Positions 1 to 64,000 of a stretch of 64,000 nt of DNA are shown piece after piece. The position numbers and the translations under genes are program-made. The notes beneath the pieces were generated by a model, which saw nothing but the letters and a program-made list of their open reading frames with translations, had not been told where the DNA came from and searched no databases. Where the stretch lies: the IMG/VR virus record IMGVR_UViG_3300047445_000186, positions 248,001 to 312,000 of that record; one strand, given 5' to 3'. Within the stretch, counting starts at the first letter, position 1. Every line of letters starts with the position of its first letter.

Positions 1-369
1 CCACCATGCCACATGTTCGCGCAGTTCTTCTTGTCGAACAAGAACGAGCTGAGCTGCCAAATGTACCAGCGCTCGGTTGACGTGTTCCTCGGCTTGCCGT
101 ACAACATCGCGTCGTACGCAGCACTGACGCACATGATTGCTCGAGTGATCGGTGCTGAGGTTGGTGAGCTGATCATGGTTCTCGGCGACACGCACATTTA
201 TCAGAATCACATCGATCAAGTGAAGCTCCAGCTCAGCCGCGAACGATTCGATCTGCCAAAGCTCGTGATCAGCGGTGAGCAAAAATCCATTGACGATTTC
301 AAGCTCGCCGATTTCTCCCTTGAAGGTTACCAGTGTCACGAAGCGATCAACGCCACAATGGCGATCTGA
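1..369 (+). CDS. thyA: Thymidylate synthase, C-terminal part (5' truncated by window edge)
   Basis: Frame from base 1 reads PPCHM (catalytic Cys) then QMYQRSVDVFLGLPYNIASY and GDTHIYQNH. Confidence 0.95.
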   Translation, partial: PPCHMFAQFFLSNKNELSCQMYQRSVDVFLGLPYNIASYAALTHMIARVIGAEVGELIMVLGDTHIYQNHIDQVKLQLSRERFDLPKLVISGEQKSIDDFKLADFSLEGYQCHEAINATMAI

Positions 370-854
370 AGCCATCGGTTTTCTATCGGTACATCCGCCC
401 GGCTCGGTTCCTTGAGAACCGCGCTGAGGTCGTCGTATCGCCGAACGGTGGGGTGTGTCTTCGTTTCGAGATCTACAGCGGTCAGCTCTGGTTCACGTTC
501 GCTCGTGGATCTTCAAAGGACCGATTCTCAAAGGACGTCGCTAAGAAGATCGCGGATCATCGCTCGATGTCGGCACGAATCGTTCCAATCGGCGATATCA
601 CTCCGTTCGCAGGAATTCTGCCAAAGGTCACGAAGGATACGGACGAGCTGATCACGCTCGTGATCGACTGGTGCCTGACTTGGTCAGCCCCTGAAACGCC
701 AACTGGGAAATTCCTTCAGGTCGAGTACGATGAGCTCGCGAAACAGCTCGCGGAAATTCGCTTGAAAAATTCCCAGCAAGAAAAAACCGCCGAAGAATGG
801 AAATCCATTCAGGCTGCAGCAAATTTCGCAGGACAATATCGTGCTCCAACGTGA
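333..854 (+). CDS. Hypothetical protein (start uncertain)
   Basis: ORF fills gap between thyA and macro gene, overlapping both. Confidence 0.65.
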   Translation: MSRSDQRHNGDLKPSVFYRYIRPARFLENRAEVVVSPNGGVCLRFEIYSGQLWFTFARGSSKDRFSKDVAKKIADHRSMSARIVPIGDITPFAGILPKVTKDTDELITLVIDWCLTWSAPETPTGKFLQVEYDELAKQLAEIRLKNSQQEKTAEEWKSIQAAANFAGQYRAPT

Positions 855-1362
855 AGGCAATCTCCTTGACCATGTCAAGGCTGGGATCATCGTTCAACAA
901 GTGAACGCCCAAGGCGTAATGGGATCTGGGATCGCGAAATCGATTCGAGATAAGTGGCCGGTCGTCTGGGAAGAGTACTCAAGGGTGGTTCGTCAGAGCA
1001 CGATTGACATGGGCGCCGGGTACATGGGGATGATCATTCCAGTCGAAGTCGAGAAGAACCTCTGGGTCGTGAACATCGTCGGCCAACAGTTCTATGGTCG
1101 TGAACCTGGGAAACGACCTGGCGGACGGTACACCTCGTACGACGCGCTTGACCTCGGCTTCCAGCGACTAGGCGCATTCGCTCTCGAGAACATGATCGTC
1201 GAAGATGGGCACTACACTGGATACCCGCAAATTCACTTCCCCTTGATCGGCTGCGGTCTTGGTGGCGGTAAGTGGAGTGTCGTTCAGGCGCTGATCAAGG
1301 ATCGGCTGCCTGGATTCCACAAGTTCCTTTGGACCCTTCCGGGGACGAAGGTACCGGCCTGA
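841..1362 (+). CDS. Macro-domain (ADP-ribose binding/hydrolase) protein
   Basis: GNLLD..IIVQQVNAQGVMGSGIAKSI and FPLIGCGLGGGKW macro motifs. Confidence 0.9.
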   Translation: MLQREGNLLDHVKAGIIVQQVNAQGVMGSGIAKSIRDKWPVVWEEYSRVVRQSTIDMGAGYMGMIIPVEVEKNLWVVNIVGQQFYGREPGKRPGGRYTSYDALDLGFQRLGAFALENMIVEDGHYTGYPQIHFPLIGCGLGGGKWSVVQALIKDRLPGFHKFLWTLPGTKVPA

Positions 1363-1403
1363 CGCCTAAATATCAGGTCAAGAACACCGCTTAGCGGGAT
1401 TAT

Positions 1404-1577
1404 ATGGGACAACACATCAACACAAAGTCTACCAAGCGCAAGGTCAAAGAGCACGACGAAGGTGCTCGCCGTCAGCGCACGTCTTTCAAGCAGTACCTCC
1501 GGAATCTGGAAGAGTCCCTGCTTGAAGAAGAACTGGAAGACGACCTCGACGACTTGACAGGCTTGAACGACGAGTAA
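1404..1577 (+). CDS. Small 57-aa protein, basic N-half and acidic C-tail (not in ORF track)
   Basis: Own translation MGQHINTKSTKRKVKEHDEG..LEEELEDDLDDLTGLNDE; TAAATA at 1367. Confidence 0.65.
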   Translation: MGQHINTKSTKRKVKEHDEGARRQRTSFKQYLRNLEESLLEEELEDDLDDLTGLNDE

Positions 1578-1632
1578 CCCGGTTGGATTGAGGTTTGGTC
1601 TGTAAATAGCAGATCAAACTCCGAGTCCAACC

Positions 1633-2109
1633 ATGTTCGTCGTTCCCCTGATCGGTGACAGCATTGATGTCGGTGCAGGTGTTACGCACACTGTACTGTC
1701 TTATGCTGCGCTCAAAGATCAACCTGCAGTGTACGTTGAAAGCGAAGGTGCTGACACGCAAAGTGTCGAGTTCTCCGCGATCAAGAAAATCAACGGCACC
1801 CCAGTCACCCTGAGCACCAGCAAGATCTTCACTGCTAGTTCGCTCGTGAAGCGCACTGTCCAGCTCCCGCAGCCGGGTGACAAGGTCACTGTTGGCGGCC
1901 AGGTCCTGAAGGTAAAGGCTCTGAAACTCCGAGAACATGGAAAGCTGACGAACGGTCTGCTGGTAGCAGGTGTACCAGAAGGCTCGGACGAAGTAACCAC
2001 GGTTCGCGCATCTCAGATCGATCGGATCGAACGCGCGAATGGCGACACGAATTTCAAGCGTGCCGCTTTCCTGTCTCTGTACAAAGAGTTTCTTGGTGTC
2101 AAAGGGTAA
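1633..2109 (+). CDS. Hypothetical late protein
   Basis: TAAATA at 1603-1608 upstream; phage-typical codon use. Confidence 0.7.
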   Translation: MFVVPLIGDSIDVGAGVTHTVLSYAALKDQPAVYVESEGADTQSVEFSAIKKINGTPVTLSTSKIFTASSLVKRTVQLPQPGDKVTVGGQVLKVKALKLREHGKLTNGLLVAGVPEGSDEVTTVRASQIDRIERANGDTNFKRAAFLSLYKEFLGVKG

Positions 2110-2111
2110 TC

Positions 2112-2729
2112 ATGTCTCTGTTCAACACGGTTCTGAATGCAATTTCCGTCTTCGTCGGTAAGACGCACTGGAAGACGAAGAAAGAAATCTCGGCTGATCA
2201 CAAGGAAGTGATCCGTCAGCTGCTCGCTAAGGACTACTACATCATCCTTACGAACAACAGCAATCACCTCTCCTCGTACGCAATCAGCTTCGCGCAGTTC
2301 CTGATCACTGGCAAGTTCGGCTTCTGGTCGCACATCCTGATGAATACTGAAGGCGAAGTCCAGACTGACGAAGACTTCCGTCTGATCGAAGCCGTTGGTG
2401 ATGGCGTGCACTTCACCCCGTTCGACGAGGTGTTCAAGGTTCAGAAGGTCGCACTGATGAAGCCAAAGAGCATGACGATCGACAAGTGGACGGCAGTTCT
2501 CGAGAAGGCGAAGACCGAACTCGGTAAGCCGTACGACACGATCTTCGATCTGAAGAGCGACTCGGCTCTGAGCTGCGTTGAACTCGTCCGCACTGCCCTG
2601 ATGGCCGAGCCAGACTACATGCAGAACTTCGCTGCATTTGAGAACATGGTTCAATCGCACAAGAACCTCACGCCTGGCATGTTCTACACATGCCCAGACT
2701 TTGAAGTTGTTTTCGCGGTGAAAGCATGA
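2112..2729 (+). CDS. Permuted papain-like amidase (YiiX/YebB-like NlpC/P60)
   Basis: His in FWSHILM precedes Cys in PYDTIFDLKSDSALSCVELV. Confidence 0.75.
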   Translation: MSLFNTVLNAISVFVGKTHWKTKKEISADHKEVIRQLLAKDYYIILTNNSNHLSSYAISFAQFLITGKFGFWSHILMNTEGEVQTDEDFRLIEAVGDGVHFTPFDEVFKVQKVALMKPKSMTIDKWTAVLEKAKTELGKPYDTIFDLKSDSALSCVELVRTALMAEPDYMQNFAAFENMVQSHKNLTPGMFYTCPDFEVVFAVKA

Positions 2730-2881
2730 AGATCCTTAGCGACACGAACGTCACCAAGGCGGATCTCGATGCGGTGAAGGCGGCTTATCGTCGTCGACTT
2801 CGCGAACTTCGGGTTATCGTGTACGGCGGTGCTGTACTGAACTTGCTCACAACTGCATTCCTCGTTCTGACAAGATCGTAA
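2726..2881 (+). CDS. Small protein with C-terminal hydrophobic segment (51 aa, not in track)
   Basis: ATGA overlap with upstream stop; MKILSD..VIVYGGAVLNLLTTAFLVLTRS. Confidence 0.6.
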   Translation: MKILSDTNVTKADLDAVKAAYRRRLRELRVIVYGGAVLNLLTTAFLVLTRS

Positions 2882-2964
2882 GGGGGCGAGTTTAGAGGCA
2901 TTAGGTGGCAGATAGCGTTACAGTTTTCTGTGAACGTTACGAATTCATGGCGTACAATACATCC

Positions 2965-3249
2965 ATGAACGAACAACCCCTCCTGCAAAAAGTCGAACAG
3001 GTCTACACGGTCAGGATCGTCGGTGAATTCACGATGATCACGCCGAAGGACGACTTCAGCCAACCGTTCCGAATCCGGGAAAAGGACGGAGTGTTCATCG
3101 TGTCCAAGGGCTGGACCGAGCGGGTCTGGGAACCACTGAAGTGGCAGAAGAAGAAATCCTGCGCCACGATGAACGAGGTGTACGACTACCTCATCAAGGA
3201 CTGGAACAAATCCGCCAAGATCGCCGGCATGAGCAGGACTCCCATATGA
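2965..3249 (+). CDS. Small early hypothetical protein, probably leaderless
   Basis: TACAAT(2953)-ACATCC-ATG. Confidence 0.7.
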   Translation: MNEQPLLQKVEQVYTVRIVGEFTMITPKDDFSQPFRIREKDGVFIVSKGWTERVWEPLKWQKKKSCATMNEVYDYLIKDWNKSAKIAGMSRTPI

Positions 3250-3455
3250 ACGGCGAGTACGTCCACAAGCCCCAGCCGAGGCCCGGCAAGTGCCACATCT
3301 TCAAGTCGTGGAACGGGTTCTGGTACCTGAACTCGAACAACGTGGAGGACTGGGTCCTCGCTGATAAGGCCCGCGTGCACTGCATCACGCGGAACAACGT
3401 CATTCGCGAACGCAATCGCGAGATTCTCGAAGCATCGCTAGGAGTTCTGAAATGA
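3246..3455 (+). CDS. Small early hypothetical protein
   Basis: ATGA-coupled chain of small ORFs. Confidence 0.65.
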   Translation: MNGEYVHKPQPRPGKCHIFKSWNGFWYLNSNNVEDWVLADKARVHCITRNNVIRERNREILEASLGVLK

Positions 3456-3721
3456 GCCAACTCGTGATCTACAACTGGTCCTGCAAGAAGCTCAAGGACC
3501 AGCTCGTTCTGACCGGCTTCGTGTCTGGTCATCCCACCGTTCCCGACGGGAACTTCGTGAACGCGACTTCGCCGGTCGTCGGGATCGTGCAGAAGCACAA
3601 TCAGACGTTCGCGCAGACCAAGAGCGGTCGCGAGTACCGCCTCGGCTTCGTTTCGACTGAGCACGAGACGTCGCACCCGAACGCCCGCGAGGGCTTGATC
3701 AAACTGTTCTCGAAAGGCTGA
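3452..3721 (+). CDS. Small hypothetical protein
   Basis: ATGA-coupled; GFVSGHP..DG..TS..TKSGREYRLG pattern. Confidence 0.7.
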   Translation: MSQLVIYNWSCKKLKDQLVLTGFVSGHPTVPDGNFVNATSPVVGIVQKHNQTFAQTKSGREYRLGFVSTEHETSHPNAREGLIKLFSKG

Positions 3722-3723
3722 TC

Positions 3724-4008
3724 ATGACCGCTTTCTACCCAAAGCCACACGGACCGGAACCTCGCTTCGAGCTGAAGGTGTACTGGGCTGACGCGTGCAA
3801 TTGCTTGCACGTGAACACGGTCGTCTTGCACACTCCCTCGAGCGTCGAAGCGTTCGCGAAGCGCGAGATGAAGTGGGAAGCCACGGTCCGCTGCGTCTGC
3901 CCCGCTCTCGAGATCGACGTGGAAGGCGACTTCGTCGGCGTCTCGCACCCCCAAGACCTGTTCGAGCGTCGGAAAAGCGACGCTGTCGTGGAGAATTGGC
4001 AGCTATGA
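3724..4008 (+). CDS. Small hypothetical protein
   Basis: Tiled in early array. Confidence 0.6.
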   Translation: MTAFYPKPHGPEPRFELKVYWADACNCLHVNTVVLHTPSSVEAFAKREMKWEATVRCVCPALEIDVEGDFVGVSHPQDLFERRKSDAVVENWQL

Positions 4009-4169
4009 CACGAGTGAAAGTCACGATCACGTCTGAAAATGGCGAAGTGCTTGACACAATCTTTGTGGATGGCACATACCTTGAGGGTACCGCCGCCCAC
4101 CCCGAGAACATGCTTGGCGCTGCGATAGTTGAAGTCATCGAAGAAAACTTCGAGACCTCTGAGAGCTGA
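4005..4169 (+). CDS. Small hypothetical protein (MTRVKVT...)
   Basis: ATG overlaps previous stop. Confidence 0.55.
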   Translation: MTRVKVTITSENGEVLDTIFVDGTYLEGTAAHPENMLGAAIVEVIEENFETSES

Positions 4170-4227
4170 TCGTTACACTTTCGGCGATCGTTACAAGGTG
4201 GGCGCGTGGATGTTGTACAATACATCC

Positions 4228-4524
4228 ATGAACAAAATCACCTTCTCCACCGGCCCCGGTTCCAAGGACATCCTGCTTAACGGCATCGTGATCGGTCACA
4301 TGACCGGTGGCCGCGAAGTCTGGGTGGAATTCGGCAATCACGAGTTCGTCGCGCGCTTCAAGTACCGCTCGCCCATGGTGGTCGCGAAGTACACGATCCG
4401 CGAGCTCCTGAAGCGCCGCACACCCGAGGAAATCCTCGCGAAGGTCAAGGCTGGTGTGTACGCCGGAACGCAGCTCCAAGAGCTCGGCATCCCACACTAC
4501 TGGGCGACGAAGGAAGCACGATGA
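4228..4524 (+). CDS. Small early hypothetical protein, probably leaderless
   Basis: TACAAT(4216)-ACATCC-ATG. Confidence 0.7.
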   Translation: MNKITFSTGPGSKDILLNGIVIGHMTGGREVWVEFGNHEFVARFKYRSPMVVAKYTIRELLKRRTPEEILAKVKAGVYAGTQLQELGIPHYWATKEAR

Positions 4525-4796
4525 TCGAGATCGAAATCACCTCCGCCGAATCCACGAACGGGTGGTTCCTGATCTGCGGTCATGGTTGCGACACGGTCGC
4601 CGAGGCCGAGCGGTACATGCAGATGAAGCCCTCGGCCCTGCGGTACCGCGTGAACGGCGGTGATTGGGTCGGCCCAGAAGCTGCGCCTCCAGCTCCGCCC
4701 GCTCCGAAGCCGGAACCCCTCGATCACGCGGTCAAGATCAACCAGACCGCGCTGAAAGAAGTCATCCGCATTCTGAAGGAGTTCGAACAGCGATGA
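4521..4796 (+). CDS. Small hypothetical protein
   Basis: ATGA-coupled. Confidence 0.65.
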   Translation: MIEIEITSAESTNGWFLICGHGCDTVAEAERYMQMKPSALRYRVNGGDWVGPEAAPPAPPAPKPEPLDHAVKINQTALKEVIRILKEFEQR

Positions 4797-4996
4797 TCAC
4801 CACACGCATTGCCCCAGGAATGTACAAGATCTCGGACGGAACGAACGAGGTTGAAGTCTTCCGGAACGATTTCTGGGACGGCCCTGCGTGGATCGCGCTA
4901 GCCTGCTGGGACAAGCACACCGTCACAGACCCGGTGCCGACCAAGCGCCAGGCTGTGATTCACGCGAAACAAATGCTCGAAAGGAAAAAGTCATGA
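4793..4996 (+). CDS. Small hypothetical protein
   Basis: ATGA-coupled. Confidence 0.65.
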   Translation: MITTRIAPGMYKISDGTNEVEVFRNDFWDGPAWIALACWDKHTVTDPVPTKRQAVIHAKQMLERKKS

Positions 4997-5310
4997 GCGC
5001 GTCCTTGTTGGAATGGACTCTGCACTTCAACTTGCGCTCGCCCGAGGGGCGACAGTTCCAAATTCGCCCATGTGGAAATCTGCCGCTCTTTCTCGTGTTC
5101 CTGAACGGCGAGTACATTTTGCACGGCCGAATCGACAAGTTCAAGCCGAAGAAGAAGCAGGTCTGGGAGATCTGCTTGCCCGATAATCTTCGCGAGCCGA
5201 TCGTGACGTATCAGCCCGATGACATCGACACGTTCTTCAAGGACCTGATCGCGGGCAAGTTCGAACCGGAACTTGCGAGTGTTCTGCCGCAGCCAGCAGG
5301 CGTTCACTAG
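4993..5310 (+). CDS. Small hypothetical protein
   Basis: ATGA-coupled, ends convergent with next gene. Confidence 0.65.
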   Translation: MSASLLEWTLHFNLRSPEGRQFQIRPCGNLPLFLVFLNGEYILHGRIDKFKPKKKQVWEICLPDNLREPIVTYQPDDIDTFFKDLIAGKFEPELASVLPQPAGVH

Positions 5311-5316
5311 TCTCGA

Positions 5317-5799
5317 TCAGCACTCCTGAGTTTCCTTGTAGTACTCATCCTCGATGAACGCGTGGTAATCGGCGAACGCGTCACCATCGACCTTGCGGTA
5401 CGTGTACCCGTTCAGCTTCCAGCGCTTTATGAACCTGTTGTACAGCTTCGCTCTGCTCGGGCCCTTTGTCTTGTCTGCTTCGAAGAACACGACTGATGGC
5501 TTGAGCATCTTGAGCGCATCCTCAAGGAATTTCTTCGCGGCTGCGAAGATCGCGAGCTGATCACCATCCCCCGTGGCGTCGTACGTTTCGCCATCTTCAT
5601 TGTAGCGATCGTCGTCCTCATCGTCCTCGCCATCGCCTAGTTGGACGAATGTGAAGTTCCATTTGCTGTCGTCCGGCCACCTGTCCATTCGAAATTCAAT
5701 CTCGCGGCCACCGAACTTGGCTCGAGCCCGGTAGGATTTCCCATTGTCTTTTACGACAGTGAGAGTGGTGTTCGTGTTCAGGATTTCGAAGATTTTCAT
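5317..5799 (-). CDS. Late hypothetical protein with MKIFEIL leader
   Basis: Minus strand TAAATA-GGAG-T-ATG directly upstream. Confidence 0.75.
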   Translation of the reverse strand: MKIFEILNTNTTLTVVKDNGKSYRARAKFGGREIEFRMDRWPDDSKWNFTFVQLGDGEDDEDDDRYNEDGETYDATGDGDQLAIFAAAKKFLEDALKMLKPSVVFFEADKTKGPSRAKLYNRFIKRWKLNGYTYRKVDGDAFADYHAFIEDEYYKETQEC

Positions 5800-5892
5800 A
5801 CTCCTATTTACGAGGTGTTCGTCCCGGTCCTGATTCGAGGACTCCAGTGCGGTGTATCTTTCTTACGATACACCCTCATCACTGGAGTTCAA

Positions 5893-7008
5893 ATGTTTCC
5901 CTCGATCGCAAAACTTGACGACTTGCTGCCGTTCGTTCAATCGAACAAGCAGATTCGCGTAAAGCCGTGCGACACGACTGGCCATACGGTCGTGTGCTAC
6001 ATGGTTCAAGACGAAGACACGTTCGACGGGGATCATCATGAATTCGCACGTGAATGCCGTGGTATCTCGTTCGACAAGAACGGCAAGATCAGCGCCCGCA
6101 CGATGCACAAGTTCTTCAACGTTGGCGAGCGTCCTGAAACGCAGCCTGACGTGATCAACTGGCGGGAAGTCACGCGGATCATGGAGAAGCGCGACGGCTC
6201 GATGGTAACACCTGTGTTACTCACCGAGAAGACCTTCAAGTTCAAGACGAAGAAGTCGTTCACGACTCCCGAAGCTGGACTGGCCGACTCGATCTGCCGT
6301 GAAGATCTGAACAAGTACCAGTGGGTGCTCCGGCTCCTGCAAGGCGGGTACACGCCGACTTTCGAGATCACTTCGCCACGGTTCCCGATCGTGGTCCGAT
6401 ACGAGAAGGACGAGCTCACGCTCCTGCATGTTCGCGAGAACGCGACTGGCCGGTACCTGTCGGCTGACGATCTGAAGTGGCTGCTTCCACCGTTCGCGCT
6501 TGTTCTCGATCACTCTGGCGAGTTCAAAGTGGACGGCGTTGTGAGCTGGGACAAGCTGAAGGTTGCGTCTGAAACGGCCGAAGGCATGGAAGGTTGGGTG
6601 ATCCAGTTCCGATCAGGCGAGATGGTGAAGCTGAAGACGAAGTGGTACATCGATTTGCATCACTCCGTGACGTTCACACGTTGGCGCGACATTGCTCGCA
6701 CCGTCTGTGCTGATCAGTCTGACGACTTGAAGGCTGCGTTCGCAATGGTTGGTCGCTCTGTCGAGCCGATCCTCCAGGTAGAGCGGAAGATCAAGTCTCG
6801 GATCGAGACTGTGGAACTGCTGGTGCGAGCATGTGTGCTGCACGCGAAAACGAACGGAATGTCGATCAAAGAAACGGCGCTGCACTTCAAGGAGAACGAG
6901 TTCTTCGGGCTGATCATGCGTTCGTTCCGTGATCAAGAAATCAACTGGGTAGAGTTCTACGAGAAGCACTACCTTGAACGAGACTTTGGATTGGAAGTTG
7001 TAGCATGA
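5893..7008 (+). CDS. rnlA: RNA ligase 1 (T4 Rnl1-like)
   Basis: KFFNVGE, motif I EKRDGS, TFE, EGWV..VKLKT; SD GGAG before ATG 5893. Confidence 0.92.
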   Translation: MFPSIAKLDDLLPFVQSNKQIRVKPCDTTGHTVVCYMVQDEDTFDGDHHEFARECRGISFDKNGKISARTMHKFFNVGERPETQPDVINWREVTRIMEKRDGSMVTPVLLTEKTFKFKTKKSFTTPEAGLADSICREDLNKYQWVLRLLQGGYTPTFEITSPRFPIVVRYEKDELTLLHVRENATGRYLSADDLKWLLPPFALVLDHSGEFKVDGVVSWDKLKVASETAEGMEGWVIQFRSGEMVKLKTKWYIDLHHSVTFTRWRDIARTVCADQSDDLKAAFAMVGRSVEPILQVERKIKSRIETVELLVRACVLHAKTNGMSIKETALHFKENEFFGLIMRSFRDQEINWVEFYEKHYLERDFGLEVVA

Positions 7009-7457
7009 GTTACTTTGATGAAGAGCGGGAGCCGCCAAGTAAGCAGGGTGAGAAGTACCTGCGCCCAATGGGCGTGAATGCTCCGCACTATCCGAACAAG
7101 TTCGAGCGGAAGAAGCTCGTGCAGATTCTGCAGAAGTCTGGAGGAGCCAGCGAAGAAGAGGTTCGCGAGCGCAAGGGTAATCGCCAAGCGCTCGCGCAAG
7201 CCCGCCGCTCTGACTATGGGAACGGGTCGAACAAGTCTCGCCTCGCGCTTCGTCGGGTTCGGAATGAGGTTGCTCAGCGCCTTGGCTTGAACGTGAACGA
7301 TCCGAAAGTCACGGCCGCGACAATGCAGGAGATCTGCGCGCCTTCAGTTCGTGACCGATGGTTCAGGCGGCCAACTGCAGCCTTTCAAGCAGCATGGGCC
7401 GCGCGCGGGCTGAAGGACAAACTGAACACACCAAGTCGTCCGAGGAAAAAGAAATGA
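7005..7457 (+). CDS. Basic hypothetical protein
   Basis: ATGA overlap with rnlA; Arg/Lys rich. Confidence 0.65.
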   Translation: MSYFDEEREPPSKQGEKYLRPMGVNAPHYPNKFERKKLVQILQKSGGASEEEVRERKGNRQALAQARRSDYGNGSNKSRLALRRVRNEVAQRLGLNVNDPKVTAATMQEICAPSVRDRWFRRPTAAFQAAWAARGLKDKLNTPSRPRKKK

Positions 7458-7831
7458 AAAATCCTGAACCCTCTTACCTCGCGTTCGCGGAAGCGATTCG
7501 CGTGCAAATCAAGCAGATCTTCGACGCACCTCCTGACGCGTCGACTTTGCAATGGCAGATCCTTCACCTTGTTGATCAGCTTGCCGATTGCGGTCGAACG
7601 TCGATCCGTCTCGCTGGGCCGAGCATCATGGTCCCTCAAGGTCTTGACCGAGACGGGATCATAAAGTTCATGGACGACATCAGCAAGGCCAGCGAACCTG
7701 CGACGATCACTGACGCGCAGATCGATCAGATCCTGCTCGAGTCCGGGACAACTGGTGAAAAGCAGGTCTGGTTCCAACGGCCAGAAGCTCGGAAAGCTGT
7801 CAAGAAAGCATTCACGCTCGGACAGCAGTGA
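7454..7831 (+). CDS. Hypothetical protein
   Basis: ATGA overlap; followed by terminator. Confidence 0.65.
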   Translation: MKNPEPSYLAFAEAIRVQIKQIFDAPPDASTLQWQILHLVDQLADCGRTSIRLAGPSIMVPQGLDRDGIIKFMDDISKASEPATITDAQIDQILLESGTTGEKQVWFQRPEARKAVKKAFTLGQQ

Positions 7832-7849
7832 GGCTCACCAGAAGCAACC

Positions 7850-7878
7850 GAGGGACCCTAGGGTCCCTCTTTTGTTTA
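7850..7878. terminator. Bidirectional intrinsic terminator, perfect palindrome GAGGGACCCTAGGGTCCCTC
   Basis: Between convergent genes, followed by T-rich run; identical copy at 22562. Confidence 0.8.
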
Positions 7879-7909
7879 GCTATACACCCAGCGCACCGGG
7901 TGTCTCTCG

Positions 7910-8689
7910 TTAAGCTCTACGAACTCCATCCTGACGGACGCCGTCGCTGAAGGAATGACGAGTTGCGGTTGGCTTCGCGTCTGGGCTGTCCAGGTGGCGG
8001 AGCAGTTCAGCAACGAGTGGCGAACGCTGAATGTCGCTGTAGCTGAACTCAACCACGTTGACCATGTTCGTTCGACCAGCGAGCTTACGGCAGATCCACT
8101 CAAGGCCGTTCTCAGTGACACCGCGAAGATCGCACTGCGATGCGTCACCGTTCACAACGAATGTCGAATAGTTACCAGCACGAGTGACGAACAGTTTGAT
8201 CTGATCGATTGTCGTGTTCTGTGCTTCATCAAGAATCACGTACGAGTTGTTGAATGTTCGACCGCGCATGTACGCGAGTGGAGCGAATTCAACCTTGCCA
8301 GTATCAAGCAGCTTCTTGGCCATCGTGACGCCAACCAGTTCTTCCATGGCGTCGAGCAGAGGACGCAGGTAAGGGCTGATCTTTTCTTCGAATGTACCAG
8401 GAAGGAAGCCAAGGTTTTCACCTGCTTCGCAGATTGGACGAGTAAGAACGATCTTCGAAACTTCATTTGCGAGAAGCTTCTCAATCCCGACGGCCATACA
8501 GAGGAATGACTTACCAGATCCAGCAGGACCGGTGCCAATCGTGAGTGGAGCTGTTCTGAGAGACTCAAGATAGAAACCTTGAGCAGCAGTACGAGCTTGT
8601 GGCTGGAATTTCAGACGGATAACCTTTTGGCTTTCTTGGCTAATTGGTTGTGGATACTTCTGACGTGTGGTAGCGAGCTTACGACCCAT
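7910..8689 (-). CDS. phoH: PhoH-like ATPase
   Basis: GPAGSGKS, TRP, GFLPG, PLAYMRGRTF, ILDEAQN, GDASQCD. Confidence 0.95.
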   Translation of the reverse strand: MGRKLATTRQKYPQPISQESQKVIRLKFQPQARTAAQGFYLESLRTAPLTIGTGPAGSGKSFLCMAVGIEKLLANEVSKIVLTRPICEAGENLGFLPGTFEEKISPYLRPLLDAMEELVGVTMAKKLLDTGKVEFAPLAYMRGRTFNNSYVILDEAQNTTIDQIKLFVTRAGNYSTFVVNGDASQCDLRGVTENGLEWICRKLAGRTNMVNVVEFSYSDIQRSPLVAELLRHLDSPDAKPTATRHSFSDGVRQDGVRRA

Positions 8690-8900
8690 TTGATCCTCCT
8701 ACAGGACTGGGTGTGGTTGTGGAACGTCTGCCGATTGGAGACGCACGGTAACGATCAGAGGGGCATGTGAAAACCGCTGCAAAGCACATAAGCACTTGCC
8801 GATAGTAGGATTTGCCCTTGACGTTCTCAAGAACACTGCAGACGTGATGCTGCACTGTAGAGACTGGAAACTTAAGATGCACGTTGCAACTTCGTTGTAT
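8690..8900 (-). ncRNA. Candidate structured 5' leader RNA of phoH
   Basis: Minus-strand TAAATA at 8905-8910; nested inverted repeats closing at the GGAGG SD. Confidence 0.3.
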
Positions 8901-8958
8901 TCGGTATTTAGGCGGCCGGCGCCTATAAGTATCTTTGTAACATCAAATGGAGTACACA

Positions 8959-9174
8959 ATGTCCGGAGTATGGGTTGACGAGAAAGTCGTCGAAATTGCA
9001 CCGCCAGATACTTGGCCATCACTTGGGTTGGATTCGTTGTTCGTTGTAAAGAATCAGCTGCTCGATAAACTCTTCCTGTCGCGCGGTATGCCTGCTTATC
9101 AGGTCCCGTTGAATCGCGCACTTGCACAGGTCGAAGTCTTTATTTCGCAGAAGATGGGCTCTTCCGCTTTTTAG
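8959..9174 (+). CDS. Small hypothetical protein
   Basis: GGAG SD 6 nt before ATG. Confidence 0.6.
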   Translation: MSGVWVDEKVVEIAPPDTWPSLGLDSLFVVKNQLLDKLFLSRGMPAYQVPLNRALAQVEVFISQKMGSSAF

Positions 9175-9799
9175 CTGCTGGTTTTTTAGCTGGAGCTTCG
9201 ATCACAGGTGGCTGATCGAAGTAGTCCACAACCTGGTCAATCAGGCCGAACTTCTTGCATTCTGCCGGAGTGAGATAGCGATCAGATGGCGCGAACAAGA
9301 TATCGCGGATCTGCTTCTCAGTCATGGTAGTGTGATTCAGGAAGTGCCTAATGAAGCGGCGCTCGAGCATCAGATTCGATTCATGCGCTGCGACCAACTC
9401 ATGCATCTTGCCGTACGTCTGGCCGGCGAATTGATGCGCCATCACTTCGGTGTTCTTCGTCATCGTGCGAAGACCCTTGTATCCGGCTGACACGAGAAGA
9501 ACGCCCATCGACATCACAGCACCGATACCGACCGTTGCGATCGGGAGGCGTGATGTCTCCATCAAGTCAATCACTGCGAAACCTTCGGTGCAATCGCCAC
9601 CAACGGAGTTCACGAACATCGTGAGCGGCATGATTTCACCCTGTGAAGTCAGATTCGACTTCAAGATGAAATCACATGCAGCGTGCGATGTATCAACATC
9701 GACTTCGCCGAAGAACATGTGGCAACCCATCGACTCAAGGCTGCTCATGTCGTATCCGAGACCGCCTCCATCAAGAAGGGCTTCAGAGATTTTACGCAT
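9140..9799 (-). CDS. ClpP-like serine protease
   Basis: VNSVGGD, MSMG (Ser), MAHQ (His), DRYLTPAECKKFGLID; SD AGGAG and TAAATA at 9825. Confidence 0.88.
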   Translation of the reverse strand: MRKISEALLDGGGLGYDMSSLESMGCHMFFGEVDVDTSHAACDFILKSNLTSQGEIMPLTMFVNSVGGDCTEGFAVIDLMETSRLPIATVGIGAVMSMGVLLVSAGYKGLRTMTKNTEVMAHQFAGQTYGKMHELVAAHESNLMLERRFIRHFLNHTTMTEKQIRDILFAPSDRYLTPAECKKFGLIDQVVDYFDQPPVIEAPAKKPAAKKRKSPSSAK

Positions 9800-9945
9800 G
9801 ATGAACTCCTGTATCTCGAACAAGTATTTAGAGACCGGCCGGTCCCCTTCGCTGAACTCCGAAATCTGATAAATACCGGTACGCCATCTTTAGATAGCTA
9901 GCAGATGTCGTATTTCTTTCAGCTAGCGGAAACCAGGAGACTTCA

Positions 9946-12042
9946 ATGTCGTACAGCTTGCAGTGGCGCTCGCCAGCGCTGCCTTATGTCCAGAAACAAA
10001 CAGCGATCACGGTTCCAGCCGGCGCTACAGTTTCGAACGCCGCTTCGTTGACCTTCACCGGTAAGGGTGCAGCGAACTATGGCAAAATCCAACAAGAGAA
10101 TCAGCTTCGTCTGCTTGAGAACTTCGCAGGCGATACCGCTCCAGCGTATGCAACGGTCGGCCAAACATGGTACGACACTTCTGCAGGCGCTCTGAAGGTC
10201 TGTATCTCGACTCCTCCATCAGCCCTGCTCTGGCGCGCTCTGAACGCAACCCAGATTACAGACATCGGTGAAGGTCCTCCAAGCCCAGCATCGCTTGGTG
10301 ACAGCTGGTTCTCGCGCACTGGTTCACAGTCCGGTATTCTGTACGTGTACACTGGCCTGGGTCGCTTCCCAGAACAGAACTGGGATGCTGAAGGCGCTGC
10401 GTACTATCCAGCAGAATCGACTGCTCTTGCGCTGATCCCAAATCAAGCTTCGTTCGCAGGTGCTCCTAACTTCGGTGAAGCATACCTGCACGGCTACATC
10501 AGCGGCACGGCTGCAGATGTGAACGGTTCTATCCTGTTCGACGGTGCTCCAACAACCGCTCCTAAGGGCGCACTGTACACCTCAATGCCGGTCTCGAACG
10601 GCTACATCCTGTGGGACTCGAGCGCTTCGCTTGTCTCGGCTGCTCCAGGCACCGTGTACTTCAGCGTTCGCCAATTGATCGACGGCCGTTGGCAGTTCGA
10701 CGATAACGTGACTTGGAGAGACTTCGAACCAACATCGCAGATGTACGCAATCGGTACGCTCGATGTTGCTGAGCAAGATGATGGTGACGGCCCAGGTATC
10801 TCGGCTAGCACGCTCTGGGAATCGGCTATCGTTCTGAGCAAGCTCGCTCAAGTTCCACTCGAAGCGGCTGATGGCGCGATCGGTGGTTGGAAGCAAGTGT
10901 GGCCTACAGTTGAAGTTGCTGGTGGTCGTGAAGAGTACGACTACGTTGCGGGCCTCGTCGCTCAACTGATTGGTGATCCAATCGGCTTCGGCGGTTCTGG
11001 CGCTCTCGGCAAGTCGGTTGATTACCTCCCAACGATGCAAACGTTGGATGCATCGCTACGTCTTGCATGGCTTGGCGGTGGTCCAGTTGACGCAACTGTG
11101 CTGAACAACGCTGCAAATCTCGGTCTCCTGAAGATTGAGCCGACATCGAACGACTGGGACAAGCTCCTCGCTGCTGCAAAGTACGCGATCGATCGCCTTG
11201 AACTTCCAGTTGATGCATGGACTGACGTGTCTGAACTTCCTTTCGTCCAAGATGGTCGCGAAGCTCCAGCAGTTCTGCTTGCAAAGGATGCTGACGATGT
11301 GCAGTACCCATCAGCTCGCCGGACCTCTAGCACGAAGGCGGGTTCGATCACAATGGGACGTCTGTATCAAGAGACAGTGAACGTGCTGAACGCCGCGATC
11401 GGTAATCGGTATGCGCTGAAGGGTATCCTCGGTCTGTCTGGTTCGAACACCGTGTTCAACTCGATCGTTCACGTTGTCGAGCACAAGACTGTCTTGAACA
11501 GCGATCCAGTAGACACGTTCGCAACTTCGCAAACATCTGGTATGGACTTCAACTTCGATTTCACTGAGCCAGAACTCGAGCGCTTCTTCTCGAGTGGCCA
11601 AGCGATCGAGCTGATTGTTCGGCACGCACCAGGTTCCGAGCCTTCGGCTGCTGACATGAACTTGAAGACGGTTTGCGACGGTTATGGCCGCTTCCGCATT
11701 ACTGCTGATGGTGTGTACGTGATGGACAGCTCGGTTCTGCCAACGCTCGCGCAATCCCCAGGCGCTGTTGGTGTAAACAATCTGACAAGTGTCGGTTCGA
11801 CGCTCGCATCCGCTGTATCTGGCGGTGCTTCGCTGGTTCTGCGCGGTGTTCGTCAAGGTGGAAACGTTCTGCGTATCCTGATTGACATCAATGCCGGTGG
11901 CGAGATTTCCGGTGAACTGACAGCAGTGTGGAACCTGATCGTCGACACTGAGACGTACACGGGTGGTCGCGTTTATCCGCTTCCGCTCGACTACAATGCA
12001 GCCGACCTGATTGGTACATCGCTCGCAGGAGAGTTGTTCTAA
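9946..12042 (+). CDS. Virion structural protein (tail/baseplate-associated, probable)
   Basis: N-terminal GKGAANYG..ENQLRLLENFA..P..GQTWYD pattern of large-phage structural proteins; TAAATA at 9870. Confidence 0.65.
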   Translation: MSYSLQWRSPALPYVQKQTAITVPAGATVSNAASLTFTGKGAANYGKIQQENQLRLLENFAGDTAPAYATVGQTWYDTSAGALKVCISTPPSALLWRALNATQITDIGEGPPSPASLGDSWFSRTGSQSGILYVYTGLGRFPEQNWDAEGAAYYPAESTALALIPNQASFAGAPNFGEAYLHGYISGTAADVNGSILFDGAPTTAPKGALYTSMPVSNGYILWDSSASLVSAAPGTVYFSVRQLIDGRWQFDDNVTWRDFEPTSQMYAIGTLDVAEQDDGDGPGISASTLWESAIVLSKLAQVPLEAADGAIGGWKQVWPTVEVAGGREEYDYVAGLVAQLIGDPIGFGGSGALGKSVDYLPTMQTLDASLRLAWLGGGPVDATVLNNAANLGLLKIEPTSNDWDKLLAAAKYAIDRLELPVDAWTDVSELPFVQDGREAPAVLLAKDADDVQYPSARRTSSTKAGSITMGRLYQETVNVLNAAIGNRYALKGILGLSGSNTVFNSIVHVVEHKTVLNSDPVDTFATSQTSGMDFNFDFTEPELERFFSSGQAIELIVRHAPGSEPSAADMNLKTVCDGYGRFRITADGVYVMDSSVLPTLAQSPGAVGVNNLTSVGSTLASAVSGGASLVLRGVRQGGNVLRILIDINAGGEISGELTAVWNLIVDTETYTGGRVYPLPLDYNAADLIGTSLAGELF

Positions 12043-12125
12043 TCGTGAACCCAAATTCCGGGTTGTACACGCGGTGAGCATTTCGCTAGAATTACTCATC
12101 TGCTAACGTTCAACCTTGGAATTTC

Positions 12126-12437
12126 ATGAAGCGTACCCCCATCATCTCCGCCGGCCAAGTCTATCTGCACACCGACATGAACGAGTATCTCGTGGTCACC
12201 AAGTCGACCCGAGGCGAAATTCAGTTCAAGGGACCTGGTATCGGCGGTCAGCACGAAGCTGATCTGTTCCTGAATCGCTTCGGTCCCGTGGACCCGGCCG
12301 ATCTGGACGCAGACGAGCAAGCACTGCTGATCGCACTGCTGGACAAGCCAGGCGTCGCTCTGTCGACTGGCTGGGTCTGCACGGAAGATGATGAGGACTT
12401 CGCCGACGCCGAGCTCGAAATGGAGCTCGAAGCTTAA
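12126..12437 (+). CDS. Hypothetical protein, acidic C-terminus
   Basis: Clean ORF after intergenic gap. Confidence 0.7.
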   Translation: MKRTPIISAGQVYLHTDMNEYLVVTKSTRGEIQFKGPGIGGQHEADLFLNRFGPVDPADLDADEQALLIALLDKPGVALSTGWVCTEDDEDFADAELEMELEA

Positions 12438-12455
12438 TTGACTTGGTGAGGACTT

Positions 12456-12944
12456 ATGGCTGGAAAATTTATTAGCTCTCGTGTAGACGAGAAAACTGAC
12501 GAACTTGAAAGGCTGCAAAGCCTTCTGTTCGTCTGTCTCGACACTCTTGGTGACGACACAGATATTCCAGCGGAGCGTCCAGAACTTCTGGATGCCCTCG
12601 ATGACTCGGTACTCGAACTTGCGGACGAGTACAACGAGACGCTCGCGGTGAACGGAGCGATGGCTGGTGATTTGATTTCGTTGAGCGTCTCGAACGTCAA
12701 TCTTGGCGTTGAACTTTCGAGGGCTGCGAACGTGATCGCTGGTCTTACGAGCGATCCAAGCGTGCCAAGCTCAGTGAACACCAAGATTCTTGATCGCTCG
12801 CTCGAGCTTTTCCTGAAGGAAAGCTTGGCTGATCTCTCAGGGAATGCGATCCAAGTGTACAGCGCTGAACAATTGAAAGAAGGCCTGATCGCTGCTATCG
12901 GGTATTACAACAACGAACTGGCCGATCACCTCATTGGGCCTTGA
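12456..12944 (+). CDS. Hypothetical protein
   Basis: GAGGA SD. Confidence 0.7.
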   Translation: MAGKFISSRVDEKTDELERLQSLLFVCLDTLGDDTDIPAERPELLDALDDSVLELADEYNETLAVNGAMAGDLISLSVSNVNLGVELSRAANVIAGLTSDPSVPSSVNTKILDRSLELFLKESLADLSGNAIQVYSAEQLKEGLIAAIGYYNNELADHLIGP

Positions 12945-13401
12945 TCTTCTTTCCTCTAGGCCGCGTTAAGACGGCTTCACTTCCATGAAGGCGCTCCAGT
13001 TCTGCTGAGAGCGCCTTTTCTGCATTCTTCGCGGCCTCAAGTGTGAATCCACCTTCGTGGACTTCGAACTTGATATTGATCGCGTTCACGTCGGTCATGT
13101 ACTTCCGACTGTACAGTTGGCTCTTGCCAATCCTGGTCGTGGTCTTGCAGTTCTTCAGTTCGGATTTATGCAGAGACGCCCGCGTTCGTGGTTGCCCACT
13201 CTGGCCTGCGTAATACATCGTGTGTCGCACGACCTCGTCCCCCATGAAATCCATGGCTGCTACGTAGGTTGATGTGCTGCCGTCAACGTGCTTTGAAACG
13301 TCGATCGTCATTGTGATCTTGATGTTCTTTTCGATATGAGCGCGCCATTGATCGGCGACTCCATCAAGATCTGGTGGGAGTTCTAAAATTGCTTCGGTCA
13401 T
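12931..13401 (-). CDS. GIY-YIG family endonuclease (free-standing, homing-type candidate)
   Basis: TYVAAM..MYYAGQSGQPRTRASLHKSEL and helix AKNAEKAL; own CGTTACAAT promoter. Confidence 0.65.
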   Translation of the reverse strand: MTEAILELPPDLDGVADQWRAHIEKNIKITMTIDVSKHVDGSTSTYVAAMDFMGDEVVRHTMYYAGQSGQPRTRASLHKSELKNCKTTTRIGKSQLYSRKYMTDVNAINIKFEVHEGGFTLEAAKNAEKALSAELERLHGSEAVLTRPRGKKIKAQ

Positions 13402-13584
13402 TTGCCGTCTTATGAGTTGGACGGCATGACTACATTGTAACGAGACCTTTTCAAAAACCGTTACTGAATTCGAGTTCAGGTCGGGGAACTCCGAATTAAA
13501 ATCGAGTCATGGGATCAAGATAATGAGACGTAATACAAACGTATTACTTTGGATATAAATTTTCACCTTCCTTGAGGGATCGAA

Positions 13585-13971
13585 ATGGATGTTCTAATTC
13601 GCCGTCGAGAGATAGACACAACCACCCACGTAGTTGAAGTTCATCTGAACGATGAATGGCTTGAATTCGCGAGGGCTACTGCTGAAGAGCCCGATCACCG
13701 CGAAGCTCATCTCTCGCATGCAGAGCGTGAAGCGTTATCTCGAATGGAGGAACTCGTTCAAGGTCCTCCCGTTCCATTCTTTGTAGGCCCAGTCCTCTGC
13801 TGTGCTTATCATCTGTCTCCCACGATGTTGAAGCATGATCTCGACATGCACGGGGCGGATGGGTTCGCCACGCGACACAATCTACTGATCCACGAGTCAG
13901 GCAGAGAGTTCGAAGAACAATTCAAAGCTTGGTACGACGAGCTCTCTGCGGGGACGTATGGCGGCGCGTAA
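13585..13971 (+). CDS. Hypothetical protein
   Basis: GAGGG SD, AT-rich upstream region. Confidence 0.6.
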   Translation: MDVLIRRREIDTTTHVVEVHLNDEWLEFARATAEEPDHREAHLSHAEREALSRMEELVQGPPVPFFVGPVLCCAYHLSPTMLKHDLDMHGADGFATRHNLLIHESGREFEEQFKAWYDELSAGTYGGA

Positions 13972-14179
13972 AGAGCCGCGACCCCCACCCACACCTGAGG
14001 AACTCGTGATCATGAAGATCGAGATTCAAGCGCGTACTGACGCCCTCATGATAGTGGCTACCAGATTGTCTGGTGTGCACACGCTACCAGGCAACGGCCT
14101 GGCCGGCCAATTGATCACCTCGGCCGAGCCACTTGTCAAATTCATCCTCACAGGAGATAAACCTATCGAACGGCACTGA
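13958..14179 (+). CDS. Small hypothetical protein
   Basis: Overlaps previous gene. Confidence 0.55.
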   Translation: MAARKEPRPPPTPEELVIMKIEIQARTDALMIVATRLSGVHTLPGNGLAGQLITSAEPLVKFILTGDKPIERH

Positions 14180-14218
14180 CAGAACTCAACTTTCGAAAAT
14201 CAACATGTTGAAAGGGTA

Positions 14219-14449
14219 TTGATGACAGCGACCCCCGTAGAGCAATTTACTGTGAATTGCACACAAGCACTCGCGATTCGATTCGTAGACACGTTCCACA
14301 CGGGTGACGAGATCGAGAAAGAAGTCGCGAAGACTGAGTTTACGAGACTCACGAAAGCCATGTACGCCGATGGCACCGCTTGCGCAGTTCAATGCAAGGT
14401 GCTCTTGCGTACGATGCAGGACGCGCTGCACGGGAACTGGCCAAGTTGA
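14219..14449 (+). CDS. Small hypothetical protein
   Basis: ORF ending before terminator. Confidence 0.55.
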   Translation: MMTATPVEQFTVNCTQALAIRFVDTFHTGDEIEKEVAKTEFTRLTKAMYADGTACAVQCKVLLRTMQDALHGNWPS

Positions 14450-14469
14450 CTGCTCGTTGTAAGGTGAAC

Positions 14470-14495
14470 GCGGCCGGCGAAAGTCGGCCGCTTCT
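14470..14495 (+). terminator. Hairpin GCGGCCGGC-GAAA-GTCGGCCGC
   Basis: GC stem with GNRA loop after gene. Confidence 0.6.
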
Positions 14496-14615
14496 ATATG
14501 CGAGACACGAAACCGGTGCTCGTTACAATTCTCTGGCAGACCGTTACCGTTTTCTGGTTTTTCTGGCCGCGACCGGGTTATAGTTCACCTATCGCAACGA
14601 GAAACGGAAAAACAA

Positions 14616-15623
14616 ATGTCGAATGTCTGCATCGGTCAATACAACGCTGGCGCTGAACGTTGGGAAGCAATCTACCGCGGTCGCACGATCGCGACGAGCA
14701 AGGACCTGAACGGCGGCCCCGAGTACCTGAAGAAGGTCATCGAAGGCGGCTTCAGCCAGAAGGCCCAAGCGCTCGGCGTCACGAAGATCGAGATCATCGC
14801 AATCGGCGGAAGCGCAGCGAATGAAGATGGTGTCGCCGGCGAGTACATCCCGGCCGCCGACATGCCGAGCGTCGAGAAGGAATTCTCGATCAACGAGCGT
14901 TTCGAGATCATGGAGTCGTACGTCGAGATGGTCGCAGCGCGAGAAATTGCGTCGACGGTCGTGACAGGCGAAGGCGGTCTCGGGAAGTCGTTCACGGTTC
15001 TGCGGACCCTGAAGGCCGCCGGCCTCCAAGACATCTCCCTGATGGAGATCGGTGCTCGACACGCCGGCAAGCAAGGTTTCGTCACGATCAAGGGTTTCAG
15101 CACTCCCAAAGGTCTGTTCCGTACGCTGTACGAGAATCGGAACCAGATCGTGATGTTCGACGACTGCGACCAAGTTCTGCGTGATCCGAACTCGGTGAAC
15201 ATCCTGAAGGCGGCGCTCGACTCGTACGACACTCGCCTCGTCACGTGGAACTCGGAAGGCGGCTTCGGCGGCGAAGATGATCTGCCGAAGACGTTCGAAT
15301 TCACGGGCGGCGTGATCTTCGTCTCGAACATGCCGAAGTCCAAGGTCCCGCAAGCGATTCGCTCGCGAGCCATGAGCGCTGACGTCTCGATGACGCGAGA
15401 TGAAGTCGTCGAACGGATGCGAGTGATCGTGAGCTCTGACGAGTTCATGCCTGACTACGAAATGACGGCGAAGCTCGAGTCGCTCGAGTTCGTCGCTCAA
15501 CATGCTCACAACCCACTGATCACCGAGCTGAACCTCCGGTCGCTCGTGAACGTCGTGAAGACCCGGACGGCCAAGCCCGAAAAGTGGACTCGCATCGGTC
15601 TGTACGCAATGGCGAACTCCTGA
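14616..15623 (+). CDS. AAA+-type P-loop ATPase
   Basis: Walker A GEGGLGKS, Walker B VMFDDCD, NILKAALDS, IFVSN. Confidence 0.85.
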   Translation: MSNVCIGQYNAGAERWEAIYRGRTIATSKDLNGGPEYLKKVIEGGFSQKAQALGVTKIEIIAIGGSAANEDGVAGEYIPAADMPSVEKEFSINERFEIMESYVEMVAAREIASTVVTGEGGLGKSFTVLRTLKAAGLQDISLMEIGARHAGKQGFVTIKGFSTPKGLFRTLYENRNQIVMFDDCDQVLRDPNSVNILKAALDSYDTRLVTWNSEGGFGGEDDLPKTFEFTGGVIFVSNMPKSKVPQAIRSRAMSADVSMTRDEVVERMRVIVSSDEFMPDYEMTAKLESLEFVAQHAHNPLITELNLRSLVNVVKTRTAKPEKWTRIGLYAMANS

Positions 15624-15639
15624 TCAAGGAGTTTCGAAA

Positions 15640-16068
15640 ATGAAACACACACTTCCTCCCGGCACCTACTTCATCGGCGACCCTGGGAACGTGCTTGAAC
15701 AGAGTTGGGACTCGATCCTCGTGTCGACGAACTTCTTCAGCGAGCCCGACCCAATCCAAATCCAGGGCCGCTCGATCTGGGGACACCGAACCCTGAACGG
15801 CAACGGCCGTTTCACCGATCAGAACGGGATCGAGTACAAGGTCGCGGACCAAGTGCTCGGCGCAGTGAACATCGAGCTGATCGAGAATCCCGAAGGCGAG
15901 ACACTTGGGACGGTCCTGATCGCCCCGAACGGTCTGGACGTCGAGTTCTTGAACGGAGTGTTCACGTTCAACTCGATCGTGATCGACTCGAACGACCCGG
16001 CCGAGACGGACTTCGGCGACATCGACGGCGGGTACGATCTCGACTTGAACGGCGACACATTCCTATGA
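15640..16068 (+). CDS. Hypothetical protein
   Basis: AAGGAG SD; GTYFIGDP motif. Confidence 0.7.
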   Translation: MKHTLPPGTYFIGDPGNVLEQSWDSILVSTNFFSEPDPIQIQGRSIWGHRTLNGNGRFTDQNGIEYKVADQVLGAVNIELIENPEGETLGTVLIAPNGLDVEFLNGVFTFNSIVIDSNDPAETDFGDIDGGYDLDLNGDTFL

Positions 16069-16403
16069 GCACCAAATCTCTACTCCAGCGCGCGCTGGAA
16101 GGACTGATCGCGACGGGTGCACTTGACGGCCAGGTGCAGAGCTACAGCGGCCGAGCGATGTACGGTCAGGAATGCGTCGGATTCTCGACTGACGACGCAG
16201 ATCAGGTTTCGCTTGGTGTTCTCCTCGCTCGCTGGGTCGCGACTCCCGGGAACTTCAAGATGTACGACCCGGACGAGTACATCGACGACAAGCTCGCGCT
16301 TCTGCTTGTTGAAACCAAAGGCACGCGTCGAGACTCCCTCGGTCTGGGCGTGATCCTGTACTGGCCGAACATCGAATTCTCAAACGACTCCGACAAAGGA
16401 TAA
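16065..16403 (+). CDS. Hypothetical protein
   Basis: ATGA overlap; YSGRAMYGQECVG motif. Confidence 0.7.
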   Translation: MSTKSLLQRALEGLIATGALDGQVQSYSGRAMYGQECVGFSTDDADQVSLGVLLARWVATPGNFKMYDPDEYIDDKLALLLVETKGTRRDSLGLGVILYWPNIEFSNDSDKG

Positions 16404-16406
16404 GTC

Positions 16407-16745
16407 ATGCGCTCACGCTGCCATCTGCACTTCAATCAGCTCGAAGCTTTCCGCGAATTCCTCGTCTCTCGAGGCTGGGTCGAGGAACAGGCGAAGGGCC
16501 AGTACGAGAAGCTGCGGATGCGGCACAAGCGCGAGAAGGATCCTCTGATCCTGCACGTTCGTGAAGGCGCGAAGGAGCACTTCACGACTTGGGGTCTGAG
16601 CGAGAAGATGGCGAGCGCCTTCCTCCATCGTCGACAGGAACCGACCTCGGCCGAGATAGCGTCGGTCCTGCATGACGAGCAGTTCCACCTAGCTGCCGCT
16701 GGCGACCACGAGGTGTCGCCGGTTGCACCGAATTTAGAGCGGTAG
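16407..16745 (+). CDS. Hypothetical protein
   Basis: Tiled in operon. Confidence 0.65.
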   Translation: MRSRCHLHFNQLEAFREFLVSRGWVEEQAKGQYEKLRMRHKREKDPLILHVREGAKEHFTTWGLSEKMASAFLHRRQEPTSAEIASVLHDEQFHLAAAGDHEVSPVAPNLER

Positions 16746-16774
16746 CTGGTACTACACCGCTCAAGGAAACGATC

Positions 16775-17218
16775 ATGCGACGTCTGCAGCGACAAGCAGT
16801 AAATAGACCAAACACACGGTCTACTATGTCGCCTACTCAAACCCGAGCGGTTCTAATTCGTCAAGCTGCGTGCGCCGTCCAGGCGCTAGACGCGGATCTG
16901 AACCATCTTCTCGACGCGTACGATTTCTACGTGCAGCGTTTCCCAGATGACAAGGAACTCGCCGATCTGAACGTTTCGATCGACGCTCTCGGCTCGCTTC
17001 CCCTGATCGTTGCGCATCAGCTCACGCACTGGGCGCAGAACGAAAAGTCAGAACTCTCGAGAGATGCTTTCGAGATTGGCGTACTGAACGAATTCTCGCT
17101 CCACATGTTCGCGCTCACGAACTTCATGGAGCGGAAGAACGTTGATGTTCAAGATGTCGTGCCTGAGAAAGTGGCCGACGCTTTCAACGCGCTGAAACTC
17201 ACGAACACAATCCTATGA
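16775..17218 (+). CDS. Hypothetical protein (alternative start 16826 behind late promoter)
   Basis: AAGGA SD at first ATG; TAAATA 16800 plus hairpin before second ATG. Confidence 0.65.
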   Translation: MRRLQRQAVNRPNTRSTMSPTQTRAVLIRQAACAVQALDADLNHLLDAYDFYVQRFPDDKELADLNVSIDALGSLPLIVAHQLTHWAQNEKSELSRDAFEIGVLNEFSLHMFALTNFMERKNVDVQDVVPEKVADAFNALKLTNTIL

Positions 17219-17580
17219 AAGTCACCGAACTGCTTGAGAGCGGCGGTGACCTGCGCGCGAAACTGATCGACAAGATGCGACTCCAGTTCGAGAGGAACGG
17301 GAAGTACATCAATTGTCGCCTTGCTGTGCAGCTCACGGTCGATGTTCCAAAGCTCGAAGAACTGCCGAAAGTGAAGCCGAAAGAGATGATTCTCGGCGAC
17401 ATTCTCGCTTGGGGAATCGCGCACTTCGCGATCTACCTCGGGAACGGCGAAGTTCTCGAAGTCCCAGGCTGGGGCGATCAAGTACAAATCACGCCTTTGA
17501 AGGCCGTTGAAGCGGATTACGACAAGGTCCGCACTGTTTACCGAGTTCCTGCAGATCAACTGCAGAAAGCCCTACAATGA
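17215..17580 (+). CDS. NlpC/P60-like cysteine hydrolase with MKVTELLE leader
   Basis: INCRLAVQ (Cys) then GDILAWG.AHFAIYLGNG (His). Confidence 0.7.
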   Translation: MKVTELLESGGDLRAKLIDKMRLQFERNGKYINCRLAVQLTVDVPKLEELPKVKPKEMILGDILAWGIAHFAIYLGNGEVLEVPGWGDQVQITPLKAVEADYDKVRTVYRVPADQLQKALQ

Positions 17581-18110
17581 AACTACAAGAACTAGCTAGC
17601 GCAGAGCGCTTTAATTCCACCACGCTGCTTGAAAGCGGCAACGCAGCCCTGCGCGCGAAACTCACTGATGATGAGTGCTTAGTTCTTGCGTTATTGATTC
17701 ATGATAAGGGGCACATCATGGCCCGCGGTAATCATGACAGCGATTTAGATAGCGCGATCAGCAAGCTAAAGATGAAGTCTACTATCCCACTTTATCGTGG
17801 CGTGTCTGATAAGGAGTTAGCAGAGATTATCGCTGGTGAAGCTGATCACTATCTCTCCTTCTCAGAAGATCGAAATGTTGCAAAGGGTTTTGGCGCGAAT
17901 GTGATTACGCTAAAGCCTGGGGCTGTGGGTCTCTGTTACTGGAAATGGGGAATCGCAGATAATAAAGCGCTCGCGAAAAAGTATGGCAAGCAATGGGCTG
18001 AGGACCAGGATATTCAGTACATGATCGATTCATTTGAGGAAGAGAAAGAGTGGGTGTTCCCGTTTGAGACACGGTTCACCCAAGTCGGACCTCTAGAGTT
18101 CAAGCAATGA
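17577..18110 (+). CDS. ADP-ribosyltransferase-like protein (R-S-E type) with MKLQEL leader
   Basis: LYRG, YLSFSED, EEEKEW. Confidence 0.75.
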   Translation: MKLQELASAERFNSTTLLESGNAALRAKLTDDECLVLALLIHDKGHIMARGNHDSDLDSAISKLKMKSTIPLYRGVSDKELAEIIAGEADHYLSFSEDRNVAKGFGANVITLKPGAVGLCYWKWGIADNKALAKKYGKQWAEDQDIQYMIDSFEEEKEWVFPFETRFTQVGPLEFKQ

Positions 18111-19363
18111 AACTACAAGAACTAGCTGGTGCAAAGCGCTTTAATTCCACTGAGGGCGGTGGGATCACCGACGCTCTCGATCTTCTTCAAGCCGAATTCG
18201 AAGCTGGCAGAACGTCGCTTCGCATTCTCGGCACTGGCGCGAACGGCGTTGCCCTGACGAATGGCACGAGCGTTTTCAAGTTCTGGCATCGCGATAGCTC
18301 GTACGAGAAGTTCGTGAATTTCTGCCACGAAAACAACAGCCCATTCCTGCCGAAGTTCACGTCAAAGATCAAGAACCTTTCTCCTCGCGTTTTCTATACA
18401 GCGACTGCTGATGAAGACGGCGAGAACATCGTGAAGGGCGTGAAGTACGTGAAGATGGAACTCCTGAAGCCGTACAAGGGCCAAGGCGGTTGCGAGGTCT
18501 GGGCGGACAAGAACATCCAAAAGGCGATCGGTGTTGACGACCCTGAGCTGGATGAGTACGGTGTCGTGAACTTCATGTCGTACGAAGACATCTGGAATTG
18601 CTCAGGTATGTCACGCACTCCTCGCGGCGCATTGATGGAGCTCTTGAGTCATCATGCCTTCCTGAATGATCATCTCGAGTACGAAGAACTGGTTCCATAT
18701 CTCGAGAAGATGAACCGCGAGATCATCGACATGGTCGGTGTTCTCGTGAAGCTTCATACGGTCTTTGGCAAGGAAGATCGACTGGATTTCGGCCCTCGGA
18801 ACATGGCGCTTCGTGGAGACCAAGTCGTGATTCTCGATCCTATCGTGAACGACAATGACATCATCGTGAACAACATGATCATGGACTTGTCGAAGTACCG
18901 GACGCCGCCGAAGATCCAAGAGAGTACCGACACCGATGCCGAGCGTGAAGCTGTCGATGAGTGGATTGAAGCCGCTTATCTTGACGAGCCAGTGATGCGG
19001 AAGTTCCTGATGAAGGGGCTCCCTTCGTTTGGCGAGAAATGCTATCGAGCAGAGTTCGGCTCGAAGGCCAAGAAGTTCAAGGCGCTTCCGATTGGTGAGG
19101 ACGTGGACATGTCATACAAGTCGGCTTCGGCGTCGATGGCTGCGCTCAATAACGGCGTGATCGAGCCGAACGGTGGTGAGCACTGGCTGCTCGAGCTTCG
19201 TATTCCAAGCGGGCTGCGCTGCGGTCGAGACATCAAGCACAGCGATCCCGAGCATCCCGAGAACGTGCAAGAGGAATTCTTGATCGGCCCGGGTGTGAAG
19301 TTCAAGATCATGAAGCAGCTCGCGGATCGAACGATTCTCGTTGCACAGAACTCCATGCACTAA
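18107..19363 (+). CDS. Protein kinase-like domain fused to C-terminal ADP-ribosyltransferase domain
   Basis: LGTGANG, VFK, DFGPRN, ILDP; then CYRA, YKSAS, VQEEFLIGPGVKFKI. Confidence 0.78.
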   Translation: MKLQELAGAKRFNSTEGGGITDALDLLQAEFEAGRTSLRILGTGANGVALTNGTSVFKFWHRDSSYEKFVNFCHENNSPFLPKFTSKIKNLSPRVFYTATADEDGENIVKGVKYVKMELLKPYKGQGGCEVWADKNIQKAIGVDDPELDEYGVVNFMSYEDIWNCSGMSRTPRGALMELLSHHAFLNDHLEYEELVPYLEKMNREIIDMVGVLVKLHTVFGKEDRLDFGPRNMALRGDQVVILDPIVNDNDIIVNNMIMDLSKYRTPPKIQESTDTDAEREAVDEWIEAAYLDEPVMRKFLMKGLPSFGEKCYRAEFGSKAKKFKALPIGEDVDMSYKSASASMAALNNGVIEPNGGEHWLLELRIPSGLRCGRDIKHSDPEHPENVQEEFLIGPGVKFKIMKQLADRTILVAQNSMH

Positions 19364-19389
19364 ATAGAGTTCGAACACGAGAACCGATC

Positions 19390-20679
19390 ATGAAAGTCAA
19401 CGAACTATTTGAAGCCCGTCAGCTCCGTGAAGGATCCTGGTACGACGACTTCCGCCCAGAAGATACCGTCCCGTCCCAAAAAGACAAGGGATGGACGGGT
19501 CGTCATAAGGTGAAGGAAGACGACGGAGAGACGTACGAAGACCTGAAGTATGAAGGTCGAATTCTTCTCCATTACGATGCTCCTATCAAGACGCATGGTC
19601 TTGATCAAGCAGCCGTTAAAGAGGCCTATGAGAAAGCGAAGGCTAAATTCTTGGAAATTCGTGCCGCGCATCCAACGCAGCTTCGCTTTAAGACTTCCGT
19701 TGAAGCCACAAAGTACATGAAGACGATGGAGTACCCTGGTTGGACTCTCGTCGTGCAGTATGCAAGGCTGAACTGGGGATCCGGAGGATACAAGTACGCA
19801 CAAGACCTCGAGTACAAGACGCCTCGCAAGGTTAAGACGCTCGACTTGCCAAAGCAAGAGTTCAAACCAAAACACGCCGAGAACGCGATCAATGCGGAAA
19901 TGGACGGCGATAAGGTCAAGCTCAGCATTGACGTGAAGGTCGGTCCTCTGATGTCTGCATTCATCACGACGGTTTATAACGTCGGCGATAAAATGAAGGC
20001 AAAGATTCTTAACGTTAAGGGCAAGGTCCTTGACTATGATGATCTCTATCGCTCACGCCCACAGAAAGTTTGGGTGACCACTACTGATCTGGATCGTGTG
20101 AAGGCGATCATCGCGAAGAAGCATGCTGACCGCGTTGAGGATGAGAAGGCAGATCACGACAAACTGCAGAACGCTTTGACTGACCGCAAAGAAACCAGCA
20201 AATGGCGAGCTGACGATCAGAAGCAGCGAAAGGCTAAACTCCACGCAACATACGGTAAGGAAATCGTCGATCGTGTGAAGATCAAGTCTATGAGCATGGA
20301 AGGTGATGATGGTTATCAATGGGCTCTGTTCGTTGATGGACGGCGCAAGAAGTCAGGTCTGACTAAGTATCAAGCAGAGGGTGAGCAGCGTATCATGTGG
20401 CGCTGGCTGAAAGAGTACGAGGACATGACTCCTGAGCAGCGGCTGCAGCACGCTCAAGAACTTGAAGGTATTCGCCTGTACTTCATGATGGACGCGATTG
20501 AGAAGTCAGTTGGCGCGCAACTTCCACAGTATCTGAACGCGATCAAGAAGAATGCGAAGGACTTCGTTGATGCGAAGCAGGCAACTAAGGACGCGATCGA
20601 AACTTCGAAGGTCTCTGACGCTCAAGCAAAGAGCATCTTTAATGACCTGATGAAGCGCATGGGCGACAAGCTGGACTGA
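19390..20679 (+). CDS. Late hypothetical protein, probable internal head protein (MKVNELFE leader)
   Basis: TAAATA 19361; highly charged; LFE/LRE sites near N-terminus. Confidence 0.7.
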   Translation: MKVNELFEARQLREGSWYDDFRPEDTVPSQKDKGWTGRHKVKEDDGETYEDLKYEGRILLHYDAPIKTHGLDQAAVKEAYEKAKAKFLEIRAAHPTQLRFKTSVEATKYMKTMEYPGWTLVVQYARLNWGSGGYKYAQDLEYKTPRKVKTLDLPKQEFKPKHAENAINAEMDGDKVKLSIDVKVGPLMSAFITTVYNVGDKMKAKILNVKGKVLDYDDLYRSRPQKVWVTTTDLDRVKAIIAKKHADRVEDEKADHDKLQNALTDRKETSKWRADDQKQRKAKLHATYGKEIVDRVKIKSMSMEGDDGYQWALFVDGRRKKSGLTKYQAEGEQRIMWRWLKEYEDMTPEQRLQHAQELEGIRLYFMMDAIEKSVGAQLPQYLNAIKKNAKDFVDAKQATKDAIETSKVSDAQAKSIFNDLMKRMGDKLD

Positions 20680-20797
20680 TCCCGAAATCCGAGTGCACTC
20701 GGACTCCTCCGTGATTAAATAAGAACTGGTGCTGATGAGGCACCTTTTCTTTTACCTGCGAACAGTGGGTACCTATCACAACCTCGGAGTACGAGAC

Positions 20798-21613
20798 ATG
20801 TCAGACCGCACCACCATCGGTGATCGGATGAAGAGCTACGAAGCGCCTTCAACGACCCGCAAAGCTTTCAAGGGCCAGCCCCTCATTGTCCGCCTGGACG
20901 GAAGCTCATTCCACAAATTCACCAAGGGCATGAAGCGCCCATTCGATCTGGTTCTGAGCCAGCTCATGATCGACACCATGAAGTCCATGGTCGAGCGATA
21001 CAACGCGAACATCGGGTACACGCAATCGGACGAGATCACGCTCGCCTGGTACATGGAGCCATTCGAATCTCGCGAGCTCGAGTTCGGTGGCCGCTTCCAG
21101 AAGTTCGAAAGCGAACTTGCTGCATGGTGTTCTGTGAAGTTCAACTCGCTCCTTCGCGAAACCGAGTACGCCAAGAAGGCAGAGATGCTGCCGTACTTCG
21201 ATGCTCGCGCGTTCGTCGTGCCGAACTTGACCGAAGCGATGCACTGCTTCCTGTGGCGCCAGCAAGATTGCACGAAGAACGCGATCAGCATGGCCGCTCA
21301 GTCGATGTTCTCGCACAAGGAACTGCAAGGGAAACATGGGCCTGAGATGCAGGAGATGATGTTCCAGAAGTTCAACGTGAACTTCAACGACTACCCTTCG
21401 CACTTCAAGCGTGGCACGTTCGCTCGACGCGTGAAGCGCGAGTGGTTCCCGTCCGATGCAGAGATCGAAGCGATTCCGGAGAAATACCGGCCAAGTGGGC
21501 CAATCCTCCGCTCGTTCGTGCAGACCGAAGACATCTGGCTATCGAAGCAACCGAGCGGAACGCAAGCTCTGTTCGGTGACGCACCGATCGTTACAAATGT
21601 TACGGTGTCATGA
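20798..21613 (+). CDS. tRNA(His) guanylyltransferase Thg1-like protein
   Basis: RMKSYE, IVRLDGSSFHKF, YTQSDEITL, FDAR, WRQQDC..NAI. Confidence 0.92.
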   Translation: MSDRTTIGDRMKSYEAPSTTRKAFKGQPLIVRLDGSSFHKFTKGMKRPFDLVLSQLMIDTMKSMVERYNANIGYTQSDEITLAWYMEPFESRELEFGGRFQKFESELAAWCSVKFNSLLRETEYAKKAEMLPYFDARAFVVPNLTEAMHCFLWRQQDCTKNAISMAAQSMFSHKELQGKHGPEMQEMMFQKFNVNFNDYPSHFKRGTFARRVKREWFPSDAEIEAIPEKYRPSGPILRSFVQTEDIWLSKQPSGTQALFGDAPIVTNVTVS

Positions 21614-21739
21614 GATACAATCTGAGCATGAACACCCACAAGGAAACTTCATGCTCAACATTGCACGCCTTGCAGGCGAGCTGCTAGCCATCAAGGCAAA
21701 GCTCGCCTGGAATTCGGTCCAGATCTGTTGGTACTCGTG

Positions 21740-21883
21740 ATGGACGACCCAGACATCCTGTTCGCGATCGTGATCCTCGTGATCGTGGCGATCGTGAACA
21801 GTTTGCACTTGGATCACTGCGATCAGGACCGCCGCGGCTCAGATGGTCCGCTGTGTACAAAAGACGAGAACGGGTTAGAATAG
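21740..21883 (+). CDS. Small membrane protein (47 aa, not in track)
   Basis: MDDPDILFAIVILVIVAIVNSL..; overlaps stop of 29-aa ORF 21651-21740. Confidence 0.45.
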   Translation: MDDPDILFAIVILVIVAIVNSLHLDHCDQDRRGSDGPLCTKDENGLE

Positions 21884-21937
21884 CTCTGTCCACACGGACA
21901 CGTCGGGCAATTTCGCCTGATGAAACGGAGCACATCC

Positions 21938-22297
21938 ATGTCAGCATCAACTGCCCCTATTCGCGGGCGCATCTTCACGTTCTTAATTCGCAAAGCAGTG
22001 CTACGTGAAACCGCAACCTACGAGGAAATCGCACTTCGGTTCGATCTTCCGAGTTCTGGAAGCCAACTCGCCGTCGTACTCTCGCCGCTTCTCGGCGATC
22101 TGTTCAAGTGGTGTGAACGTTCCGGTCTGCCAAAAATCACCTCGCTCGTCGTGCGCAAATCCGGCGCCGAAGAAGGCCTGCCTGGCCGAGGGTTCTGGAC
22201 TCTGCTCGATCTCGATCTGCTCGACACGAGCGCGAAGCGCGTTGTGCTGAAGACACTCCAGAACGAAGTGTACACATTCTACTCGGCCCTTCGATGA
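21938..22297 (+). CDS. Hypothetical protein
   Basis: GGAG SD. Confidence 0.65.
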   Translation: MSASTAPIRGRIFTFLIRKAVLRETATYEEIALRFDLPSSGSQLAVVLSPLLGDLFKWCERSGLPKITSLVVRKSGAEEGLPGRGFWTLLDLDLLDTSAKRVVLKTLQNEVYTFYSALR

Positions 22298-22539
22298 AAT
22301 TCTTCTGTGACGATGGACGGCACTTGATCTGCGTGCCGTACTCGATCGAGAATCTGCACGCGATGGCCGAGGAACTTGGTATCAAGCGCTGCTGGTTCCA
22401 CAACATGAAGTACCATCATTACGACATTCCGAAACGTCGTATCGCCGAAATCCAGGCGAAGTGCACCGTCGTCTCGGATCGTGAGATTCTGACGATCATC
22501 AAGGCAGCTCAACAGGAGCTCGCAGAGACCACCGAATAG
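22294..22539 (+). CDS. DUF4031-like small protein
   Basis: LHAMAEELGIKRCWFH..HHYDIPKRR. Confidence 0.65.
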   Translation: MKFFCDDGRHLICVPYSIENLHAMAEELGIKRCWFHNMKYHHYDIPKRRIAEIQAKCTVVSDREILTIIKAAQQELAETTE

Positions 22540-22560
22540 CACGGTGTAGCGCTAACCAAA

Positions 22561-22590
22561 CGAGGGACCCTAGGGTCCCTCGGCTGTTTC
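22561..22590. terminator. Bidirectional terminator, 22-bp perfect palindrome
   Basis: CGAGGGACCCTAGGGTCCCTCG between convergent genes. Confidence 0.8.
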
Positions 22591-22604
22591 TGGTGGTCCG
22601 AGCC

Positions 22605-23261
22605 TTAGCCGCGGCTGATATCGATGATTGCGTCCTTCGCTGCATCGGCACCGAGCGTGGTACGGATGAACGAGCGGATTGCCGAGTCTTGCAGAGCACC
22701 CTTGGTCGGGAGCAGAACTGCGTGGACTGAAGAGCCCATGCCAGCAGAACCCTTCTTGACCTTGTTGTGCACGTTGTTACCGAGCGAGCCGGCGAACTTC
22801 TTCTGGATCGCAGCAAGGAGAGCTTGAGCGGCGGTGCGGTCAAGGTTCTGAACTTCGATCGAGAACGATGGACCTTCGTGGAAAGCTTCTTCCAGAGCTT
22901 CGTAAGCGCGGCGGCCAGTCTGATTCTTTGCCTTCAGGTCGTTCACCTTGTCTTGCTTTGCGAGAACCTTGCGATCGCGCGAATCAAGAACATCATCCCA
23001 ATCTGCATCGTCGTTCGCACCAGCGGCCTTAGCTGCAGGGGTGACCTTCTTCTTGTCGCCAGCGGCCCAAGCAGCCAGAGCTGCGTCGAGCTCTTTCTTC
23101 TTCTCTGAGCTCATGCCCTTCAGACGTTCGCGTTCCTTCTTGAGCTTGTCAAGCTTGGCGTTATTGCGGAACAACCCGAAGATTTCGTTGATCTGTTCGT
23201 CAGAGAGTTCATCGCCGGTCTCGACGAATTCGTTGAACTTCTTGAAGGAAACTTTTGACAT
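22605..23261 (-). CDS. Late protein, probable internal head protein
   Basis: TAAATA 23296; N-terminus SFKKFNEFVE resembles T4 capsid-targeting sequences. Confidence 0.7.
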   Translation of the reverse strand: MSKVSFKKFNEFVETGDELSDEQINEIFGLFRNNAKLDKLKKERERLKGMSSEKKKELDAALAAWAAGDKKKVTPAAKAAGANDDADWDDVLDSRDRKVLAKQDKVNDLKAKNQTGRRAYEALEEAFHEGPSFSIEVQNLDRTAAQALLAAIQKKFAGSLGNNVHNKVKKGSAGMGSSVHAVLLPTKGALQDSAIRSFIRTTLGADAAKDAIIDISRG

Positions 23262-23367
23262 ACCCGTGATCCTGTGATCGTTGTAATTTGAGATTTATTT
23301 AGACCCGGTAGCCAGAAGATCCCAATGTCCAGGTGCATACGAAGGCACGATCGTTACAATTGTTCTC

Positions 23368-23733
23368 ATGTTCCATCCTGTTCTGTGGCGATGGCACAAC
23401 CACCAAGGGATCAACATGAGACGTTTTATTCTGGTTACGGCTACGCAGTCGGAACCGGCCGGGGTGAAGACACACTCTGGCATCAAGAAGCTCAAGCGAG
23501 GAGTCGGGATCGTTGACTTCATGAGCGAGTACCTCGAGCAATTCGCAGGTCAAAAGGAAATCTACGCACGTGGCGAAACGCAGGTCGCGTTCGCTCGCGA
23601 AGATAACAAGTCCATTCAATGGGCATTCACCGAGTTCGCAGAAGACGAGCTCATTCGGGCCGTGTCGAACCTGACCCGTGAAGAACTCCTTCGCGATCTG
23701 AAAGAACTGCTCCCGCTGAAGGCTGCGCTGTGA
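23368..23733 (+). CDS. Hypothetical protein
   Basis: CGTTACAAT-N7-ATG. Confidence 0.65.
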   Translation: MFHPVLWRWHNHQGINMRRFILVTATQSEPAGVKTHSGIKKLKRGVGIVDFMSEYLEQFAGQKEIYARGETQVAFAREDNKSIQWAFTEFAEDELIRAVSNLTREELLRDLKELLPLKAAL

Positions 23734-24371
23734 GTACCTTAGTTGGTTTGAGTGGCGCCCAGGGCGGTGGAAAGTCCAGTCTCCTGAAAGAGCTGGCAAA
23801 GCGGGGTTGGCACGTCGATGACTACCGAGTTAGTCGTGCAGTTCAAGATGCTTTGGGATGGGACTCCCTCGATCGAGTTCTAGATTCATTCGAGACGATG
23901 CAGTCCTTCCAAGAAGAAGTGTACAAGCAGAAGTTCAATCGTGAGATGTACTTGAAGCGCCAAGTCGGCGCGATTCTGACTGAGCGGACATTCGCTGATT
24001 TGGCCGCGTACACTCAGTCGTGGACATGGAAGTTCTTTCCTGTCGACTCGATGATTCCGCGCTCAGCACTTCGGTGGCTGACTGACTACATCAAGAACTG
24101 CCAGCTCGCGCAGAATGAACTGTACGATGGTGTGCTTCTTCTGCCACTCATGGATCATGTCGTATTCGAAGATGATCCGCATCGCGCAAAGAAGGAAGAC
24201 GCAGAGGAGGTGTACAACTTCATCGGGGCGCTTTCCGCAATGACTGACATGCCAAAATTGGTGATCACTCAAGAGTCGATCGAAGACCGCGCGACTGAAG
24301 TTGAAGACTTTTTGAAGGACAAGCTGAACACCGTGCTTGTTCGCAGACATTACAACTTGGAAGAAAACTGA
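23730..24371 (+). CDS. P-loop nucleotide kinase-like protein (dNMP kinase/AAA_28-like)
   Basis: GAQGGGKSS, LTERTFAD, FEDDPHR. Confidence 0.65.
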   Translation: MSTLVGLSGAQGGGKSSLLKELAKRGWHVDDYRVSRAVQDALGWDSLDRVLDSFETMQSFQEEVYKQKFNREMYLKRQVGAILTERTFADLAAYTQSWTWKFFPVDSMIPRSALRWLTDYIKNCQLAQNELYDGVLLLPLMDHVVFEDDPHRAKKEDAEEVYNFIGALSAMTDMPKLVITQESIEDRATEVEDFLKDKLNTVLVRRHYNLEEN

Positions 24372-24979
24372 TGGCATACGTTAAGGGGTATTCAAAGGCC
24401 CACCCAGGCTCGAAGGGCTTGCTCCTCGACTGGGAAACAACTGGATCGAATTTCGGCGGTGACAGCTCGATCGATTATCAGGGTATCACGTTCGGTGGTG
24501 TTGTGTTCGACACGACCACGTACGAAGAACTTGACTCGATCTACTGTGAACTGCAGTTCGACGACACGAAGTACAAGTGGACCGACGGCGCTGAGAAGAT
24601 TCACGGGAAATCGCGTGAATACCTTGCTGAGCATGGGATCCCTCGTGAAGAAGGTCTGGCGCAACTGCTTGAGCTCTTGCTGAAGCACTGGGCTCCAGGC
24701 TCGAAAATCCTGATGGCAGGTCACAACGTCGGATTCGACAACGACTTCACCGCTCAGCTCTTCCGCGATCACGACATGGAAGGCGAGTTCCGTCCTCATC
24801 ACGTGGTTGTTGACACGAGCGGTATTGCATTTGTTCTGACTGGCGAGTACAAGTCTGACATCGTGTTCGAGCTGCTTGGTGGTCTTGGCGAGCGCAAGGA
24901 GCATAACGCTCTTGAAGATGCTCGTGCAACTCTGGCTGTTCTTCGGAACGTGCGTCAGATTTTCGAAGGCAATCTGTGA
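24371..24979 (+). CDS. DEDDh 3'-5' exonuclease (DnaQ-like)
   Basis: LLDWETTG, GHNVGFD, VVDT, HNALEDA. Confidence 0.88.
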   Translation: MAYVKGYSKAHPGSKGLLLDWETTGSNFGGDSSIDYQGITFGGVVFDTTTYEELDSIYCELQFDDTKYKWTDGAEKIHGKSREYLAEHGIPREEGLAQLLELLLKHWAPGSKILMAGHNVGFDNDFTAQLFRDHDMEGEFRPHHVVVDTSGIAFVLTGEYKSDIVFELLGGLGERKEHNALEDARATLAVLRNVRQIFEGNL

Positions 24980-25155
24980 TCTCGTTCGATCGAACTGGGG
25001 AAACTTACATCCCCCTTCAATTGACTGGTGAGTTCCAGAAGGACTGTGATGTCACTCTGGAAACCAGGTATGGCAAGCGCCGCGTCGTCGTTCGCGATTG
25101 CAAGATCGTGTTCGAAGAGTATTTCAACAACAAACCAGAGAATTTTCCATCATGA
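24976..25155 (+). CDS. Small hypothetical protein (59 aa, not in track)
   Basis: GTGA and ATGA overlaps on both sides. Confidence 0.5.
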   Translation: MISFDRTGETYIPLQLTGEFQKDCDVTLETRYGKRRVVVRDCKIVFEEYFNNKPENFPS

Positions 25156-25520
25156 GCAGAAACGTTTACTACATTGATGTCGGCAATTACGGCCGAAAGC
25201 AAGTCGAAGAATACATCGCCGCGGTGCGTGAAGGAATCCAAAACCGAGAAGCACCTACTCTCGAAGAACTCGAGCGCAATGTGTGGGGTCCTGCTGATGA
25301 AGCTGAGCACGGCATCAAGCTCACGCCGAAGTCGCACAACATGTACGCGGGCGTGAACCTCGGTCCAGGTAGTGTGAACTACCGATTCACGTTCCTGATG
25401 CGTGAGCTCGAGAATCGCTTCCCGAATCCAGCACCGTACCGCTCTGATCGGATGCCAGAACAGGCATACCTCGAAGCGATCGACGCGCTCCTCGCTGACA
25501 CGTACAATCGAACCCGCTAA
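25152..25520 (+). CDS. Hypothetical protein with N-terminal T4 gp20 portal-like motif
   Basis: RNVYYIDVGNYGRKQVEEYIAAVREGIQNR. Confidence 0.65.
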   Translation: MSRNVYYIDVGNYGRKQVEEYIAAVREGIQNREAPTLEELERNVWGPADEAEHGIKLTPKSHNMYAGVNLGPGSVNYRFTFLMRELENRFPNPAPYRSDRMPEQAYLEAIDALLADTYNRTR

Positions 25521-25559
25521 AGTGCAACCCGAGTCTGACCACGTTCTTACAATGTGGTT

Positions 25560-25874
25560 ATGACTTGGAAACTCTTCCTCGACGACTTGAGAGCGCCGCC
25601 CGATCAAACTTGGGTGGTAGCTCGGTCCGTCCCTGCCGCGATTCTGTACATCACAGAGTACGGCTTCCCTTACGAGATGAGCCTTGATCACGATCTCGGC
25701 ACTGGAACAGATGCGCCGCAGCTTCTGCTCTGGATTCTCGAAGAGCTCATGGATGAGCACATCCACCCCTCAGCTTTGAAGGTCAAATTCGGCGTTCATT
25801 CGGCGAATCCTGTCGGGGCGCTCAATCTGAACAATCTCTGGAAACACATTCTCCGATATGACAACATTCTCTGA
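25560..25874 (+). CDS. Cyclic-phosphate-processing receiver-like domain protein
   Basis: KLFLDDLR.P, SLDHDLG, VHSANPVG; TACAAT-N6-ATG. Confidence 0.78.
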   Translation: MTWKLFLDDLRAPPDQTWVVARSVPAAILYITEYGFPYEMSLDHDLGTGTDAPQLLLWILEELMDEHIHPSALKVKFGVHSANPVGALNLNNLWKHILRYDNIL

Positions 25875-26046
25875 AGACAAAACGTACGTGTACGACGGCG
25901 CGGAAGTGAAGCTCACGGGCCGGAAAGCCAAGAAGCCGAACATGGCCGGCACGCAGTTCGAACTGGTCGAAGTGACGCCAGTTGACGAAGACAACGGCAC
26001 CTGGAAGAAGTGGGTGCCACGCCAAGGACTGTTCGAGATCCAATGA
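25858..26046 (+). CDS. Small hypothetical protein
   Basis: Tiled in operon. Confidence 0.6.
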   Translation: MTTFSEDKTYVYDGAEVKLTGRKAKKPNMAGTQFELVEVTPVDEDNGTWKKWVPRQGLFEIQ

Positions 26047-26450
26047 AAACTGCTGTCTGTCTCCTCTGCCCTCGCGGCGACAAGTACCTCTCGATCTCTC
26101 GTCGGAATGATCCCACACAGTGGGGAATGCCTGGTGGCAAGGTCGATCCGTACGAATCGAACGTTGAAGCAGTTCAACGCGAAGTCGGCGAAGAAACCGG
26201 AATCCTGGCAAGCGCAGTCTCGTACGAACCGCTTCTGAGCTCGCACTGCCCAGGTGAAGTCGACTTCTGGGTCACGACGTACCTCTGGGTTGACGAGTTC
26301 GCGATCAATGACTGCGAGCTGGTCGCCGAAGAAGGGATGACCCTTGACTGGAAGACGGAAGAAGAGCTCTGTGATCCTGCAGTTTCTCCGTTCGCCGAGT
26401 ACAACAAGCGAGTGTTCAAGGCGCTCCGTGAATACCGTCAGGAGACCTAA
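26043..26450 (+). CDS. Nudix hydrolase
   Basis: Nudix box GGKVDPYESNVEAVQREVGEETGI. Confidence 0.92.
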   Translation: MKTAVCLLCPRGDKYLSISRRNDPTQWGMPGGKVDPYESNVEAVQREVGEETGILASAVSYEPLLSSHCPGEVDFWVTTYLWVDEFAINDCELVAEEGMTLDWKTEEELCDPAVSPFAEYNKRVFKALREYRQET

Positions 26451-26695
26451 TGCGATACTCAATCATCTCGAATTTCCAACTGTTCTGGATGTCGATCGTG
26501 ATCGGCTTGATTGCCGGGATCGGTCCAGTCGTCGGGAACATGTACCACGACTATCGGCTGCTTCCAGTTGTCTCAGTCACACCGAACGATCAGTGTGTGA
26601 AGGTCACGAACTACGAGAACGGTCATGCGTTCACTTGTCCTGACGTTGACGTCCTCCTGCGTAGGTACAAAAAGGTGATCGTCTCGGCTTCGTAA
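26450..26695 (+). CDS. Small membrane-anchored protein
   Basis: Hydrophobic N-terminus, two Cys. Confidence 0.6.
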   Translation: MRYSIISNFQLFWMSIVIGLIAGIGPVVGNMYHDYRLLPVVSVTPNDQCVKVTNYENGHAFTCPDVDVLLRRYKKVIVSAS

Positions 26696-26724
26696 ATACG
26701 ACTGTCCTCCACAGGCAGTCCAAA

Positions 26725-27900
26725 TTGAAACGATACACGACCCTTCAGTGCAACACTTGCTCCCGCAAGAAAGATGAACTAATCGATCTGACGCATTACG
26801 CGCCGGACCGATGCACAATCACGCTCGGCTGCGAAGGCCGTCTAACTCCTGTTGGGTACACCAGCGAAGGAAGCACCATTCTCGGTGTGCCTCCTGCTGG
26901 TCTCACGAACTGGGCTCCTCGCGGATCTACCGTCACTGGTACGGTAGCGCTGAAGGCCGACCCGATGTACGACACATCGACTGGAACCAAGAAGCAGATC
27001 GTTCTTGCTGTGGCGAACGACACACTCGGCTTCGTCCCATCTGACACCGCTGTCGTCACTCTGAATTTTGTCACTGAGCAACAGTCCGCAAAGGACTACC
27101 GCCAGTACACATACCGCCGCTCGAACTCGTTCACGATCGTGAACGGCATCGAAGACAATCAGGCCAAGAAGGTTCTGCGGTACAACATCTCTGGCGGGTC
27201 CGCCGATCAGGTCGATGTGTATGTGAACGGCGTGAAGCGCGAACGCGGCACAGCGGCAGATCAGTACCAGTTGTACGACGGTGTTGGCTCGGTGGTTCCG
27301 CCCAATTCTGTGTTGTTCAACACAACGATTACCGGTGGGTCCACTCAGGTGGACGTCGTGGTTTCTAAGGCAGCTGCAGTGTCGACTGCCTCTCTGAATT
27401 TCGTCCGAGCAATCGATGACGAAGCTCGTGTGAACACTGGTGCCTGGGAAGGCGTTCACTCAGTGAACTCTCCTGCGCATGGTGGTTTGTACTCGCTGTT
27501 CGTCTGCGATTTCTCTGAGAACCACGCGCTCGCTCTCGATGTGAAACTCCGTGTCGATCCCCAGATCCCATCGATCGTGGTTGATGTTCCAGGCGGTTCG
27601 CCGTTCATCATCACGAACGCAGCGATCCTGCTTTCACGCGCGAAGTCGTTCACTCAGATTGATCGTCAACGAGCAAAGTGGGTTCCACTTACGAAGCTGA
27701 ACTCTGAAACAGAGTACATGGTCGTGAAACTTGTTGATAACGCACGTGCACTGTTCATCACTGAAGCTTCGACTGTGAATCTTTTCCCAGTGATCGAAGC
27801 TGTTCGATTCGGTTCGCCAAAGCTGCAAACTCAAAATCTGCTTGGTGATCCTGATGCGGCCGAGTTGGACAACGATCTGATCTCTGGGCCTGACGCATGA
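26725..27900 (+). CDS. Late hypothetical protein, beta-rich, N-terminal Cys cluster (possible structural)
   Basis: TAAATA 26693; CNTC..CTITLGC. Confidence 0.65.
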   Translation: MKRYTTLQCNTCSRKKDELIDLTHYAPDRCTITLGCEGRLTPVGYTSEGSTILGVPPAGLTNWAPRGSTVTGTVALKADPMYDTSTGTKKQIVLAVANDTLGFVPSDTAVVTLNFVTEQQSAKDYRQYTYRRSNSFTIVNGIEDNQAKKVLRYNISGGSADQVDVYVNGVKRERGTAADQYQLYDGVGSVVPPNSVLFNTTITGGSTQVDVVVSKAAAVSTASLNFVRAIDDEARVNTGAWEGVHSVNSPAHGGLYSLFVCDFSENHALALDVKLRVDPQIPSIVVDVPGGSPFIITNAAILLSRAKSFTQIDRQRAKWVPLTKLNSETEYMVVKLVDNARALFITEASTVNLFPVIEAVRFGSPKLQTQNLLGDPDAAELDNDLISGPDA

Positions 27901-28373
27901 TCACTCCTCCGCTGCACGCACCTGTTTTCTACAGCGCAATTCTCGAGGGTGATGCCGCGAATTTCCTCACAAGCCTGCTCACTGATACGTTCGCAAAGTC
28001 AGGCGACATCCAGAAGGTGATGATCACCTCGCAGGATTTCACGTCTGATATCGCGGCTGCGAATGAGCTCCATGAAGGCACTCGTGAAATCGCTTCGCAC
28101 ATCACTGCGTTCGATGAAGAAGTAGACACCGTCACTCGATACAATCCGATGTTGCTGCCGAAAGAGAATGCGATCTTCGATCTGGCCGAGCTCGATCATG
28201 ATGGCGACATTCTGACAGTTGACGGATTCGCCTCGCCGTACGTGATGCTCACTACGAAGATCAGCACAACATCCCATCCAGAGGTCATTGACGGTAAAGT
28301 CGTGTTCAAGCAGTTCGAAATCTCGGAGCTGAACAAGGGTCTGGAACGAACAACGGGTCACTATCTGTCATGA
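27897..28373 (+). CDS. Hypothetical protein
   Basis: ATGA overlap. Confidence 0.65.
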   Translation: MITPPLHAPVFYSAILEGDAANFLTSLLTDTFAKSGDIQKVMITSQDFTSDIAAANELHEGTREIASHITAFDEEVDTVTRYNPMLLPKENAIFDLAELDHDGDILTVDGFASPYVMLTTKISTTSHPEVIDGKVVFKQFEISELNKGLERTTGHYLS

Positions 28374-28774
28374 GCTACTTCACACAACCAAAGAAATTCA
28401 AGTACGGGCTGAGTGTAAAGCTGCATCTCTTGAAGGCGAACACTGCGGTGAACTCCGTGTTCCCACGTGTTGAAGACTTTGTTCTGAGCTCGAAGCAATT
28501 CGATGATCTGGAAACGGCGATTCAGTCAGTGAACATTTTGACAACTGAGCTCACATACACTCTGAACAAGGCGATCGATCAAGAGAAGTTCGGGATCATT
28601 AGTGAAAGTCGGGAGGATGAAACCCCATTGACACATGAATGGGACGAAACTGCCGTCGCAAAGATCTGGATTGTCGACAAGGAAGCTCAGGCCGCGAATA
28701 AGACGGGCGGTGTCCGAGCAATCGGGATGGCGCAGATTGTTCATGTGCTCGAAGATCCCATATATCTGAACTGA
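28370..28774 (+). CDS. Hypothetical protein
   Basis: ATGA overlap. Confidence 0.65.
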   Translation: MSYFTQPKKFKYGLSVKLHLLKANTAVNSVFPRVEDFVLSSKQFDDLETAIQSVNILTTELTYTLNKAIDQEKFGIISESREDETPLTHEWDETAVAKIWIVDKEAQAANKTGGVRAIGMAQIVHVLEDPIYLN

Positions 28775-28851
28775 CCCAGTTCAGGGACGCTGCTCCCTCC
28801 ATGAATCGTTACAATTGAACATCCAATCGTAACACTCAATGGAGTCAAATT

Positions 28852-29196
28852 TTGAACATGCTTGTAAATGCTGAAGCAAAGTCCAGCAAATTCCGGAACA
28901 TCGAAGACATCCTGAAGGACCCCGCCCTGAAGGCGCGTCTGAACAATCTCGTCGATGAAGCCGTCCGCGCTAAGCTGAAGATTCAGCTCGAGCAAACCAC
29001 GATCAAGGATCTGCGCGATGTCGCGAAGAATGATCTGAGCCTGAATCCGAAGTTGTTCAACTACTACGTTGGCATGGTCTTCAACAACGACTACGCGATG
29101 CGCAAGGACAATCTCGATCAACTCACGTCTCTGATCGACGCAGTGATGGCCCTTCTGCCGGCCGACAACTCGAACTTCGTTGGCGACGATGATTGA
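28852..29196 (+). CDS. T4 DsbA-like double-stranded DNA binding protein
   Basis: EAVRAKLKI..IKDLRDVAKNDLSLNPKLFN matches recalled T4 DsbA pattern. Confidence 0.7.
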   Translation: MNMLVNAEAKSSKFRNIEDILKDPALKARLNNLVDEAVRAKLKIQLEQTTIKDLRDVAKNDLSLNPKLFNYYVGMVFNNDYAMRKDNLDQLTSLIDAVMALLPADNSNFVGDDD

Positions 29197-29425
29197 GGAA
29201 GTGCACGCCCAAGTTCTTGGCGCGTTGCAAGCTCAGTACGATCTAGCACACGACGCGAACGGGTTCGAATTCCACGCGCTTGTGCGGAAAGACAAGAAGA
29301 TCTCGCATGTTCTCAAGGGCGTCGCGGAAACTCCACAAGATGCGTTGTTCATGCTGGCGAGCGCAGGCTCGTTTATGTATGAGACGTCACACACTATTTT
29401 GCCAATCGTAAATGTCAGCAGCTAA
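29180..29425 (+). CDS. Small hypothetical protein
   Basis: Bridges dsbA-like and polymerase. Confidence 0.5.
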   Translation: MATMIEEVHAQVLGALQAQYDLAHDANGFEFHALVRKDKKISHVLKGVAETPQDALFMLASAGSFMYETSHTILPIVNVSS

Positions 29426-32216
29426 CTCATACATCAGCGCCGTTCAAGACTACGACTCAGATAAGATCCTTATCTGGGAGCGTCCGATTGAGGGCGGGGA
29501 TCGAGTTCTGCGGATGATCGATCCACCACGGTACTTCTACGTTCCAGACGAGAACGGGTCGTACACGGGGATCGATGGTGTGAAACTGAAGAAGCTCGTG
29601 TTCGACTCTGAAGACGAGATGAACGCGGCAATCAAGAGCAATTACAAACGATACGAGAGCGACGTGCGTCCTCTCGCTCGTGCTCTGATGGACGAGTATT
29701 ACGGTCGGCCAACGCCGATCATTCACTTCGCGTTCCTCGACATTGAAGTCGATTACTCGTCGAAGCTCGGCTTCAGCTCACCAGAAAATCCGTACGCACC
29801 GATCAACGCAATCACGATCTATCAGTCGTGGACTCAGAAATATCTGACGTACGCGGTCCCTCCAAAGGGTTACAAGGACCAAGAGAACTTCCAAGCGAAG
29901 ATCAAGGCGATGTGGGAAGAGCACAAGCTTGGCTTCGAGCCGAACGTGGTGCTCTGCAACAGCGAACGCGATCTGCTTCTGTACATGCTCGGCGATCTGG
30001 AAGATGCCGACATCATCAGCGGTTGGAACTCCGAGTTCTTCGACTTGCCGTACATTGTGAAGCGCCTTGAGCGAGTCCTCGGCAAGAAGGCGCCTGCGCA
30101 TCTGTGCTTCAAGGGTGCTGGTGCGCCTAGAGAACGGCAAGTGAATCGTTTCGGTTCGCCTGCGATCGTGTTCCAACTGAAGGGCCGCTCGCATCTGGAC
30201 TACTTGGATCTGTTCAAGAAGTTCACGTTCGAAGGCCGGACCTCGTATTCCTTGGGGAACATTGCAGCAGAAGAACTTGACGTTCCGAAGCTGGATTACG
30301 ACGGCACTCTCGAGCAGTTGTACAACAACGACTTCGTTCACTTCGTCACGTACAACGCACGAGACGTTGAAGTGCTTGTGAAGCTCGACGTGAAGTACAA
30401 ATTCATGCAGCTCGTGAATCAGATGGCGCATGAGAACACCGTGCCATTCGAAGCGATTCTCGGCACGGTGCGATACGTTGAGACTGGGATCATGAACCGT
30501 GCGCACCACGTGCATAATCTGATCGCCACGAACAAGGTGAACGTCCAGAAGGACAATGAGAAGGTCGAAGGAGCGATCGTGATGACCCCACTCGCGGGTC
30601 TGTGGGAATGGTTGGCATCAGTGGACATCACGTCACTGTACCCGTCCGTTATCCGCGCGCTGAACATGTCGATCGAAACGTTCATTGGTCAGTTCTACGA
30701 CGAAGAGCGTGCATGGCGTGGTATCACGAACATGGACGACAACGTCTGGTCGCTCGCGAGTCGAGACGGCGATCTGGAAATGACTGGTGCCCAGTGGCAC
30801 GCTCTGATCCGTCAGAAGAACTGGGCGCTCTCGGCGTTCGGCACTGTGTTCGATCAGTCGAAGCCAGGGATGGTCGCTGATACCCTCACGTTCTGGTTTG
30901 CTGAACGTAAGCGTCTCCAAGCAGAGAAGAAGAAGTACGGTAAGCTTGCAAAGGCCGAGACCGATCCAGTGAAGAAGCTCGAGTACGAGAAGCTCGAGGA
31001 ACAGTACGACCTGTTGCAGCTCACGAAGAAGATTCAGTTGAACTCGACTTATGGTGCCTTGCTGAACGAAGCATTCCGCTTTGGCCGGCGAGAAATCGGT
31101 GCATCAGTTACGGGTACGGGCCGTCAGATCACTCTGCACATGGCGCAGACTATCGGTGAGTTGATCACTGGCGCTCCAGTGAAGATGGAGAAGCGGTACG
31201 CTGCGACTAAGGCTGGAAAGCACGTCGCTGGTGAACTGATTTCGAGAGCGCGCCGCGATTCGAACTGGGCGTTCCTTGAGGAACTCTCAGAGAAGCCAGT
31301 GACGTTCCTTGACAAGAACGACGAAGATGCTGAAGTGTCGGGTGCAGTGTACTGGACGCAAACGCCAGAGATCATTTACGGCGACACTGACTCGTGTTAC
31401 TTCATGACGAACGGCACGGATTACGACTCGGCTGTAGAGCTCGCAGACGCGATCGCATCGGAAACGAATGCGTCGTTCCCAGAGTTCATGGCTCGCTCGT
31501 TCAATTGCACTGATGGTCGTGAAACACTGATCAAGGCAGCTCGTGAAGTCGTCGCTGAGCGTGGAGTGTTCTTGCTTGCAAAGAAGAAGTACACGTTGAA
31601 GGTCGTGAATCTCGAGGGTGCCGATCTGCGCGAGAAGCCGAAGCAGAAGTCGATGGGTTCTGAAATCAAGAAGGCCGACACACCGAAGCCGGTGCAGGAA
31701 TTCTTGAAGAACATGATGAACCTTGTGCTTGACGGCAAGGAGTACGCAGAGCTTGAGACGTACGTGAACGCGCATCGTGGTTCTCTGATCCACAAGACGA
31801 ATGACCTATTGGCTCTTGGTTCCGCGAAGCAGATCAACAACTTGGATGCGCTGTACGCCGAATGGCAGCGCACAGAGAAGATCGGTCGCGGTAAGTGCAA
31901 GCTTCCAGGTCACGTGCGAGCAGCGGTGAACTACAACGAGCTTATCCTCGCGTACGACGAAGGCGCAAAGAGTCTTCGAGCTGGTGACAAGGGCGTGATC
32001 TTCTATCTGCGGAAGAACCCGTACAACTTCAATTCGATCGCGTTCCCAGCAGATGCGATGCGTCTTCCTGAATGGTTCGTTGAGAACTTCCAGGTTGACA
32101 TGAAGAAGACTGAAGAGAAGCTGATTGACAACAAGATCGAGGGTATCTTTGATGCACTTGGTTTTGATCTCCCAACCCCGCAGACTGCGTTCTTGAACAC
32201 GGTTTTCACGTTCTGA
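29412..32216 (+). CDS. Family B DNA polymerase (T4 gp43-like)
   Basis: ExoI FLDIEV, ExoII GWNSEFFD, ExoIII YNARD; DITSLYPS, KIQLNSTYG, YGDTDS. Confidence 0.97.
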   Translation: MSAANSYISAVQDYDSDKILIWERPIEGGDRVLRMIDPPRYFYVPDENGSYTGIDGVKLKKLVFDSEDEMNAAIKSNYKRYESDVRPLARALMDEYYGRPTPIIHFAFLDIEVDYSSKLGFSSPENPYAPINAITIYQSWTQKYLTYAVPPKGYKDQENFQAKIKAMWEEHKLGFEPNVVLCNSERDLLLYMLGDLEDADIISGWNSEFFDLPYIVKRLERVLGKKAPAHLCFKGAGAPRERQVNRFGSPAIVFQLKGRSHLDYLDLFKKFTFEGRTSYSLGNIAAEELDVPKLDYDGTLEQLYNNDFVHFVTYNARDVEVLVKLDVKYKFMQLVNQMAHENTVPFEAILGTVRYVETGIMNRAHHVHNLIATNKVNVQKDNEKVEGAIVMTPLAGLWEWLASVDITSLYPSVIRALNMSIETFIGQFYDEERAWRGITNMDDNVWSLASRDGDLEMTGAQWHALIRQKNWALSAFGTVFDQSKPGMVADTLTFWFAERKRLQAEKKKYGKLAKAETDPVKKLEYEKLEEQYDLLQLTKKIQLNSTYGALLNEAFRFGRREIGASVTGTGRQITLHMAQTIGELITGAPVKMEKRYAATKAGKHVAGELISRARRDSNWAFLEELSEKPVTFLDKNDEDAEVSGAVYWTQTPEIIYGDTDSCYFMTNGTDYDSAVELADAIASETNASFPEFMARSFNCTDGRETLIKAAREVVAERGVFLLAKKKYTLKVVNLEGADLREKPKQKSMGSEIKKADTPKPVQEFLKNMMNLVLDGKEYAELETYVNAHRGSLIHKTNDLLALGSAKQINNLDALYAEWQRTEKIGRGKCKLPGHVRAAVNYNELILAYDEGAKSLRAGDKGVIFYLRKNPYNFNSIAFPADAMRLPEWFVENFQVDMKKTEEKLIDNKIEGIFDALGFDLPTPQTAFLNTVFTF

Positions 32217-32244
32217 TCTGCACAATTTTCGTTACAATTAGACT

Positions 32245-32541
32245 ATGAAATTTATTGCCACTTTGTCTGACGGGACAACTCACGAGGTTGAGTTCGTGAA
32301 TGAGCCCGGAATCACGTTCGAGTCGGTCGAAATCGTGACTCCAAACGGAATTGGGTACATCGCAGGTGCCCAGACATGGAACAAGCTCCAATCGCTCGTG
32401 CCTCTCGACGCGCTGATCAACGGACTGCCATTCACCTTGGCTACCGCTGCTGGCGAGACGAAGCACTTCCTGTTGGAAGACTGCTATGTTCTCGCTGACA
32501 AGCTCACGGTGTACGTGCGGTTCGGTAAGCAGGTGTTCTGA
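32245..32541 (+). CDS. Hypothetical protein, probably leaderless
   Basis: CGTTACAAT-N6-ATG. Confidence 0.65.
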   Translation: MKFIATLSDGTTHEVEFVNEPGITFESVEIVTPNGIGYIAGAQTWNKLQSLVPLDALINGLPFTLATAAGETKHFLLEDCYVLADKLTVYVRFGKQVF

Positions 32542-33269
32542 TGCGACTCACAGGAACTGATGTTCAAAAGCTGCGATCGGCTATGCAGGCCTGCCGTCTG
32601 GCTGACATCGATCTTGCTGTGATCTCCGAAGGGAAGATCCGCGGTCTGAGCGAAAGCAAGAACGCCGCGATCTTCTCCGAGCTTGAGCTCTCAATCGACG
32701 CAGATATCAAGATGGGCATCACCCGTCTGTCTGAGTTCGAGAAGCGGCTCTCGCTGTTCGGCGATGACATCCTGATCGAAGGCGAGCTGAACGCCGACAA
32801 GAAGGTCAAGAAGCTCACGATCAAGGGCAAGGCCGGCAAGATCGAATTCCGCTGCACCGACATCGCGCTGCTGGAACGCAAGTACCCGAAGACGCACAAC
32901 GAAGAAGTCGGCACGGTCATTACGATCTCGAAGCCTGAAGTCTCGTTGATCTCAAAGGGTGTGAAGACTCTGGGTGCAGAGCAAGTCACGCTCCAAGTGA
33001 AGCGCGATGGACACGTGCACGTTGAAGGTATTGACAGCTCGAACGATCGGTTCGAGACTGAACTGGAAACGGCTGCTGAGTTCGTCGATGAGGATCCGCT
33101 ACCGTCTGTGAACTCGTACGCGAGCACGACTTCAGGCGTGTTCCTGAAGGTCCTTGATCACTCTGTTCGCGATGCAGACAGTGTGCAACTCATGATGATG
33201 AAGTCGGGTAACCTTGGCATGAAAGCCTATGGTCACGATCTTCTGATCATTCCACGAATCGAAATTTAA
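32541..33269 (+). CDS. Probable DNA sliding clamp (gp45-like)
   Basis: 242 aa, two alpha/beta halves, position after polymerase; no diagnostic motif. Confidence 0.55.
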   Translation: MRLTGTDVQKLRSAMQACRLADIDLAVISEGKIRGLSESKNAAIFSELELSIDADIKMGITRLSEFEKRLSLFGDDILIEGELNADKKVKKLTIKGKAGKIEFRCTDIALLERKYPKTHNEEVGTVITISKPEVSLISKGVKTLGAEQVTLQVKRDGHVHVEGIDSSNDRFETELETAAEFVDEDPLPSVNSYASTTSGVFLKVLDHSVRDADSVQLMMMKSGNLGMKAYGHDLLIIPRIEI

Positions 33270-33280
33270 GAGGTACACAA

Positions 33281-33643
33281 ATGGATGATATTGAAAAGGG
33301 CCGCGTCTCGTACGTGCAAGAGCTGGAAGTGAAGATGAAGCACCTCCAAGCAGAACACGATCGATTCAAGCGGATCGCCGACAAGTGGGAACCGCGTCTG
33401 ACCGTCGTGATCGATCCGAAGACGCAGAAGACCACGTTCGGTCTGGCGTTCGGCGGGAAGAAGATGCAAGCGACTGTCGGCTCTGACTTCCTTGCGCAGA
33501 TGGACGCCACCGGTATCACCACGCAACTCGCTGACACGTTCTACGAGAACCTGGTCTCTGAACATCTGAAGACGATCATTCGCCCAGAAGTCGAGCGCGT
33601 TCAGAAGGGTGCGATCTCGGTTGAAGGTGCAGGCAAATGGTGA
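33281..33643 (+). CDS. Hypothetical protein
   Basis: GAGG SD. Confidence 0.7.
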   Translation: MDDIEKGRVSYVQELEVKMKHLQAEHDRFKRIADKWEPRLTVVIDPKTQKTTFGLAFGGKKMQATVGSDFLAQMDATGITTQLADTFYENLVSEHLKTIIRPEVERVQKGAISVEGAGKW

Positions 33644-33993
33644 AATGGCTGAAGAGCCTTTTCGGCTCTAAGCCCGCTGAGGTCGAGGTCTTTGCTGAGC
33701 GACACAAGTTCGTCGAAGAGCAACAGGCCTTGAGCACACCGTGGGCGATGTTCGAGGTCACTGGCTTCGAAGATGACGGGCGTGTAAAGGTTGAATTCAA
33801 TTGGAACAAGCCGTTCATCAATGTGATGGACCAGCTCGGCTTCACGGCCGAGACTGAAGAAGACACGGTTCAACTGTTCTTCTACGCCAGCCAAATGAAG
33901 CCGACGTCGCTAGAGCTCGCCGGTGGTGACGAAACTGTTCAGTCAGAAGATCTACCACAGCTCAGCGCGAACACAAACCGGATGGTGTCCTGA
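33637..33993 (+). CDS. Hypothetical protein
   Basis: VEFNWNKPFI..GF..E..VQLFF pattern. Confidence 0.7.
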   Translation: MVKWLKSLFGSKPAEVEVFAERHKFVEEQQALSTPWAMFEVTGFEDDGRVKVEFNWNKPFINVMDQLGFTAETEEDTVQLFFYASQMKPTSLELAGGDETVQSEDLPQLSANTNRMVS

Positions 33994-34004
33994 GGACCTG
34001 ACCT

Positions 34005-35048
34005 ATGAAACAGAAGCGACTCGTCGTAGACATTGGAAATCTTTTCTGGAGGTCCGTCTCTGCTCAGCAGAAATACGGTCCAGCAGACGCAAGTGACAGC
34101 GCAGGTCTCGGCCTGCACATGAGCCTGATGTCGCTCCGCAAGCACTACAACAACATCAAGCCGCAGAAGATTGCGGTCGTGTTCGAAGGTAAGGCGAACT
34201 GGCGTAAAGAGTACACGAAGTCCGAGGAATGTTACTCGAAGCGTCTGTACAAAGGCAATCGAGTTGCTGACCCGAAGATGGCTGTTCTGTTCGACGTGAT
34301 CAAGTCGTTCGAAGACCTGGCCAGGAATCACACGAGCCTGACGACTCTGTCGCATCCAAAGCTCGAAGGCGATGACCTGATCAGTGGGTACGCTCGGCAC
34401 TTTGCCGCTCAAGGCGATGAAGTCGTGATCCTCTCGGGTGACAAGGACTTCGTGCAGGATCTTGACGATCCATTGATCACACTCCTGAACCCTGACACTG
34501 GCAAGCCACGCACTCTGACTGACGTCTGTGGTGTCGATGATGCAGGGTACTTCATGTTCGAGAAGGCATTCCGCGGCGACGGTGGTGACAACGTTCTGCC
34601 AGCATTCCCTCGCGTTCGAAAGACTCGACTGCACAAGGCGTACGGTGTGAAGGACGGCAAGGTTGACGCAGCTCTGGCTGATGCGTTCGAACTGAGCAAT
34701 CTGTTCGGCAGCACTTGGGACTTCCTTGACCCTGACACTGGTGACAAGCGAGTGATGTCGGTCGAGAAGATGTTCGAAGAGAACAATCTTCTGATGAACC
34801 TTCGCATGCAGCCTGATTACGTTCGTGATCTGATCACGGAAACGATCACGCATGAGAGTGAGAATCACGGGCAGTTCAACTTCTTCAAGTTCAATGCTTT
34901 CCTCGGGAAGTACAAGCTGGTTGAGATTGCTGAACGCGCATCTGACTTCGTTGGTCTGTTCAGTGGTAAGGGGTTCGCAGCTCATGACCCAACTGTTCAG
35001 GTAGCAGCACAAAAGCCTGTACGTTCGCTCGGCGGACTGCAGTTCTGA
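34005..35048 (+). CDS. rnh: RNase H / 5'-3' flap exonuclease (T4 Rnh-like)
   Basis: LVVDIGN, YKGNR, EGDDLI, SGDKDFVQ, GDGGDNV. Confidence 0.9.
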   Translation: MKQKRLVVDIGNLFWRSVSAQQKYGPADASDSAGLGLHMSLMSLRKHYNNIKPQKIAVVFEGKANWRKEYTKSEECYSKRLYKGNRVADPKMAVLFDVIKSFEDLARNHTSLTTLSHPKLEGDDLISGYARHFAAQGDEVVILSGDKDFVQDLDDPLITLLNPDTGKPRTLTDVCGVDDAGYFMFEKAFRGDGGDNVLPAFPRVRKTRLHKAYGVKDGKVDAALADAFELSNLFGSTWDFLDPDTGDKRVMSVEKMFEENNLLMNLRMQPDYVRDLITETITHESENHGQFNFFKFNAFLGKYKLVEIAERASDFVGLFSGKGFAAHDPTVQVAAQKPVRSLGGLQF

Positions 35049-35050
35049 TC

Positions 35051-35311
35051 ATGGAAATCCTAATCGAATCTCTTGGTTGGTTGGGATCTCTATTCCTTGC
35101 GATCTGTGGCTTCCCACAAGCGTGGATGTCATTCAAGCAAGGACACTCGGACGGAGTGAGTAATGGTCTGCTGTTCTTCTGGGGCGGCGGAGAATTGCTC
35201 ACTCTGTTCTACGTGCTATCCCTCGGGAACGCACCACTGATCATGAACTACGTTTGCAACATGGTCTCCATGAGTGTGATTATCTGGTACAAGTTTAGGC
35301 CGAGAAAATGA
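35051..35311 (+). CDS. PQ-loop / SemiSWEET-like 3-TM membrane protein
   Basis: GWLGSLFLAICGFPQAW..SDGVS; three hydrophobic segments in 86 aa. Confidence 0.75.
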   Translation: MEILIESLGWLGSLFLAICGFPQAWMSFKQGHSDGVSNGLLFFWGGGELLTLFYVLSLGNAPLIMNYVCNMVSMSVIIWYKFRPRK

Positions 35312-35685
35312 TTGCAGTTGGCGATAAAGTAATTGCGAAGATCGACATCACGCAAGGTGCTGATGAAGACGGGCCTGCCCAAGTGTTCGCCACGAAGGGC
35401 ACGCCTCTCGTGGTCAGGCGAATCGGTCAGCAGTGTCTGCACGTATCGCACGAGGACATTACTGATCAGTCGTTCAGGGTGTTCGACGGCGAAGTGATTG
35501 ATTTTCTGCCTGATGGGAAACTTACATACGCAGTCACGGTCCAGAAGTGGGAACGAGTTGCGAAGATCATTCGCGAATTCAAGAAGAAGAAACACGTTGG
35601 ATACTTCCTGGACGTGGAAGAGCTGCCATCATCGGTGTCTCCTGAGTTCGCTTATTACCGGGTCTGGGTGTACAAGGAAGCGTAA
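35308..35685 (+). CDS. Hypothetical protein
   Basis: ATGA overlap. Confidence 0.6.
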   Translation: MIAVGDKVIAKIDITQGADEDGPAQVFATKGTPLVVRRIGQQCLHVSHEDITDQSFRVFDGEVIDFLPDGKLTYAVTVQKWERVAKIIREFKKKKHVGYFLDVEELPSSVSPEFAYYRVWVYKEA

Positions 35686-35711
35686 ATACAATCTTGAACT
35701 GAAGGATTGTT

Positions 35712-36596
35712 ATGCGTCTCGACGAACTCGCCGGTGTAAAGAAATTCCAGCGACTACAGTGGCATCAAATCACGCGTCTGCTTGATCGGAAATTCGGCAT
35801 CAAATACATTGGTGGCGGAAAGTACGGTCAGGTTTTCACGCACCCGGGCTGGGACTACGTCGTGAAGATCATGGAGCGCGAGGACCCGAACTATCTGGAG
35901 TTCGTTGACTTCGCGCTGAAGCATCCAGACAAGCATTATCCGAAGATCATCAAGAAGCCTTTCATGATGCACGCTTTTCACAAGCGTGAACGCAGCCAGA
36001 AGTACCAACGTCTGACTGTCCTGAAGATCGAGAAGCTTCTCCCGATCGAGAAGAACAAGCTTGACTTCATTGTTCAGAACCTGGATCAATACGCCAGCAT
36101 CGTCACTCGGTACAAGAACAACGAGTACAAGCACGAGAAGAACCAAGAGGCGTACACGCAAAAGCATCCACACCACACGAAGGTCTTGCCTGACGGCACA
36201 AGTGAACAGAACCTGTCGTACAAGGACATCTTCGATCGGTACCCATGGTTCGAGGATCTGTGCTGGGCATTCCGCCGGATCATGGACAACTCGGAGTACG
36301 GGTCGGCCGATATCCATGGTGGGAACTTCATGGAGCGGAAAGACGGCACCGTCGTGATCATCGATCCGCTGTGGGAAGGATACAACTTCGAAGCTGCTGC
36401 ATGGCAGGCCGAGATGGCTGAACGCGGCGACTACTGGGGCGACTACGAAGAGCACATCCCAATGGTCAGCGGCCCCGGGTATGACAGTGCACGCAAGCGT
36501 GAAGAACAAGAAGCGCTCGAGAAGAAGGAAGCCGAAAAGGCGGCCAGGATTGCTGGCGTGTTCGCGCACAATTTCGACGACGATATTCCGTTCTGA
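35712..36596 (+). CDS. Protein kinase-like protein with MRLDELAG leader and SSB-like C-terminal tail
   Basis: IGGGKYG, VVK, DIHGGN, IIDP; ends NFDDDIPF; TAAATA 35683. Confidence 0.8.
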   Translation: MRLDELAGVKKFQRLQWHQITRLLDRKFGIKYIGGGKYGQVFTHPGWDYVVKIMEREDPNYLEFVDFALKHPDKHYPKIIKKPFMMHAFHKRERSQKYQRLTVLKIEKLLPIEKNKLDFIVQNLDQYASIVTRYKNNEYKHEKNQEAYTQKHPHHTKVLPDGTSEQNLSYKDIFDRYPWFEDLCWAFRRIMDNSEYGSADIHGGNFMERKDGTVVIIDPLWEGYNFEAAAWQAEMAERGDYWGDYEEHIPMVSGPGYDSARKREEQEALEKKEAEKAARIAGVFAHNFDDDIPF

Positions 36597-36717
36597 CCGG
36601 CCGGAACTGCTAAATACTTTGCACGCACCTCTGTGCGTTCTAAAGGGTTCGGAGAAGCATTCAGCTTATCCGGTAAATCGTTGAACGATTACCCACATGC
36701 CTAGTAAGGAGATTCAC

Positions 36718-37146
36718 ATGGCAGCAGCAAAGATTGAAAAGCGCGGTACCGACCTCAAGCACGTGTTCCTGATTGACTGGAACGACGATGGTATCTTGAA
36801 GGAAATCGCCGTTGTAAACGAACAGGCAGATGGCACTCTCTTCGGTATCGAAGTTGACCGACTCCATCCAATCGACAAAGCCCGCCTGAAGAAGGTCATC
36901 ACATCCGTTCACGCTGACAAGTACGCCCTCTGGGAACTTCTGTCGCAAGGTCGTCTGAACAACGGCATGAACGCTCTGGACTTCTTCCACGCGAACTATG
37001 TCAAGGTCAAGCGTCCAAAGGGTGCGATGATCGGTGGTGGTCTTGCTTCGATCGAGGTTGATCTCGACGACGGCCGCATGATTGGCTCCAGCTTCTCGAA
37101 CCCACTGGGTGCGACGGTAGCTAGCGAAGTGCCAGCAATGCGCTAA
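36718..37146 (+). CDS. Late hypothetical protein
   Basis: AAGGAG SD; TAAATA 36611; terminator after. Confidence 0.75.
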   Translation: MAAAKIEKRGTDLKHVFLIDWNDDGILKEIAVVNEQADGTLFGIEVDRLHPIDKARLKKVITSVHADKYALWELLSQGRLNNGMNALDFFHANYVKVKRPKGAMIGGGLASIEVDLDDGRMIGSSFSNPLGATVASEVPAMR

Positions 37147-37169
37147 CCTGATCCCGAAATCAGGCTAAG

Positions 37170-37200
37170 AAGGGGTCGCTATGCGACCCCTTTGTGTTTT
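37170..37200 (+). terminator. Intrinsic terminator
   Basis: AGGGGTCGC-TAT-GCGACCCCT followed by T-rich run. Confidence 0.85.
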
Positions 37201-37306
37201 AGAATCACAGTTCTAACAAACTTAGGAGATGCCAGGCAATACACATCGGCTCGTATAATGAGTCACCACCTGAAACTACGGTGAGCAATCACCCAACTCT
37301 AAAGGA

Positions 37307-37954
37307 GTGCACCACATGTACAAGACCCTTGCGGCGCTCGGCGTCGTTCTAGCTCTTGTTTCCTCAGCCGCCTATCAAATGGTCGGCCTTCTCCCTGAGC
37401 CAAAGGCCAATACGGTCCTGGCTGAGAAGTCATCTGTTATCCTCGGTGGTCAGGCCGCCGTTCTAGTCCCCGACAATCTGTCGACGAGTCAGTACCAAGT
37501 GCTGAACACGGCGTACCAGATTGCAAAAGCGGATGGACACAAAAACCCTGAACTTGTTCAGGGGATTCTGCTCCAAGAATCCAAAGCCGGTGCGATGAAC
37601 TCGTACAAGGTCGCCGGGAATAAAGGCGACGAATACTACGGCCTCGGCCAGATCAAGCTTGCGGCCACACGCGACGTGATGGCGACCTTCCCCGCTCTGT
37701 GGGCGAAATACAAGTTCCAAACGAAAACCGACGACGAGCTGAAAGCGAATCTGATCTTGAACCAGACGTTCAACATCGAGATCACGTCGAAGTACCTTAA
37801 GATGTTACAGGAGCGATACGGTCTTTCCGGCCGGCAACTCGTGAATGCTTATAATCGTGGTCCAGGCGGCGTGAAGAACGTGGACTCCTCGTTCCATTAC
37901 GCCATTGGTGTCGAAAAGAACATCGCGAACATGCGAAAGAAGAAGGACAGTTAA
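37307..37954 (+). CDS. SLT-like lytic transglycosylase with N-terminal signal/anchor
   Basis: ILLQES (catalytic Glu), GLGQI, AYNRGPG; hydrophobic N-terminus. Confidence 0.85.
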   Translation: MHHMYKTLAALGVVLALVSSAAYQMVGLLPEPKANTVLAEKSSVILGGQAAVLVPDNLSTSQYQVLNTAYQIAKADGHKNPELVQGILLQESKAGAMNSYKVAGNKGDEYYGLGQIKLAATRDVMATFPALWAKYKFQTKTDDELKANLILNQTFNIEITSKYLKMLQERYGLSGRQLVNAYNRGPGGVKNVDSSFHYAIGVEKNIANMRKKKDS

Positions 37955-38388
37955 TGCCAGCAAAACTGAGACCGAGGTTGATCATGCAGGACTCGTGCTG
38001 CGTTTGCGGCAGCGAGAACATCGAGACGGTCGTGAGCGATCGCTCGTCATGGGGAAAGGTTCGCCTCGGTTGCCAGCACACTCGGTGCAACGACTGCGGC
38101 TTTGAAGCTACGAGCGGCGAGCAGAGCGCGTACAACGATAAGTGCGAGGTCGTTGAGATCTGCGGACCGTTCAAGCCGATCGAGATCGGCACCGTGCACA
38201 ACGCGAACGCGTACTTCGATTGGAGCTGGTTAGGATGCGGCTTCGGCCAGCTCTCGTTCAGCAAGGACAAGGAAACTGGCGAGCTAACATGCATGAACGA
38301 GTGCATGGGTCGCGAGGCGGTCCGGAAGCTGCTGCACGCGTTCGCTGATCACTTGGCAGACAACGTTCGTCTTCTCGACGAGCGGTGA
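37954..38388 (+). CDS. Hypothetical protein with CxxC motifs
   Basis: CCVCGS..CNDCG. Confidence 0.6.
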   Translation: MPAKLRPRLIMQDSCCVCGSENIETVVSDRSSWGKVRLGCQHTRCNDCGFEATSGEQSAYNDKCEVVEICGPFKPIEIGTVHNANAYFDWSWLGCGFGQLSFSKDKETGELTCMNECMGREAVRKLLHAFADHLADNVRLLDER

Positions 38389-38403
38389 ATATAGAGGCAT
38401 TAG

Positions 38404-38505
38404 ATGGCAAATAGCGCGCACAAAGTTCCTGGGGACGTTCTGACCCGCGTCCTCGTTGCAGTGGTGATCGGTATCTGGTGCTTCGTGCTCTACCGAGCTT
38501 TGTAA
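38404..38505 (+). CDS. Possible 33-aa membrane peptide (not in track)
   Basis: GAGG SD; VLVAVVIGIWCFVLYRAL. Confidence 0.4.
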   Translation: MANSAHKVPGDVLTRVLVAVVIGIWCFVLYRAL

Positions 38506-38580
38506 CAGATTCCTGCGCCGTTACAGATTGACCCGGCGGATGTTGTACAATCACCCATCGACAACGAAACGGAGTACAGC

Positions 38581-38799
38581 ATGAACGGAACCGCAGCAAA
38601 GTTTGTTCGCTTCGAGCGCAAGAACGGGAAGCTCGCCCTCGTGTACGATGTGATGAACAAGACCGGTGAATATGTGATGGCACAGTTCACCACGTCCCCG
38701 CAGTTCCGCTCGATCGGAGCAGCTCGGAAAGCGATCGTCCGCGTCGATGCAGCGCTCGCCAAGACCGGCGCTTTCCCGAACTGCTGCGCCTGGTTCTGA
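38581..38799 (+). CDS. Small early hypothetical protein
   Basis: TACAAT 38546, GGAG SD. Confidence 0.7.
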   Translation: MNGTAAKFVRFERKNGKLALVYDVMNKTGEYVMAQFTTSPQFRSIGAARKAIVRVDAALAKTGAFPNCCAWF

Positions 38800-38800
38800 A

Positions 38801-39163
38801 ATGACAGCACGATACGTTGAAGTCGATCGTGCTGCTTTCCGCGCAGCACTCGAATCCGCCGGGTTCACGCCCGACCCCGAAGCAGTCGGAGAGCTGGTGT
38901 ACGTTCGCCAGCACCACAAGGATCCGACGATGTTCGTGAAGATCTTCACGTCGCTTCCGCTGAACGCCGGGAACGCTCGCCCACCGGGTGCCGACGCGAT
39001 TCGCGTCCTGCTGATCTTCAAGAACAGCCAGACCGGAAAGTCTGGCTGCCTATACAAGACCTCCCGCGTGTACCGGACTGGTTCCCAAGAAGCCGTCATT
39101 CGTCGCACGATCGATCGCGCTCGCGAAGCGTACGGCGAAGGCAATCGTCGAGCCAATCGCTGA
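38801..39163 (+). CDS. Hypothetical protein
   Basis: Follows previous stop directly; GADAIRV motif. Confidence 0.7.
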   Translation: MTARYVEVDRAAFRAALESAGFTPDPEAVGELVYVRQHHKDPTMFVKIFTSLPLNAGNARPPGADAIRVLLIFKNSQTGKSGCLYKTSRVYRTGSQEAVIRRTIDRAREAYGEGNRRANR

Positions 39164-39185
39164 TCACTCCTCGGCGACACCAGAG

Positions 39186-39209
39186 AAGCCCGGTTCATCC
39201 GGGCTTTTT
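39186..39209 (+). terminator. Intrinsic terminator
   Basis: AAGCCCGG-TTCAT-CCGGGCTT-TTT. Confidence 0.8.
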
Positions 39210-39279
39210 GGGCTTTAGAGTCATACTTCTCGCTGCTAAATAGTCCTCAGAGGGCCACGTCGTGGCCGCAGAGGACTCC

Positions 39280-40503
39280 ATGACATCTCCGGTCGATACA
39301 TCCGTCAAATCTTTCGATAGCACCATGCTCGGTGCTCCAGCCCTGAGTGGTACTGCTGGCACCACAATTGGCGTGCTTGATGCTTGCTTGGTGAACGGGT
39401 TCGACACACGTGCTGCTTCATCTATCGTTGTTTCAGGTGGTGTGGCTACGGTGAGCTACTCGGGTGCAGTGCACTCAGCTCGGTTGAACAGCGTTATTCT
39501 CGTGTCTGGCGTGACTGACATCACGTCGTTGAATGGTGAACAGAAGATCACGGCAGTCGGTTCTGGCTTCGTGAAGTTCGCGACAGCGGCCTCGCCAGGT
39601 ACCGCAACCGGCACGATCTCGTTTAAGATGGCTCCACTCGGATGGGTGAAGCCCTTCAATGGTACCAATATCGGCGTGTACCAGTCGAGTGACATCACGT
39701 CAACAAAGTGCTACCTTCGCGTTGACGATACTGGTACCCAGACATGCCGCGTTATGGGGTACGAAACCATGACTGACGTGAACACTGGACTTGGTGGATT
39801 CCCGCTGTCTGGTCAGATTCTTGGTCCTGTCACAGGTGGTGGTTGGTGGTACAAGAGCGCTCAGGTCAACTCGACCCCAGTTGTGTGGTCTATTCACGGT
39901 GACGGCAAGATCTTCTACATCAACATTCAGATGGGAACTAGCACGAACGCCTCGTATCAAATGACGTCTGGGCGTGTGTTCGGTGATCCAATTCCGTACA
40001 GACCTGGCGGCGATCCATACTGCTGCATTTTGAACTATGCCACTGCATCTGGTGGTATGGCCGGTGGTGTTGGAAATACGTACAGCTCATCTGCAAATTG
40101 CTCATTCGCGACACCTCGCGATTTCACTGGAATTGGATCCGCAGTTGGGAACTTCTTGATGCAGTTCGGAATCCCAGTAGGCTCTAACTCAAATTCAGGA
40201 ATTACGAACTTGGCTGGGGCATTCCCATCGTACATCGATGGAAGTCTTTGGTTGTTCCAGAAATTTCTTGCCGCAACTTCAACTGGCATGCCGCGGGCGC
40301 TCATGCCAGGTCTTTATATTTGCGGGCAGTCTAGCATCTATAACAACTTTAAGCAGGGCGATACGACCCCAGGCACAGGTGCTCTTGCTGGTCGATGGCT
40401 ACGTGCAGCAACGTCAAATGATGATGCAACCGTGCCGAACACGGCAAGCACAACGGCGAACACAGGTATCATTTTCTTTGATGACACTGGGCCGTGGAGA
40501 TAA
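39280..40503 (+). CDS. Tail-fibre-associated structural protein, paralog A1
   Basis: MTSPVDTSVK..LDACLVNG..APLGW..DDTGPWR; late promoter 39237. Confidence 0.75.
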   Translation: MTSPVDTSVKSFDSTMLGAPALSGTAGTTIGVLDACLVNGFDTRAASSIVVSGGVATVSYSGAVHSARLNSVILVSGVTDITSLNGEQKITAVGSGFVKFATAASPGTATGTISFKMAPLGWVKPFNGTNIGVYQSSDITSTKCYLRVDDTGTQTCRVMGYETMTDVNTGLGGFPLSGQILGPVTGGGWWYKSAQVNSTPVVWSIHGDGKIFYINIQMGTSTNASYQMTSGRVFGDPIPYRPGGDPYCCILNYATASGGMAGGVGNTYSSSANCSFATPRDFTGIGSAVGNFLMQFGIPVGSNSNSGITNLAGAFPSYIDGSLWLFQKFLAATSTGMPRALMPGLYICGQSSIYNNFKQGDTTPGTGALAGRWLRAATSNDDATVPNTASTTANTGIIFFDDTGPWR

Positions 40504-40506
40504 ACA

Positions 40507-42720
40507 ATGGCTGCGCATCGATACTGGCGCATCACTGGTCTTGAGGCCTTTGCAGGTGCAGATCTTGAACTGAGTGAATTTCAGCTCCTGAACGGTGCCA
40601 CTCGCGTTGATGCGTCTGCAACGCTCACATGCTCAAACTCACCAGCAATTGGCGCAGTTGCGAACATCCAAGATAACAATCTGAGCACGTCTGCGTACTG
40701 GCAAAAGGCATCTCTTGTCGGGCTTACGCTGAACTGGGACTTTGGTGGATCGCCGACTCAGGTGAATGATATTCGGATTGCTGGTGGTGACAGCGCACTG
40801 ACGTTCCCGCTGTATGCTCGGCTAGAGTACTCGGACGATAACGTTGCGTGGATCGTGCAGTACACGTACGGTGGTATCACCTGGCCAGGCCCGCGCACGC
40901 TGACTTCATCTGGGACATTCTTGACTAATGGCGGGGTATGCACCTGCTTGTTGCACTTCGACGGTGTGAACGGTGCTACCACAACAACTGACAGCAGCTC
41001 AATCGGGGCGACCGTCACGTTCAACGCGATGGCAATTTCCACGACCTTGTCGATCTATGGTGGCTCTTCACTGTCTCAAACTGGAGCTCGCGGGTACATT
41101 AGTCTACCAGCTAATACTGCGTACGTGCCAGCGGGCGATTTCTGTATCCAGGGCTGGTTCCGAAATGCTGCAGCGGGTGGCGGCAGTACCCTTGTTTTGT
41201 ACGTCAAGGGATCAATTTCGGTCTATTCTTACTTGGTATTTGTGAATGGCAACGGGTATCTGCAGGCCAACATCTTCGGCACCGGCGGCAGCGTTGCGCT
41301 GCTCGCCCCTTCACTATGGGCAACAAATACCTGGTGTCATGTTGCGGTGACTAGACAAGGTAACGTTTTTAGACTGTTCGTGAATGGTTTAATTGTAAGC
41401 ATAATCACGGCGCCGAGTTCATTTGGCGCCTTAGTCGCTAGCGCAGGTCCCCTCAGTCTCGCTAATGACACGGCGGGGACATATGGTTGGGGCGCTGTTC
41501 CTGGCTATATCGACGAATTTCAAATCATTAATGGCGCGGCAATTTACACGCAGGCCTTTACTCCGCCAGCCGCCCCCTCAACTGCTACCGCAATTGACCA
41601 AGTTCAAGGTATTCTTCAGAACCTCGGCGGTGGCCGCGTAGCGAGCGGGAACAATCTCGTTCTCCCAAGCGTGATTGGGAGTTCCCTGGCGTCATATGGC
41701 GCGAGCAGTCAACCGCCGAGCGCGTTCATTCGTGGTCGAAGAGACTACGTGTACAACGCGAATGGATACCAAGGTCTCATTGACGGGATCGTCGATTACA
41801 AGGCGACCCCGTTTAATGTGCCTGTCTCGCGGCGCGTCCGGCTTCACCGACAGGCAGATGGTTTGTTGATCCGCGAAGTGTTCAGTGATCCAATCACTGG
41901 CGAGTACAAGTTTGATTACATTGACGAGACACAGAAATACTTTGTGTGCAGTCTCGATCACACTGGCGCTTTCCGTGCCGTGATCAGCGATAATCTGACA
42001 CCGACAATTATGAGTGGTGCACCGATCGCGTATCCACCTGCGCACTACAGAAGCGTCGGTCCTGTGGCAACGTACCAGGCCGGGCCGGGCACTACAGTTG
42101 TCCCTAGCACTCCTACTGGGATGACTGTTGGTGATCTCATGATTGCCAGCATTGCGAACATGATCTGTACCGTGACGCCTCCAGTAGGATGGACATTGGT
42201 GAATTCGTACAGCATGAATAATGGCGCAAACACCCAACAGGTTATGCTAAGTGTGTACAGCAAGTATGCGACCTCTGCAGACGTTGCTATTGCGGCGCAT
42301 ACTTTCAGTTTCAGCGCCACGAGTACACAGGGCGCAACTGGAGTTATCACCGCGTTCTACAACCCAGCAGGGCTTCCAGTTGTTGTTGACACGTCTGCAG
42401 TGAACGGGTATTTGGTCGGGAATGCATCCACCCCACCACAGCAGTCGCAGACGATGATTTTCACGCCAATGCGAGTAACGAACAATAATTCGCACATCAT
42501 GCTCGTTACCGCTCAAGCGTTCATGGGTACAACGTTCAATGCAGGCACAGGTCTGATTCTCAGAGCAGGAAGTACAGCAGGCGGGATCGGTGTCTGCACA
42601 GGTACCAGCAATCTGCAAAGCGGGTATGAGAACGGCGTTGGGTACAATGGGTACATGATGACATGGAATAACGTCGCGACGCAGCCGGCGATCGGCATTG
42701 GTCTGATTTTGACGACATAA
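40507..42720 (+). CDS. Tail fibre / receptor-binding protein B1 with LamG-like domain
   Basis: MAAHRYWR start; WCHVAVTRQGNVFRLFVNG..GYIDE. Confidence 0.75.
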   Translation: MAAHRYWRITGLEAFAGADLELSEFQLLNGATRVDASATLTCSNSPAIGAVANIQDNNLSTSAYWQKASLVGLTLNWDFGGSPTQVNDIRIAGGDSALTFPLYARLEYSDDNVAWIVQYTYGGITWPGPRTLTSSGTFLTNGGVCTCLLHFDGVNGATTTTDSSSIGATVTFNAMAISTTLSIYGGSSLSQTGARGYISLPANTAYVPAGDFCIQGWFRNAAAGGGSTLVLYVKGSISVYSYLVFVNGNGYLQANIFGTGGSVALLAPSLWATNTWCHVAVTRQGNVFRLFVNGLIVSIITAPSSFGALVASAGPLSLANDTAGTYGWGAVPGYIDEFQIINGAAIYTQAFTPPAAPSTATAIDQVQGILQNLGGGRVASGNNLVLPSVIGSSLASYGASSQPPSAFIRGRRDYVYNANGYQGLIDGIVDYKATPFNVPVSRRVRLHRQADGLLIREVFSDPITGEYKFDYIDETQKYFVCSLDHTGAFRAVISDNLTPTIMSGAPIAYPPAHYRSVGPVATYQAGPGTTVVPSTPTGMTVGDLMIASIANMICTVTPPVGWTLVNSYSMNNGANTQQVMLSVYSKYATSADVAIAAHTFSFSATSTQGATGVITAFYNPAGLPVVVDTSAVNGYLVGNASTPPQQSQTMIFTPMRVTNNNSHIMLVTAQAFMGTTFNAGTGLILRAGSTAGGIGVCTGTSNLQSGYENGVGYNGYMMTWNNVATQPAIGIGLILTT

Positions 42721-42769
42721 CGGGAGGGCTAAATAGTCCTCAGAGACCACTGCAGGTCTGAGGCTATTC

Positions 42770-43975
42770 ATGACATCTCCAGTAGATACATCCGTAAAAT
42801 CATTCGACTACTCAATGTTGGGAGCGGCTGCCCTGAGCGGCACGGTCGGCTCGTTGTTGCCAATTCTTGACCAATGCCTGGTGAATGGGTTTGACACTCG
42901 AGCAGCGTCAAGCATTGTCGTTTTTGGCGGGATCGCGACAGTAAGCTACACCGGCATTACGCACTCTGCGCGTTTGAACTCGGTTATTCTCGTGACTGGT
43001 GTGACTGACCTTACGGCCCTGAACGGAGAACAGAAGGTCACCGCCGTCGGCTTCGGTTTCATTAAGTTCGCAACCAGTGTTGCGAACGGTACCGCGACCG
43101 GTACGATCTCGTTCAAGATGGCTCCACTTGGATGGGCGATTGCGCAGACAGGTACTAATCTTCGCGCGTACAAATCGACCGATGTTACATCGACCGGCTG
43201 CATTCTTCGTGTCGACGACACCGTTGCCACGTCGTGCCGTGTCGTTGGATACGAAAGTATGACCGACATCAATACTGGTCTTGGCGCATTCCCGACTGCT
43301 TCGCAACAGCCTGGCGGCGGGTACTGGGTGAAGAGCATTACGGCCTCGGCGGGTACTGTCCTCTGGTCTATCCATGGGGATGGGAAGGTGTTCTACCTGA
43401 ATGTTCAGCCTGGTAGCGTTTCTGGCGCAGGTTTTCAGATCACTTCTAATCGTATGTTCGGAGACATTATTCCGTTCAAACCGGGTGGTGATCCTTATGC
43501 GTGCGTAATGAACTACTCGATCACGTCAACGATTGGCGCGATGCACGACGCCGGTGTTGGTGGGTCGGCTGTCACTCAGTTCGCTCAACCACGCGACTTC
43601 ACGGGGCTTGGATCAGCGGTGATCTCGTTTATCTACCCGTACAACGGCACGACTCTGAACACAATTTCCGGCATTACCTCGATTGCAGGTCCATTCCCAT
43701 CTCAGGTAGATGGTGGCATTTGGTTGAGCTCAAAGTATCTGAACACCACCACCAGCGTTGGCATGCGTGGTCAGCTTCCAGGCGTATTGCACTGTGGTCA
43801 GAGCGGGGTATGGGCCTCGTTTAAAATGGGTGACACGACGCCCGGCTCTGGCCCCCTCGCCGGGCGTTCGCTGCGCGCTACAACAGCAGGGCACGATACG
43901 ACAGGTAGTAACACCACCTCGTCAACTGCAAACACCGGGATCATGTTCTTCGACGACACTGGGCCTTGGCGATAA
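42770..43975 (+). CDS. Tail-fibre-associated structural protein, paralog A2
   Basis: Colinear with A1; late promoter 42730. Confidence 0.75.
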   Translation: MTSPVDTSVKSFDYSMLGAAALSGTVGSLLPILDQCLVNGFDTRAASSIVVFGGIATVSYTGITHSARLNSVILVTGVTDLTALNGEQKVTAVGFGFIKFATSVANGTATGTISFKMAPLGWAIAQTGTNLRAYKSTDVTSTGCILRVDDTVATSCRVVGYESMTDINTGLGAFPTASQQPGGGYWVKSITASAGTVLWSIHGDGKVFYLNVQPGSVSGAGFQITSNRMFGDIIPFKPGGDPYACVMNYSITSTIGAMHDAGVGGSAVTQFAQPRDFTGLGSAVISFIYPYNGTTLNTISGITSIAGPFPSQVDGGIWLSSKYLNTTTSVGMRGQLPGVLHCGQSGVWASFKMGDTTPGSGPLAGRSLRATTAGHDTTGSNTTSSTANTGIMFFDDTGPWR

Positions 43976-43978
43976 GCA

Positions 43979-46900
43979 ATGGCTACGCACAGATATTGGC
44001 GCGCTAAAAATCTTCAGGCGTACGGCGCAACCGGCCTAGACATCACTGAGTACCAGCTTTTTGTTGGCAGCACACGTGTTGACGGCCCGGCGACGCTCAC
44101 CTCCAACATCGCGCCATCAACTGGTTCATTGTCATATCTGCAGGACGGGCTAGCTACGAACAGCGCAATCTGGCTAGCAGCTGATGTTCCCAAACTCGTG
44201 CTCTCGTGGGACTTTGGTTCGACATCCGGTAACTGGGTTGATGTGAATGACATTCAGCTCGGTGGTGGCGCGCTTCGGCAGAATTTTCTGGCGTTCTCCA
44301 CTCTTCAGTACTCGGATGATGCCAGCACTTGGACAGATGCATTCATTAGCACTACGAACGGCTATGTTGCGGGTGCGTACGCGTGGCCTGGAAGTTTTAC
44401 GGCCACCACGAGTAGACCATTCTCGTACAATAGTCTGACAGTGTTGCTTCACGGTGATGGTACTGACGGTGGGACCACGTTCACGGATAGCTCAACGAAC
44501 GCATTCACGGTCACCCCCACAGCTACAACAACAAGTGCAACGCAGAAAAAGTTTGGTACGACTGCGCTTTCGTTCAATGGCGCGACCTGTAAGCTGTTGA
44601 TCGCGCACAACAATGCGTTGGTTCCGAGTGGAGATTTCTGCATTCAGTGTTACGTATGGGTTGCTTCTGCGACGGCTGCGACTCATCGATTCATCGTGAA
44701 CAAATCGATCTCAAGTGGAGTCTGTCCATACGCATTTGCTGTGATGTCGACAGGTGTGTTGTCTGCTAATTCATACAACGCGGCTGGCACGTCGATGGTG
44801 AACTTCACCGCGACTCAGTTAATCACAGCTCAGACTTGGACACACGTAGCGTTCACACGTCAGGGCTTGATTTACCGTATTTTCATGAATGGTCAAATCG
44901 TTGCGCAGGCAACGGCGCCATCAACTGGCGCGCTGTACAACAACAATACGCACCCGATGTGTATTGGGAACGTGTCAGACAGCATTTACCCTATGTTTGG
45001 AACAGGTGGTACCGGGTACATTGACGAGTTCTCATTTGATGCGAACAACGCTGTGTACACTGCGCCATTCATTCCACCTGCGGCTCCAGGCTCAGGTGGT
45101 GGAATCGTGCTTACGAACAATTTCGCGATCTCATCTCCGACTGAGCCGTCTACGGTAGGAAATGGTGTATCATCGTATGGCGTATCAGCGGTGTCAATTG
45201 CGCCGGAAACGGTCGCAGATGTTATCGCCATGTCAGCGCCAACAGTGTACGGTGTAGCTCCACCTCCAGTTTTCTTTGGTGTCAGCACGACATTGATGCT
45301 CTCATATGGTGCTGGACTGCGAGCGCCTAATAACACGCGTGGTCGAAATGATTTCGTCACTGGTGTTCTCGGCTCTGGCGTCGGACGAATCGACGGTGTT
45401 GTGCAAGTTCCTGGTACGCCAAATCAGCCAGTGAAGCGTCGTGTTCGTCTGTACAGGCAAGAAGACGGATACCTTGTGCGCGAGGCCTGGAGTGATTCAA
45501 GCACTGGGGCGTTCTCATTTGACTACGTTGACGAGAAACAGCTGTACTACATCTGCGCATTTGACCACACGAATGCGTTCGTTGGGCTGATCGCTGACAA
45601 CTTAACGCCATCCCTGCTTGAAACTTCTACTGTTGACGCATACGCAGGTGCTCTGAAGAGACTGATCACGATCACTGGCGCAGGTGGTGCAGGTACAGGA
45701 TACGCTATGTTGTTCAAGATTGGGGAGAGCAGCGGTTCTGCCGGCTCCGATTTCAACCTTGAAGCTGTTACAACGACGTTCCCACTTGATAAGAACATCC
45801 CTGGCGATGTGCAGTTCACTGACGTCAGTGGAAGCCCGCTTCCACAGTGGGTCGAGCAAGTCACCGGGACGGCACCGAATCGTGTTGCATGGTTCTGGGT
45901 TAAAGTTTCGGCCGATCTGAGTACAACGCAGTCGATTTACTGCACGTACCGGAATGGTATGAGCACCGCAAGCAATGGCAATACCGTGTTCCTGTTGTTC
46001 GATGACTTCGATGACGGCACGCTCGATACTGGAAAGTGGTCGAACGTCACTGGATCAGGCAGTTATGTAATCTCCGGTTCTGAATTCGTACTCACCGGTA
46101 CTGGTGTTGGTCGCGCGCTTTATTCGGCCACGACGTTCGGTGATGGAATGGAAGTGGTTGGTAAGGTCGGACCATCGGCTACCTCGCTGAGCTACAACGG
46201 TAAGTTCGGTTTCGAAACGCAGTACATCTTCCAAAATGACTGGGACAGCCAAGGATCATCGGAAGTTGTAGTTGGCCCATCGACTAAGACACAACTTGAC
46301 GCGCGCTATCAGACCACGTATTACAGAATGCGAATCCGGCGTGCGGGTGGCGCAGGTAGCATGTTGGTCAATGACGTGGTGAAGCATACACAAGGTTCTG
46401 GGATTGGGACTTCATCTGTGCCAGTTTGGCTGATGAACGTGTATGACGCCACTGTTGCCGGTAAGGTTGATTGGATCGCAGTCAAGAAGTACATGCTCAC
46501 CGAGCCTACGTACTACTCGGCCGACACCTCCATTCCTGCGGCGACTACCGTGATCAACATGACTTTCGATACCGGGAACGGTTCGACTACGTTCACGGAT
46601 ACTGGTTCACAAGCATCAAGTTGGCAGATCGGTACGGGCGCGGTTCAGTGTTCGACGACAGCGGTTCTTGAAGGCGTTTCATCGCTCTTTGTTCCTGGTG
46701 GTGGCTTCGCCTATCTGTACACTACAGCGTACTCCGCGAACATGCTTCCAGCTACCTCAGACTTCTCGCTGAAATTCAAGGCGCGTTCGTCGTCATGGCT
46801 GCGCTTTGACGCTTCTGGGTGCTATTTGATCTCGATTCAGGGCGCGGTAGGAAATGGAGCAGACACGCAATTCGCGATCGCAACGAATCTGAATACATAT

Positions 46901-47170
46901 CTGGCATTCGCGTATAGTGACGGCACGACGCGTTCAGCAGTGACTGGGACTACTCCTGTCCCGGTGAATGTGACCGTGTCATTCGAGTTCAAGCGAGTAG
47001 GCAGTACACTCTCATTGCTGATGAACGGCGTGCTTCAATGTTCTGCTACTCTGTCTGGCGCGTTGAACGTGCCGTCTGGTCAGCAGTGGCGAATCGGTGC
47101 ACCGGCCGGTGCACAAGGCGGTGCATTTAACGGGATGTATTTCGACTCGCTCTCGCTTACTGTTGGTTAA
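43979..47170 (+). CDS. Tail fibre / receptor-binding protein B2 with LamG-like and DUF2341-like domains
   Basis: MATHRYWR start; WTHVAFTRQG; DVQFTD..LPQWVE..AWFWVKV..IYCTY. Confidence 0.75.
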   Translation: MATHRYWRAKNLQAYGATGLDITEYQLFVGSTRVDGPATLTSNIAPSTGSLSYLQDGLATNSAIWLAADVPKLVLSWDFGSTSGNWVDVNDIQLGGGALRQNFLAFSTLQYSDDASTWTDAFISTTNGYVAGAYAWPGSFTATTSRPFSYNSLTVLLHGDGTDGGTTFTDSSTNAFTVTPTATTTSATQKKFGTTALSFNGATCKLLIAHNNALVPSGDFCIQCYVWVASATAATHRFIVNKSISSGVCPYAFAVMSTGVLSANSYNAAGTSMVNFTATQLITAQTWTHVAFTRQGLIYRIFMNGQIVAQATAPSTGALYNNNTHPMCIGNVSDSIYPMFGTGGTGYIDEFSFDANNAVYTAPFIPPAAPGSGGGIVLTNNFAISSPTEPSTVGNGVSSYGVSAVSIAPETVADVIAMSAPTVYGVAPPPVFFGVSTTLMLSYGAGLRAPNNTRGRNDFVTGVLGSGVGRIDGVVQVPGTPNQPVKRRVRLYRQEDGYLVREAWSDSSTGAFSFDYVDEKQLYYICAFDHTNAFVGLIADNLTPSLLETSTVDAYAGALKRLITITGAGGAGTGYAMLFKIGESSGSAGSDFNLEAVTTTFPLDKNIPGDVQFTDVSGSPLPQWVEQVTGTAPNRVAWFWVKVSADLSTTQSIYCTYRNGMSTASNGNTVFLLFDDFDDGTLDTGKWSNVTGSGSYVISGSEFVLTGTGVGRALYSATTFGDGMEVVGKVGPSATSLSYNGKFGFETQYIFQNDWDSQGSSEVVVGPSTKTQLDARYQTTYYRMRIRRAGGAGSMLVNDVVKHTQGSGIGTSSVPVWLMNVYDATVAGKVDWIAVKKYMLTEPTYYSADTSIPAATTVINMTFDTGNGSTTFTDTGSQASSWQIGTGAVQCSTTAVLEGVSSLFVPGGGFAYLYTTAYSANMLPATSDFSLKFKARSSSWLRFDASGCYLISIQGAVGNGADTQFAIATNLNTYLAFAYSDGTTRSAVTGTTPVPVNVTVSFEFKRVGSTLSLLMNGVLQCSATLSGALNVPSGQQWRIGAPAGAQGGAFNGMYFDSLSLTVG

Positions 47171-47223
47171 CCCGAGCCCATTGCTGGGACGCTCTGCAGT
47201 TGTACACTCGTTACAATTGACAG

Positions 47224-48258
47224 ATGCAGCAGAAGCTACTTCGGGATCTCATTGAAACGCAAGTCCATCTCGGTCAGGAATCCTCGACCGGGTTCAGGGC
47301 CGTGCGATGCGCGAGCTGCAATGACCACAGTGAAAGAGCGGGGTTCAAGTTCGACGGTGAGACTGTCGGGTACTCTTGCTTCAACTGCGCGGCAAAGTTC
47401 AGGTACGAGGAAGGGAGTGGCAAGCTCGGGCGATCAGCGAAGCGGATCCTTGAGGCGTTCGGTATCTCTCAGAATCAACTGAATGAAGTCACTGGCTCAA
47501 GCTTCTTCAACAAGAGTCAAGAGCCGAAAGAGATCACTTTGGAGTCAATGGCTCCGAAAGTCAGGCTGTTCACGCCTGAAGTCGCGCTCCCTCCGAAATC
47601 GCATCCGCTAGGTTCACCATTCGCTGATGAGCTTCAGGCTCCGATCATTGAGTACCTGATGAAGCGAAAGATCGATCCACTGGAGGTCCAAGCACATTTC
47701 AGTCTCGATCCGAAATTCCTGTACCGAGTGATCATGCCTTGCATGAGAGAAGGTAAGGTCATTTACTGGCAGGCTCGGACGATTCTGGATGGCGTGAAGC
47801 CGCGGTACATGTCGCCTGGGATCAACAAAGACGCGGTTCTCTGGGGGTACGACAATCTCTGGCGCGATCACGATCAGCCGCTGTTCTGCACTGAAGGTAT
47901 CTTCGATGCAGCAGCCCTGAACGGTGTTGCGTTACTGGGATCGAAGTTGAACGAATCGAAGCTCGAGGTTCTGAATCGGTGCAGGCGACGGAAGATCGTT
48001 GTAGTCGATCGCGATGATAATGGTGGAGAGCTTGCGCAACTCGCGCTTGAGAACAAGTGGGAGATTACGTTCCCACCCGCTGGTGTCGATGACGTGAACA
48101 AGAGTGTCCAGAAGTACGGACGACTGCTGACAATCTGGACCCTACTAAAGAACGCTACAGTCCCACAAGGGCTGAAGGCCGCCGATGGTCTGGCCGTACA
48201 ATCAAAGCTTGCTCTCGGAATGGAGCTAGCACTCGCAAAATTATCTAGAAGGAAATAA
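47224..48258 (+). CDS. DNA primase (T4 gp61-like)
   Basis: Zn finger CASC..CFNC, YWQAR, TOPRIM TEGIFDA and VDRD. Confidence 0.88.
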   Translation: MQQKLLRDLIETQVHLGQESSTGFRAVRCASCNDHSERAGFKFDGETVGYSCFNCAAKFRYEEGSGKLGRSAKRILEAFGISQNQLNEVTGSSFFNKSQEPKEITLESMAPKVRLFTPEVALPPKSHPLGSPFADELQAPIIEYLMKRKIDPLEVQAHFSLDPKFLYRVIMPCMREGKVIYWQARTILDGVKPRYMSPGINKDAVLWGYDNLWRDHDQPLFCTEGIFDAAALNGVALLGSKLNESKLEVLNRCRRRKIVVVDRDDNGGELAQLALENKWEITFPPAGVDDVNKSVQKYGRLLTIWTLLKNATVPQGLKAADGLAVQSKLALGMELALAKLSRRK

Positions 48259-48425
48259 TGGCAACATTCAACATTGCAATCAGCTTCGAAGTCGAAGTTG
48301 GAACCTATGACGCGGCCCATGAGATGGCGGCCACGATCTTGGAAGAAGTGGATCACTTCAGCGCAGGCACAATTACTGGCGTCGTGATCGATGTCGAACA
48401 CGCAAGCGGAGACCTGGATGAGTGA
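48258..48425 (+). CDS. Small acidic protein (55 aa, not in track)
   Basis: AAGGA SD; bridges primase and helicase. Confidence 0.55.
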   Translation: MATFNIAISFEVEVGTYDAAHEMAATILEEVDHFSAGTITGVVIDVEHASGDLDE

Positions 48426-49806
48426 TGTCATGATCGACGACATGGCGCAGAAGCTATATGTCTCGAGCATGCTGGGGAATCCCGCGCTGTTCGCGCGTGT
48501 TCAACATCTTCTGAAGCCGTCGTACTTCGACGCGCACTTGCAGGACGGAGTTTCGTTCATGCAAGAGTTCTATCAAAAGCATCGCGGTGTGCCGAGTCAA
48601 CCAGTTTTTCACGCCAGTACAAAGCTCGTAATTGAGCCAACAAGCTTGCCCGCGCAAGACCTGCAGTTCGTGGCTGAACAGATCGCATCGTTCTGCCAGA
48701 TCAGAGCCGTCACTGAGGCTGTTCTGCAGTCTCCAGCTCTGATCGAGAAAGGCGATTTCGGTAAGATGGTTCAACAGATCAAGCTCGCAGCTCAGGTGCA
48801 GCTTCACAGCGATCTGGGTGTCGAGTACTTTGCAGACCCGGTTGGTCGACTCGAAGAGAGCGAATCGTCTGAAGTGCTGATCCCTACGGGTTGGGATACG
48901 GTCGATGAGATGATCGGTGGCGGTGTTGGCCGACAGGAGCTCGTGCTGTTCACTGCGAACTCTGGTGGTGGTAAGTCTGTTGCGATGCTGAACATGGGGT
49001 ACAACCTCCTGAAGTCAGGTCTGCACGGCGTGTACATCTCGCTGGAAATGCGTGACAAGGTCGTGGCAAAGCGTCTTGACTCGATGATCTCTCGGATCGC
49101 GGGTAAGAACATCTTCGCGAACAAGCTCAAGGTCGGACAAGAAGTTGAGCTCGCTCGTGAAAAGGGTTTCGGCCGGTTCTTCATCAAGCGAATGCGCGAA
49201 GGTTCGACCACAGCCGATCACATCATCTCGTACCTCCGAGAGCTCGAAGCAGTTCATGGCTTCAAGCCAGACTTCGTGATCGTGGACTACATCGACTTGA
49301 TGGCCTCGGTGCAGAAGACGAGTGGAGACAACATGTTCACGAAGGACAAGTACGTCACTGAAGAAGTTCGAGCGATCGGCTTTGACTTTGATTGCTTGAT
49401 GATCTCGGCTTCTCAGCTTGGACGTGGCGCGATCGAAGCGACTCAAGAGCAGAAGAGCATCGGCCAGAACCACATTCAAGGTGGTATCTCGAAGATCAAC
49501 ACTTCGGACTTGGTGATTGCACTGGTGAAGGACGAAGCGATGGACGCGGCTGGTGAATACCGGTTCGAGTTCCTGAAGTCGCGGAACTCGAACGCCGTGA
49601 ACAAGAAGCTCACGATGCGGTGGAACCACGAGGCTCTGCTGATCACCGATGCTGGTCTGAATTTCGTGTCAGCGGCGGTTCGCCCGGCTCTCGGCAAGAC
49701 ACCAGACAAGAAGGGTCCGCGTCAAGTGCTTCAGATGGGTGATGCAGTTCCAGGTCAGTCAGCAGGCGGATTGGATGACCTGATCCGGAACATCAGAAAA
49801 CCGTGA
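48418..49806 (+). CDS. DnaB-like replicative helicase (T4 gp41-like)
   Basis: ANSGGGKS, YISLEM, IVDYIDL, SASQLGR, LKSR. Confidence 0.92.
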   Translation: MSDVMIDDMAQKLYVSSMLGNPALFARVQHLLKPSYFDAHLQDGVSFMQEFYQKHRGVPSQPVFHASTKLVIEPTSLPAQDLQFVAEQIASFCQIRAVTEAVLQSPALIEKGDFGKMVQQIKLAAQVQLHSDLGVEYFADPVGRLEESESSEVLIPTGWDTVDEMIGGGVGRQELVLFTANSGGGKSVAMLNMGYNLLKSGLHGVYISLEMRDKVVAKRLDSMISRIAGKNIFANKLKVGQEVELAREKGFGRFFIKRMREGSTTADHIISYLRELEAVHGFKPDFVIVDYIDLMASVQKTSGDNMFTKDKYVTEEVRAIGFDFDCLMISASQLGRGAIEATQEQKSIGQNHIQGGISKINTSDLVIALVKDEAMDAAGEYRFEFLKSRNSNAVNKKLTMRWNHEALLITDAGLNFVSAAVRPALGKTPDKKGPRQVLQMGDAVPGQSAGGLDDLIRNIRKP

Positions 49807-49853
49807 CAACCTGCCCCCGTAAATAGTCAGTTCATACACATAGGAGAATCCTC

Positions 49854-50108
49854 ATGGATCAAGCCCGTTCAATCACGATTGACGGCATCAGCTACGATGC
49901 CGGTCAGTTCAGCCCCGCAGTTCAACAAGCCGTTCAGATCTACAACGTGTTCAGCGCCGATCTTCAAAAGGCACAACTCGACGTGATCAAGAACCAAGCC
50001 GCTATTCAGTCTGTTGGCGCTCAGATCGGCGAAGCCGTGAAGAAGGAACTTGCTGATAAGCAAGCCGAAGCGAACGCACTTCCTGAAGCAGCGAACGACC
50101 AGGTCTAA
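49854..50108 (+). CDS. Small late coiled-coil protein
   Basis: TAAATA 49820, AGGAG SD, terminator after. Confidence 0.75.
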   Translation: MDQARSITIDGISYDAGQFSPAVQQAVQIYNVFSADLQKAQLDVIKNQAAIQSVGAQIGEAVKKELADKQAEANALPEAANDQV

Positions 50109-50126
50109 GCCAAGATGCTTGACCCT

Positions 50127-50160
50127 CCGAAGCCGTCCTCGTGGCGGCTTCGGTTGTTTC
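50127..50160 (+). terminator. Intrinsic terminator
   Basis: CCGAAGCCGTC/GGCGGCTTCGG stem. Confidence 0.7.
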
Positions 50161-50205
50161 CGGATCAGGATGACCTAAATAGAGACTTCTAGTCAGAGAA
50201 TTCAA

Positions 50206-52530
50206 ATGCGAATTATTAGCGAAGGTGCTGGGATTACCCACATCGAAGACCTCCCTGTTGGCGAGTTCATCCGAGTCCTGCGGAACATGCCACTCATGAC
50301 TGCGCAGGAAAAGCTCGATGGTGCTCAGCTCTGGGTCGGTGTCGACGAGGCCGGGAAGCTCTTCGCTTCCCGTGAAGGTAAGCGTTCCGGTTCGGACCGT
50401 AAGTACTCACCGGACGACTGGAACCTGGTCTCCGCGAACAATCAATTCCGCGCTGCTCATGCTGCTCTCGTAGCAGTGCAAGACAAGATCCTTTCGGTAC
50501 TGCAGCCTGGCGACACGGTTGAGGCCGAGGTGTTGTTCGGGCGCCAACCTAATAGTGTCACTTACGGTGCTGGTGGAAAGTCCTACATCGCGTTCCTGCG
50601 TGGTGTCCTCGAGACCGAAGACTCGGTCGCTGAACGGCTCGGTGCCGCGCTGAAGGGGCAGGAAGCCGAAGCGAAGGTTCAAGTGGTTGACACCGAAGAC
50701 GGCGAGACCCTGAACGACGTCGAAGAATCGTACCCGTTCATGTTCACGACACCCCAGCGCGTCGATCCAGAGAAGCTGAAGCAAGCGGCTCAAGTTGAGA
50801 AGCTCCTGAAGAAGCTCGAAGCTTTCCTGCAAGAGCCAAGTGGTACCGAAGGTCTGTCGAACAACGAACTGCTGAACACCAATCTGCAAAAGATTCCGAC
50901 TGATAAGCGACCAGCAGTGAAGGAAGCACGGAAGGCTCTGATGGAACTCGTGATGAACGAGTACAAGATGCCAATCAAGAACGCGCTCCTTGACAATGTG
51001 GTTCGCAAGATCCGCTCTGGCCTGAGTGATGAGGACAAAGGCACCGGGGCCGACATTGGCATCGAAGGAATTGTGCTGCGTGATCAGCAAACCGGTGAAC
51101 AGATCAAGATTGTCGACAAGGACATCTTCACGGCGATCAACACGTTCAATCAGTCCATTCGTCAGACTGTTCAATCATCTCTGACTACCGTCGATCCAGA
51201 CTCTCCGCTCGAGCAGCGTGGTGGTCTCGTTGGTGAGCTCCGTATTCGGATCGCTGAGCTGTTCGGTAATCGCGAAATGGCGAAAGCTTCGAACACCCGC
51301 AAGGTTCTTGAGCCACTGAAGGGCAAGTCGCCTGAAGAAGCAATTGAGAACATGGCGAAGTCGATGGGCGCAATTGAGGACCACGAAGCGATCAAGAAGA
51401 AGATTCTCGCAATGGTCTCTGATACGGCCAGCCAGTTGAAGTCGAAGCTTGAAGAGTTCAAGGCGAATCAGAAGAACTACAAGCTTCAGCTTACGAACGG
51501 CAAGGAAATCAGCCTGAGCGACGACACGATCAAGCGTACTCTGTTGACGTTCGCTGAAGCCCGCAAGAACCTGTTGATTATGTTCGAGCACCTGAAGGCA
51601 ACAACGACTCTGGCGCAGATCCTCGCGGTCCTGTATGGCGGTCAGGCAAAGGCTGTTCACGCACCGAAGATCGACGAAGGCTTGCTCCTTGAGAAGAAGG
51701 TGAAGCGGAAGACGACACAGGCTCAGGACGTTGATCGTCATGAGTACGACAAGCGTGATGTGTTCCAGCTCGTGAACTCGTACCTCGCTACGGTGTTCAT
51801 GACGATGTTGGTCTGGCACGAAGATGACAAGCCAGGTATGCGGATCCTTCGTGACCGTAAGAACATGGGTCTGAAGAATTGGTCGAGCGACATGAGCCCG
51901 TTCAATCACTGGGGCTATGTCATCTGGCGAAATAACAAGCCTGACTTGAAGAAGCAACTGTCGAAGAAGGTTCAGCACGAGCTGTTCGCTACTACCCGTC
52001 AGATCCAAGCTCCACGCTGGCGCTTCCTGCACATTGACTTCTCGACGAATCGGGATGTGAAGGTTGACTGGGCCGATCACCGGAAGACTCTGCAACGCCT
52101 GATTGATCTTACCCGGCTGCGTTCAGATCGACTAAATACGCTACTCGACAAACTGATCCGTTTCCCTGATCTGTCGCATGATGAGAAGCTCTCGGCCGTG
52201 AAGAAGCTGCATACGTTCGCGATGCAATTTGTTCCACGCTCGGTTATGCTCTCTCGGCTGAAGATCATTGAACGGGCACTCACGAACGGAAAAGACGACC
52301 AAATGGTGACTGAAAGTAAACTGCTGAAGTCAATCAGTGCTCTCGCTGAAGACGAAGGTGGCGAAGGCGTGTACACACAGCCTGTCAGCGTTGCCGGAAC
52401 CACATCTGCCGCAATTGCGCCAGTTCAATCACGCGTAGCCCGGGAAGCAACGATCATCAAGCGTAAACGGAATCCTTCCGTGAAGCGTCTGACGATGAAG
52501 TTCCCTGATCCACGCAAGGAAAACGAATGA
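50206..52530 (+). CDS. Large late protein with N-terminal ligase-like covalent nucleotidyltransferase domain
   Basis: EKLDG (motif I), EAEV, IEGIVLR (IV), IKIVDK (V); TAAATA 50176. Confidence 0.7.
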   Translation: MRIISEGAGITHIEDLPVGEFIRVLRNMPLMTAQEKLDGAQLWVGVDEAGKLFASREGKRSGSDRKYSPDDWNLVSANNQFRAAHAALVAVQDKILSVLQPGDTVEAEVLFGRQPNSVTYGAGGKSYIAFLRGVLETEDSVAERLGAALKGQEAEAKVQVVDTEDGETLNDVEESYPFMFTTPQRVDPEKLKQAAQVEKLLKKLEAFLQEPSGTEGLSNNELLNTNLQKIPTDKRPAVKEARKALMELVMNEYKMPIKNALLDNVVRKIRSGLSDEDKGTGADIGIEGIVLRDQQTGEQIKIVDKDIFTAINTFNQSIRQTVQSSLTTVDPDSPLEQRGGLVGELRIRIAELFGNREMAKASNTRKVLEPLKGKSPEEAIENMAKSMGAIEDHEAIKKKILAMVSDTASQLKSKLEEFKANQKNYKLQLTNGKEISLSDDTIKRTLLTFAEARKNLLIMFEHLKATTTLAQILAVLYGGQAKAVHAPKIDEGLLLEKKVKRKTTQAQDVDRHEYDKRDVFQLVNSYLATVFMTMLVWHEDDKPGMRILRDRKNMGLKNWSSDMSPFNHWGYVIWRNNKPDLKKQLSKKVQHELFATTRQIQAPRWRFLHIDFSTNRDVKVDWADHRKTLQRLIDLTRLRSDRLNTLLDKLIRFPDLSHDEKLSAVKKLHTFAMQFVPRSVMLSRLKIIERALTNGKDDQMVTESKLLKSISALAEDEGGEGVYTQPVSVAGTTSAAIAPVQSRVAREATIIKRKRNPSVKRLTMKFPDPRKENE

Positions 52531-54794
52531 ACCTCCTCAAAGAATTCTCCAAGGGCGACGTCCAGCAGAATCTGAAAACCAGCGATCAGTCCGATGCTGG
52601 TACGACTGACACTGCAGCGAAAGCTGTTGACGTGAAGTTCTCGCTTATGCGGAACGCGATCAACACCGACAATAATGAAATCACCGGTTCCGACGTGAAC
52701 GATTACCTTGAGCGTGCTCAGGATCTGAACGACGAAGTTGAATCCGTTGGTTTCGCGATCGAGACCGATGACGGTTCCTTGATCAAAATCTACGTGAACG
52801 CTGAACAAGCCGACGCGTTCAGCGAAGAGCTCGCAAAGGTGCTCGGCCTTGACGATGACGCTGAAGTAGCGATCAACAATCTTGCTCAGAAGTACGACAT
52901 TGTTGACGTGGTATGGCCAGACTCTGGTGATGTAAATGCACTCGGCTCGGGTGATGAAGATGAATTCCAATTGGACGGACCAGGAGAGCCTGGAGACAAT
53001 GACGGAGACGTTTCTATTGACGACGATCTGTCTGACTTTATGGGTGGTGATGATCACGCTGCTGAACCAACCGCAACTGACGCTGCGTCTGATGAGACTG
53101 CTGATGCCCTTCCAGCCGATGACGAATCTGCTGACGGTGATGTACCTCCGGAATCGGGTGAAGACGATGGTGATCTGTCCAAGGATGATTCCGATGGCGA
53201 TAAGGCTGATGGCGATAAGCCTAAGAAGAAGCCTAAGAAGTCTCTGATGAAAGACGTCGCTGGTGGCGACGATGCTGAAGACGACAAGGGCGAAGAAGAA
53301 GGTGGCAAGCCTGAAGGCGCTGATGGTGAAGAAGGCGGCCCAGAAACAATCGATGACGGTGAAGATGAAGGCGACGCTGATGTCGATCCAGATGCTGAGC
53401 CAGACGCCGGCGAAGAATCCGATGAGCTTGACGATGAAGGCAAGCCAAAGAAGAAGTCGAAGAAGAAAGACAAAGAAGTAACGGAAGAAGGTATGAAACT
53501 TAGCAAACTCGAATCGATGGCGAAGGCCCTCACAGAAGACCAGCTCGACGAAGCTGGTGGCACTGATCTGAAACTCGACACGCAGTGGACTGGCCTTCGT
53601 AGCCGTCTGAAGCGCCCGTACGAGAAGAAGATTGTTGAGCTGTTCTCAATGCTCGGCGTTCCAGGTCGTTATGTTGTCGCTGAAGAAGGTGTTGAAGACC
53701 TGATTCGCGGTGCAGCAGACGTTATCCGTCGCCCAGGTCGTAAGCAAACGACGTTCAATGAGTTCTATTCGCAAGTGAAGGCAAGCACAGCTACCACGAA
53801 CGAAAAGAAGCGTGGTGGTCGTCTGCAAAAGGTTCTCGAAACCGTGATGATTGAACTCGGCTTCCCAGCATCGCTGGTCAGCACTGAGTCTGGTCCAGGC
53901 GCTCTTGGTACCGTTCTTGGCCGTGCAGCGAACAAGATCGAAGCAAGCCAATCGCTTGAATCCGCTCTGATCGCATTCGCTAAGGCAATGGGTATCACGT
54001 CCGCTCAAGTGAACGAAGCAAAGACGATCAAGGTCAAGGAACCAGGTTGGTACGTTGTTGACCACATGGACAAGGCAGTTGCTGGTCCAATGCAAGAACG
54101 TGGTGCACACGAACTCTGCGATGAGATGAATGCTGGCAAGACTGGTGGCGACATCAAGGCTTTTGACGTTACGTACTTCACGGATTACGAAATCCGCCGC
54201 ATGAACGAAGCTGTTGTTACCGAAGCAGTTGACGTTGGGAACGACGAGTTCTTCCAGAAGGTTGTTCAACTTGCGGTGTCCCTCGGTATTCCAGAACGCA
54301 ATCTGCAGTACGGTCGCCCAGCACTGGTGAAGTCCCTGCGCGACAAGAAGATGTCCCTCTCGAACCGTGGCATGATCGAAGCACGTGTTGATCAACTGCT
54401 CGCTATCATCGAGAAGGCAACTCGCCAAGCTCCAGCGACTGCACAAGCTACGAATGAAGGCATGCTTGCTGAAGCATTCGACGCGCTTGAAGCTATCCCA
54501 CAAGAGATGTACCAACGTTTCAATGTGCAAGAACCTTCGACCGGTCCAGTGATGATGGCTGGTTACGTTGGTGACACTGACGCGCATTCTGAGACTGTTC
54601 TGGTTCTTGGCGTTGACCCAGAAGCAGAAGGTCGGAACACTCTCCGCGTTGGCGTTGACAACCCATGGAGCGGCTCTGTTCAATCGAAGTATTTCCCAGA
54701 CACGCGCGAAGGTTACCGTGACGCACTGCGTTACGCGAAGATGCTCCGCACGCTGAACCTGAAGACTGGCGGTCGTCCAGCTGAAGTGAAGTAA
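52527..54794 (+). CDS. Large acidic protein, probable head core/scaffold-type protein
   Basis: Asp/Glu/Gly low-complexity block; many h-x-E sites (LTE, VNE, MNE, VTE, LAE). Confidence 0.6.
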   Translation: MNLLKEFSKGDVQQNLKTSDQSDAGTTDTAAKAVDVKFSLMRNAINTDNNEITGSDVNDYLERAQDLNDEVESVGFAIETDDGSLIKIYVNAEQADAFSEELAKVLGLDDDAEVAINNLAQKYDIVDVVWPDSGDVNALGSGDEDEFQLDGPGEPGDNDGDVSIDDDLSDFMGGDDHAAEPTATDAASDETADALPADDESADGDVPPESGEDDGDLSKDDSDGDKADGDKPKKKPKKSLMKDVAGGDDAEDDKGEEEGGKPEGADGEEGGPETIDDGEDEGDADVDPDAEPDAGEESDELDDEGKPKKKSKKKDKEVTEEGMKLSKLESMAKALTEDQLDEAGGTDLKLDTQWTGLRSRLKRPYEKKIVELFSMLGVPGRYVVAEEGVEDLIRGAADVIRRPGRKQTTFNEFYSQVKASTATTNEKKRGGRLQKVLETVMIELGFPASLVSTESGPGALGTVLGRAANKIEASQSLESALIAFAKAMGITSAQVNEAKTIKVKEPGWYVVDHMDKAVAGPMQERGAHELCDEMNAGKTGGDIKAFDVTYFTDYEIRRMNEAVVTEAVDVGNDEFFQKVVQLAVSLGIPERNLQYGRPALVKSLRDKKMSLSNRGMIEARVDQLLAIIEKATRQAPATAQATNEGMLAEAFDALEAIPQEMYQRFNVQEPSTGPVMMAGYVGDTDAHSETVLVLGVDPEAEGRNTLRVGVDNPWSGSVQSKYFPDTREGYRDALRYAKMLRTLNLKTGGRPAEVK

Positions 54795-54809
54795 ACGTGA
54801 ACCTAGTTT

Positions 54810-54831
54810 GAAAGGGCCTTCGGGCCCTTTC
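54810..54831 (+). terminator. Intrinsic terminator with UUCG loop
   Basis: GAAAGGGCC-TTCG-GGCCCTTTC. Confidence 0.85.
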
Positions 54832-54852
54832 TTCGTTACAATTGAAACTTCT

Positions 54853-55527
54853 ATGAAATTCAACTACCAAGACTATCAGACGACGAGTGAGCTCGGCCTT
54901 CGGTGGTATCACACACCAGATGGCGCGTTCCCCTCGATCACGACAGTCCTTGGTGTGTCTGAACCTCCAGAGAAGAAGGCTTCCCTTGTTGCGTGGCAAC
55001 AATCTCTCGGTGCTGTAAAGGCTGCTGAAAAATCGAAGGAAGCGACTGATCACGGCACGATGGTTCACCTTTTGGCCGAGCGATTTCTGAAGGGTGAAGA
55101 GGTCTTTGCTCCTGTTGACGGGAAGCCAGTCTCTGATGTTAGCAAAGCCGGGTTCAACGGCTTGAAGCTGAAGCTTCGTCAGATCAACGAGGTCTGGGGT
55201 CAGGAAGAATCGATCTACTCGCCGACCCTCGAGGTTGCTGGTCGCTTTGACTGCATCGGCCTGTACAAGAACAAGCCATCCGTGATTGACTTCAAGACCG
55301 CTGGCCGTCTGAAGTCGCGGAAGGACATTGAAGATTACGAACTGCAGCTCGCGTTCTACGCTGCTGCGCACAATGAATTGTTCGGCACCGAGATCACTCA
55401 AGGTGTCGTGCTGATGAGCTCTGCCGGTGGAATGCCACAGGAGTTCGTTGTTGATGTCGACTCGAAGCTCGAAGAGCTGGTCGGCCGAATCCAGATCTTC
55501 TGGGAAAAGACTCTCTCCAAAGTATGA
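54853..55527 (+). CDS. PD-(D/E)XK exonuclease (Cas4/RecB-like phage nuclease)
   Basis: PSITTVL, GTMVH, AGRFDC, VIDFKT, QLAFYA. Confidence 0.85.
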   Translation: MKFNYQDYQTTSELGLRWYHTPDGAFPSITTVLGVSEPPEKKASLVAWQQSLGAVKAAEKSKEATDHGTMVHLLAERFLKGEEVFAPVDGKPVSDVSKAGFNGLKLKLRQINEVWGQEESIYSPTLEVAGRFDCIGLYKNKPSVIDFKTAGRLKSRKDIEDYELQLAFYAAAHNELFGTEITQGVVLMSSAGGMPQEFVVDVDSKLEELVGRIQIFWEKTLSKV

Positions 55528-55700
55528 ACACCGCTCCGCTGACCGAAGAAGAGAAGGCCCTAATCATCGCTGGTGGTTGGAAGTTCCTGAGTGACGATCA
55601 CATCTACATTCCGGAAGATTACGACGGATGCATGGCGTCCGGAATCGAGCAGATTCGTAAAGTGCTGTTCGCCATAAATAGGTCTCGCAATCGAGACTGA
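55524..55700 (+). CDS. Small hypothetical protein (58 aa, not in track)
   Basis: ATGA overlap. Confidence 0.45.
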   Translation: MNTAPLTEEEKALIIAGGWKFLSDDHIYIPEDYDGCMASGIEQIRKVLFAINRSRNRD

Positions 55701-55702
55701 AC

Positions 55703-56116
55703 ATGCTCCTGAATGAAATCAAACTTGGTACCAAATCTGACCCTGAAGCCCTGAAGGCTTTCATGGCTGACATGCGCGCGAACACTGAAGCGCATCCATT
55801 CGCTCGTGGAATGGTAATTCATAATGACTCCGTCGGGGTTGAGGTATCAATCTTTGACGGCAAGATTCACCTGAGCTCGATCATGAGCTTTGTTCAGAAG
55901 AACGCTGGTGAAGCTTCGAAGACTCTGAAATTCCTGACTGATCTTGCTGACAAGCACCAGGTGATCATGGATCTGGCCGTTTCGCCGATCAAGAACGCCG
56001 GCGCTCGTGAAGGTAAGAGCCTTACGAAGGCGCAGCTCACGGCCTGGTACGGTAGGTACGGTTTCAAGAAGGCACGTGGCGATTACATGGAGCGCCCACC
56101 TGGCGCCGCTGCGTAA
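55703..56116 (+). CDS. GNAT acetyltransferase-like late protein (MLLNEI leader)
   Basis: IHLSSI..KNAGEASKTLKFL..LTAWYGRYGF; TAAATA 55675. Confidence 0.65.
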   Translation: MLLNEIKLGTKSDPEALKAFMADMRANTEAHPFARGMVIHNDSVGVEVSIFDGKIHLSSIMSFVQKNAGEASKTLKFLTDLADKHQVIMDLAVSPIKNAGAREGKSLTKAQLTAWYGRYGFKKARGDYMERPPGAAA

Positions 56117-56144
56117 ATAGAGCTGCACAATTAGGAAATTTCAA

Positions 56145-56729
56145 ATGCATCCAGTAGTCATCATGGCTTACGAGCCATCCGACGCGATCGACGCGGCCGT
56201 TGCTGCTCTCGGTGAAGCGGGTCTGACAGCCATCGTCCTGAGCACCGCGAAGGCGAAGCTCGTCGATTTTCTCGGCGCTCTCGCCGCTGACGAAAAACCG
56301 GCAGACGACGAAAATATCGATAATTCCGGCGCCGAAGAAACCGGCGGTGGAGAACCCGCAGCTGATCTGCCTCCTGAGCCAAAGGGCAAGACTGACCCAA
56401 AGGTCGAAGAATCCGTGATCGTTGACGGCGAGAAGATCGCAGTCAAGATCGTTGAAGGCATGACTGCTGAACTCTTCCCAAGCGGCCTGATGGTCGGTAC
56501 GAAGACCGCGTACGCTCTGAACGAATCGCACTTCGCTTTCTGGCCGGCCGGTTCCGAAGGCATGTTCGATCTGACGCATGACATCCAAATCGAGCGCAAT
56601 GGCCGTGCTATGTTCACGGCTGCTACGATCAAGGAAGCGGTCGCAGTACCATTCCTGAACCTTGGCATCGAGCTCTGGAAGAAGCTCAATGAGGTCGAAC
56701 AAGAAACTGAACTCACAACGGACGTCTAA
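56145..56729 (+). CDS. Late hypothetical protein
   Basis: TAAATA 56114, AGGA SD. Confidence 0.7.
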   Translation: MHPVVIMAYEPSDAIDAAVAALGEAGLTAIVLSTAKAKLVDFLGALAADEKPADDENIDNSGAEETGGGEPAADLPPEPKGKTDPKVEESVIVDGEKIAVKIVEGMTAELFPSGLMVGTKTAYALNESHFAFWPAGSEGMFDLTHDIQIERNGRAMFTAATIKEAVAVPFLNLGIELWKKLNEVEQETELTTDV

Positions 56730-56932
56730 TGCTCGTTCAATATACACAGATCAGTGCTCTCACGCCTGACCAGAAGCAACGTCTGAAGGCGACTTTCCGA
56801 GGCGCCGTGCTTGAAGGTATGCCGCACGTTCAGTTCGAAGGCCTGACTCTCAGCGTTGCTGAGCTGGCCTCTTTCCAACGCATGTGGGAAGCTGAACAGC
56901 GCCAAGGTGGTCGTCAGACCTTGTTCGGATAA
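56729..56932 (+). CDS. Small hypothetical protein
   Basis: TAATG overlap. Confidence 0.6.
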   Translation: MLVQYTQISALTPDQKQRLKATFRGAVLEGMPHVQFEGLTLSVAELASFQRMWEAEQRQGGRQTLFG

Positions 56933-56935
56933 TAA

Positions 56936-58138
56936 ATGACATCTCCAGTCGATACCTCAGTTAAGTATTTCAGCTCGAATATGCCGAACGCTCCAGTGCT
57001 GAGCGGCACTGCCGGCGCGCTGATTGCATTGCTGGACGCTTGTCTCAAGGACGGCTTCAACTCGATTACACCGACATCGATTGTGGTCGCTGGAGGTATC
57101 GCTACTTTGAGCTGGGCCTCTGGTACGTTCGCGGCACTGCCAGACTCGGTAGTGCTGATTGCTGGCGTGACCGACAAGACCGGCCTGAACGGTGAGCAGA
57201 AAGTGCTCACCAAGAGCGCGCTGTCAATCACGTTCGCAACTGCTGAGACTGCTGGCACTGCAACGCTCTCCGCTGCCACGGTGAAGATCGCGCCGCTTGG
57301 ATGGCTGAAGCCTCAATCAGGTACCAACCTTGCAGCGTACCAATCAAGTGATTCACTGTCTACCAAGATGCTACTGCGTGTTGATGACACCGGAACCACG
57401 ATGGCCCGCGTTGTCGGATACGAGTCCATGACCGATGTGAACACTGGAGTGAACCCATTCCCTTCAGCGGCTCAGATGTCAGGTGGCGGTTATTGGTCGA
57501 AGAGCGTGAATGCGAGCGCCGCTACCGTGAATTGGTCCTTGCATGGCGATGGAAGAATCTTCTATCTTAACGTTCAGCCAGGATCGTCGAACGCTTTGGT
57601 GAATCAAATTTGTTCAGGCAAGGTCTTTGGAGACGTGATTCCGACCAAGCCGGGCGGAGACCCTTATGCCTGCTGCCTGAACTACGCCCAGACCGCAACG
57701 ATTGGTAACCAGACCGATGGCGCGTTCGGCGCGTCTGGCGACTTCAAGTTCGCCATGCCTCGCGATTTCACAGGATTGGGGTCTTCAGTGATGTACGGCG
57801 CGTGGACTTTGACTGGAAATGGCGGAGTTTCAGGTCTAGCGAACGCCCTTGGCTCGTTCCCTTCCCCAATTGACGGCGGCCTTTGGCTGTGCAAGAAGTT
57901 CCTGTACACTTCTATTCTCAGTTCCCCTCGTGCCATTTTCCCAGGCCTCCTGAACGTCGTCCAGTCTGGCGTTTGGAATTCCTTCAAGCAAGGAGACTCA
58001 GTGCCGGGGTCTGGGATTTACGCGGGTAAGAACCTGATGGCGGCAACGACATCTGACAACTCGACGGCGTTCACCACAGCTTCTACTGCAGCTAACACTG
58101 GCATCATCTTTTTCGACGTCACAGGCCCTTGGAGATAA
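56936..58138 (+). CDS. Tail-fibre-associated structural protein, paralog A3
   Basis: MTSPVDTSVK..FDVTGPWR, colinear with A1/A2. Confidence 0.75.
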   Translation: MTSPVDTSVKYFSSNMPNAPVLSGTAGALIALLDACLKDGFNSITPTSIVVAGGIATLSWASGTFAALPDSVVLIAGVTDKTGLNGEQKVLTKSALSITFATAETAGTATLSAATVKIAPLGWLKPQSGTNLAAYQSSDSLSTKMLLRVDDTGTTMARVVGYESMTDVNTGVNPFPSAAQMSGGGYWSKSVNASAATVNWSLHGDGRIFYLNVQPGSSNALVNQICSGKVFGDVIPTKPGGDPYACCLNYAQTATIGNQTDGAFGASGDFKFAMPRDFTGLGSSVMYGAWTLTGNGGVSGLANALGSFPSPIDGGLWLCKKFLYTSILSSPRAIFPGLLNVVQSGVWNSFKQGDSVPGSGIYAGKNLMAATTSDNSTAFTTASTAANTGIIFFDVTGPWR

Positions 58139-58139
58139 G

Positions 58140-58766
58140 TTGATCCACAGTCCGTTCCATACCGTTGAGAACTTCATCTCTCCACTGCAATGTGAAATCA
58201 TTGCAGATCGCCTGAAGCTGAATGTTCCAAGCTACGCTGAAGATGGTCAGCCTCTGAAGTACGAATGCCGTGTTCCCGTTGAACTGGCAGGAAATATCGC
58301 ATCAGAGCTGGACGCCCTGTCACCGCTGCTTGAGCGACGTTATGGTGCTCAGATTTCCGCTGAACCAGCGCTGTTGTTCCAGCAGTACTGGGAGAACGCG
58401 AAAGCTCCAGCAGAACAGATCGGCTGCGAGAACTCAAAGTTCTCACGGAAGAAGTGGATCAAGACGAAGGACGTCGATCTGGTCGGATTTATCTGGCTGA
58501 AGTCGTTCCACAACTCGGTTCCGCTCGATCCTCGCCACGAGGTCTATGGCGGCAAGCTCGAATTTCCTGGGTACAACTTCAGCCTGACGCCGGTCCGCGG
58601 CACGCTGGTAATCTTCCCAGCTACTCCGCACTTCATCACGGCCACGTCGCACGTGATGCTCGGTTCTCTTGAGCAAATCAAGCTGAACATCAAGCTCAAG
58701 GACTGGCAGTACCAGCCTGAGAGTTTTCCAGGCACGTACCAAGAGTGGTTCTTCCCTGAAGAGTAA
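58140..58766 (+). CDS. 2OG-Fe(II) oxygenase-fold protein, metal ligands apparently lost
   Basis: VENFISP.QC start, YGGKLEFP, RGTLVIFP; CEN and T where HxD and distal H are expected. Confidence 0.65.
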   Translation: MIHSPFHTVENFISPLQCEIIADRLKLNVPSYAEDGQPLKYECRVPVELAGNIASELDALSPLLERRYGAQISAEPALLFQQYWENAKAPAEQIGCENSKFSRKKWIKTKDVDLVGFIWLKSFHNSVPLDPRHEVYGGKLEFPGYNFSLTPVRGTLVIFPATPHFITATSHVMLGSLEQIKLNIKLKDWQYQPESFPGTYQEWFFPEE

Positions 58767-58839
58767 TCTGTAACGGCGTTACAGATTCGTTTACACGCAT
58801 TCCCAGGATGCTGTACAATTCACCATCGACACTGAAACG

Positions 58840-59166
58840 ATGATGAACATGAAAAATCCCGCCCTCGCAAATCTCACGCCGGTCAGCTCCGAATCGCTGA
58901 GCTGCTCGATGGCGCGGAAACTGCTCCTGGGCGATATCAGCGATCTGAACGTCCGTCGCTTCGAACACATCTACAACGACCCCCGCCCGCACGTCGGTCT
59001 TGCTCTGAAGGGCAAGGAAGGGAACGTCACGGTCTGGGCCCTCACGAAGGAACTCCGCGACGAACGCGAGAACGAGCTGATCGGTTGGGAACTCACGCCG
59101 ATTCGCGAAACCATCGAAGCTCAGCCGTCGCTCGCCGGCTGGACCCTCCGTTTGCTGAACGACTAA
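58840..59166 (+). CDS. Small early hypothetical protein
   Basis: TTTACA-N18-TACAAT promoter upstream. Confidence 0.7.
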   Translation: MMNMKNPALANLTPVSSESLSCSMARKLLLGDISDLNVRRFEHIYNDPRPHVGLALKGKEGNVTVWALTKELRDERENELIGWELTPIRETIEAQPSLAGWTLRLLND

Positions 59167-59178
59167 GAAGGAAAAATC

Positions 59179-59457
59179 ATGGCAAGCTTCAACGACTTCC
59201 CGGCGAACTGGCGCGAAATCACGCAAGAGGTGTTCGCCAAGAGCCGGCACTTCACGTTCGCGCCGGTGAACATCGAGTTCCGGCAGATGATCGATCGGAA
59301 TGATCGCTCCAAGCCGCCGCTGAATGCCAGGCTCGAGTGGCAAGCCGACGGCACCGGGTACTCGATCGTGAACGACTACTGGGCCGGGACCGTGAAGCTC
59401 TTCGCGTTCGGCGAGCGTACGCCCGGTCTGGTCGAAAACTTCGATTCTTCGGACTGA
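59179..59457 (+). CDS. Small hypothetical protein
   Basis: AAGGA SD. Confidence 0.7.
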   Translation: MASFNDFPANWREITQEVFAKSRHFTFAPVNIEFRQMIDRNDRSKPPLNARLEWQADGTGYSIVNDYWAGTVKLFAFGERTPGLVENFDSSD

Positions 59458-59459
59458 TC

Positions 59460-59765
59460 ATGTCGATCTCCATCGTCGCCGGCGGCGACCTGTACAAGCG
59501 GCTCCAGCAGGAGATGCTGATCAACGTTCCGCGCCAGACCACCCTGACCGGGTTTCAAGAGCGGATTGCTGACCGCGGCTTTCGCGGCGCTGAGCTGATC
59601 GAAGGTGCGCATGGTTGGTGCCTTCGGTACGACTCTGGTCTGCAGGGTTTCGACATCATCAAGGTCGACGGTCTTCCGGGCACGTTCTTCACGGCATGCA
59701 AGAAGGCCACGGCCTGGGTCGCCGAAGACCCACTTCATCGGTACGCTTTTGTGAGGACAGTATGA
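59460..59765 (+). CDS. Small hypothetical protein
   Basis: Tiled array. Confidence 0.6.
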   Translation: MSISIVAGGDLYKRLQQEMLINVPRQTTLTGFQERIADRGFRGAELIEGAHGWCLRYDSGLQGFDIIKVDGLPGTFFTACKKATAWVAEDPLHRYAFVRTV

Positions 59766-60076
59766 GAGCACATCTCTGTTTCATCGGTGGCGGCGATCGC
59801 ATCGAACGGTACTGCCCGGGCTGCATCGACGAAAGGCGAGCCATGAAAATGAACATCGTGTACTGCCATGTCGGGTACGACCAAGCGTCGGCCCACTCCA
59901 GAATCAAGCCGAACATGCCTGACAACATGAGGCTCACGTTCAATGACGCTGGCGTGCTGATCCGCGCCGATGTCCTGTCGCCGATCGAGCGGCGGGTGAA
60001 AGCCATGCGCGCGGCCGATGTGGAACAATCCGATCGCGAATACATTCTGTCTACTCAACGTAAGGGGAAAATCTGA
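59762..60076 (+). CDS. Small hypothetical protein (start 59762 or 59843)
   Basis: Tiled array. Confidence 0.55.
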   Translation: MRAHLCFIGGGDRIERYCPGCIDERRAMKMNIVYCHVGYDQASAHSRIKPNMPDNMRLTFNDAGVLIRADVLSPIERRVKAMRAADVEQSDREYILSTQRKGKI

Positions 60077-60315
60077 TGTGGGAAAACCGTCGCAATGCTG
60101 GCTCGGCGAGCTGGACCGGAGTTGACAAGAAGAAGGTCGACGCGGCCAAGAAGAAGGAATGGCTCCAGAAGCTGAACCAAGGCAAGCGCGGCCAGAAGGG
60201 GTTCACGCTGATCGAGCTCATGATCGTGCTCGCGATGGTCACGATCGTTCTCGCCATGGTCGGCCCCGGCATGTGGGGTTACCTTGGTGAACTTTTCGCG
60301 GTCGTGTCGAAATGA
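60076..60315 (+). CDS. Minimal type IVa prepilin-like protein
   Basis: QKG|FTLIELMIVLAMVTIVLAMVGP with E5 and P22; AGGGG SD. Confidence 0.85.
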   Translation: MWENRRNAGSASWTGVDKKKVDAAKKKEWLQKLNQGKRGQKGFTLIELMIVLAMVTIVLAMVGPGMWGYLGELFAVVSK

Positions 60316-60563
60316 GCGACGCAATGAATGAGCTGTTCGCAGCGACTGAAAAGCGGCGCGCTGAAATCCAACTCGAGCACATCGAGAAGATGATCGAGAT
60401 GTCAAATCAGATCGCCAAAGATCTGCTGAACGGAATCGGCTTTGAGGAGCGGCCGAAGCTCAGCGATCATAAGATGCAGCTCATCTTGCTGAACAACATG
60501 GCGAACAAGCTTCAGCGCCGTGTGATCATGATGCTGGCTGCGGCCGGTCAAGACGGCACGTAA
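60312..60563 (+). CDS. Small hypothetical protein
   Basis: ATGA overlap. Confidence 0.65.
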   Translation: MSDAMNELFAATEKRRAEIQLEHIEKMIEMSNQIAKDLLNGIGFEERPKLSDHKMQLILLNNMANKLQRRVIMMLAAAGQDGT

Positions 60564-62962
60564 TCCTGCCAAGACCCGATGTTCTGACTTGGTCCTACCC
60601 AGTGGTAGACCTTGTTCAGAACGCCTAGATCGCCAGTGTCGAGCTCGGCGTAATTCATGTGAATCAAGACTCGCTTCGGTCCAGTGTTCAGGACTGCAGG
60701 CGAGATTGGCAGGCCATCGCCTCCCGTGAGAGTCATTGGCTCGAACGCTGACAGAAGCTTCTCGTCTCCCTTGTCGTCTTGCGAGTCCTCGTTCTTTTTG
60801 GACGAGGACGGTCCGCTTCCGGAATCCCCACCAGCACTTGTTCCAACAATCGCGCCTGGAGTACCTTCAGGTCGATCTGGCATGTACACCCACGTGTCGC
60901 CATTCAGGGAGGCCCGGAGCTCTCCAATGTCCCAGCCTGTTGTACTACTTGTACTGCCAGAGCCGGTGTCTCCGGTGTCGCCTGAAGAGCCCGAGTCGCC
61001 TCCTGCCGAGGTGTCTCCACCAGCAGAAGTATCTTCTGGCGTGATCGTCTTCAGGACGAGATCGTATGTGCGAACCCGAGGGCGAATGTACAGGACCCCG
61101 TTCGTCGGCCACACGACGGACCCGAGCTTGAACGAGACTGCAGGGTTGCTGAACAATTTGCCTGGGGTGACAGTTCCGAGATCCTTCACAAGGGTCCCGA
61201 CGTCGTCGGCTATTTGCCAACTAATGCCGTATAAACTCGCCCCTAACGAGCCATTCGGCGCCTTTTGAATTCTGATCTCTTGGTCCCAGTCGAGTTTCAA
61301 GCTAAGCAGATCAATGTCGGGGATCGACATATTCTGCACGCTCAATGACTCGTCTGGAGCGAGAGCTGTGTGCTGGATTACGCAGAGACCTTCACTGAGA
61401 TCGTCGTTCTCGACGACACTGATCCTAATCAAATTGGCTGCTTGACCACGTTCAACTGATCTAAAATAGGTACCACCTGCCCACAGTCGCGCGCGGGTGC
61501 TTGATGACGTCTTCAGGAACACTGGCCCCTGCATCGTCGGCTTGAACTCGCCCTTAACCGGCGCTTGTTGCGCAGCAATCTTAACGACATCCAGTGTCGC
61601 GGGTCTGCCAGTGATCTTGAACGTGCCAGCCGTCGCCCGTACAATCGGAGCAATCTTAGCGGTCGATGGGTAACCAGTGACAGTGAACGCGCCTGTTCCA
61701 AGGAACATTGGCCGATCAATGAGCCGCCAGACCGTGAAGTTCGCGCCATTGCTGCCGATCGTGAACGCACCAATACTTGGTGAGAGCTTGTACGAGAGCT
61801 TGCTCTCAATCGACGTGCTGCCGATAATGAAGTTCGCCGTTCCAGCATTGATCTTCCGCTGGAACAGGTACTTGGTGTCGCGACCCTGAACGGCGTACGC
61901 ACCTGTCGCTCCAGCTGGAACGTGGTTGTACACCCAGCGCATGCTTGGCGCACTGATTGTGAACGTACCCGCCAAGAACCCAGCGCCAGTAGACGAAATT
62001 AGCGCTGTAGATCCGTCAATCGAGAATGCGCCAACGGCTGGCGACCACTGATGTCCGCGCCAGATCTTTGCCGAGCGGGTCCCAATGCTGAACGAACCTG
62101 TTCCTGCTCGAATCGCGCGACCAAGCGATGTCGTGGAAAGAACACCGGTGATGTTGAACGCAGCGGGATCAACTCGCCAGGCGGTGTTGTTCTTCGTGAA
62201 CGCAGCTGGAGGCGTATCAATCGTGAATGCCTGCGGAACAGGCACGTTGATACGACGGGATCTAATGTAAGACGCCGCTGGGTAATCAATCGTGAACGTG
62301 CTGGTCGATGTGAACCACTTACGTCCAGTGAACTTGAACAGGACATCGCGACCAGTGATCGTGTACGCACCAGTCGTCTCACCCCATGCTCGCGTTCTTG
62401 CAATTCGGCCATTTGATCCAACGACCGTGAATGACGATGGTGGCAGGAACCACTCAAGATCTGCGCGTTGGAAGAACGCCAGATAGCTGTTGTCGATCGT
62501 AAAGACGCCTGGCTGCGTTCTAAGCTTGTGCGCTACCGACGGCTGAACAGTTGCCCCAGTGTACGTGAATACGCCAGGTGATACAGGGAACTTATGGGCG
62601 AACGTGATTTTGGCTGGGAAGCCAACTACGTTGAACGCGCCAGTCGGCGCTGGCATTGTGCGCGTGAGCGATTGCCGTGCCGAATTTCCAGAGTAATTGA
62701 ACGTGCCTGGTGCTAGCGACCAGAACACCGATGTCGAAATCGCCGCCGACGACGGCGTGATCGAGAACGCCCCTGGCGTTGCATCGAAGGAATATGAGTT
62801 CGCGGTTCCAACAGAACCGAATAGCAGGGTAACCGAGGACGCCCCTGCAGTAGGAACGCCCGCGAACGTCAGGTGGGCCGCAGACGACATCGGCGTCAAC
62901 GACCCAGAGACGGTACTTACGGCGAAAGAGCTAGGTGTACAACTGAGGAGATAGTCAGCCAC
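60548..62962 (-). CDS. Virion structural protein with about 18 imperfect ~22-aa repeats
   Basis: Recurring (P/T)G(A/T)F(T/S)I.G..A; Ser/Gly/Thr linker near C-terminus. Confidence 0.7.
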   Translation of the reverse strand: MADYLLSCTPSSFAVSTVSGSLTPMSSAAHLTFAGVPTAGASSVTLLFGSVGTANSYSFDATPGAFSITPSSAAISTSVFWSLAPGTFNYSGNSARQSLTRTMPAPTGAFNVVGFPAKITFAHKFPVSPGVFTYTGATVQPSVAHKLRTQPGVFTIDNSYLAFFQRADLEWFLPPSSFTVVGSNGRIARTRAWGETTGAYTITGRDVLFKFTGRKWFTSTSTFTIDYPAASYIRSRRINVPVPQAFTIDTPPAAFTKNNTAWRVDPAAFNITGVLSTTSLGRAIRAGTGSFSIGTRSAKIWRGHQWSPAVGAFSIDGSTALISSTGAGFLAGTFTISAPSMRWVYNHVPAGATGAYAVQGRDTKYLFQRKINAGTANFIIGSTSIESKLSYKLSPSIGAFTIGSNGANFTVWRLIDRPMFLGTGAFTVTGYPSTAKIAPIVRATAGTFKITGRPATLDVVKIAAQQAPVKGEFKPTMQGPVFLKTSSSTRARLWAGGTYFRSVERGQAANLIRISVVENDDLSEGLCVIQHTALAPDESLSVQNMSIPDIDLLSLKLDWDQEIRIQKAPNGSLGASLYGISWQIADDVGTLVKDLGTVTPGKLFSNPAVSFKLGSVVWPTNGVLYIRPRVRTYDLVLKTITPEDTSAGGDTSAGGDSGSSGDTGDTGSGSTSSTTGWDIGELRASLNGDTWVYMPDRPEGTPGAIVGTSAGGDSGSGPSSSKKNEDSQDDKGDEKLLSAFEPMTLTGGDGLPISPAVLNTGPKRVLIHMNYAELDTGDLGVLNKVYHWVGPSQNIGSWQDYVPS

Positions 62963-62983
62963 GTAACGGCACCGTTAGGCCGA

Positions 62984-63427
62984 TTACGTCAGCGTCAGAA
63001 TCGTACCTGGCGTAGCCGAGTTGAACTGAATCGTGACCGTTTCCGTATCGCCCAGCGTAATGCTGGTACCGTAGTCGTACCAGCCAACAACAGCGTCGGC
63101 TGGCGACGTTGCGGTGTCATTGTACAGGACAGCGTACCGGAATGGACCGATCGAACCACCAGTTGCGGTGAACACAACCTGCGTACCGAGCACCGAGGTA
63201 ACGCCCGAAGAGACGCTCAGTGTGATCGTTGTTGCCGAACCACCAGTTGGGTAACCGACGGCCGAAGTTGGCGGCGCGTGTGCGCTGACCAGGTCAAGCG
63301 TTGTTTGCGAAGCAATAGGCGCAACGTTCGTCAGGCAGACCTTGTAAACGTCGGTAGCAAAGTGATGCACACCCTTGATGACCTGCTGCGAGAAGTCATT
63401 GAACTTGTTGAATGCTGAAACAGCCAT
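62984..63427 (-). CDS. Probable tail structural protein
   Basis: FNKFNDF..KGVHHFATDVYKVCLTN..FRYAVLYNDT..GWYDYG pattern; TAAATA 63460. Confidence 0.7.
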   Translation of the reverse strand: MAVSAFNKFNDFSQQVIKGVHHFATDVYKVCLTNVAPIASQTTLDLVSAHAPPTSAVGYPTGGSATTITLSVSSGVTSVLGTQVVFTATGGSIGPFRYAVLYNDTATSPADAVVGWYDYGTSITLGDTETVTIQFNSATPGTILTLT

Positions 63428-63489
63428 GATTATCCTTAAGAGGGACTGGAGATACCGGCTATTTACACGCTATCTACGCGGTCCAAAAA

Positions 63490-63786
63490 TCACTCTTCGA
63501 TTGAAACGTCAGGTGAGCCCTGGATCGCGACACCATCGTGCCAGCGCTTTCCACAGATGTGGAGCATGATCCGCGTCTTGTTCTTCAGAGCGACAGGCTG
63601 CTTGTTCACAAAGACCGTGTTCGAAAAGTTCGAAATGAACACGGACGGTGGGAAGCAGTAATGTCCAGTCGTCATTCGCTGACCCATGTGCGTGATCGGC
63701 ATTCCGTTCGCGAACACGTTATCAGATCCCTGAGCACTGAAGTCACCACAGGAAACGCCATCACCGATCCGGACTACGTTCCCCAT
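63490..63786 (-). CDS. PAAR-like spike tip protein (gp5.4-like)
   Basis: RIGD, GSDNVFANG, HYC, H.CG, GSPDV. Confidence 0.85.
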   Translation of the reverse strand: MGNVVRIGDGVSCGDFSAQGSDNVFANGMPITHMGQRMTTGHYCFPPSVFISNFSNTVFVNKQPVALKNKTRIMLHICGKRWHDGVAIQGSPDVSIEE

Positions 63787-64000
63787 TATGTCAGGCTCTG
63801 CACGTACGACATCGACTTCGAAGCACGATCAAGCCAACCGTTCTGATACTTCGGATTTCCGATGTTCTTGATGAACTGTACTCGAGCAGCGTTCAGCTTC
63901 CGGCAATCTTCAAGTGCCTTATCGGCCGAGTCACTTGTCGCGCTTGTGATCCCGGCATTCGCGTAGATCGTCCGAGCATTACCACAGCCATGGTGATAAT
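63786..64000 (-). CDS. C-terminus of probable GH108-type lysozyme (truncated by window edge)
   Basis: Own translation ..ARVQFIKNIGNPKYQNGWLDRA..; TAATG-coupled to PAAR. Confidence 0.55.
   Translation of the reverse strand, partial: YHHGCGNARTIYANAGITSATSDSADKALEDCRKLNAARVQFIKNIGNPKYQNGWLDRASKSMSYVQSLT

Follow-up and report, generated by a model that had tools for sequence, protein, structure and literature searches.

A predicted kinase-like and ADP-ribosyltransferase fusion protein behind a recurrent N-terminal leader in a soil jumbo phage

Can a single phage gene encode two host-modifying enzymes of different chemistry? Lytic phages reprogram host transcription and translation with two classic chemistries, the phosphorylation of proteins, as by T7 gp0.7, and ADP-ribosylation, as by Alt, ModA and ModB of T4, and the T7 kinase has recently been shown to disarm defence systems as well. 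To our knowledge, the two chemistries have until now been known from different phages and from separate proteins. The question is raised by a gene at positions 18107..19363 (+ strand) of the window, i.e., the whole stretch of 64,000 nucleotides that was analysed, from an uncultured soil jumbo phage with a 332-kb genome. It encodes 418 amino acids, arranged as leader, kinase-like domain, linker and ADP-ribosyltransferase (ART) domain. The initial annotation had placed N-terminal kinase motifs and C-terminal ART motifs on one chain, and every listed motif is indeed present in the open reading frame (ORF): GTGANG from residue 42, VFK at 56-58, DFGPRN at 227-232, ILDP at 242-245, PKIQES at 268-273, CYR at 312-314, SAS at 339-341 and QEE at 388-390. 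Our preferred reading, to which we assign a probability of about 0.7, is that of a two-enzyme host-modifying effector built by the in-frame fusion of two leader-tagged neighbouring cassettes, in which a minimal phosphotransferase similar to the T7 kinase (residues 1-261) would be followed by an NAD-dependent ADP-ribosyltransferase of the C3/VIP2/Certhrax type (residues 276-418).

The ORF is real and not an assembly artefact, because contigs from three rhizosphere-metagenome runs span it without an indel at the junction, and because a 95%-identical variant, present on two further contigs, keeps the frame and the length of 418 residues. The variant differs from the target at 63 codons synonymously and at 22 non-synonymously, with a dN/dS of 0.08 overall, 0.10 for the N-terminal and 0.05 for the C-terminal part; both halves of the fused frame are under strong purifying selection. 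Sequence searches against Pfam, PHROG and PDB gave no direct match to the protein (for PHROGs, none at E ≤ 1), and tblastn and blastn searches of 50,697 phage records gave no homologue of the region. The kinase-ART architecture was found nowhere else: two large protein searches yielded no second protein with both domains, homologues of either half elsewhere being separate genes or joined to other partners, and such a fusion is absent from the main texts of the surveys of phage ART architectures (PMC9503650, PMC5512222) and of the 2026 survey of T7-kinase homologues (PMC13645617). The earlier impression that a dual writer of this kind is undescribed in phages thus holds within these searches and texts. 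A scan for promoters and terminators between positions 13000 and 23500 gave counts at chance level and no clue to the timing of expression.

A single alignment of the whole protein (A3) was dropped, since it placed homologues of the C domain onto the N domain, and the two domains were therefore modelled separately. The structure check by AlphaFold and Foldseek that had been proposed for this locus came out in favour of both folds, kinase-like N-terminally and ART C-terminally, and the catalytic residues are conserved family-wide. The kinase-like core (18212..18880, + strand, residues 36-258 within the N-terminal part) comprises a glycine loop (G42/G44/G47), K58, the hinge residue E118, a catalytic loop with D227 and N232, and D244-P245-I246 in the place of DFG. 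In an alignment of 25 stand-alone homologues G42, G44, K58, E118, D227, N232, D244 and P245 are invariant; the residue after D244-P245 is mostly I or V in the 26 sequences of the family. The AlphaFold2 model (pLDDT 84) contains a helical insert between hinge and catalytic loop and is missing the C-lobe after the DFG equivalent. The best 50 rows of a VIA-align search with this model are all protein kinases, covering the N-lobe up to DFG at Z values of up to 8.0, a range that VIA-align calls middling, and global TM-scores to kinases are low (0.25-0.45). Foldseek against the PDB gave probabilities of 0.97-1.0 to aminoglycoside phosphotransferases (APH) and PKR; matches in AFDB and BFVD (E values of 1e-8 to 1e-5) comprise short proteins with a kinase or APH domain as well as phage proteins that bear the name protein kinase, and in the Atlas the best structural cluster is labelled with PF27024 (Phage_T7_kinase). 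Residues 1-261 are thus predicted, from the bilobal fold of the model and the canonical catalytic set, to belong to the protein-kinase-like (PKL) superfamily.

Within this superfamily, the N-terminal part can be tied to the T7 kinase family by its structure, by paralogues that match PHROGs of the T7-kinase type, and by DP[I/V] in place of DFG. Three paralogues in the genome align to the profile of the N-terminal family with hhalign probabilities of 96.6-98.1%; all three match phrog_15752 (3.5e-11, 4.6e-8 and 0.008), and two of them also phrog_2828, the PHROG of the T7 kinase itself (1.1e-4 and 0.0056). A kinase-like paralogue of 294 amino acids that matches PHROG 15752, of T7-kinase type, lies within the window (35712..36596, + strand) and starts with MRLDELAGVKKF. 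Among the 26 members of the N-terminal family, five match phrog_15752 (best 3.3e-6) and one phrog_2828 (0.022). The motif of the target agrees with the DPV motif that has been reported for T7 kinase homologues (PMC13645617). Like T7 gp0.7 (PHROG 2828, PF27024), the target has a minimal kinase domain of about 240-260 residues that ends soon after DP[V/I] in the DFG place, belongs to a phage-restricted kinase family, and continues C-terminally into a second module. Unlike T7 gp0.7, in which this module is the host-transcription shut-off (SO) domain, the target ends in 143 residues of predicted ART fold without an SO domain; it has no direct match to a T7-kinase profile, and the T7 kinase has not been described with an N-terminal leader of this kind. 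Homologues in jumbo phages have lost the shut-off domain, and variants with divergent C-termini had no alternative domains and no described ART partner (PMC13645617). The target would put both chemistries in one chain, with an ART where the T7 kinase has its shut-off domain, and the fusion raises the question of whether both modifications converge on one target.

The C-terminal domain (18932..19360, + strand, residues 276-418) is predicted to be an R-S-E ADP-ribosyltransferase of the C3/VIP2/Certhrax type. Its model (pLDDT 87.9) has 93 PDB matches at E < 1e-3 in Foldseek, and the best 50 of these 93 are all ADP-ribosyltransferases of the C3/VIP2 kind; one inactive relative, XopAI, is among these 50. 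VIA-align gave Z values of 12.9 for Certhrax, 12.4 for VIP2 and 12.3 for C3stau2 (135-144 of 157 residues at about 2.5 Å) and 142 PDB chains at Z ≥ 8, and all structural matches in Swiss-Prot are ARTs. The predicted fold is shared with C3, VIP2, iota-Ia, CDTa, Certhrax, Vis and Tre1 (Z 11-13, about 2.5 Å over about 136 residues). R314 on strand 1, S339-A-S341 and, where strand 5 begins, Q388-x-E390 sit on the expected structural elements, in places matching R, S-x-S and [Q/E]-x-E of C3-type enzymes; an alignment of the C-terminal part with 12 homologues shows no exception at R314 and E390, and at least 90% of the sequences have S339 and Q388. The presence of Q-x-E, as in C3, rather than E-x-E suggests that an acceptor other than arginine would be modified. 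Taken with the partners to which relatives are fused (topoisomerase IB, ParB-like), Q-x-E would also be compatible with nucleic acids as targets. The target differs from C3/VIP2-type R-S-E ARTs in that sequence identity is only 12-22%, in that its family has a conserved HSDxxHPEN loop of its own before Q-x-E, and in being a phage protein without a secretion or binding component; the Pfam profile ADPrib_exo_Tox (PF03496) and related profiles gave no relevant match in the target or in any of 13 family members.

Our preferred reading supposes that both domains are active and that the kinase would act on proteins, as the T7 kinase does, and not on small molecules. It should be noted that the top Foldseek matches of the kinase-like model in the PDB are the aminoglycoside phosphotransferases APH(2'')-Ia and APH(2'')-IIa, which gives some weight to the alternative that the N-terminal domain is a small-molecule phosphotransferase of the APH, choline or nucleotide kinase type, or that it performs AMPylation or glutamylation on a kinase fold; the fusion would then couple a metabolite-directed activity with ADP-ribosylation. 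The APH-like helical insert, the lack of an activation segment, and AFDB matches named APH-domain or homoserine kinase type II are in line with this alternative. Nevertheless, we consider it unlikely, in view of the protein kinases that fill the best VIA-align rows, the paralogues and family members that match T7-kinase-type PHROGs, the intact K, D, N, D set, and the motif shared with a family whose namesake is a proven promiscuous Ser/Thr/Tyr kinase (PMC13645617). Still less probable, and in our view improbable, is that catalysis has been lost in one of the two domains, leaving it only to target or regulate the other, either as a pseudokinase scaffold or as an NAD-binding sensor. Such a loss could be read from the S-A-S motif, where the family of the C-terminal part usually has S-T-S, and from the alpha-C glutamate E67, which is not invariant in the N-terminal family; but the residues that are normally needed are present and conserved in both domains, the variant has S339-T340-S341 and keeps R314, Q388 and E390, and the purifying selection described above acts on both halves.

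The ATG of the target overlaps the stop codon of the upstream gene as ATGA. This upstream gene (17577..18110, + strand, 177 amino acids) encodes a second ART, of T4 Alt type (Alt PHROG 832 at 2.6e-7); its first 21 nucleotides are identical to those of the target, and the first 15 residues are almost identical. A common origin of the neighbouring ART and the C domain of the target was ruled out, as neither BLASTP nor hhalign detected any similarity, and by their sequences the two are members of different ART families. A leader of this kind also stands on the preceding gene (17215..17580, + strand, 121 amino acids), which has a weak match to NlpC/P60-type peptidases, and in the gene that follows the target (19390..20679, + strand, 429 amino acids), which is without a family match and is the last of four consecutive genes with this leader.

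The leader of the target, MKLQELAGAKRF (18107..18142, + strand, residues 1-12), has a pLDDT of 52-57 in the kinase-like model, which suggests a linear motif outside the fold. All 25 homologues of the N-terminal part have E5, L6 and K10, and nearly all have L3 and G8. The pattern MK[LVI]xE[LIF] starts 18 of 426 genes, with 0.57 expected (Poisson 4e-21); these 18 genes share [LVI]-x-[ED] at residues 3-5, and the number of genes with the leader is put at about 20. A feature at the level of DNA or translation was judged less likely, since the codons vary synonymously among the genes while the residues are kept; this variation, together with the invariance of E5, L6 and K10 across phages, argues for a signal at the protein level. 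The same kind of leader is present in a cultured relative, RsoM2USA. A search of RsoM2USA with the A4 kinase-family profile gave no match, and BLASTP of its leader-bearing array against the genome studied here found nothing.

The flexible linker between the domains (18890..18931, + strand, residues 262-275) contains PKIQES (nucleotides 18908-18925), which includes an I-x-E tripeptide and resembles the leader profile more closely than any other internal stretch of the protein. The seam scores 9.4 bits against this profile, in the upper tail (2.5e-4) of 91,573 internal positions, and is without a hydrophobic residue at position 6. Three stand-alone ART homologues (P0031, P0036 and P0039) start with MKIKDL, MKLTDL and MKLKHL, and these starts are as far from the first ART helix as the seam is. 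On the strength of this best internal match, and of a leader that starts so many more genes than expected, the seam probably preserves, as a fossil, the start of an ART gene that was once separate. The in-frame fusion would have joined two neighbouring effector cassettes that both had an MK[LVI]xE[LIF] leader, PKIQES being the remnant of the leader of the second; tagged single-domain cassettes would, in that case, be building blocks of multi-enzyme effectors. The initial annotation had also pointed to PKIQES as a site at which the domains might be released, and cleavage at I-Q-E in the seam is plausible; [LI]xE tripeptides are common, with seven in the target protein.

Plausibility extends to packaging into the capsid and ejection of the protein, for the genome encodes a T4-type prohead protease (Peptidase_S77; PF03420 at 93.5 bits, phrog_207 at 5e-56). 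Its gene (5877-6485 of the genome) lies between the portal and major capsid genes, two unannotated genes precede the capsid gene, and the protein in the scaffold position starts with MKLLQEML. In T4, the prohead protease gp21 cuts after L/I-x-E, and the head-packaged Alt is cut at both ends, losing seven N-terminal residues and being cleaved also near the C-terminus; the capsid-targeting sequence (CTS) has been suggested to enable T4-like phages to fill their capsids with a variety of proteins (PMC9026906). Like Alt, ModA and ModB, the target is an R-S-E ART of a large myovirus with such a protease, and like Alt it has a short N-terminal peptide with an [LI]xE motif; it differs from Alt in the lack of detectable similarity of its ART to the Alt-like neighbour, in Q-x-E for E-x-E, and in the additional kinase-like domain, and its packaging and cleavage are proposals. 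A further parallel is offered by the internal-protein (IP) genes of T4, unrelated small genes, often adjacent, that share a short N-terminal peptide. That peptide ends in the motif of the prohead protease, and the leader described here carries [LVI]-x-[ED], its role as a propeptide being putative; unlike the CTS of T4, the leader has a different sequence and its motif at residues 3-5 instead of 8-10, and it stands on about 20 genes compared with the three internal proteins plus Alt of T4.

In our preferred reading, the pair would act early in infection on host machinery, as T7 gp0.7 and T4 Alt, ModA and ModB do. More tentatively, the leader may be a CTS-like capsid-targeting propeptide, so that the protein would be taken up into the head, where the T4-type prohead protease would trim it after [LIV]-x-E, possibly with an extra cut at I270-Q-E272 that separates the two enzymes; ejection would then take place along with the DNA. 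The widest form of this idea, in which the leader serves a jumbo-phage lineage related to RsoM2USA as a portable signal for capsid targeting and ejection that marks about 20-35 small injected effectors, and in which the prohead protease cuts the kinase-ART protein at the real and the fossil leader to deliver two separate writers with the DNA, is rather doubtful. Among the injected set would be a peptidase, four T7-like kinases and no fewer than four ARTs. About equally tentative is the opposite view, that the same two enzymes work solely inside the cell, in an early protein comparable to T7 gp0.7 or T4 ModA/ModB that is never packaged and stays uncut at the seam; the leader might then serve translation initiation on mRNAs with weak Shine-Dalgarno motifs, or be a tag for a chaperone or partner, or a degradation signal. 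A Shine-Dalgarno-like 4-mer precedes only 4 of the 18 leader genes (139 of 426 genes overall), the target gene is set among genes for replication and nucleotide metabolism and not next to packaging genes (266 kb, with the head module far away at 4-10 kb), and the T7 kinase is itself an early protein that is not packaged (PMC13645617), all of which fits an intracellular role. A complex prediction with protease, scaffold-position protein and target lent packaging no support, its score of 0.00 weighing neither way. Against a purely intracellular role stand the conservation of the leader residues despite synonymous codons, the relatedness of the N-terminus of the scaffold-position protein to the leader, a leader cargo that includes typically virion-borne classes (an NlpC/P60-like peptidase and an Alt-like ART), and an ART homologue (P0037) that sits in an ejection-protein module of P22 type. 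Packaging contexts hold about 44% of phage ARTs (PMC9503650). The published virion proteomics of RsoM2USA covers 10 abundant bands only and does not decide between packaged and unpackaged leader proteins. If the leader is a packaging signal, the injected proteins of a little-known group of jumbo phages could be listed by a simple sequence rule, and the leader would be a handle for loading foreign proteins into the capsids of this group; the cultured RsoM2USA could serve to test this idea.

The combination of domains also invites comparison with the polyvalent proteins (Iyer et al. 2017, PMC5512222), which likewise have at least two host-directed effector domains per polypeptide and small stand-alone cassettes nearby. 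ARTs and truncated protein kinases without the C-terminal subdomain are among their commonest modules, and delivery together with the DNA has been proposed for them (PMC5512222). Unlike these proteins, the target has just two domains and no link to a MuF, portal or relaxase module, and its ART is of the R-S-E type, unlike the ART-PolyVal/HYD2 clade. Membership of its kinase-like domain in Kinase-PolyVal was ruled out, PF18762 matching nothing in the genome at E ≤ 10. ART-PolyVal-like genes are present elsewhere in the genome, as separate genes.

The 418-aa product of the gene at window 18107..19363 (+), whose ATG shares the sequence ATGA with the stop codon of the preceding gene, is a real fusion of a kinase-like domain and an ADP-ribosyltransferase (ART) domain. 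All motifs named in the initial annotation were located in this ORF where it had placed them: GTGANG, VFK, DFGPRN and ILDP start at residues 42, 56, 227 and 242 of the kinase-like N domain (residues 1-261), PKIQES starts at residue 268 in the linker (262-275), and CYR, SAS and QEE start at residues 312, 339 and 388 of the ART, or C, domain (276-418). Its proposal that both domains reside in one chain was borne out, as structure prediction gives both folds and the catalytic residues are conserved in the respective families; the structural statements refer to predicted models, each half having been modelled separately. The gene is covered by contigs from three different samples, and the only indels of a co-occurring strain, at 17986, 17991 and 18105, fall in the upstream gene or at its end and not at the linker. 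A second allele (P0040; 418 aa, 95% identity) was present on two additional contigs with unchanged gene order. The two alleles differ at 63 synonymous and 22 non-synonymous codons (dS 0.33), and dN/dS is 0.08 for the whole gene, 0.10 for the N-terminal part and 0.05 for the C-terminal part; therefore, both halves are under purifying selection within a single reading frame.

The N-domain model (pLDDT 84, pTM 0.83, 26 sequences) has an N-lobe of three strands with G42/G44/G47 and K58, followed by a helix (64-75), the strand of the hinge, which bears E118, an inserted helical segment (135-217), the region of the catalytic loop, D227...N232, and a pair of strands that closes with I242-L-D244-P245. 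About 15 residues past D244-P245 the chain exits the fold, so that the usual C-lobe after the DFG is missing. K58, E118, D227, N232, D244 and P245 are invariant in the 26 kinase-family sequences. Foldseek retrieved aminoglycoside phosphotransferases (APH) and PKR with probabilities of 0.97-1.0 at a TM of only ~0.3, and the AFDB cluster matches were short kinase or APH-domain proteins; the domain may act on a small molecule rather than on a protein. The best 50 VIA-align matches were protein kinases only, with model residues 36-250 placed on the segment from N-lobe to DFG at Z values up to 8.0, a range rated middling by the tool itself. The viral structure library returned phage proteins annotated as protein kinases, T7-group phages among them, and the best ESM Atlas structural cluster (TM 0.60/0.67) carries PF27024 (Phage_T7_kinase).

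The target itself has no direct match to T7-kinase PHROGs. However, phrog_15752, annotated as T7 gp0.7, is matched by five of the 26 kinase-family members and by all three kinase-like paralogues in this genome (3.5e-11, 4.6e-8 and 0.008), two of which match phrog_2828, the T7 kinase PHROG (1.1e-4 and 0.0056). These paralogues, which score 96.6-98.1% against the target-family profile, have 294 aa (window 35712-36596), 226 aa (genome positions 110406-111086, L009:3406-4086; arginine replaces the strand-3 lysine) and 207 aa (166097-166720, L011:4097-4720), and each carries the N-terminal leader treated below. T7 kinase homologues are reported to have DPV in place of DFG, the valine being less conserved in those of jumbo phages, which have also lost the shut-off domain that follows the kinase domain (residues 1-242) of the T7 enzyme (2026 study, PMC13645617); D244-P245-I246 of the target fits this pattern. 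Considering the structural matches, the paralogue and PHROG links and the DP motif together, our reading of the modelled N domain is a divergent enzyme that resembles T7 kinase.

For the C domain, the AlphaFold2 model (pLDDT 87.9, pTM 0.81, 13 sequences) gave 93 Foldseek matches in the PDB at E<1e-3, the best 50 of which are all ARTs of the C3/VIP2 kind, including Vis, Certhrax, C3, VIP2, C2-I, ExoT, Tre1 and the inactive relative XopAI. VIA-align aligned about 136 residues at ~2.5 A with 142 chains at Z>=8 (Certhrax 12.9, VIP2 12.4, C3stau2 12.3), and Swiss-Prot models agree with the ART fold. In the predicted structure, R314 lies on the first core strand, S339-A-S341 on the strand preceding a long helix, and Q388-x-E390 at the beginning of a subsequent strand. 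Every family member has R314 and E390, whereas S339, Q388 and an HSDxxHPEN stretch peculiar to the family, immediately ahead of Q-x-E, are nearly invariant. The domain thus has the R-S-E arrangement. Among such enzymes, arginine acceptors are associated with E-x-E and other acceptors with Q-x-E (asparagine in C3, guanine in the pierisin/Scabin group). Pfam profiles gave no match to the domain or its family, so it represents an unannotated ART family.

The two halves have separate relatives. Among 5.8 billion clustered proteins, 26 were retrieved; 25 of them (239-284 aa) span only residues 1 to ~265, and the match of the remaining one, P0027, is limited to the C-terminal third. When residues 262-418 were searched exhaustively with HMMER against 1.84 billion representatives, only 13 proteins were recovered. 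The closest kinase-part homologue, P0002, is followed by a DNA ligase gene, and the closest of the stand-alone ART homologues (145-172 aa), P0028 with 66% identity, is a separate gene. Members of the ART family also occur within a 2374-aa protein (P0029, locus L016), within an 837-aa protein of a P22-type ejection-protein module (P0037, L017:8001-10514) and fused to topoisomerase IB (P0032). The ART of P0027 is preceded by a region with a DGRHR motif, which may be ParB-like. These partners hint at DNA-associated or injected roles.

Polyvalent injected multi-domain proteins with ARTs and truncated kinases have already been described, but their ARTs are H-Y-D-clade members, and ARTs of the Alt/VIP2 type are said to be absent from them (PMC5512222), whereas the target has an R-S-E ART; the Kinase-PolyVal profile (PF18762) has no match in this genome. 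No fusion of an ART to a protein kinase appears in the main text of a survey devoted to viral NAD/ADP-ribose systems, and none of the partners given in a survey of T7 kinase is an ART (PMC13645617). The earlier impression that such a dual writer is undescribed in phages therefore holds for the text of these surveys and for both protein searches, which contained no protein with both modules outside the window's own cluster. Given the surveys and the differences from polyvalent proteins, the target is a new architecture made from two known kinds of phage host-modifying enzyme rather than a system of a new kind.

The genes at 17215-17580, 17577-18110, 18107-19363 and 19390-20679 are consecutive, and all four begin with MK[LV]xEL. 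In a crude ORF call of 426 genes, 18 start with M[KNIR][LVI]x[ED][LIF], versus 0.57 expected from the internal frequency of the same pentapeptide (Poisson 4e-21), and the pattern follows only 5 of 2070 internal methionines. These leader genes start at genome positions 25957, 26832, 94165(-), 108562, 109014, 109361, 110406, 163970, 164485, 166097, 175404 and 177835 and, in the window, at 5317-5799(-), 17215, 17577, 18107, 19390 and 35712, mostly in runs of neighbours (108.5-111, 164-166.7, 175-178 and 265-268.7 kb). Variants with a one-residue insert occur in addition (MKLIQEI at 34343, MKLLQEML at 6489, MKMLQEL at 115406). Synonymous changes are found among the leader codons (CTC/CTG/CTA, GAA/GAG, AAA/AAG), which places the constraint at the peptide level; E5, L6 and K10 are invariant across phages in the kinase family, equalling the catalytic residues in conservation, and residues 1-20 of the N-domain model lie outside the fold (pLDDT 52-57). 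A Shine-Dalgarno-like 4-mer is present at -20 to -4 in only 139 of the 426 crude genes and in only 4 of the 18 leader genes.

Most of the 18 have no family match; the carriers include all four kinase-like proteins, the upstream Alt-like ART and a weak NlpC/P60 match. Two tandem genes of ~160 aa (L021:2661-3146 and L021:3154-3642; genome 36661-37146 and 37154-37642) have sub-threshold matches to ART-PolyVal (PF18760; E 5.8e-4 and 3.5e-5) and starts that are related to the leader but do not conform to it (MLLTELL and MLLSEIT; MLLTELLAYHGT and MLLSEITVYHGS); with these sub-threshold matches, the ART domains of the phage number at least four and fall into three types. The first 21 nt of the target are identical to those of the Alt-like ART gene, and 13 of the first 15 residues agree, the remainder being unrelated; this suggests recombination within the leader. 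In rhizosphere-metagenome run X3, the small indels of the co-occurring strain (loci L013 and L014) lie in the 3'-terminal part of the Alt-like ART gene (17986-18105), and the 1-nt deletion at 18105 lengthens that gene to 188 aa, giving a 38-nt overlap with the target start.

In the cultured Ralstonia phage RsoM2USA, the DNA pattern for MK[LIVM]xE[LIMF] occurs 34 times versus 0 for the reversed control, and an array (MG752970.1, 189500-215000; locus tags 303-336) contains ~30 consecutive genes of ~195 aa, nearly all beginning with MKLxE[IV] and all annotated as hypothetical. The leader is therefore common to at least this cultured relative. BLASTP found none of the array proteins to resemble the window's proteins. 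Two adjoining genes of a further phage (L006:693-1136 and L006:1138-1611), one encoding the stand-alone ART P0028 and the other lying upstream of it, both start with a different hexapeptide, MAIKAV, which fits the idea that each phage may have its own N-terminal tag.

Scored with a position-weight profile of leader residues 2-8, the target being left out of training, PKIQESTD (from residue 268) reaches 9.4 bits, the best internal site of the target and within the upper 2.5e-4 of 91,573 internal proteome positions, while true leaders reach 11-20. The site falls in the linker that separates the two models and is of low confidence. The stand-alone ART homologues P0036, P0039 and P0031 start with MKLTDL, MKLKHL and MKIKDL, and the conserved tryptophan of the first ART helix is found at residues 20-23 in these proteins and at 19 in the target if P268 is counted as residue 1. 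The simplest reading of these sequence comparisons is that an ART cassette with a leader of its own was joined in frame to the end of a kinase cassette, likewise leader-bearing, and that the start codon of the ART cassette was lost.

The initial annotation had taken PKIQES for an I-x-E site that could release the domains. By analogy with T7 kinase and T4 Alt/ModA/ModB, the protein would phosphorylate and ADP-ribosylate host components, redirecting or disarming the cell. More tentatively, the leader would serve as a T4-like targeting peptide, and the protein would be packaged in the head and trimmed by the prohead protease. In T4, unrelated internal proteins share a 10-residue N-terminal capsid targeting sequence, the prohead protease cleaves after L/I-x-E, and Alt is shortened by 7 residues at its N-terminus and by a piece at its C-terminus (PMC9026906). 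The window's phage carries a prohead protease of the same family (Peptidase_S77), and its scaffold-position protein begins with MKLLQEML, ranking 17 of 426 by the leader profile with one inserted residue permitted. Furthermore, the ART homologue P0037 comes immediately after two genes, one for an ejection protein of the P22 gp7 type and one of 464 aa, and a survey estimates that head-packaging contexts hold ~44% of phage ARTs (PMC9503650). Against this proposal, the target is not near the head genes and [LI]xE occurs in it seven times (residues 3, 148, 176, 270, 292, 329 and 361). Packaging in the head has an even chance or slightly less, and cleavage at I270-Q-E272 appears unlikely.

The source record (331,776 bp, completeness estimate 94%), of which the window comprises bases 248001-312000, belongs to a jumbo myovirus with a T4-type family-B DNA polymerase, a DnaB-type helicase, baseplate-wedge-like proteins and a head module in the order portal, Peptidase_S77 prohead protease, two unannotated proteins, major capsid protein. 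By DNA polymerase comparison, RsoM2USA is the nearest cultured relative (46.8% identity), followed by the Xanthomonas phages XacN1 and Xoo-sp13, and rhizosphere metagenomes contain this phage's DNA. Two other products of the phage, one with a Macro domain (window 841-1362, +; PF01661, 25.5 bits) and one an enzyme of the NAPRTase/NadV type (genome 105461-106186; 144.6 bits), could strip ADP-ribose and replenish NAD, as would suit a wider toolkit around NAD and ADP-ribose; an ADP-ribosylglycohydrolase (PF03747) was looked for and not found. The 64-kb window, which has zero tRNA genes, encodes a Thg1-like tRNA-His guanylyltransferase (20729-21613, +; PF04446 1.6e-27, phrog_4717 4.6e-71) just 3' of the leader-gene run.

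What the first reader, a model, noticed from the sequence alone, without database searches (positions are those of the whole stretch)
25152..25520. Stand-alone protein beginning with a portal-protein motif: possible decoy
RNVYYIDVGNYGRKQVEEYIAAVREGIQNR resembles the conserved T4-family gp20 segment recalled as RRIFYIDVGNLPK.KAEQY...RNK, but the protein is 122 aa, lies among metabolism genes and the rest is unrelated. Known: Avs4-type STAND receptors sense portals. Inference: decoy for portal sensors, or packaging modulator.
Basis: partly seen in the sequence, partly recalled or inferred. Interest (0 to 1): 0.68.

Follow-up and report, generated by a model that had tools for sequence, protein, structure and literature searches.

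The report
Small phage protein with portal-clip fragment
A 122-residue accessory protein of an uncultured jumbo phage starts with a 39-residue copy of the portal protein segment where the DNA-packaging motor and the neck dock. This segment is fused to an undescribed helix-loop-helix module, so the protein may be a natural soluble mimic of that docking site, but no function has been shown.

Summary
Window 25152-25520 (+) is an intact 122-aa gene in a replication/nucleotide-metabolism block of a 331.8-kb uncultured jumbo phage related to Ralstonia phage RsoM2USA.

Residues 3-41 match the most conserved portal motif. Pfam Portal_T4 and phrog_213 hits are sub-threshold (E 1.4e-3 and 3.9e-4). A profile of this phage clade's portals gives 28-32 bits. 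It is the only hit among 1,209 six-frame segments of the window (E 4.6e-8), and 20,000 shuffles reach 11.2 bits at most.

The segment aligns to T4 gp20 residues 282-311, the first clip strand, the tip and helix alpha6. This is the published docking site of terminase gp17 and neck protein gp13. A synthetic peptide of gp20 288-311 is reported to bind gp17 and block packaging.

The rest is not portal-like. Residues 70-122 belong to an unnamed helix-loop-helix module found in about 50 clusters from uncultured phages, with variable flanks. No other member is portal-like.

Best reading (about 0.35): a soluble clip mimic that binds a clip partner and modulates packaging or neck attachment. Against it, the tip M-P is Y-G, the helix has lost its positive charge, and only one lineage carries the gene. 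An Avs4-decoy role is untested and less likely. The phage's own portal and terminase could not be retrieved.

The parts
25152..25520 (+). Intact gene for the 122-aa chimeric protein (P0001), stop codon included
   Evidence: ORF listing and sequence. The same product is called on 8 metagenome contigs, 100% identical.
25158..25274 (+). Residues 3-41: portal-clip-like segment, equivalent to T4 gp20 282-311 plus a few residues (clip strand, tip, helix alpha6)
   Evidence: Portal_T4 and phrog_213 sub-threshold hits. Clade portal HMM 28-32 bits, unique in the window and in the background, and far above shuffles. BLASTP to T4 gp20 282-311. AF2 predicts a helix at 15-31.
25275..25358 (+). Residues 42-69: low-confidence linker with one short predicted helix (37-44)
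   Evidence: AF2 pLDDT 50-58. Weak similarity to RsoM2USA_440 and to a HEAT-repeat protein also extends into this stretch.
25359..25517 (+). Residues 70-122: conserved helix-loop-helix module (GPGxxxxRF..L..ELE.RFP.P.P..S...PE..YL.AID.L)
   Evidence: Exhaustive phmmer found 50 cluster representatives, E down to 4e-8. Alignment A2 has invariant G, R, P and E. AF2 pLDDT 93-98, helices 75-89 and 102-121. No Pfam or PHROG family. 12 of 48 members weakly hit NCBIfam NF052258.
24976..25155 (+). Upstream 59-aa ORF. Its GTG start overlaps the exonuclease stop (GTGA) and its stop overlaps the target's start (ATGA), which suggests translational coupling.
   Evidence: No family hit. Not called by JGI in L001-L004, but partly called in L005.
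24371..24979 (+). RNase T-like 3'-5' exonuclease, the conserved left border of the variable islet (matches RsoM2USA_458)
   Evidence: PF00929 and phrog_192. 44.7% identity to RsoM2USA 326,899-327,483.
25554..25874 (+). cREC_REC receiver-like gene, an islet neighbour
   Evidence: PF20274 E 4.7e-19, phrog_1479.
26725..27900 (+). 391-aa gene, the conserved right border of the islet (matches RsoM2USA_456)
   Evidence: tblastn to RsoM2USA 325,987-326,439, E 2e-9.

Best explanation
Shown: this is a real, lineage-specific accessory gene of a jumbo phage, and its product is a chimera. Residues 3-41 derive from, or closely imitate, the portal clip element (first clip strand, tip turn, helix alpha6). 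Residues 70-122 are a helix-loop-helix module shared by many small proteins of uncultured phages.

Inferred mechanism: the module is a common handle, probably for dimerisation or docking. The N-terminal clip-like piece is the specificity part. Presented free in the cytoplasm, it would occupy the site on a clip-binding partner that normally receives the portal. The partner would be the large terminase, or the gp13-like neck adaptor, whose C-terminal arm inserts between adjacent alpha6 helices.

The expected effect is to delay or block docking of the packaging motor or neck. The target could be a co-infecting competitor or satellite, or the phage's own motor until proheads are ready.

The identity of the parts is well supported (about 0.85). 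The mimic mechanism is inference (about 0.35).
For: - Portal similarity is specific and well above chance.
- It maps to T4 gp20 282-311.
- The clip is exposed and binds gp17 and then gp13. N291, M292, R295 and K296 contact gp17. A gp20 288-311 peptide binds gp17 and inhibits packaging (PMC4493910).
- The gp13 arm inserts between alpha6 helices and contacts the clip strand, mainly through hydrophobic contacts (PMC12929587).
- The residues kept in the target are the strand (R3, V5, Y7, I8, D9, V10, G11, N12) and the hydrophobic face of the helix (V18, Y21, V25, I29), plus P35.
- The gene sits in a variable islet between two genes conserved with RsoM2USA. RsoM2USA annotates a single 135-aa gene in that interval, and none of the islet ORFs found a credible match in the RsoM2USA DNA held. 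Accessory genes in such regions are thought to mostly antagonise host defences or other viruses (bioRxiv 10.1101/2023.04.06.535777).
- The stop/start overlaps indicate an expressed operon.
- The module family has variable flanks around a constant core.
Against: - No binding has been shown. The homodimer prediction gave no verdict.
- Portal-invariant positions have changed: tip M-P to Y-G, R4N, F6Y, K19E, E23A, N27E and R33E.
- Counted from the sequences, the net charge of the helix is 0, against about +4 in portals. The basic residues are the ones reported to contact gp17, gp13 and gp14.
- Only one lineage carries the gene, and all copies are identical, so selection cannot be measured.
- No other family member has a portal-like part.
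- Residues 9-53 also resemble RsoM2USA_440, an unrelated-looking small ORFan. Residues 14-60 resemble a HEAT-type repeat. The helix part of the match is therefore not uniquely portal-like.
- An isolated strand plus helix may not fold as it does in the portal.
Confidence: 0.35

Rival explanations
1. Exapted or relic fragment. Illegitimate recombination once copied a piece of a portal gene into an accessory gene. The piece now serves only as an N-terminal extension, or as nothing. The protein's function lies in the helix-loop-helix module and has nothing to do with packaging.
For: - The module is the only part conserved across about 50 clusters, and it occurs with any kind of flank.
- Portal-invariant surface and tip residues are lost.
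- The N-terminal part has low to moderate model confidence.
- Phage accessory regions are mosaics.
Against: - At about 38% identity, the segment keeps the strand and the hydrophobic helix positions in exact register over 39 residues. This is not expected after long neutral drift.
- The ORF starts exactly at the motif and is intact.
- This reading names no mechanism.
Confidence: 0.33
2. Immune decoy or shield. The clip-like piece occupies portal-sensing receptors such as Avs4 without activating them. Alternatively, it binds the terminase and masks it from the terminase sensors Avs1-3.
For: - Avs1-3 and Avs4 are activated by terminases and portals respectively (PMC11897194).
- The gene lies in an accessory islet.
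- The replication-block location suggests expression before the late structural genes. This timing is inferred.
Against: - Only 39 of about 550 portal residues are present.
- From my recollection of Gao et al. 2022, which could not be read here, Avs4 recognises the portal fold broadly.
- There are no PADLOC hits and no known anti-defence relatives.
- The family does not generally carry structural-protein-like parts.
- The host and its defence repertoire are unknown.
Confidence: 0.1
3. Chance resemblance. The N-terminus is an unrelated strand-helix that happens to match the portal motif. Its true kin may be small proteins such as RsoM2USA_440.
For: - Curated-library hits are below threshold.
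- No portal reached E 1e-3 in the 1.8-billion-protein search.
- There is a reciprocal weak match to RsoM2USA_440 over residues 9-53.
- There is a HEAT-like match over residues 14-60.
- The finding was selected from a large scan.
Against: - The clade portal profile gives 28-32 bits, against a maximum of 11.2 in 20,000 shuffles and 7.9 in 453 kaa of background.
- The strand-turn alone (residues 1-13) contributes 14.7 bits. Neither the RsoM2USA_440 match (residues 9-53) nor the HEAT-like match (residues 14-60) covers residues 3-8, the core of the strand. RsoM2USA_440 itself scores -0.2 bits on the portal HMM.
- All 40 listed tblastn hits fall in portal genes.
Confidence: 0.12

Closest known systems
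T4-type portal protein gp20 (Pfam PF07230 Portal_T4, phrog_213), clip domain residues 279-358
   Same: Residues 3-32 align without gaps to gp20 282-311, and residues 3-41 to positions 247-285 of a clade portal HMM. The order of strand, turn and helix is the same, and the strand and hydrophobic helix residues are conserved.
   Different: The protein has 122 aa, against 520-575. It has no wing, stem, crown or rest of the clip, so it cannot form a portal ring. It scores below the Pfam cut-off, is encoded outside the head module, and has changed tip and basic residues.
Synthetic gp20 peptide 288-311, which binds terminase gp17 and inhibits T4 DNA packaging (Lin, Rao & Black 1999, as cited in PMC4493910)
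   Same: It covers the same stretch of the portal, free of the ring. This is direct precedent that the isolated element can bind the motor and block packaging.
   Different: This protein is a natural gene product, only about 33% identical to the T4 stretch, and fused to a helix-loop-helix module. Binding is untested, and the M292 and R295/K296 equivalents are not conserved in register.
Unnamed phage helix-loop-helix module (alignment A2); distant NCBIfam NF052258 'SGM_3592 family protein'
   Same: Residues 70-122 carry all invariant and nearly invariant positions of the module and are 39-52% identical to the other members.
   Different: P0001 itself does not hit NF052258, and 12 of 48 members do so only weakly. 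The function of both families is unknown. P0001 is the only member with a portal-like flank.
Packaging-interference proteins of satellites and phages, for example SaPI Ppi, which binds the small terminase (from my own knowledge, not checked here)
   Same: The proposed logic is the same: a small protein binds a packaging component and diverts or blocks packaging.
   Different: There is no sequence or fold relation. Those proteins are not fragments of the portal. The mechanism here is only inferred.

Membership tests
T4-type portal protein (PF07230 / phrog_213) | Score at or above the curated Pfam gathering threshold | tested here: not met
   17.9 bits against a cut-off of 22.9.
T4-type portal protein (PF07230 / phrog_213) | Full architecture of wing, stem, clip and crown, about 500-575 aa | tested here: not met
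   The protein has 122 aa. Only HMM positions 247-285 of a full-length portal profile align. Domain limits are from PMC4493910.
T4-type portal protein (PF07230 / phrog_213) | Conserved clip motif R-R-V-F-Y-[IV]-D-x-G-N-M-P followed by helix alpha6 | tested here: inconclusive
   R3, V5, Y7, I8, D9, V10, G11 and N12 and the helix hydrophobic positions are kept. R4N, F6Y, M13Y, P14G, K19E and R33E have changed.
T4-type portal protein (PF07230 / phrog_213) | Encoded in the head module, next to the prohead protease, scaffold and major capsid protein | tested here: not met
   The neighbours are an exonuclease, cREC_REC, NUDIX and DNA polymerase. True portals of relatives sit next to Peptidase_S77 and Gp23.
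Unnamed helix-loop-helix module family (alignment A2) | Invariant G, R, P and E, and the R-F-P-x-P-x-P loop between two helices | tested here: met
   G73, R78, P91 and E103 are present, with 39-52% identity to the other members.
Unnamed helix-loop-helix module family (alignment A2) | Confident helix-loop-helix fold | tested here: met
   pLDDT 93-98 for residues 70-122, with helices 75-89 and 102-121. Only generic bHLH-like matches, Z at most 4.9.
NCBIfam NF052258 SGM_3592 family | Score at or above the curated cut-off (70 bits) | tested here: not met
   P0001 gives no hit at E up to 1. 12 of 48 module members hit weakly, best E 8e-4.
Portal-clip peptide inhibitors of packaging (gp20 288-311 peptide) | Contains the equivalent of gp20 288-311 | tested here: met
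   Residues 9-32 align to gp20 288-311 within the ungapped 3-32 / 282-311 alignment.
Portal-clip peptide inhibitors of packaging (gp20 288-311 peptide) | Terminase-contact residues N291, M292, R295 and K296 conserved | tested here: inconclusive
   N12 is kept and M is replaced by Y. A basic pair, R15-K16, is present but shifted by one position. The helix net charge is 0, against about +4.
Portal-clip peptide inhibitors of packaging (gp20 288-311 peptide) | Binds the large terminase and inhibits packaging | not testable with these tools
   The phage's own terminase could not be retrieved.
Decoy for portal-sensing STAND receptors (Avs4) | Carries the portal surface that the receptor recognises and blocks activation | not testable with these tools
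   The structure paper is not held. Only 39 of about 550 portal residues are present. There is no PADLOC hit.

The most novel reading that the evidence does not exclude
The phage has turned a fragment of a portal gene into a weapon or regulator. The protein would be a soluble clip mimic, displayed on an oligomerising helix-loop-helix handle. It would capture the large terminase or the neck adaptor and so block packaging or head completion of competing phages or satellites, or hide the terminase or portal signal from Avs-type sensors. More widely, the unnamed module family would be a scaffold on which phages mount different short bait peptides.
Probability: 0.25. Interest if true: 0.8.

Novelty: new variant of a known kind. 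Interest (0 to 1): 0.5.

Why it matters
If the clip-like piece is functional, this would be the first natural counterpart of the synthetic portal peptide that blocks T4 packaging. It would show a phage reusing a fragment of its own essential machine as a soluble competitor. That bears on three topics: phage-phage and phage-satellite competition, control of terminase activity before proheads exist, and the recently found immune sensors that read portals and terminases. It would also give a function to a widespread but unnamed small module of uncultured phages. If it is not functional, it remains a clear example of how mosaic accessory genes pick up pieces of core genes.

Tried and rejected
1. 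The phage's own portal and terminase were not obtained.
- The portal of RsoM2USA (L014:7102-8823) was found. Its 120 best homologues include none from the 331,776-bp contig. P0070 and P0071 are from other phages.
- A contig walk from the window end (L180, L302, L303, L306, L307) reached tail and baseplate genes and SbcCD, but no portal. Synteny with RsoM2USA breaks there.
- T4 gp17 finds nothing in the DNA held.

2. Complex prediction of the protein as a homodimer gave no verdict (0.31, mark 0.42). This is neither support nor evidence against.

3. Fold searches of the AF2 model gave nothing specific. Foldseek against PDB and BFVD found nothing at E up to 1e-3. VIA-align gave only generic helix-loop-helix matches, Z at most 4.9.

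4. PDB sequence search with the protein found nothing relevant.

5. The idea that the match extends through the whole clip, suggested by a BLASTP alignment to the P-TIM68 portal over residues 3-86, is rejected. The full portal HMM stops at residue 41, and residues 68-116 belong to another family.

6. The idea that the C-terminal module derives from the portal stem is rejected. No family member hits the portal HMM.

7. A link of the module to type I HsdR (EcoR124I 745-773, E 0.018) has no support from Pfam scans of 48 members and is left open.

8. A profile search of the 5.8-billion-protein set with A1 was swamped by word selection and was uninformative.

9. The module and RsoM2USA_440 have no relatives among 50,697 cultured phage records.

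10. Nucleotide comparison of 5 of the contigs shows no change inside the ORF, so there is no test of selection.

11. The promoter and terminator scan showed nothing notable.

Full report
**The gene**

The same product is called on 8 metagenome contigs (JGI and Logan), the longest 331,776 bp. The ORF sequence in the five loci fetched is identical to the window's.

Its start overlaps the stop of a 59-codon ORF (ATGA). That ORF's GTG start overlaps the stop of the upstream exonuclease gene (GTGA). This is a layout typical of translationally coupled phage operons. GC and GC3 match the neighbours.

**The genome**

The window has no nucleotide-level relative among 50,697 phage records. Its family B DNA polymerase is 46.8% identical to that of Ralstonia jumbo phage RsoM2USA (343.8 kb). 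Xanthomonas XacN1 and Xoo-sp13 and other jumbo phages follow.

The window carries:
- replication and nucleotide-metabolism genes (polymerase, primase, DnaB-like helicase, clamp-like protein, 5'-3' exonuclease, RNA ligase, Thg1-like enzyme, NUDIX, RNase T-like exonuclease);
- repeated tail-fibre-like cassettes.

It is colinear, inverted, with RsoM2USA 301-338 kb. The exonuclease (24371-24979) and the 391-aa gene (26725-27900) match RsoM2USA_458 and _456. RsoM2USA annotates a single 135-aa gene between them. None of the ORFs between the two window genes (the 59-aa ORF, the target, cREC_REC, a 62-aa ORF, NUDIX, an 81-aa ORF) found a credible match in the RsoM2USA DNA held. The target therefore lies in a variable accessory islet.

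**Is the portal resemblance real?**

Curated libraries give sub-threshold hits to the same place:
- Portal_T4 PF07230: E 1.4e-3, 17.9 bits (cut-off 22.9), residues 2-34.
- phrog_213 portal protein: E 3.9e-4.
- tblastn against phages gave 182 weak hits. All 40 listed fall in portal genes.
- Two unrelated portals (P-TIM68, pf16), searched against the six frames of the window, find this ORF as their best hit (E 0.003-0.007).

I located the RsoM2USA portal (L014:7102-8823) and collected 120 relatives. Their motif, RRVFYIDVGNMPxQRVKQYLExIKNxIRQKRxPT, aligns without gaps to residues 3-36 (38% identity).

An HMM of a 70-residue stretch around the motif, built from 116 portals, gave these results:
- It scores the ORF at 28-30 bits. 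This is the only hit among 1,209 six-frame segments of the window (E 4.6e-8; next best E 0.63).
- It is the only hit in 453,505 aa of non-portal six-frame background from this phage and relatives (next best 7.9 bits).
- 20,000 shuffles of residues 1-45 reach at most 11.2 bits, against 31.9 for the real sequence.
- Residues 1-13 alone give 14.7 bits and residues 13-45 give 9.1 bits.

A full-length portal HMM aligns residues 3-41 only (22.3 bits). I conclude that the similarity is real at the profile level and confined to 39 residues. It is too short to reach significance in a 1.8-billion-protein search, where no portal appeared at E up to 1e-3.

**Which part of the portal is it?**

BLASTP places residues 3-32 on T4 gp20 residues 282-311. 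According to Sun et al. 2015 (PMC4493910):
- The clip domain is residues 279-358, made of three strands and helix alpha6, exposed outside the capsid.
- It is the attachment site of the packaging ATPase gp17 and later of the neck protein gp13.
- The tip residues N291, M292, R295 and K296 probably contact gp17, and their mutation abolishes packaging.
- A 24-residue peptide of gp20 288-311 binds gp17 and inhibits packaging (their reference 34, Lin, Rao & Black 1999).

PMC12929587 shows the gp13 C-terminal arm inserting between alpha6 helices of adjacent subunits. It makes hydrophobic contacts with both helices and the clip strand, and salt bridges to R295 and K296.

So the ORF's N-terminus corresponds to the clip strand, tip and alpha6, the docking element. 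The AF2 model has a helix at 15-31 (pLDDT about 75), consistent with alpha6.

**How faithful is the copy?**

- Kept: R3, V5, Y7, I8, D9, V10, G11, N12, V18, Y21, V25, I29 and P35. These are the strand, the turn and the hydrophobic face of the helix.
- Changed at positions that are 91-100% conserved in portals: R4N, F6Y, M13Y, P14G, K19E, L22I, E23A, N27E, Q31N, K32R and R33E.
- Counted from the sequences, the helix net charge is about 0, against about +4 in the clade consensus.
- A basic pair, R15-K16, is present, one position off the T4 R295-K296 register.

**The rest of the protein**

The exhaustive phmmer search found 50 cluster representatives that match only residues about 68-116 (E down to 4e-8, 45-62% identity). 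They are 63-441 aa long, with unrelated flanks on either side. One of them, P0006, has two copies of the module.

The trimmed alignment A2 gives the consensus GPGTPxxRFxxLMxELEKRFPxPxPFxSxxxPExxYLxAIDxL, with invariant G, R, P and E.

- AF2 models it as helix-loop-helix with pLDDT 93-98.
- Structure searches return only generic bHLH-type shapes, Z at most 4.9.
- It is not in Pfam or PHROGs.
- It was not detected by tblastn, with P0001 or a representative module as query, in 50,697 cultured phage records.
- The three relatives' contigs inspected look like phage DNA, with the gene among many small ORFs without Pfam hits.
- 12 of 48 members weakly hit NCBIfam NF052258 'SGM_3592 family protein', which is uncharacterised. 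No literature was found.
- The profile weakly matches EcoR124I HsdR 745-773 (ELEQRFPDP, E 0.018).
- No family member other than P0001 hits the portal HMM, and none shows another structural-protein-like part.

**Caveats on the N-terminal region**

- Residues 14-60 also align to HEAT-like repeats of a 556-aa protein, P0045.
- Residues 9-53 show a weak reciprocal match to RsoM2USA_440, a 108-aa ORFan (pairwise E 2e-6; E 0.0025-0.004 at window or genome scale).
- RsoM2USA_440 is not itself portal-like (-0.2 bits).
- The helix and linker are therefore not uniquely portal-like. The strand-turn is.

**Interpretation**

The parts are well established: a portal-clip-derived N-terminal element fused to a widespread module. 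For mechanism I commit, at about 0.35, to a soluble clip mimic that binds a clip partner (large terminase or neck adaptor) and so modulates or blocks packaging or neck attachment. The arguments for this are:
- the published peptide precedent;
- the retention of the strand and of the hydrophobic helix face that the adaptor arm contacts;
- the accessory-islet location. Accessory genes in such regions are thought to mostly antagonise defences or other viruses (bioRxiv 10.1101/2023.04.06.535777).

Nearly as likely (0.33) is that the fragment is a relic or a mere extension, and that the function lies in the module. An immune-decoy or shield role (Avs4, Avs1-3; PMC11897194) is possible but unsupported (0.10). 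Pure chance is unlikely given the profile statistics (0.12).

**Not achieved**

- The phage's own portal and terminase were not retrieved, despite homology searches, pattern scans and a 50-kb contig walk. I therefore could not compare the copy with its presumed source or co-fold it with a cognate partner.
- The single complex job (homodimer) gave no verdict.

**Verdict**

'Packaging modulator' is now a precise, testable hypothesis. 'Decoy' remains open.
- Novelty: a new variant of a known kind, namely a natural fragment-type mimic of a structural protein, with an undescribed partner module.
- Interest is moderate (0.5), because only one lineage carries the gene and no function is shown.

Noticed in passing
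window 25359-25517, and P0002-P0051 (alignment A2): An unnamed helix-loop-helix module of about 50 aa (GPGTPxxRFxxLMxELEKRFPxPxPFxSxxxPExxYLxAIDxL) occurs in about 50 clusters from uncultured phage contigs, with variable flanks. P0006 has two copies. It is absent from Pfam, PHROGs and cultured phage records. 12 of 48 members weakly hit NCBIfam NF052258 (SGM_3592 family).
   Followed up: partly
alignment A2 versus PDB 2w00 and others (EcoR124I HsdR residues 745-773): The module profile matches 'TGEAKRGFMTVVSELEQRFPDPTSIESEK' in the type I restriction subunit HsdR at E 0.018. This may be chance. Pfam scans of the members gave no supporting family.
   Followed up: partly
window 24976-25155 (+): A 59-codon ORF bridges the exonuclease gene and the target, with GTGA and ATGA start/stop overlaps. 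It has no family hit and is not called in most public annotations of this contig.
   Followed up: partly
window 25554-25874 (+); also L008:3457-3792: A cREC_REC (PF20274, cyclic-phosphate processing receiver) gene sits directly downstream of the target, beside a NUDIX gene. A cREC_REC gene also lies about 4.5 kb from the module-family gene P0002 on another phage contig.
   Followed up: no
window 39262-40503, 42770-43975, 56936-58138 (+), with 40507-42720 and 43979-47170: Three paralogous genes of about 400 aa (phrog_9998 / phrog_9600 'tail assembly protein') were seen. Two of them alternate with large fibre- or baseplate-wedge-like genes (737 and 1063 aa), which looks like duplicated fibre-plus-chaperone cassettes.
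   Followed up: no
window 20729-21613 and 5641-7008 (+): A Thg1-like tRNA-His guanylyltransferase and an RNA ligase are present. This is an RNA-repair flavour shared with cREC_REC.
   Followed up: no
P0084, P0096, P0105, P0106, P0148, P0151, P0159: Several portals of the RsoM2USA clade are 920-977 aa long and carry an intein (PF14890). In the five seen aligned to the target (P0096, P0105, P0106, P0148, P0151, P0159 except P0084), the clip motif is at the usual position, so the intein is inserted downstream of it.
   Followed up: no
L100:11603-11926 (-) = RsoM2USA_440, versus window 25176-25310: A 108-aa RsoM2USA ORFan has a weak reciprocal-best match to residues 9-53 of the target (31% identity; shared G.Y.RK..EE, APT.E and W.P.D..H). 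It is not itself portal-like. The relation is unresolved.
   Followed up: partly
L180, L302, L303 (contigs Ga0495677_0000003 and Ga0495656_0000007 beyond the window end): Synteny with RsoM2USA breaks about 2 kb past the window end. The order jumps from the equivalent of 300 kb to 284-282 kb, then to 229-250 kb (2960-aa and 1601-aa giant genes, baseplate genes, SbcCD). The 331,776-bp contig ends there while the 234,547-bp contig continues, so the two contigs are differently permuted pieces of one genome.
   Followed up: partly
RsoM2USA MG752970.1 321,631-324,603: The DNA polymerase region of RsoM2USA is annotated as two 'hypothetical protein' features. The window's single 934-aa polymerase aligns across both (99% coverage). 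This may be a split or mis-annotated gene in the public record.
   Followed up: no

Follow-up and report, generated by a model that had tools for sequence, protein, structure and literature searches.

Why should a phage protein kinase end in the six residues that bacterial SSB uses to dock repair and replication enzymes? The question arises from the gene 35712..36596 (+) of a 64,000-bp stretch of a giant uncultured phage (IMG/VR record IMGVR_UViG_3300047445_000186, positions 248,001 to 312,000), referred to below as the window; other window genes are designated by their start positions. The original prediction described kinase motifs, a leader similar to that of the kinase encoded at 18107, a charged linker and a C-terminal FDDDIPF, and proposed that SSB mimicry steers a possibly injected kinase onto host replication, repair or DNA-sensing defence proteins. 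The described features are all present in the sequence. The proposed meaning is only partly supported. The features of the locus and of the genes considered with it are as follows.

35701..35706 (+), Shine-Dalgarno-like GAAGGA, 5 nt before the ATG.
35712..36596 (+), coding sequence of the 294-aa kinase, from ATG to TGA, stop codon included; the identical protein is found on a 331,776-bp IMG/VR contig.
35712..35747 (+), N-terminal leader MRLDELAGVKKF, residues 1–12, containing an L-x-E motif.
35757..36425 (+), protein-kinase-like catalytic domain, about residues 16–238.
35811..35828 (+), glycine-rich loop GGGKYG, residues 34–39.
35865..35867 (+), beta-3 lysine K52, within VVK.
36309..36326 (+), catalytic loop DIHGGN, D200 to N205.
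36363..36368 (+), D218-P219 within IIDPLW (residues 216–221), the DP motif that replaces DFG in T7K-type kinases.
36468..36482 (+), conserved SGPGY motif, residues 253–257, after the kinase core.
36483..36569 (+), mixed-charge linker predicted to be helical, residues 258–286.
36570..36593 (+), SSB-Ct-like tail NFDDDIPF, residues 287–294, followed by the stop.
18107..19363 (+), paralogous kinase (418 aa) with the same leader, no SSB tail and an extra C-terminal region of unknown type.
17577..18110 (+), Alt-like ADP-ribosyltransferase (177 aa) with the leader.
35051..35685 (+), two small genes (86 aa and 125 aa) that, together with the kinase, form an insertion relative to Ralstonia phage RsoM2USA.

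We first asked whether the protein is a kinase. Searches of Pfam and NCBIfam gave no significant family, and a PDB sequence search gave only marginal matches, in which the stretch around D200 aligned with the catalytic loops of NEK1 and 7wj6. In contrast, residues 16–220 matched PHROG 15752 at E 2e-10. Comparison of the family profile with T7 gp0.7 (T7K) by hhalign gave a probability of 35% with a shallow alignment (A1) and 97% with the deep alignment (A2), E 6.8e-11, the latter only over the N-lobe. Hence the protein is a distant relative of the T7 gp0.7 kinase. Across 132 diverged family representatives E107, D200, N205 and D218 are invariant, and G36, K52 and P219 are at least 90% conserved. 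The residue after D218-P219 is L, whereas the motif of T7K homologues is described as DPV/DP (PMC13645617). G254 and P255 of SGPGY are invariant in A1, and G254 is at least 90% conserved in A2. The AlphaFold2 model has a pLDDT of 91.7, exceeding 90 over the catalytic domain. All top-50 PDB fold matches are kinase-fold proteins, though with low TM values of 0.25–0.34, and the best of them are aminoglycoside phosphotransferases, so that the fold alone does not prove a protein substrate; phosphorylation activity was not assayed. In BFVD there were 41 matches at E<=1e-3, led by Autographiviridae protein kinases. After the kinase core there is only a roughly 55-residue extension with no domain, so the C-terminal shut-off/DNA-binding (SO) domain of T7K is absent, and the C-terminus of T7K is unrelated. 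No OB fold is present, since the whole ordered part is a kinase domain; the protein is therefore not an SSB.

The family comprises 2433 representative clusters and has no Pfam or NCBIfam model. DNA and tblastn searches of 50,697 cultured phage records with four queries (the window kinase, two diverged family members and the paralogue 18107) gave no match. The paralogue is a true one (hhalign against A2, 98.5%); its C-terminal part had no family hit, and assignment of that part as an ADP-ribosyltransferase found no support.

The tail is identical to the bacterial SSB C-terminal hexapeptide DDDIPF, described as highly conserved (PMC5872125), and this is the only ORF of at least 50 aa in the window with an acidic xPF end. 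Absence of the tail from homologues had been named in advance as grounds against the idea, and this condition clearly fails: the tail is kept by 8 of 9 close homologues and by 54–61% of a very diverged family. Of the best 157 family proteins, 83 end in PF with D/D/D/I at positions −6 to −3, the logo being D-D-D-I-P-F. To exclude bias from the tail columns of the search profile we rescored the proteins with the kinase core only, and the fraction was 54–61% at any score cutoff. The tail is present in both deep halves of the tree, with 10 state changes against 42.6 in shuffles (0 of 500 as low). Thus, the tail is far beyond chance. On the other hand, about 40–45% of the family, including one 43-member clade, works without it; the tail-less clade ends just after the SGPGY motif.

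The segment preceding the tail is unalignable and varies from 18 to 51 residues in length. In many family members it is strongly basic (K 15.6%, R 8.1%, with many K/R/P runs), whereas in the window protein it contains 7 basic and 7 acidic residues out of 29. A flexible spacer, as in SSB, would agree with the drift of this segment, but in the window protein residues 257–286 are modelled as a confident long helix rather than a disordered chain, and the two observations leave the flexibility of the spacer undecided. The last 8 residues are non-helical, and residues 291–294 have the lowest pLDDT in the protein (59 on average), as expected for a free motif.

Injection of the kinase, suggested as a possibility in the original prediction, has indirect support. 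The leader matches MKLQELAGAKRF of the 18107 gene at 8 of 12 residues. In total, six window genes carry it: besides these two it was found on unrelated genes 17215, 17577, 19390 and 55703, of which 17577, 19390 and 55703 are not kinase homologues. Gene 17577 (phrog_832, RNA polymerase ADP-ribosylase, E 2.6e-7) shares 13 of 15 leader residues with the 18107 kinase and nothing else. As the leader also heads non-kinase proteins and has low model confidence (pLDDT 66), we rejected the possibility that it is part of the kinase fold. The possibility that it is an RNA or DNA element was rejected as well, since the upstream DNA is not conserved; the motif is at the peptide level. L-D-E occupies residues 3–5, and [LIV]-x-E lies directly before x-x-G-V-K in 77 of 157 family members. 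This fits, as a sequence match only, cleavage after Glu by T4-type prohead proteases (PMC9026906); there are no virion data, and cleavage and packaging are untested. One family member, P0088, is fused to a gp21-type prohead protease. Such a protease was not seen in the window, and the rest of the genome was not searched for it, but relatives (Xoo-sp13, Stenotrophomonas CM1 and RAS14, Munch) have one. Two other members are fused to ART-PolyVal (P0071) and GNAT (P0045) domains.

The gene lies in the replication module, between FEN and the homologue of g36697 and near PolB, the clamp, primase and DnaB. By tblastn, the order PolB, clamp, g33637, FEN, g36697 is shared with RsoM2USA, with nothing between the last two in that phage. 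In another jumbo phage (L001) the kinase is not near replication genes.

The explanation we favor, with a probability of about 0.5, is that the gene encodes an active protein kinase of the T7K superfamily, probably Ser/Thr and probably promiscuous, and that the tail is a short linear motif that docks it onto proteins with SSB-tail pockets. T7K steers itself with a C-terminal DNA-binding domain, whereas this protein has a helical or disordered linker ending in a copy of the SSB tip; jumbophage homologues have lost the domain, and their targeting is described as open (PMC13645617). In this view, the tip, with its free carboxyl end, would insert into the pockets that hold SSB in ExoI, RecQ, PriA, RecG, RecO, UNG, RNase HI, DnaG and the Pol III chi subunit, or in any phage-encoded protein built to read the host SSB tail. 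The kinase would be tethered to the ssDNA-processing machinery, and those proteins would be phosphorylated preferentially. It may also be loaded into the capsid through its leader and delivered with the DNA, so that it could act from the first moments of infection. The paralogue in the same genome lacks the tail, so the tail differentiates the paralogues. T4-type jumbo phages use gp32-type SSBs (PMC7824862) and no other window ORF has this tail; it therefore resembles the SSB of the host rather than a phage SSB seen here. The analysis itself demonstrates the kinase homology and fold, the intact catalytic set, and the identity and deep conservation of the tail, whereas binding to SSB-tail pockets, steering of substrates, the identity of the partners and packaging are our inferences. 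Neither binding nor docking was assayed or computed, and it has not been shown that the tail binds any SSB partner, that the partners are host rather than phage proteins, that docking directs phosphorylation, or that defence proteins are targets. The host is not known; the nearest cultured relative by PolB is RsoM2USA at 47%.

The implied uniqueness of the tail was too strong a claim. A scan of IMG/VR showed it on dozens of non-SSB phage proteins, and its carriers are mostly replication and recombination proteins (SSBs, SF2 helicases, an AEP primase and DUF669-like proteins), along with many small proteins of 70–150 aa with no recognisable enzyme domain. Its general role in phages may thus be recruitment to a replication hub rather than targeting of enzymatic modification. 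The tail might tether the kinase to the replisome of the phage itself (PolB, clamp, primase, helicase or FEN, or phage proteins reading the host SSB tail) and so regulate phage replication. The position of the gene and the set of tail carriers, which suggests a phage-side hub reading the SSB tail, favor this possibility. However, the kinase sits in a three-gene insertion absent from the syntenic site of RsoM2USA, its location differs in L001, and the motif is identical to the host consensus rather than to a phage-specific variant; we consider this reading unlikely, though the strongest of the alternatives.

Somewhat less likely, the tail acts independently of catalysis, either as a decoy competing with host SSB for its partners and so disabling repair, restart or nuclease pathways, or as a hook recruiting a host factor. 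The small tailed proteins indicate that the tail alone seems useful to phages, but in this family it co-occurs with a fully conserved catalytic set, a stoichiometric decoy would need high copy number, and the fusions to ART-PolyVal and GNAT point to enzymatic action on targets. About equally doubtful is an intramolecular role, in which the acidic tail folds back on a basic surface or on the basic linker until released by DNA or a partner, as the acidic tails of SSB, gp32 and gp2.5 fold onto their DNA-binding sites. Autoinhibition by acidic tails is established for SSB-type proteins, and the basic linkers of many family members would suit it. Nevertheless, electrostatic autoinhibition would not need the precise I-P-F end, which is the most conserved part, the model does not place the tail confidently on the domain, and the linker of the window protein is not basic. 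The least likely alternative is a small-molecule kinase of the APH or choline-kinase type, or an inactive pseudokinase scaffold. The PDB fold matches and the absence of Pfam and NCBIfam hits speak for it, whereas the sequence-level homology and the best viral fold matches are to T7K-type phage protein kinases, and the invariance of the catalytic residues excludes a pseudokinase.

Among known systems, T7K and its homologues (PHROG 2828 and 15752; PMC13645617) share the kinase-like fold, the G-loop, the beta-3 lysine, the D-x4-N loop and the DP motif. T7K is a phage-encoded host-takeover enzyme, and in both cases a C-terminal appendage after the kinase domain is expected to bias an otherwise promiscuous kinase toward DNA-handling proteins. 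The similarity is remote, and here the appendage is a linker plus a six-residue motif, a leader is present, and the source is a jumbo myovirus rather than a member of Autographiviridae. The SSB tip and the phage SSBs or DUF669 proteins that copy it (PMC5872125, PMC13687109) have the identical terminal hexapeptide after a poorly conserved spacer, but the present carrier is an enzyme with no predicted ssDNA binding. Hence the tail would bring a catalytic activity to SSB partners, not partners to ssDNA. With T4 Alt and the internal proteins, which are capsid-targeted, protease-processed and ejected (PMC9026906, PMC9958956), the common feature is a short N-terminal peptide shared by unrelated proteins and ending in a Glu-containing motif, although the leader sequence is unrelated to that of T4. 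ART-PolyVal and GNAT domains are typical of injected polyvalent proteins (Iyer et al. 2017, PMC5512222; PMC7824862), but the window protein has a single domain and only its relatives are fusions. As in eukaryotic kinase docking and viral mimicry of short linear motifs, a short peptide outside the catalytic site would determine which proteins the kinase meets; here the motif sits on the kinase and copies the tail of a bacterial hub protein. We found no report of this for a phage kinase in the literature searched, and a search on names of the tail returned nothing relevant.

T7K was recently shown to disarm many defence systems by mass phosphorylation, steered by its DNA-binding domain (PMC13645617). 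A six-residue copy of the SSB tip would be a second, minimal and portable solution, addressing an enzyme to the whole set of SSB partners. If so, it would predict a defined substrate set and a targeting that depends on eight residues or on the terminal Phe, link phage kinases to replication, repair and ssDNA-sensing defences, and suggest that SSB-tip tagging is a common phage device not seen by annotation pipelines. More tentatively, a very large, so far uncultured kinase family may use exact mimicry of the SSB tip to home onto the bacterial SSB interactome, arriving with the injected DNA owing to a capsid-targeting leader, and phosphorylating and disabling nucleases, helicases and restart or sensing proteins that meet incoming or replicating phage DNA. 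This would be one case of a general, undescribed strategy in which dozens of unrelated phage protein families are tagged with the SSB tip. The evidence does not exclude this possibility, but we consider it doubtful.

A promoter scan around the gene found nothing, and there are no tRNAs in the window. We also attempted to link one tail variant to a host. Family member P0034 ends in DDPPPF and is encoded on a contig with 60% GC, which was suspected to be an actinophage. This was not supported, as its baseplate protein resembles those of Sinorhizobium and Agrobacterium jumbo phages, that is, phages of Alphaproteobacteria and not of Actinobacteria.

The open reading frame at window positions 35712..36596 (+) is real: it encodes a protein of 294 aa, has an ATG start and a TGA stop, and is preceded by GAAGGA five bases upstream of the start. 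The following features were found in the protein.

Residues 34-39: GGGKYG
Lysine K52: the last residue of VVK
Residues 200-205: DIHGGN
Residues 216-221: IIDPLW
Residues 253-257 (window 36468-36482): S-G-P-G-Y
A 29-residue stretch with 7 basic and 7 acidic residues
Last eight residues: NFDDDIPF

The first 12 residues match those of the 418-aa protein encoded at 18107 at 8 positions. No other ORF of at least 50 aa in the window ends in an acidic xPF tail. Hence, the kinase motifs, the leader similar to that of the 18107 kinase, the charged linker and the terminal tail described in the original prediction are all present, and the observation is confirmed.

The identical protein lies on a 331,776-bp IMG/VR contig. 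The window encodes a family-B DNA polymerase, a clamp-like protein, a FEN-type exonuclease, a primase, a DnaB-type helicase, an RNA ligase, a Thg1-like enzyme, an SLT transglycosylase, and baseplate and tail genes. The polymerase is nearest to that of Ralstonia phage RsoM2USA (47%), followed by Xanthomonas and Stenotrophomonas jumbo phages and Rak2/GAP32-type phages, so this is an uncultured jumbo myovirus, probably of a beta- or gamma-proteobacterium. The G+C content is 53-56%, and no tRNAs were found in the window. The order PolB, clamp, g33637, FEN, g36697 is kept relative to RsoM2USA, the nearest cultured phage. The kinase and two small genes at 35051 and 35308 (an 86-aa protein that looks hydrophobic by eye and a 125-aa protein) form an insertion between FEN and the g36697 homologue (window 35051-36596 compared with 13707-13783 of the RsoM2USA locus). 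Elsewhere in the window there are three paralogous copies of a phrog_9998 / tail-assembly-like gene (39262-40503, 42770-43975 and 56936-58138), two of which are each followed by a baseplate-wedge-like gene (40507-42720 and 43979-47170). These look like repeated tail-fibre or adaptor modules.

Searches of Pfam and NCBIfam returned nothing for the protein. In contrast, PHROG 15752, annotated as the T7-type protein kinase, matches residues 16-220 at E 2e-10, and a profile of 132 family representatives aligns with T7 gp0.7 (T7K) at 97% probability, E 6.8e-11, over the N-lobe. Across those 132 proteins, which are 22-45% identical to the query, E107, D200, N205 and D218 are invariant, whereas G36, K52 and P219 are at least 90% conserved. 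D218-P219 corresponds to the DP(V) motif that replaces DFG in T7K homologues, and the valine is reported to be less conserved in jumbophage homologues (PMC13645617). With the deep alignment, AlphaFold2 gives pLDDT 91.7 and pTM 0.83. All top-50 PDB fold matches are kinase-fold proteins (aminoglycoside phosphotransferases, p38, PknB, PKR, ERK2), although the TM-scores are low, 0.25-0.34. In BFVD, 41 matches reach E<=1e-3, led by proteins named protein kinase from Autographiviridae (Pantoea SK1, Klebsiella NahiliMali, Pectobacterium Q19, Yersinia fPS-53) and Ralstonia phage RSB1. The protein is thus a member of the T7K-type kinase superfamily by catalytic motifs, profile homology and fold. It lacks the C-terminal (SO) domain of T7K, which ends differently, and it is not an SSB. 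Some relatives of 400-1021 aa (family members P0029, P0038, P0079, P0137 and P0142) contain up to nine tandem matches to the kinase N-lobe in a single polypeptide and end right after a DP motif. They look like repeated or concatenated kinase modules.

Absence of the tail from homologues had been named in advance as an outcome that would count against the original prediction; the tail proved to be conserved far beyond chance. Eight of the nine closest homologues (39-45% identity) end in D/E-D-I/V-P-F, whereas the segment before the tail differs in both length and sequence. A profile search of 1.84 billion representatives found 2433 proteins at E<=1e-3 and 771 at E<=1e-10. Among the best 157 proteins in hand, 83 end in PF. 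The counts are D 42 at position -6, D 58 at -5, D 60 (E 15) at -4, and I 54 (V 12, F 5, L 3, M 3) at -3, while positions -7 to -10 are not conserved. This logo is the SSB-Ct hexapeptide DDDIPF, described as highly conserved (PMC5872125). We tested whether the tail columns of the query affect the fraction of tail-bearing proteins. Re-scoring with a profile of the kinase core only leaves this fraction at 54-61% at every cut, so the tail columns did not create it. One family member, P0034 (contig L004, 10001-10918), ends in DDPPPF instead. It sits on a 60% GC contig whose baseplate protein is nearest to those of Sinorhizobium and Agrobacterium jumbo phages, and we have no explanation for the variant.

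On a tree built without the last 12 residues, the tail requires 10 changes against 42.6 for shuffled labels (0 of 500 as low). It occurs in both deep halves of the tree (45 of 54 and 31 of 78), and one 43-member clade lacks it. The simplest reading is an old feature that has been kept under selection and lost a few times. A conserved [VI]-S-G-P-x-Y motif in the low-complexity region after the kinase core (residues 253-257) is also kept in the tail-less clade, whose proteins end just after it; it may be a second short motif or an autophosphorylation site. In the AlphaFold2 model residues 257-286 form a confident helix, the last eight residues are non-helical, and the final four have the lowest confidence in the protein (pLDDT 59).

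A previous study showed that T7K is a hyperpromiscuous kinase that gains preference for nucleic-acid-binding proteins through a C-terminal DNA-binding domain, and that jumbophage homologues have lost this domain, their targeting being unknown (PMC13645617). SSB is not mentioned there. We propose that the SSB tip replaces the lost domain: as a free C-terminal motif, it would dock into the pockets that SSB partners use for SSB, and that would concentrate the kinase on the ssDNA-processing machinery. While the kinase homology and the conservation of the tail come directly from the analysis, this step is inferred. In its favour, the match to the host consensus is exact, and the I-P-F end is the best conserved part. 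Moreover, the paralogue at 18107 in the same genome lacks the tail, and a second jumbo phage likewise has a tail-bearing kinase next to a tail-less paralogue. In this 346-kb contig (L001, 9187-10810 and 16779-17285) the paralogue is recognized by hhalign at 97.6%, and a dual-specificity phosphatase (DSPc) gene lies about 6 kb away. T4-type jumbo phages use gp32-type SSBs (PMC7824862), so the tail looks like the host's SSB. Other explanations considered were docking to the phage's own replisome, a decoy independent of catalysis, an autoinhibitory acidic tail, and a small-molecule kinase. The original prediction that SSB mimicry steers a possibly injected kinase onto host proteins is partly supported. 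Literature searches found no report of a phage kinase with an SSB tail; what distinguishes this protein from T7K would be a host-hub motif serving as its addressing device.

As for injection, the leader is a module of its own. Six window genes of unrelated families, starting at 17215, 17577, 18107, 19390, 35712 and 55703, begin with M-[KRL]-[LV]-x-E-[LI]. By a hand estimate, this pattern should occur about 0.02 times by chance in a window of this size. The genes at 19390 and 55703 are not kinase homologues, the upstream DNA is not conserved, and a non-kinase gene in another jumbo phage (L001, 8824 (-)) has the leader too. The following genes belong to, or adjoin, the leader-bearing block.

17577-18110 (+): Alt-like ADP-ribosyltransferase of 177 aa (phrog_832, E 2.6e-7), directly upstream of the 18107 kinase gene and overlapping it by 4 nt; the two proteins share 13 of 15 leader residues and nothing else
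18107-19363 (+): second kinase of the same family (hhalign 98.5%) with a C-terminal extension of roughly 140 residues of unknown type and no SSB tail; an ART-like domain was suspected in the extension, but no support was found
20729-21613 (+): Thg1-like tRNA-His guanylyltransferase (Pfam Thg1 at 1.6e-27, phrog_4717 at 4.6e-71), directly downstream of the block

In the kinase family, [LIV]-x-E lies directly before x-x-G-V-K in 77 of 157 proteins, with the Glu at residue 5 in 49 of them and at residues 6-29 in the rest. The leader fits a capsid-targeting or propeptide signal cut after Glu. Studies of T4 provide the parallel: a capsid-targeting sequence of roughly 10 residues, a 7-residue N-terminal propeptide on the ejected ADP-ribosyltransferase Alt, and prohead proteases that cut after Glu (PMC9958956, PMC9026906). 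Packaging is therefore plausible but unproven. Fusions within the family point the same way. P0088 is a kinase fused to a Peptidase_S77 prohead protease, and its protease part matches the head maturation proteases of Xoo-sp13, Stenotrophomonas CM1/RAS14 and Munch. P0071 is ART-PolyVal plus kinase plus tail, and P0045 is GNAT plus kinase plus tail. ART and GNAT domains are typical of injected polyvalent proteins (PMC7824862).

We also scanned IMG/VR for DNA encoding DDDIPF followed by TAA and found at least 119 stretches (loci L013-L131), from which 116 ORFs were recovered. None of them is a kinase. Prophage DUF669 proteins with this motif have been noted before (PMC13687109). The SSB tip is therefore a widely re-used tag in phages, and the kinase stands out because it would bring a modifying enzyme, rather than a DNA-handling protein, to the SSB partners. 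Among the ORFs of at least 60 aa 43 clusters were found, and only the largest (32 ORFs) is canonical SSB. The others include SF2 helicases (L059:942-2771), an AEP primase (L124:4519-6078), Pam3 gp34-like proteins (L128:9669-10490), DUF669-like proteins, and several families of small unknown proteins, among them families of 75-aa and 80-150-aa proteins.
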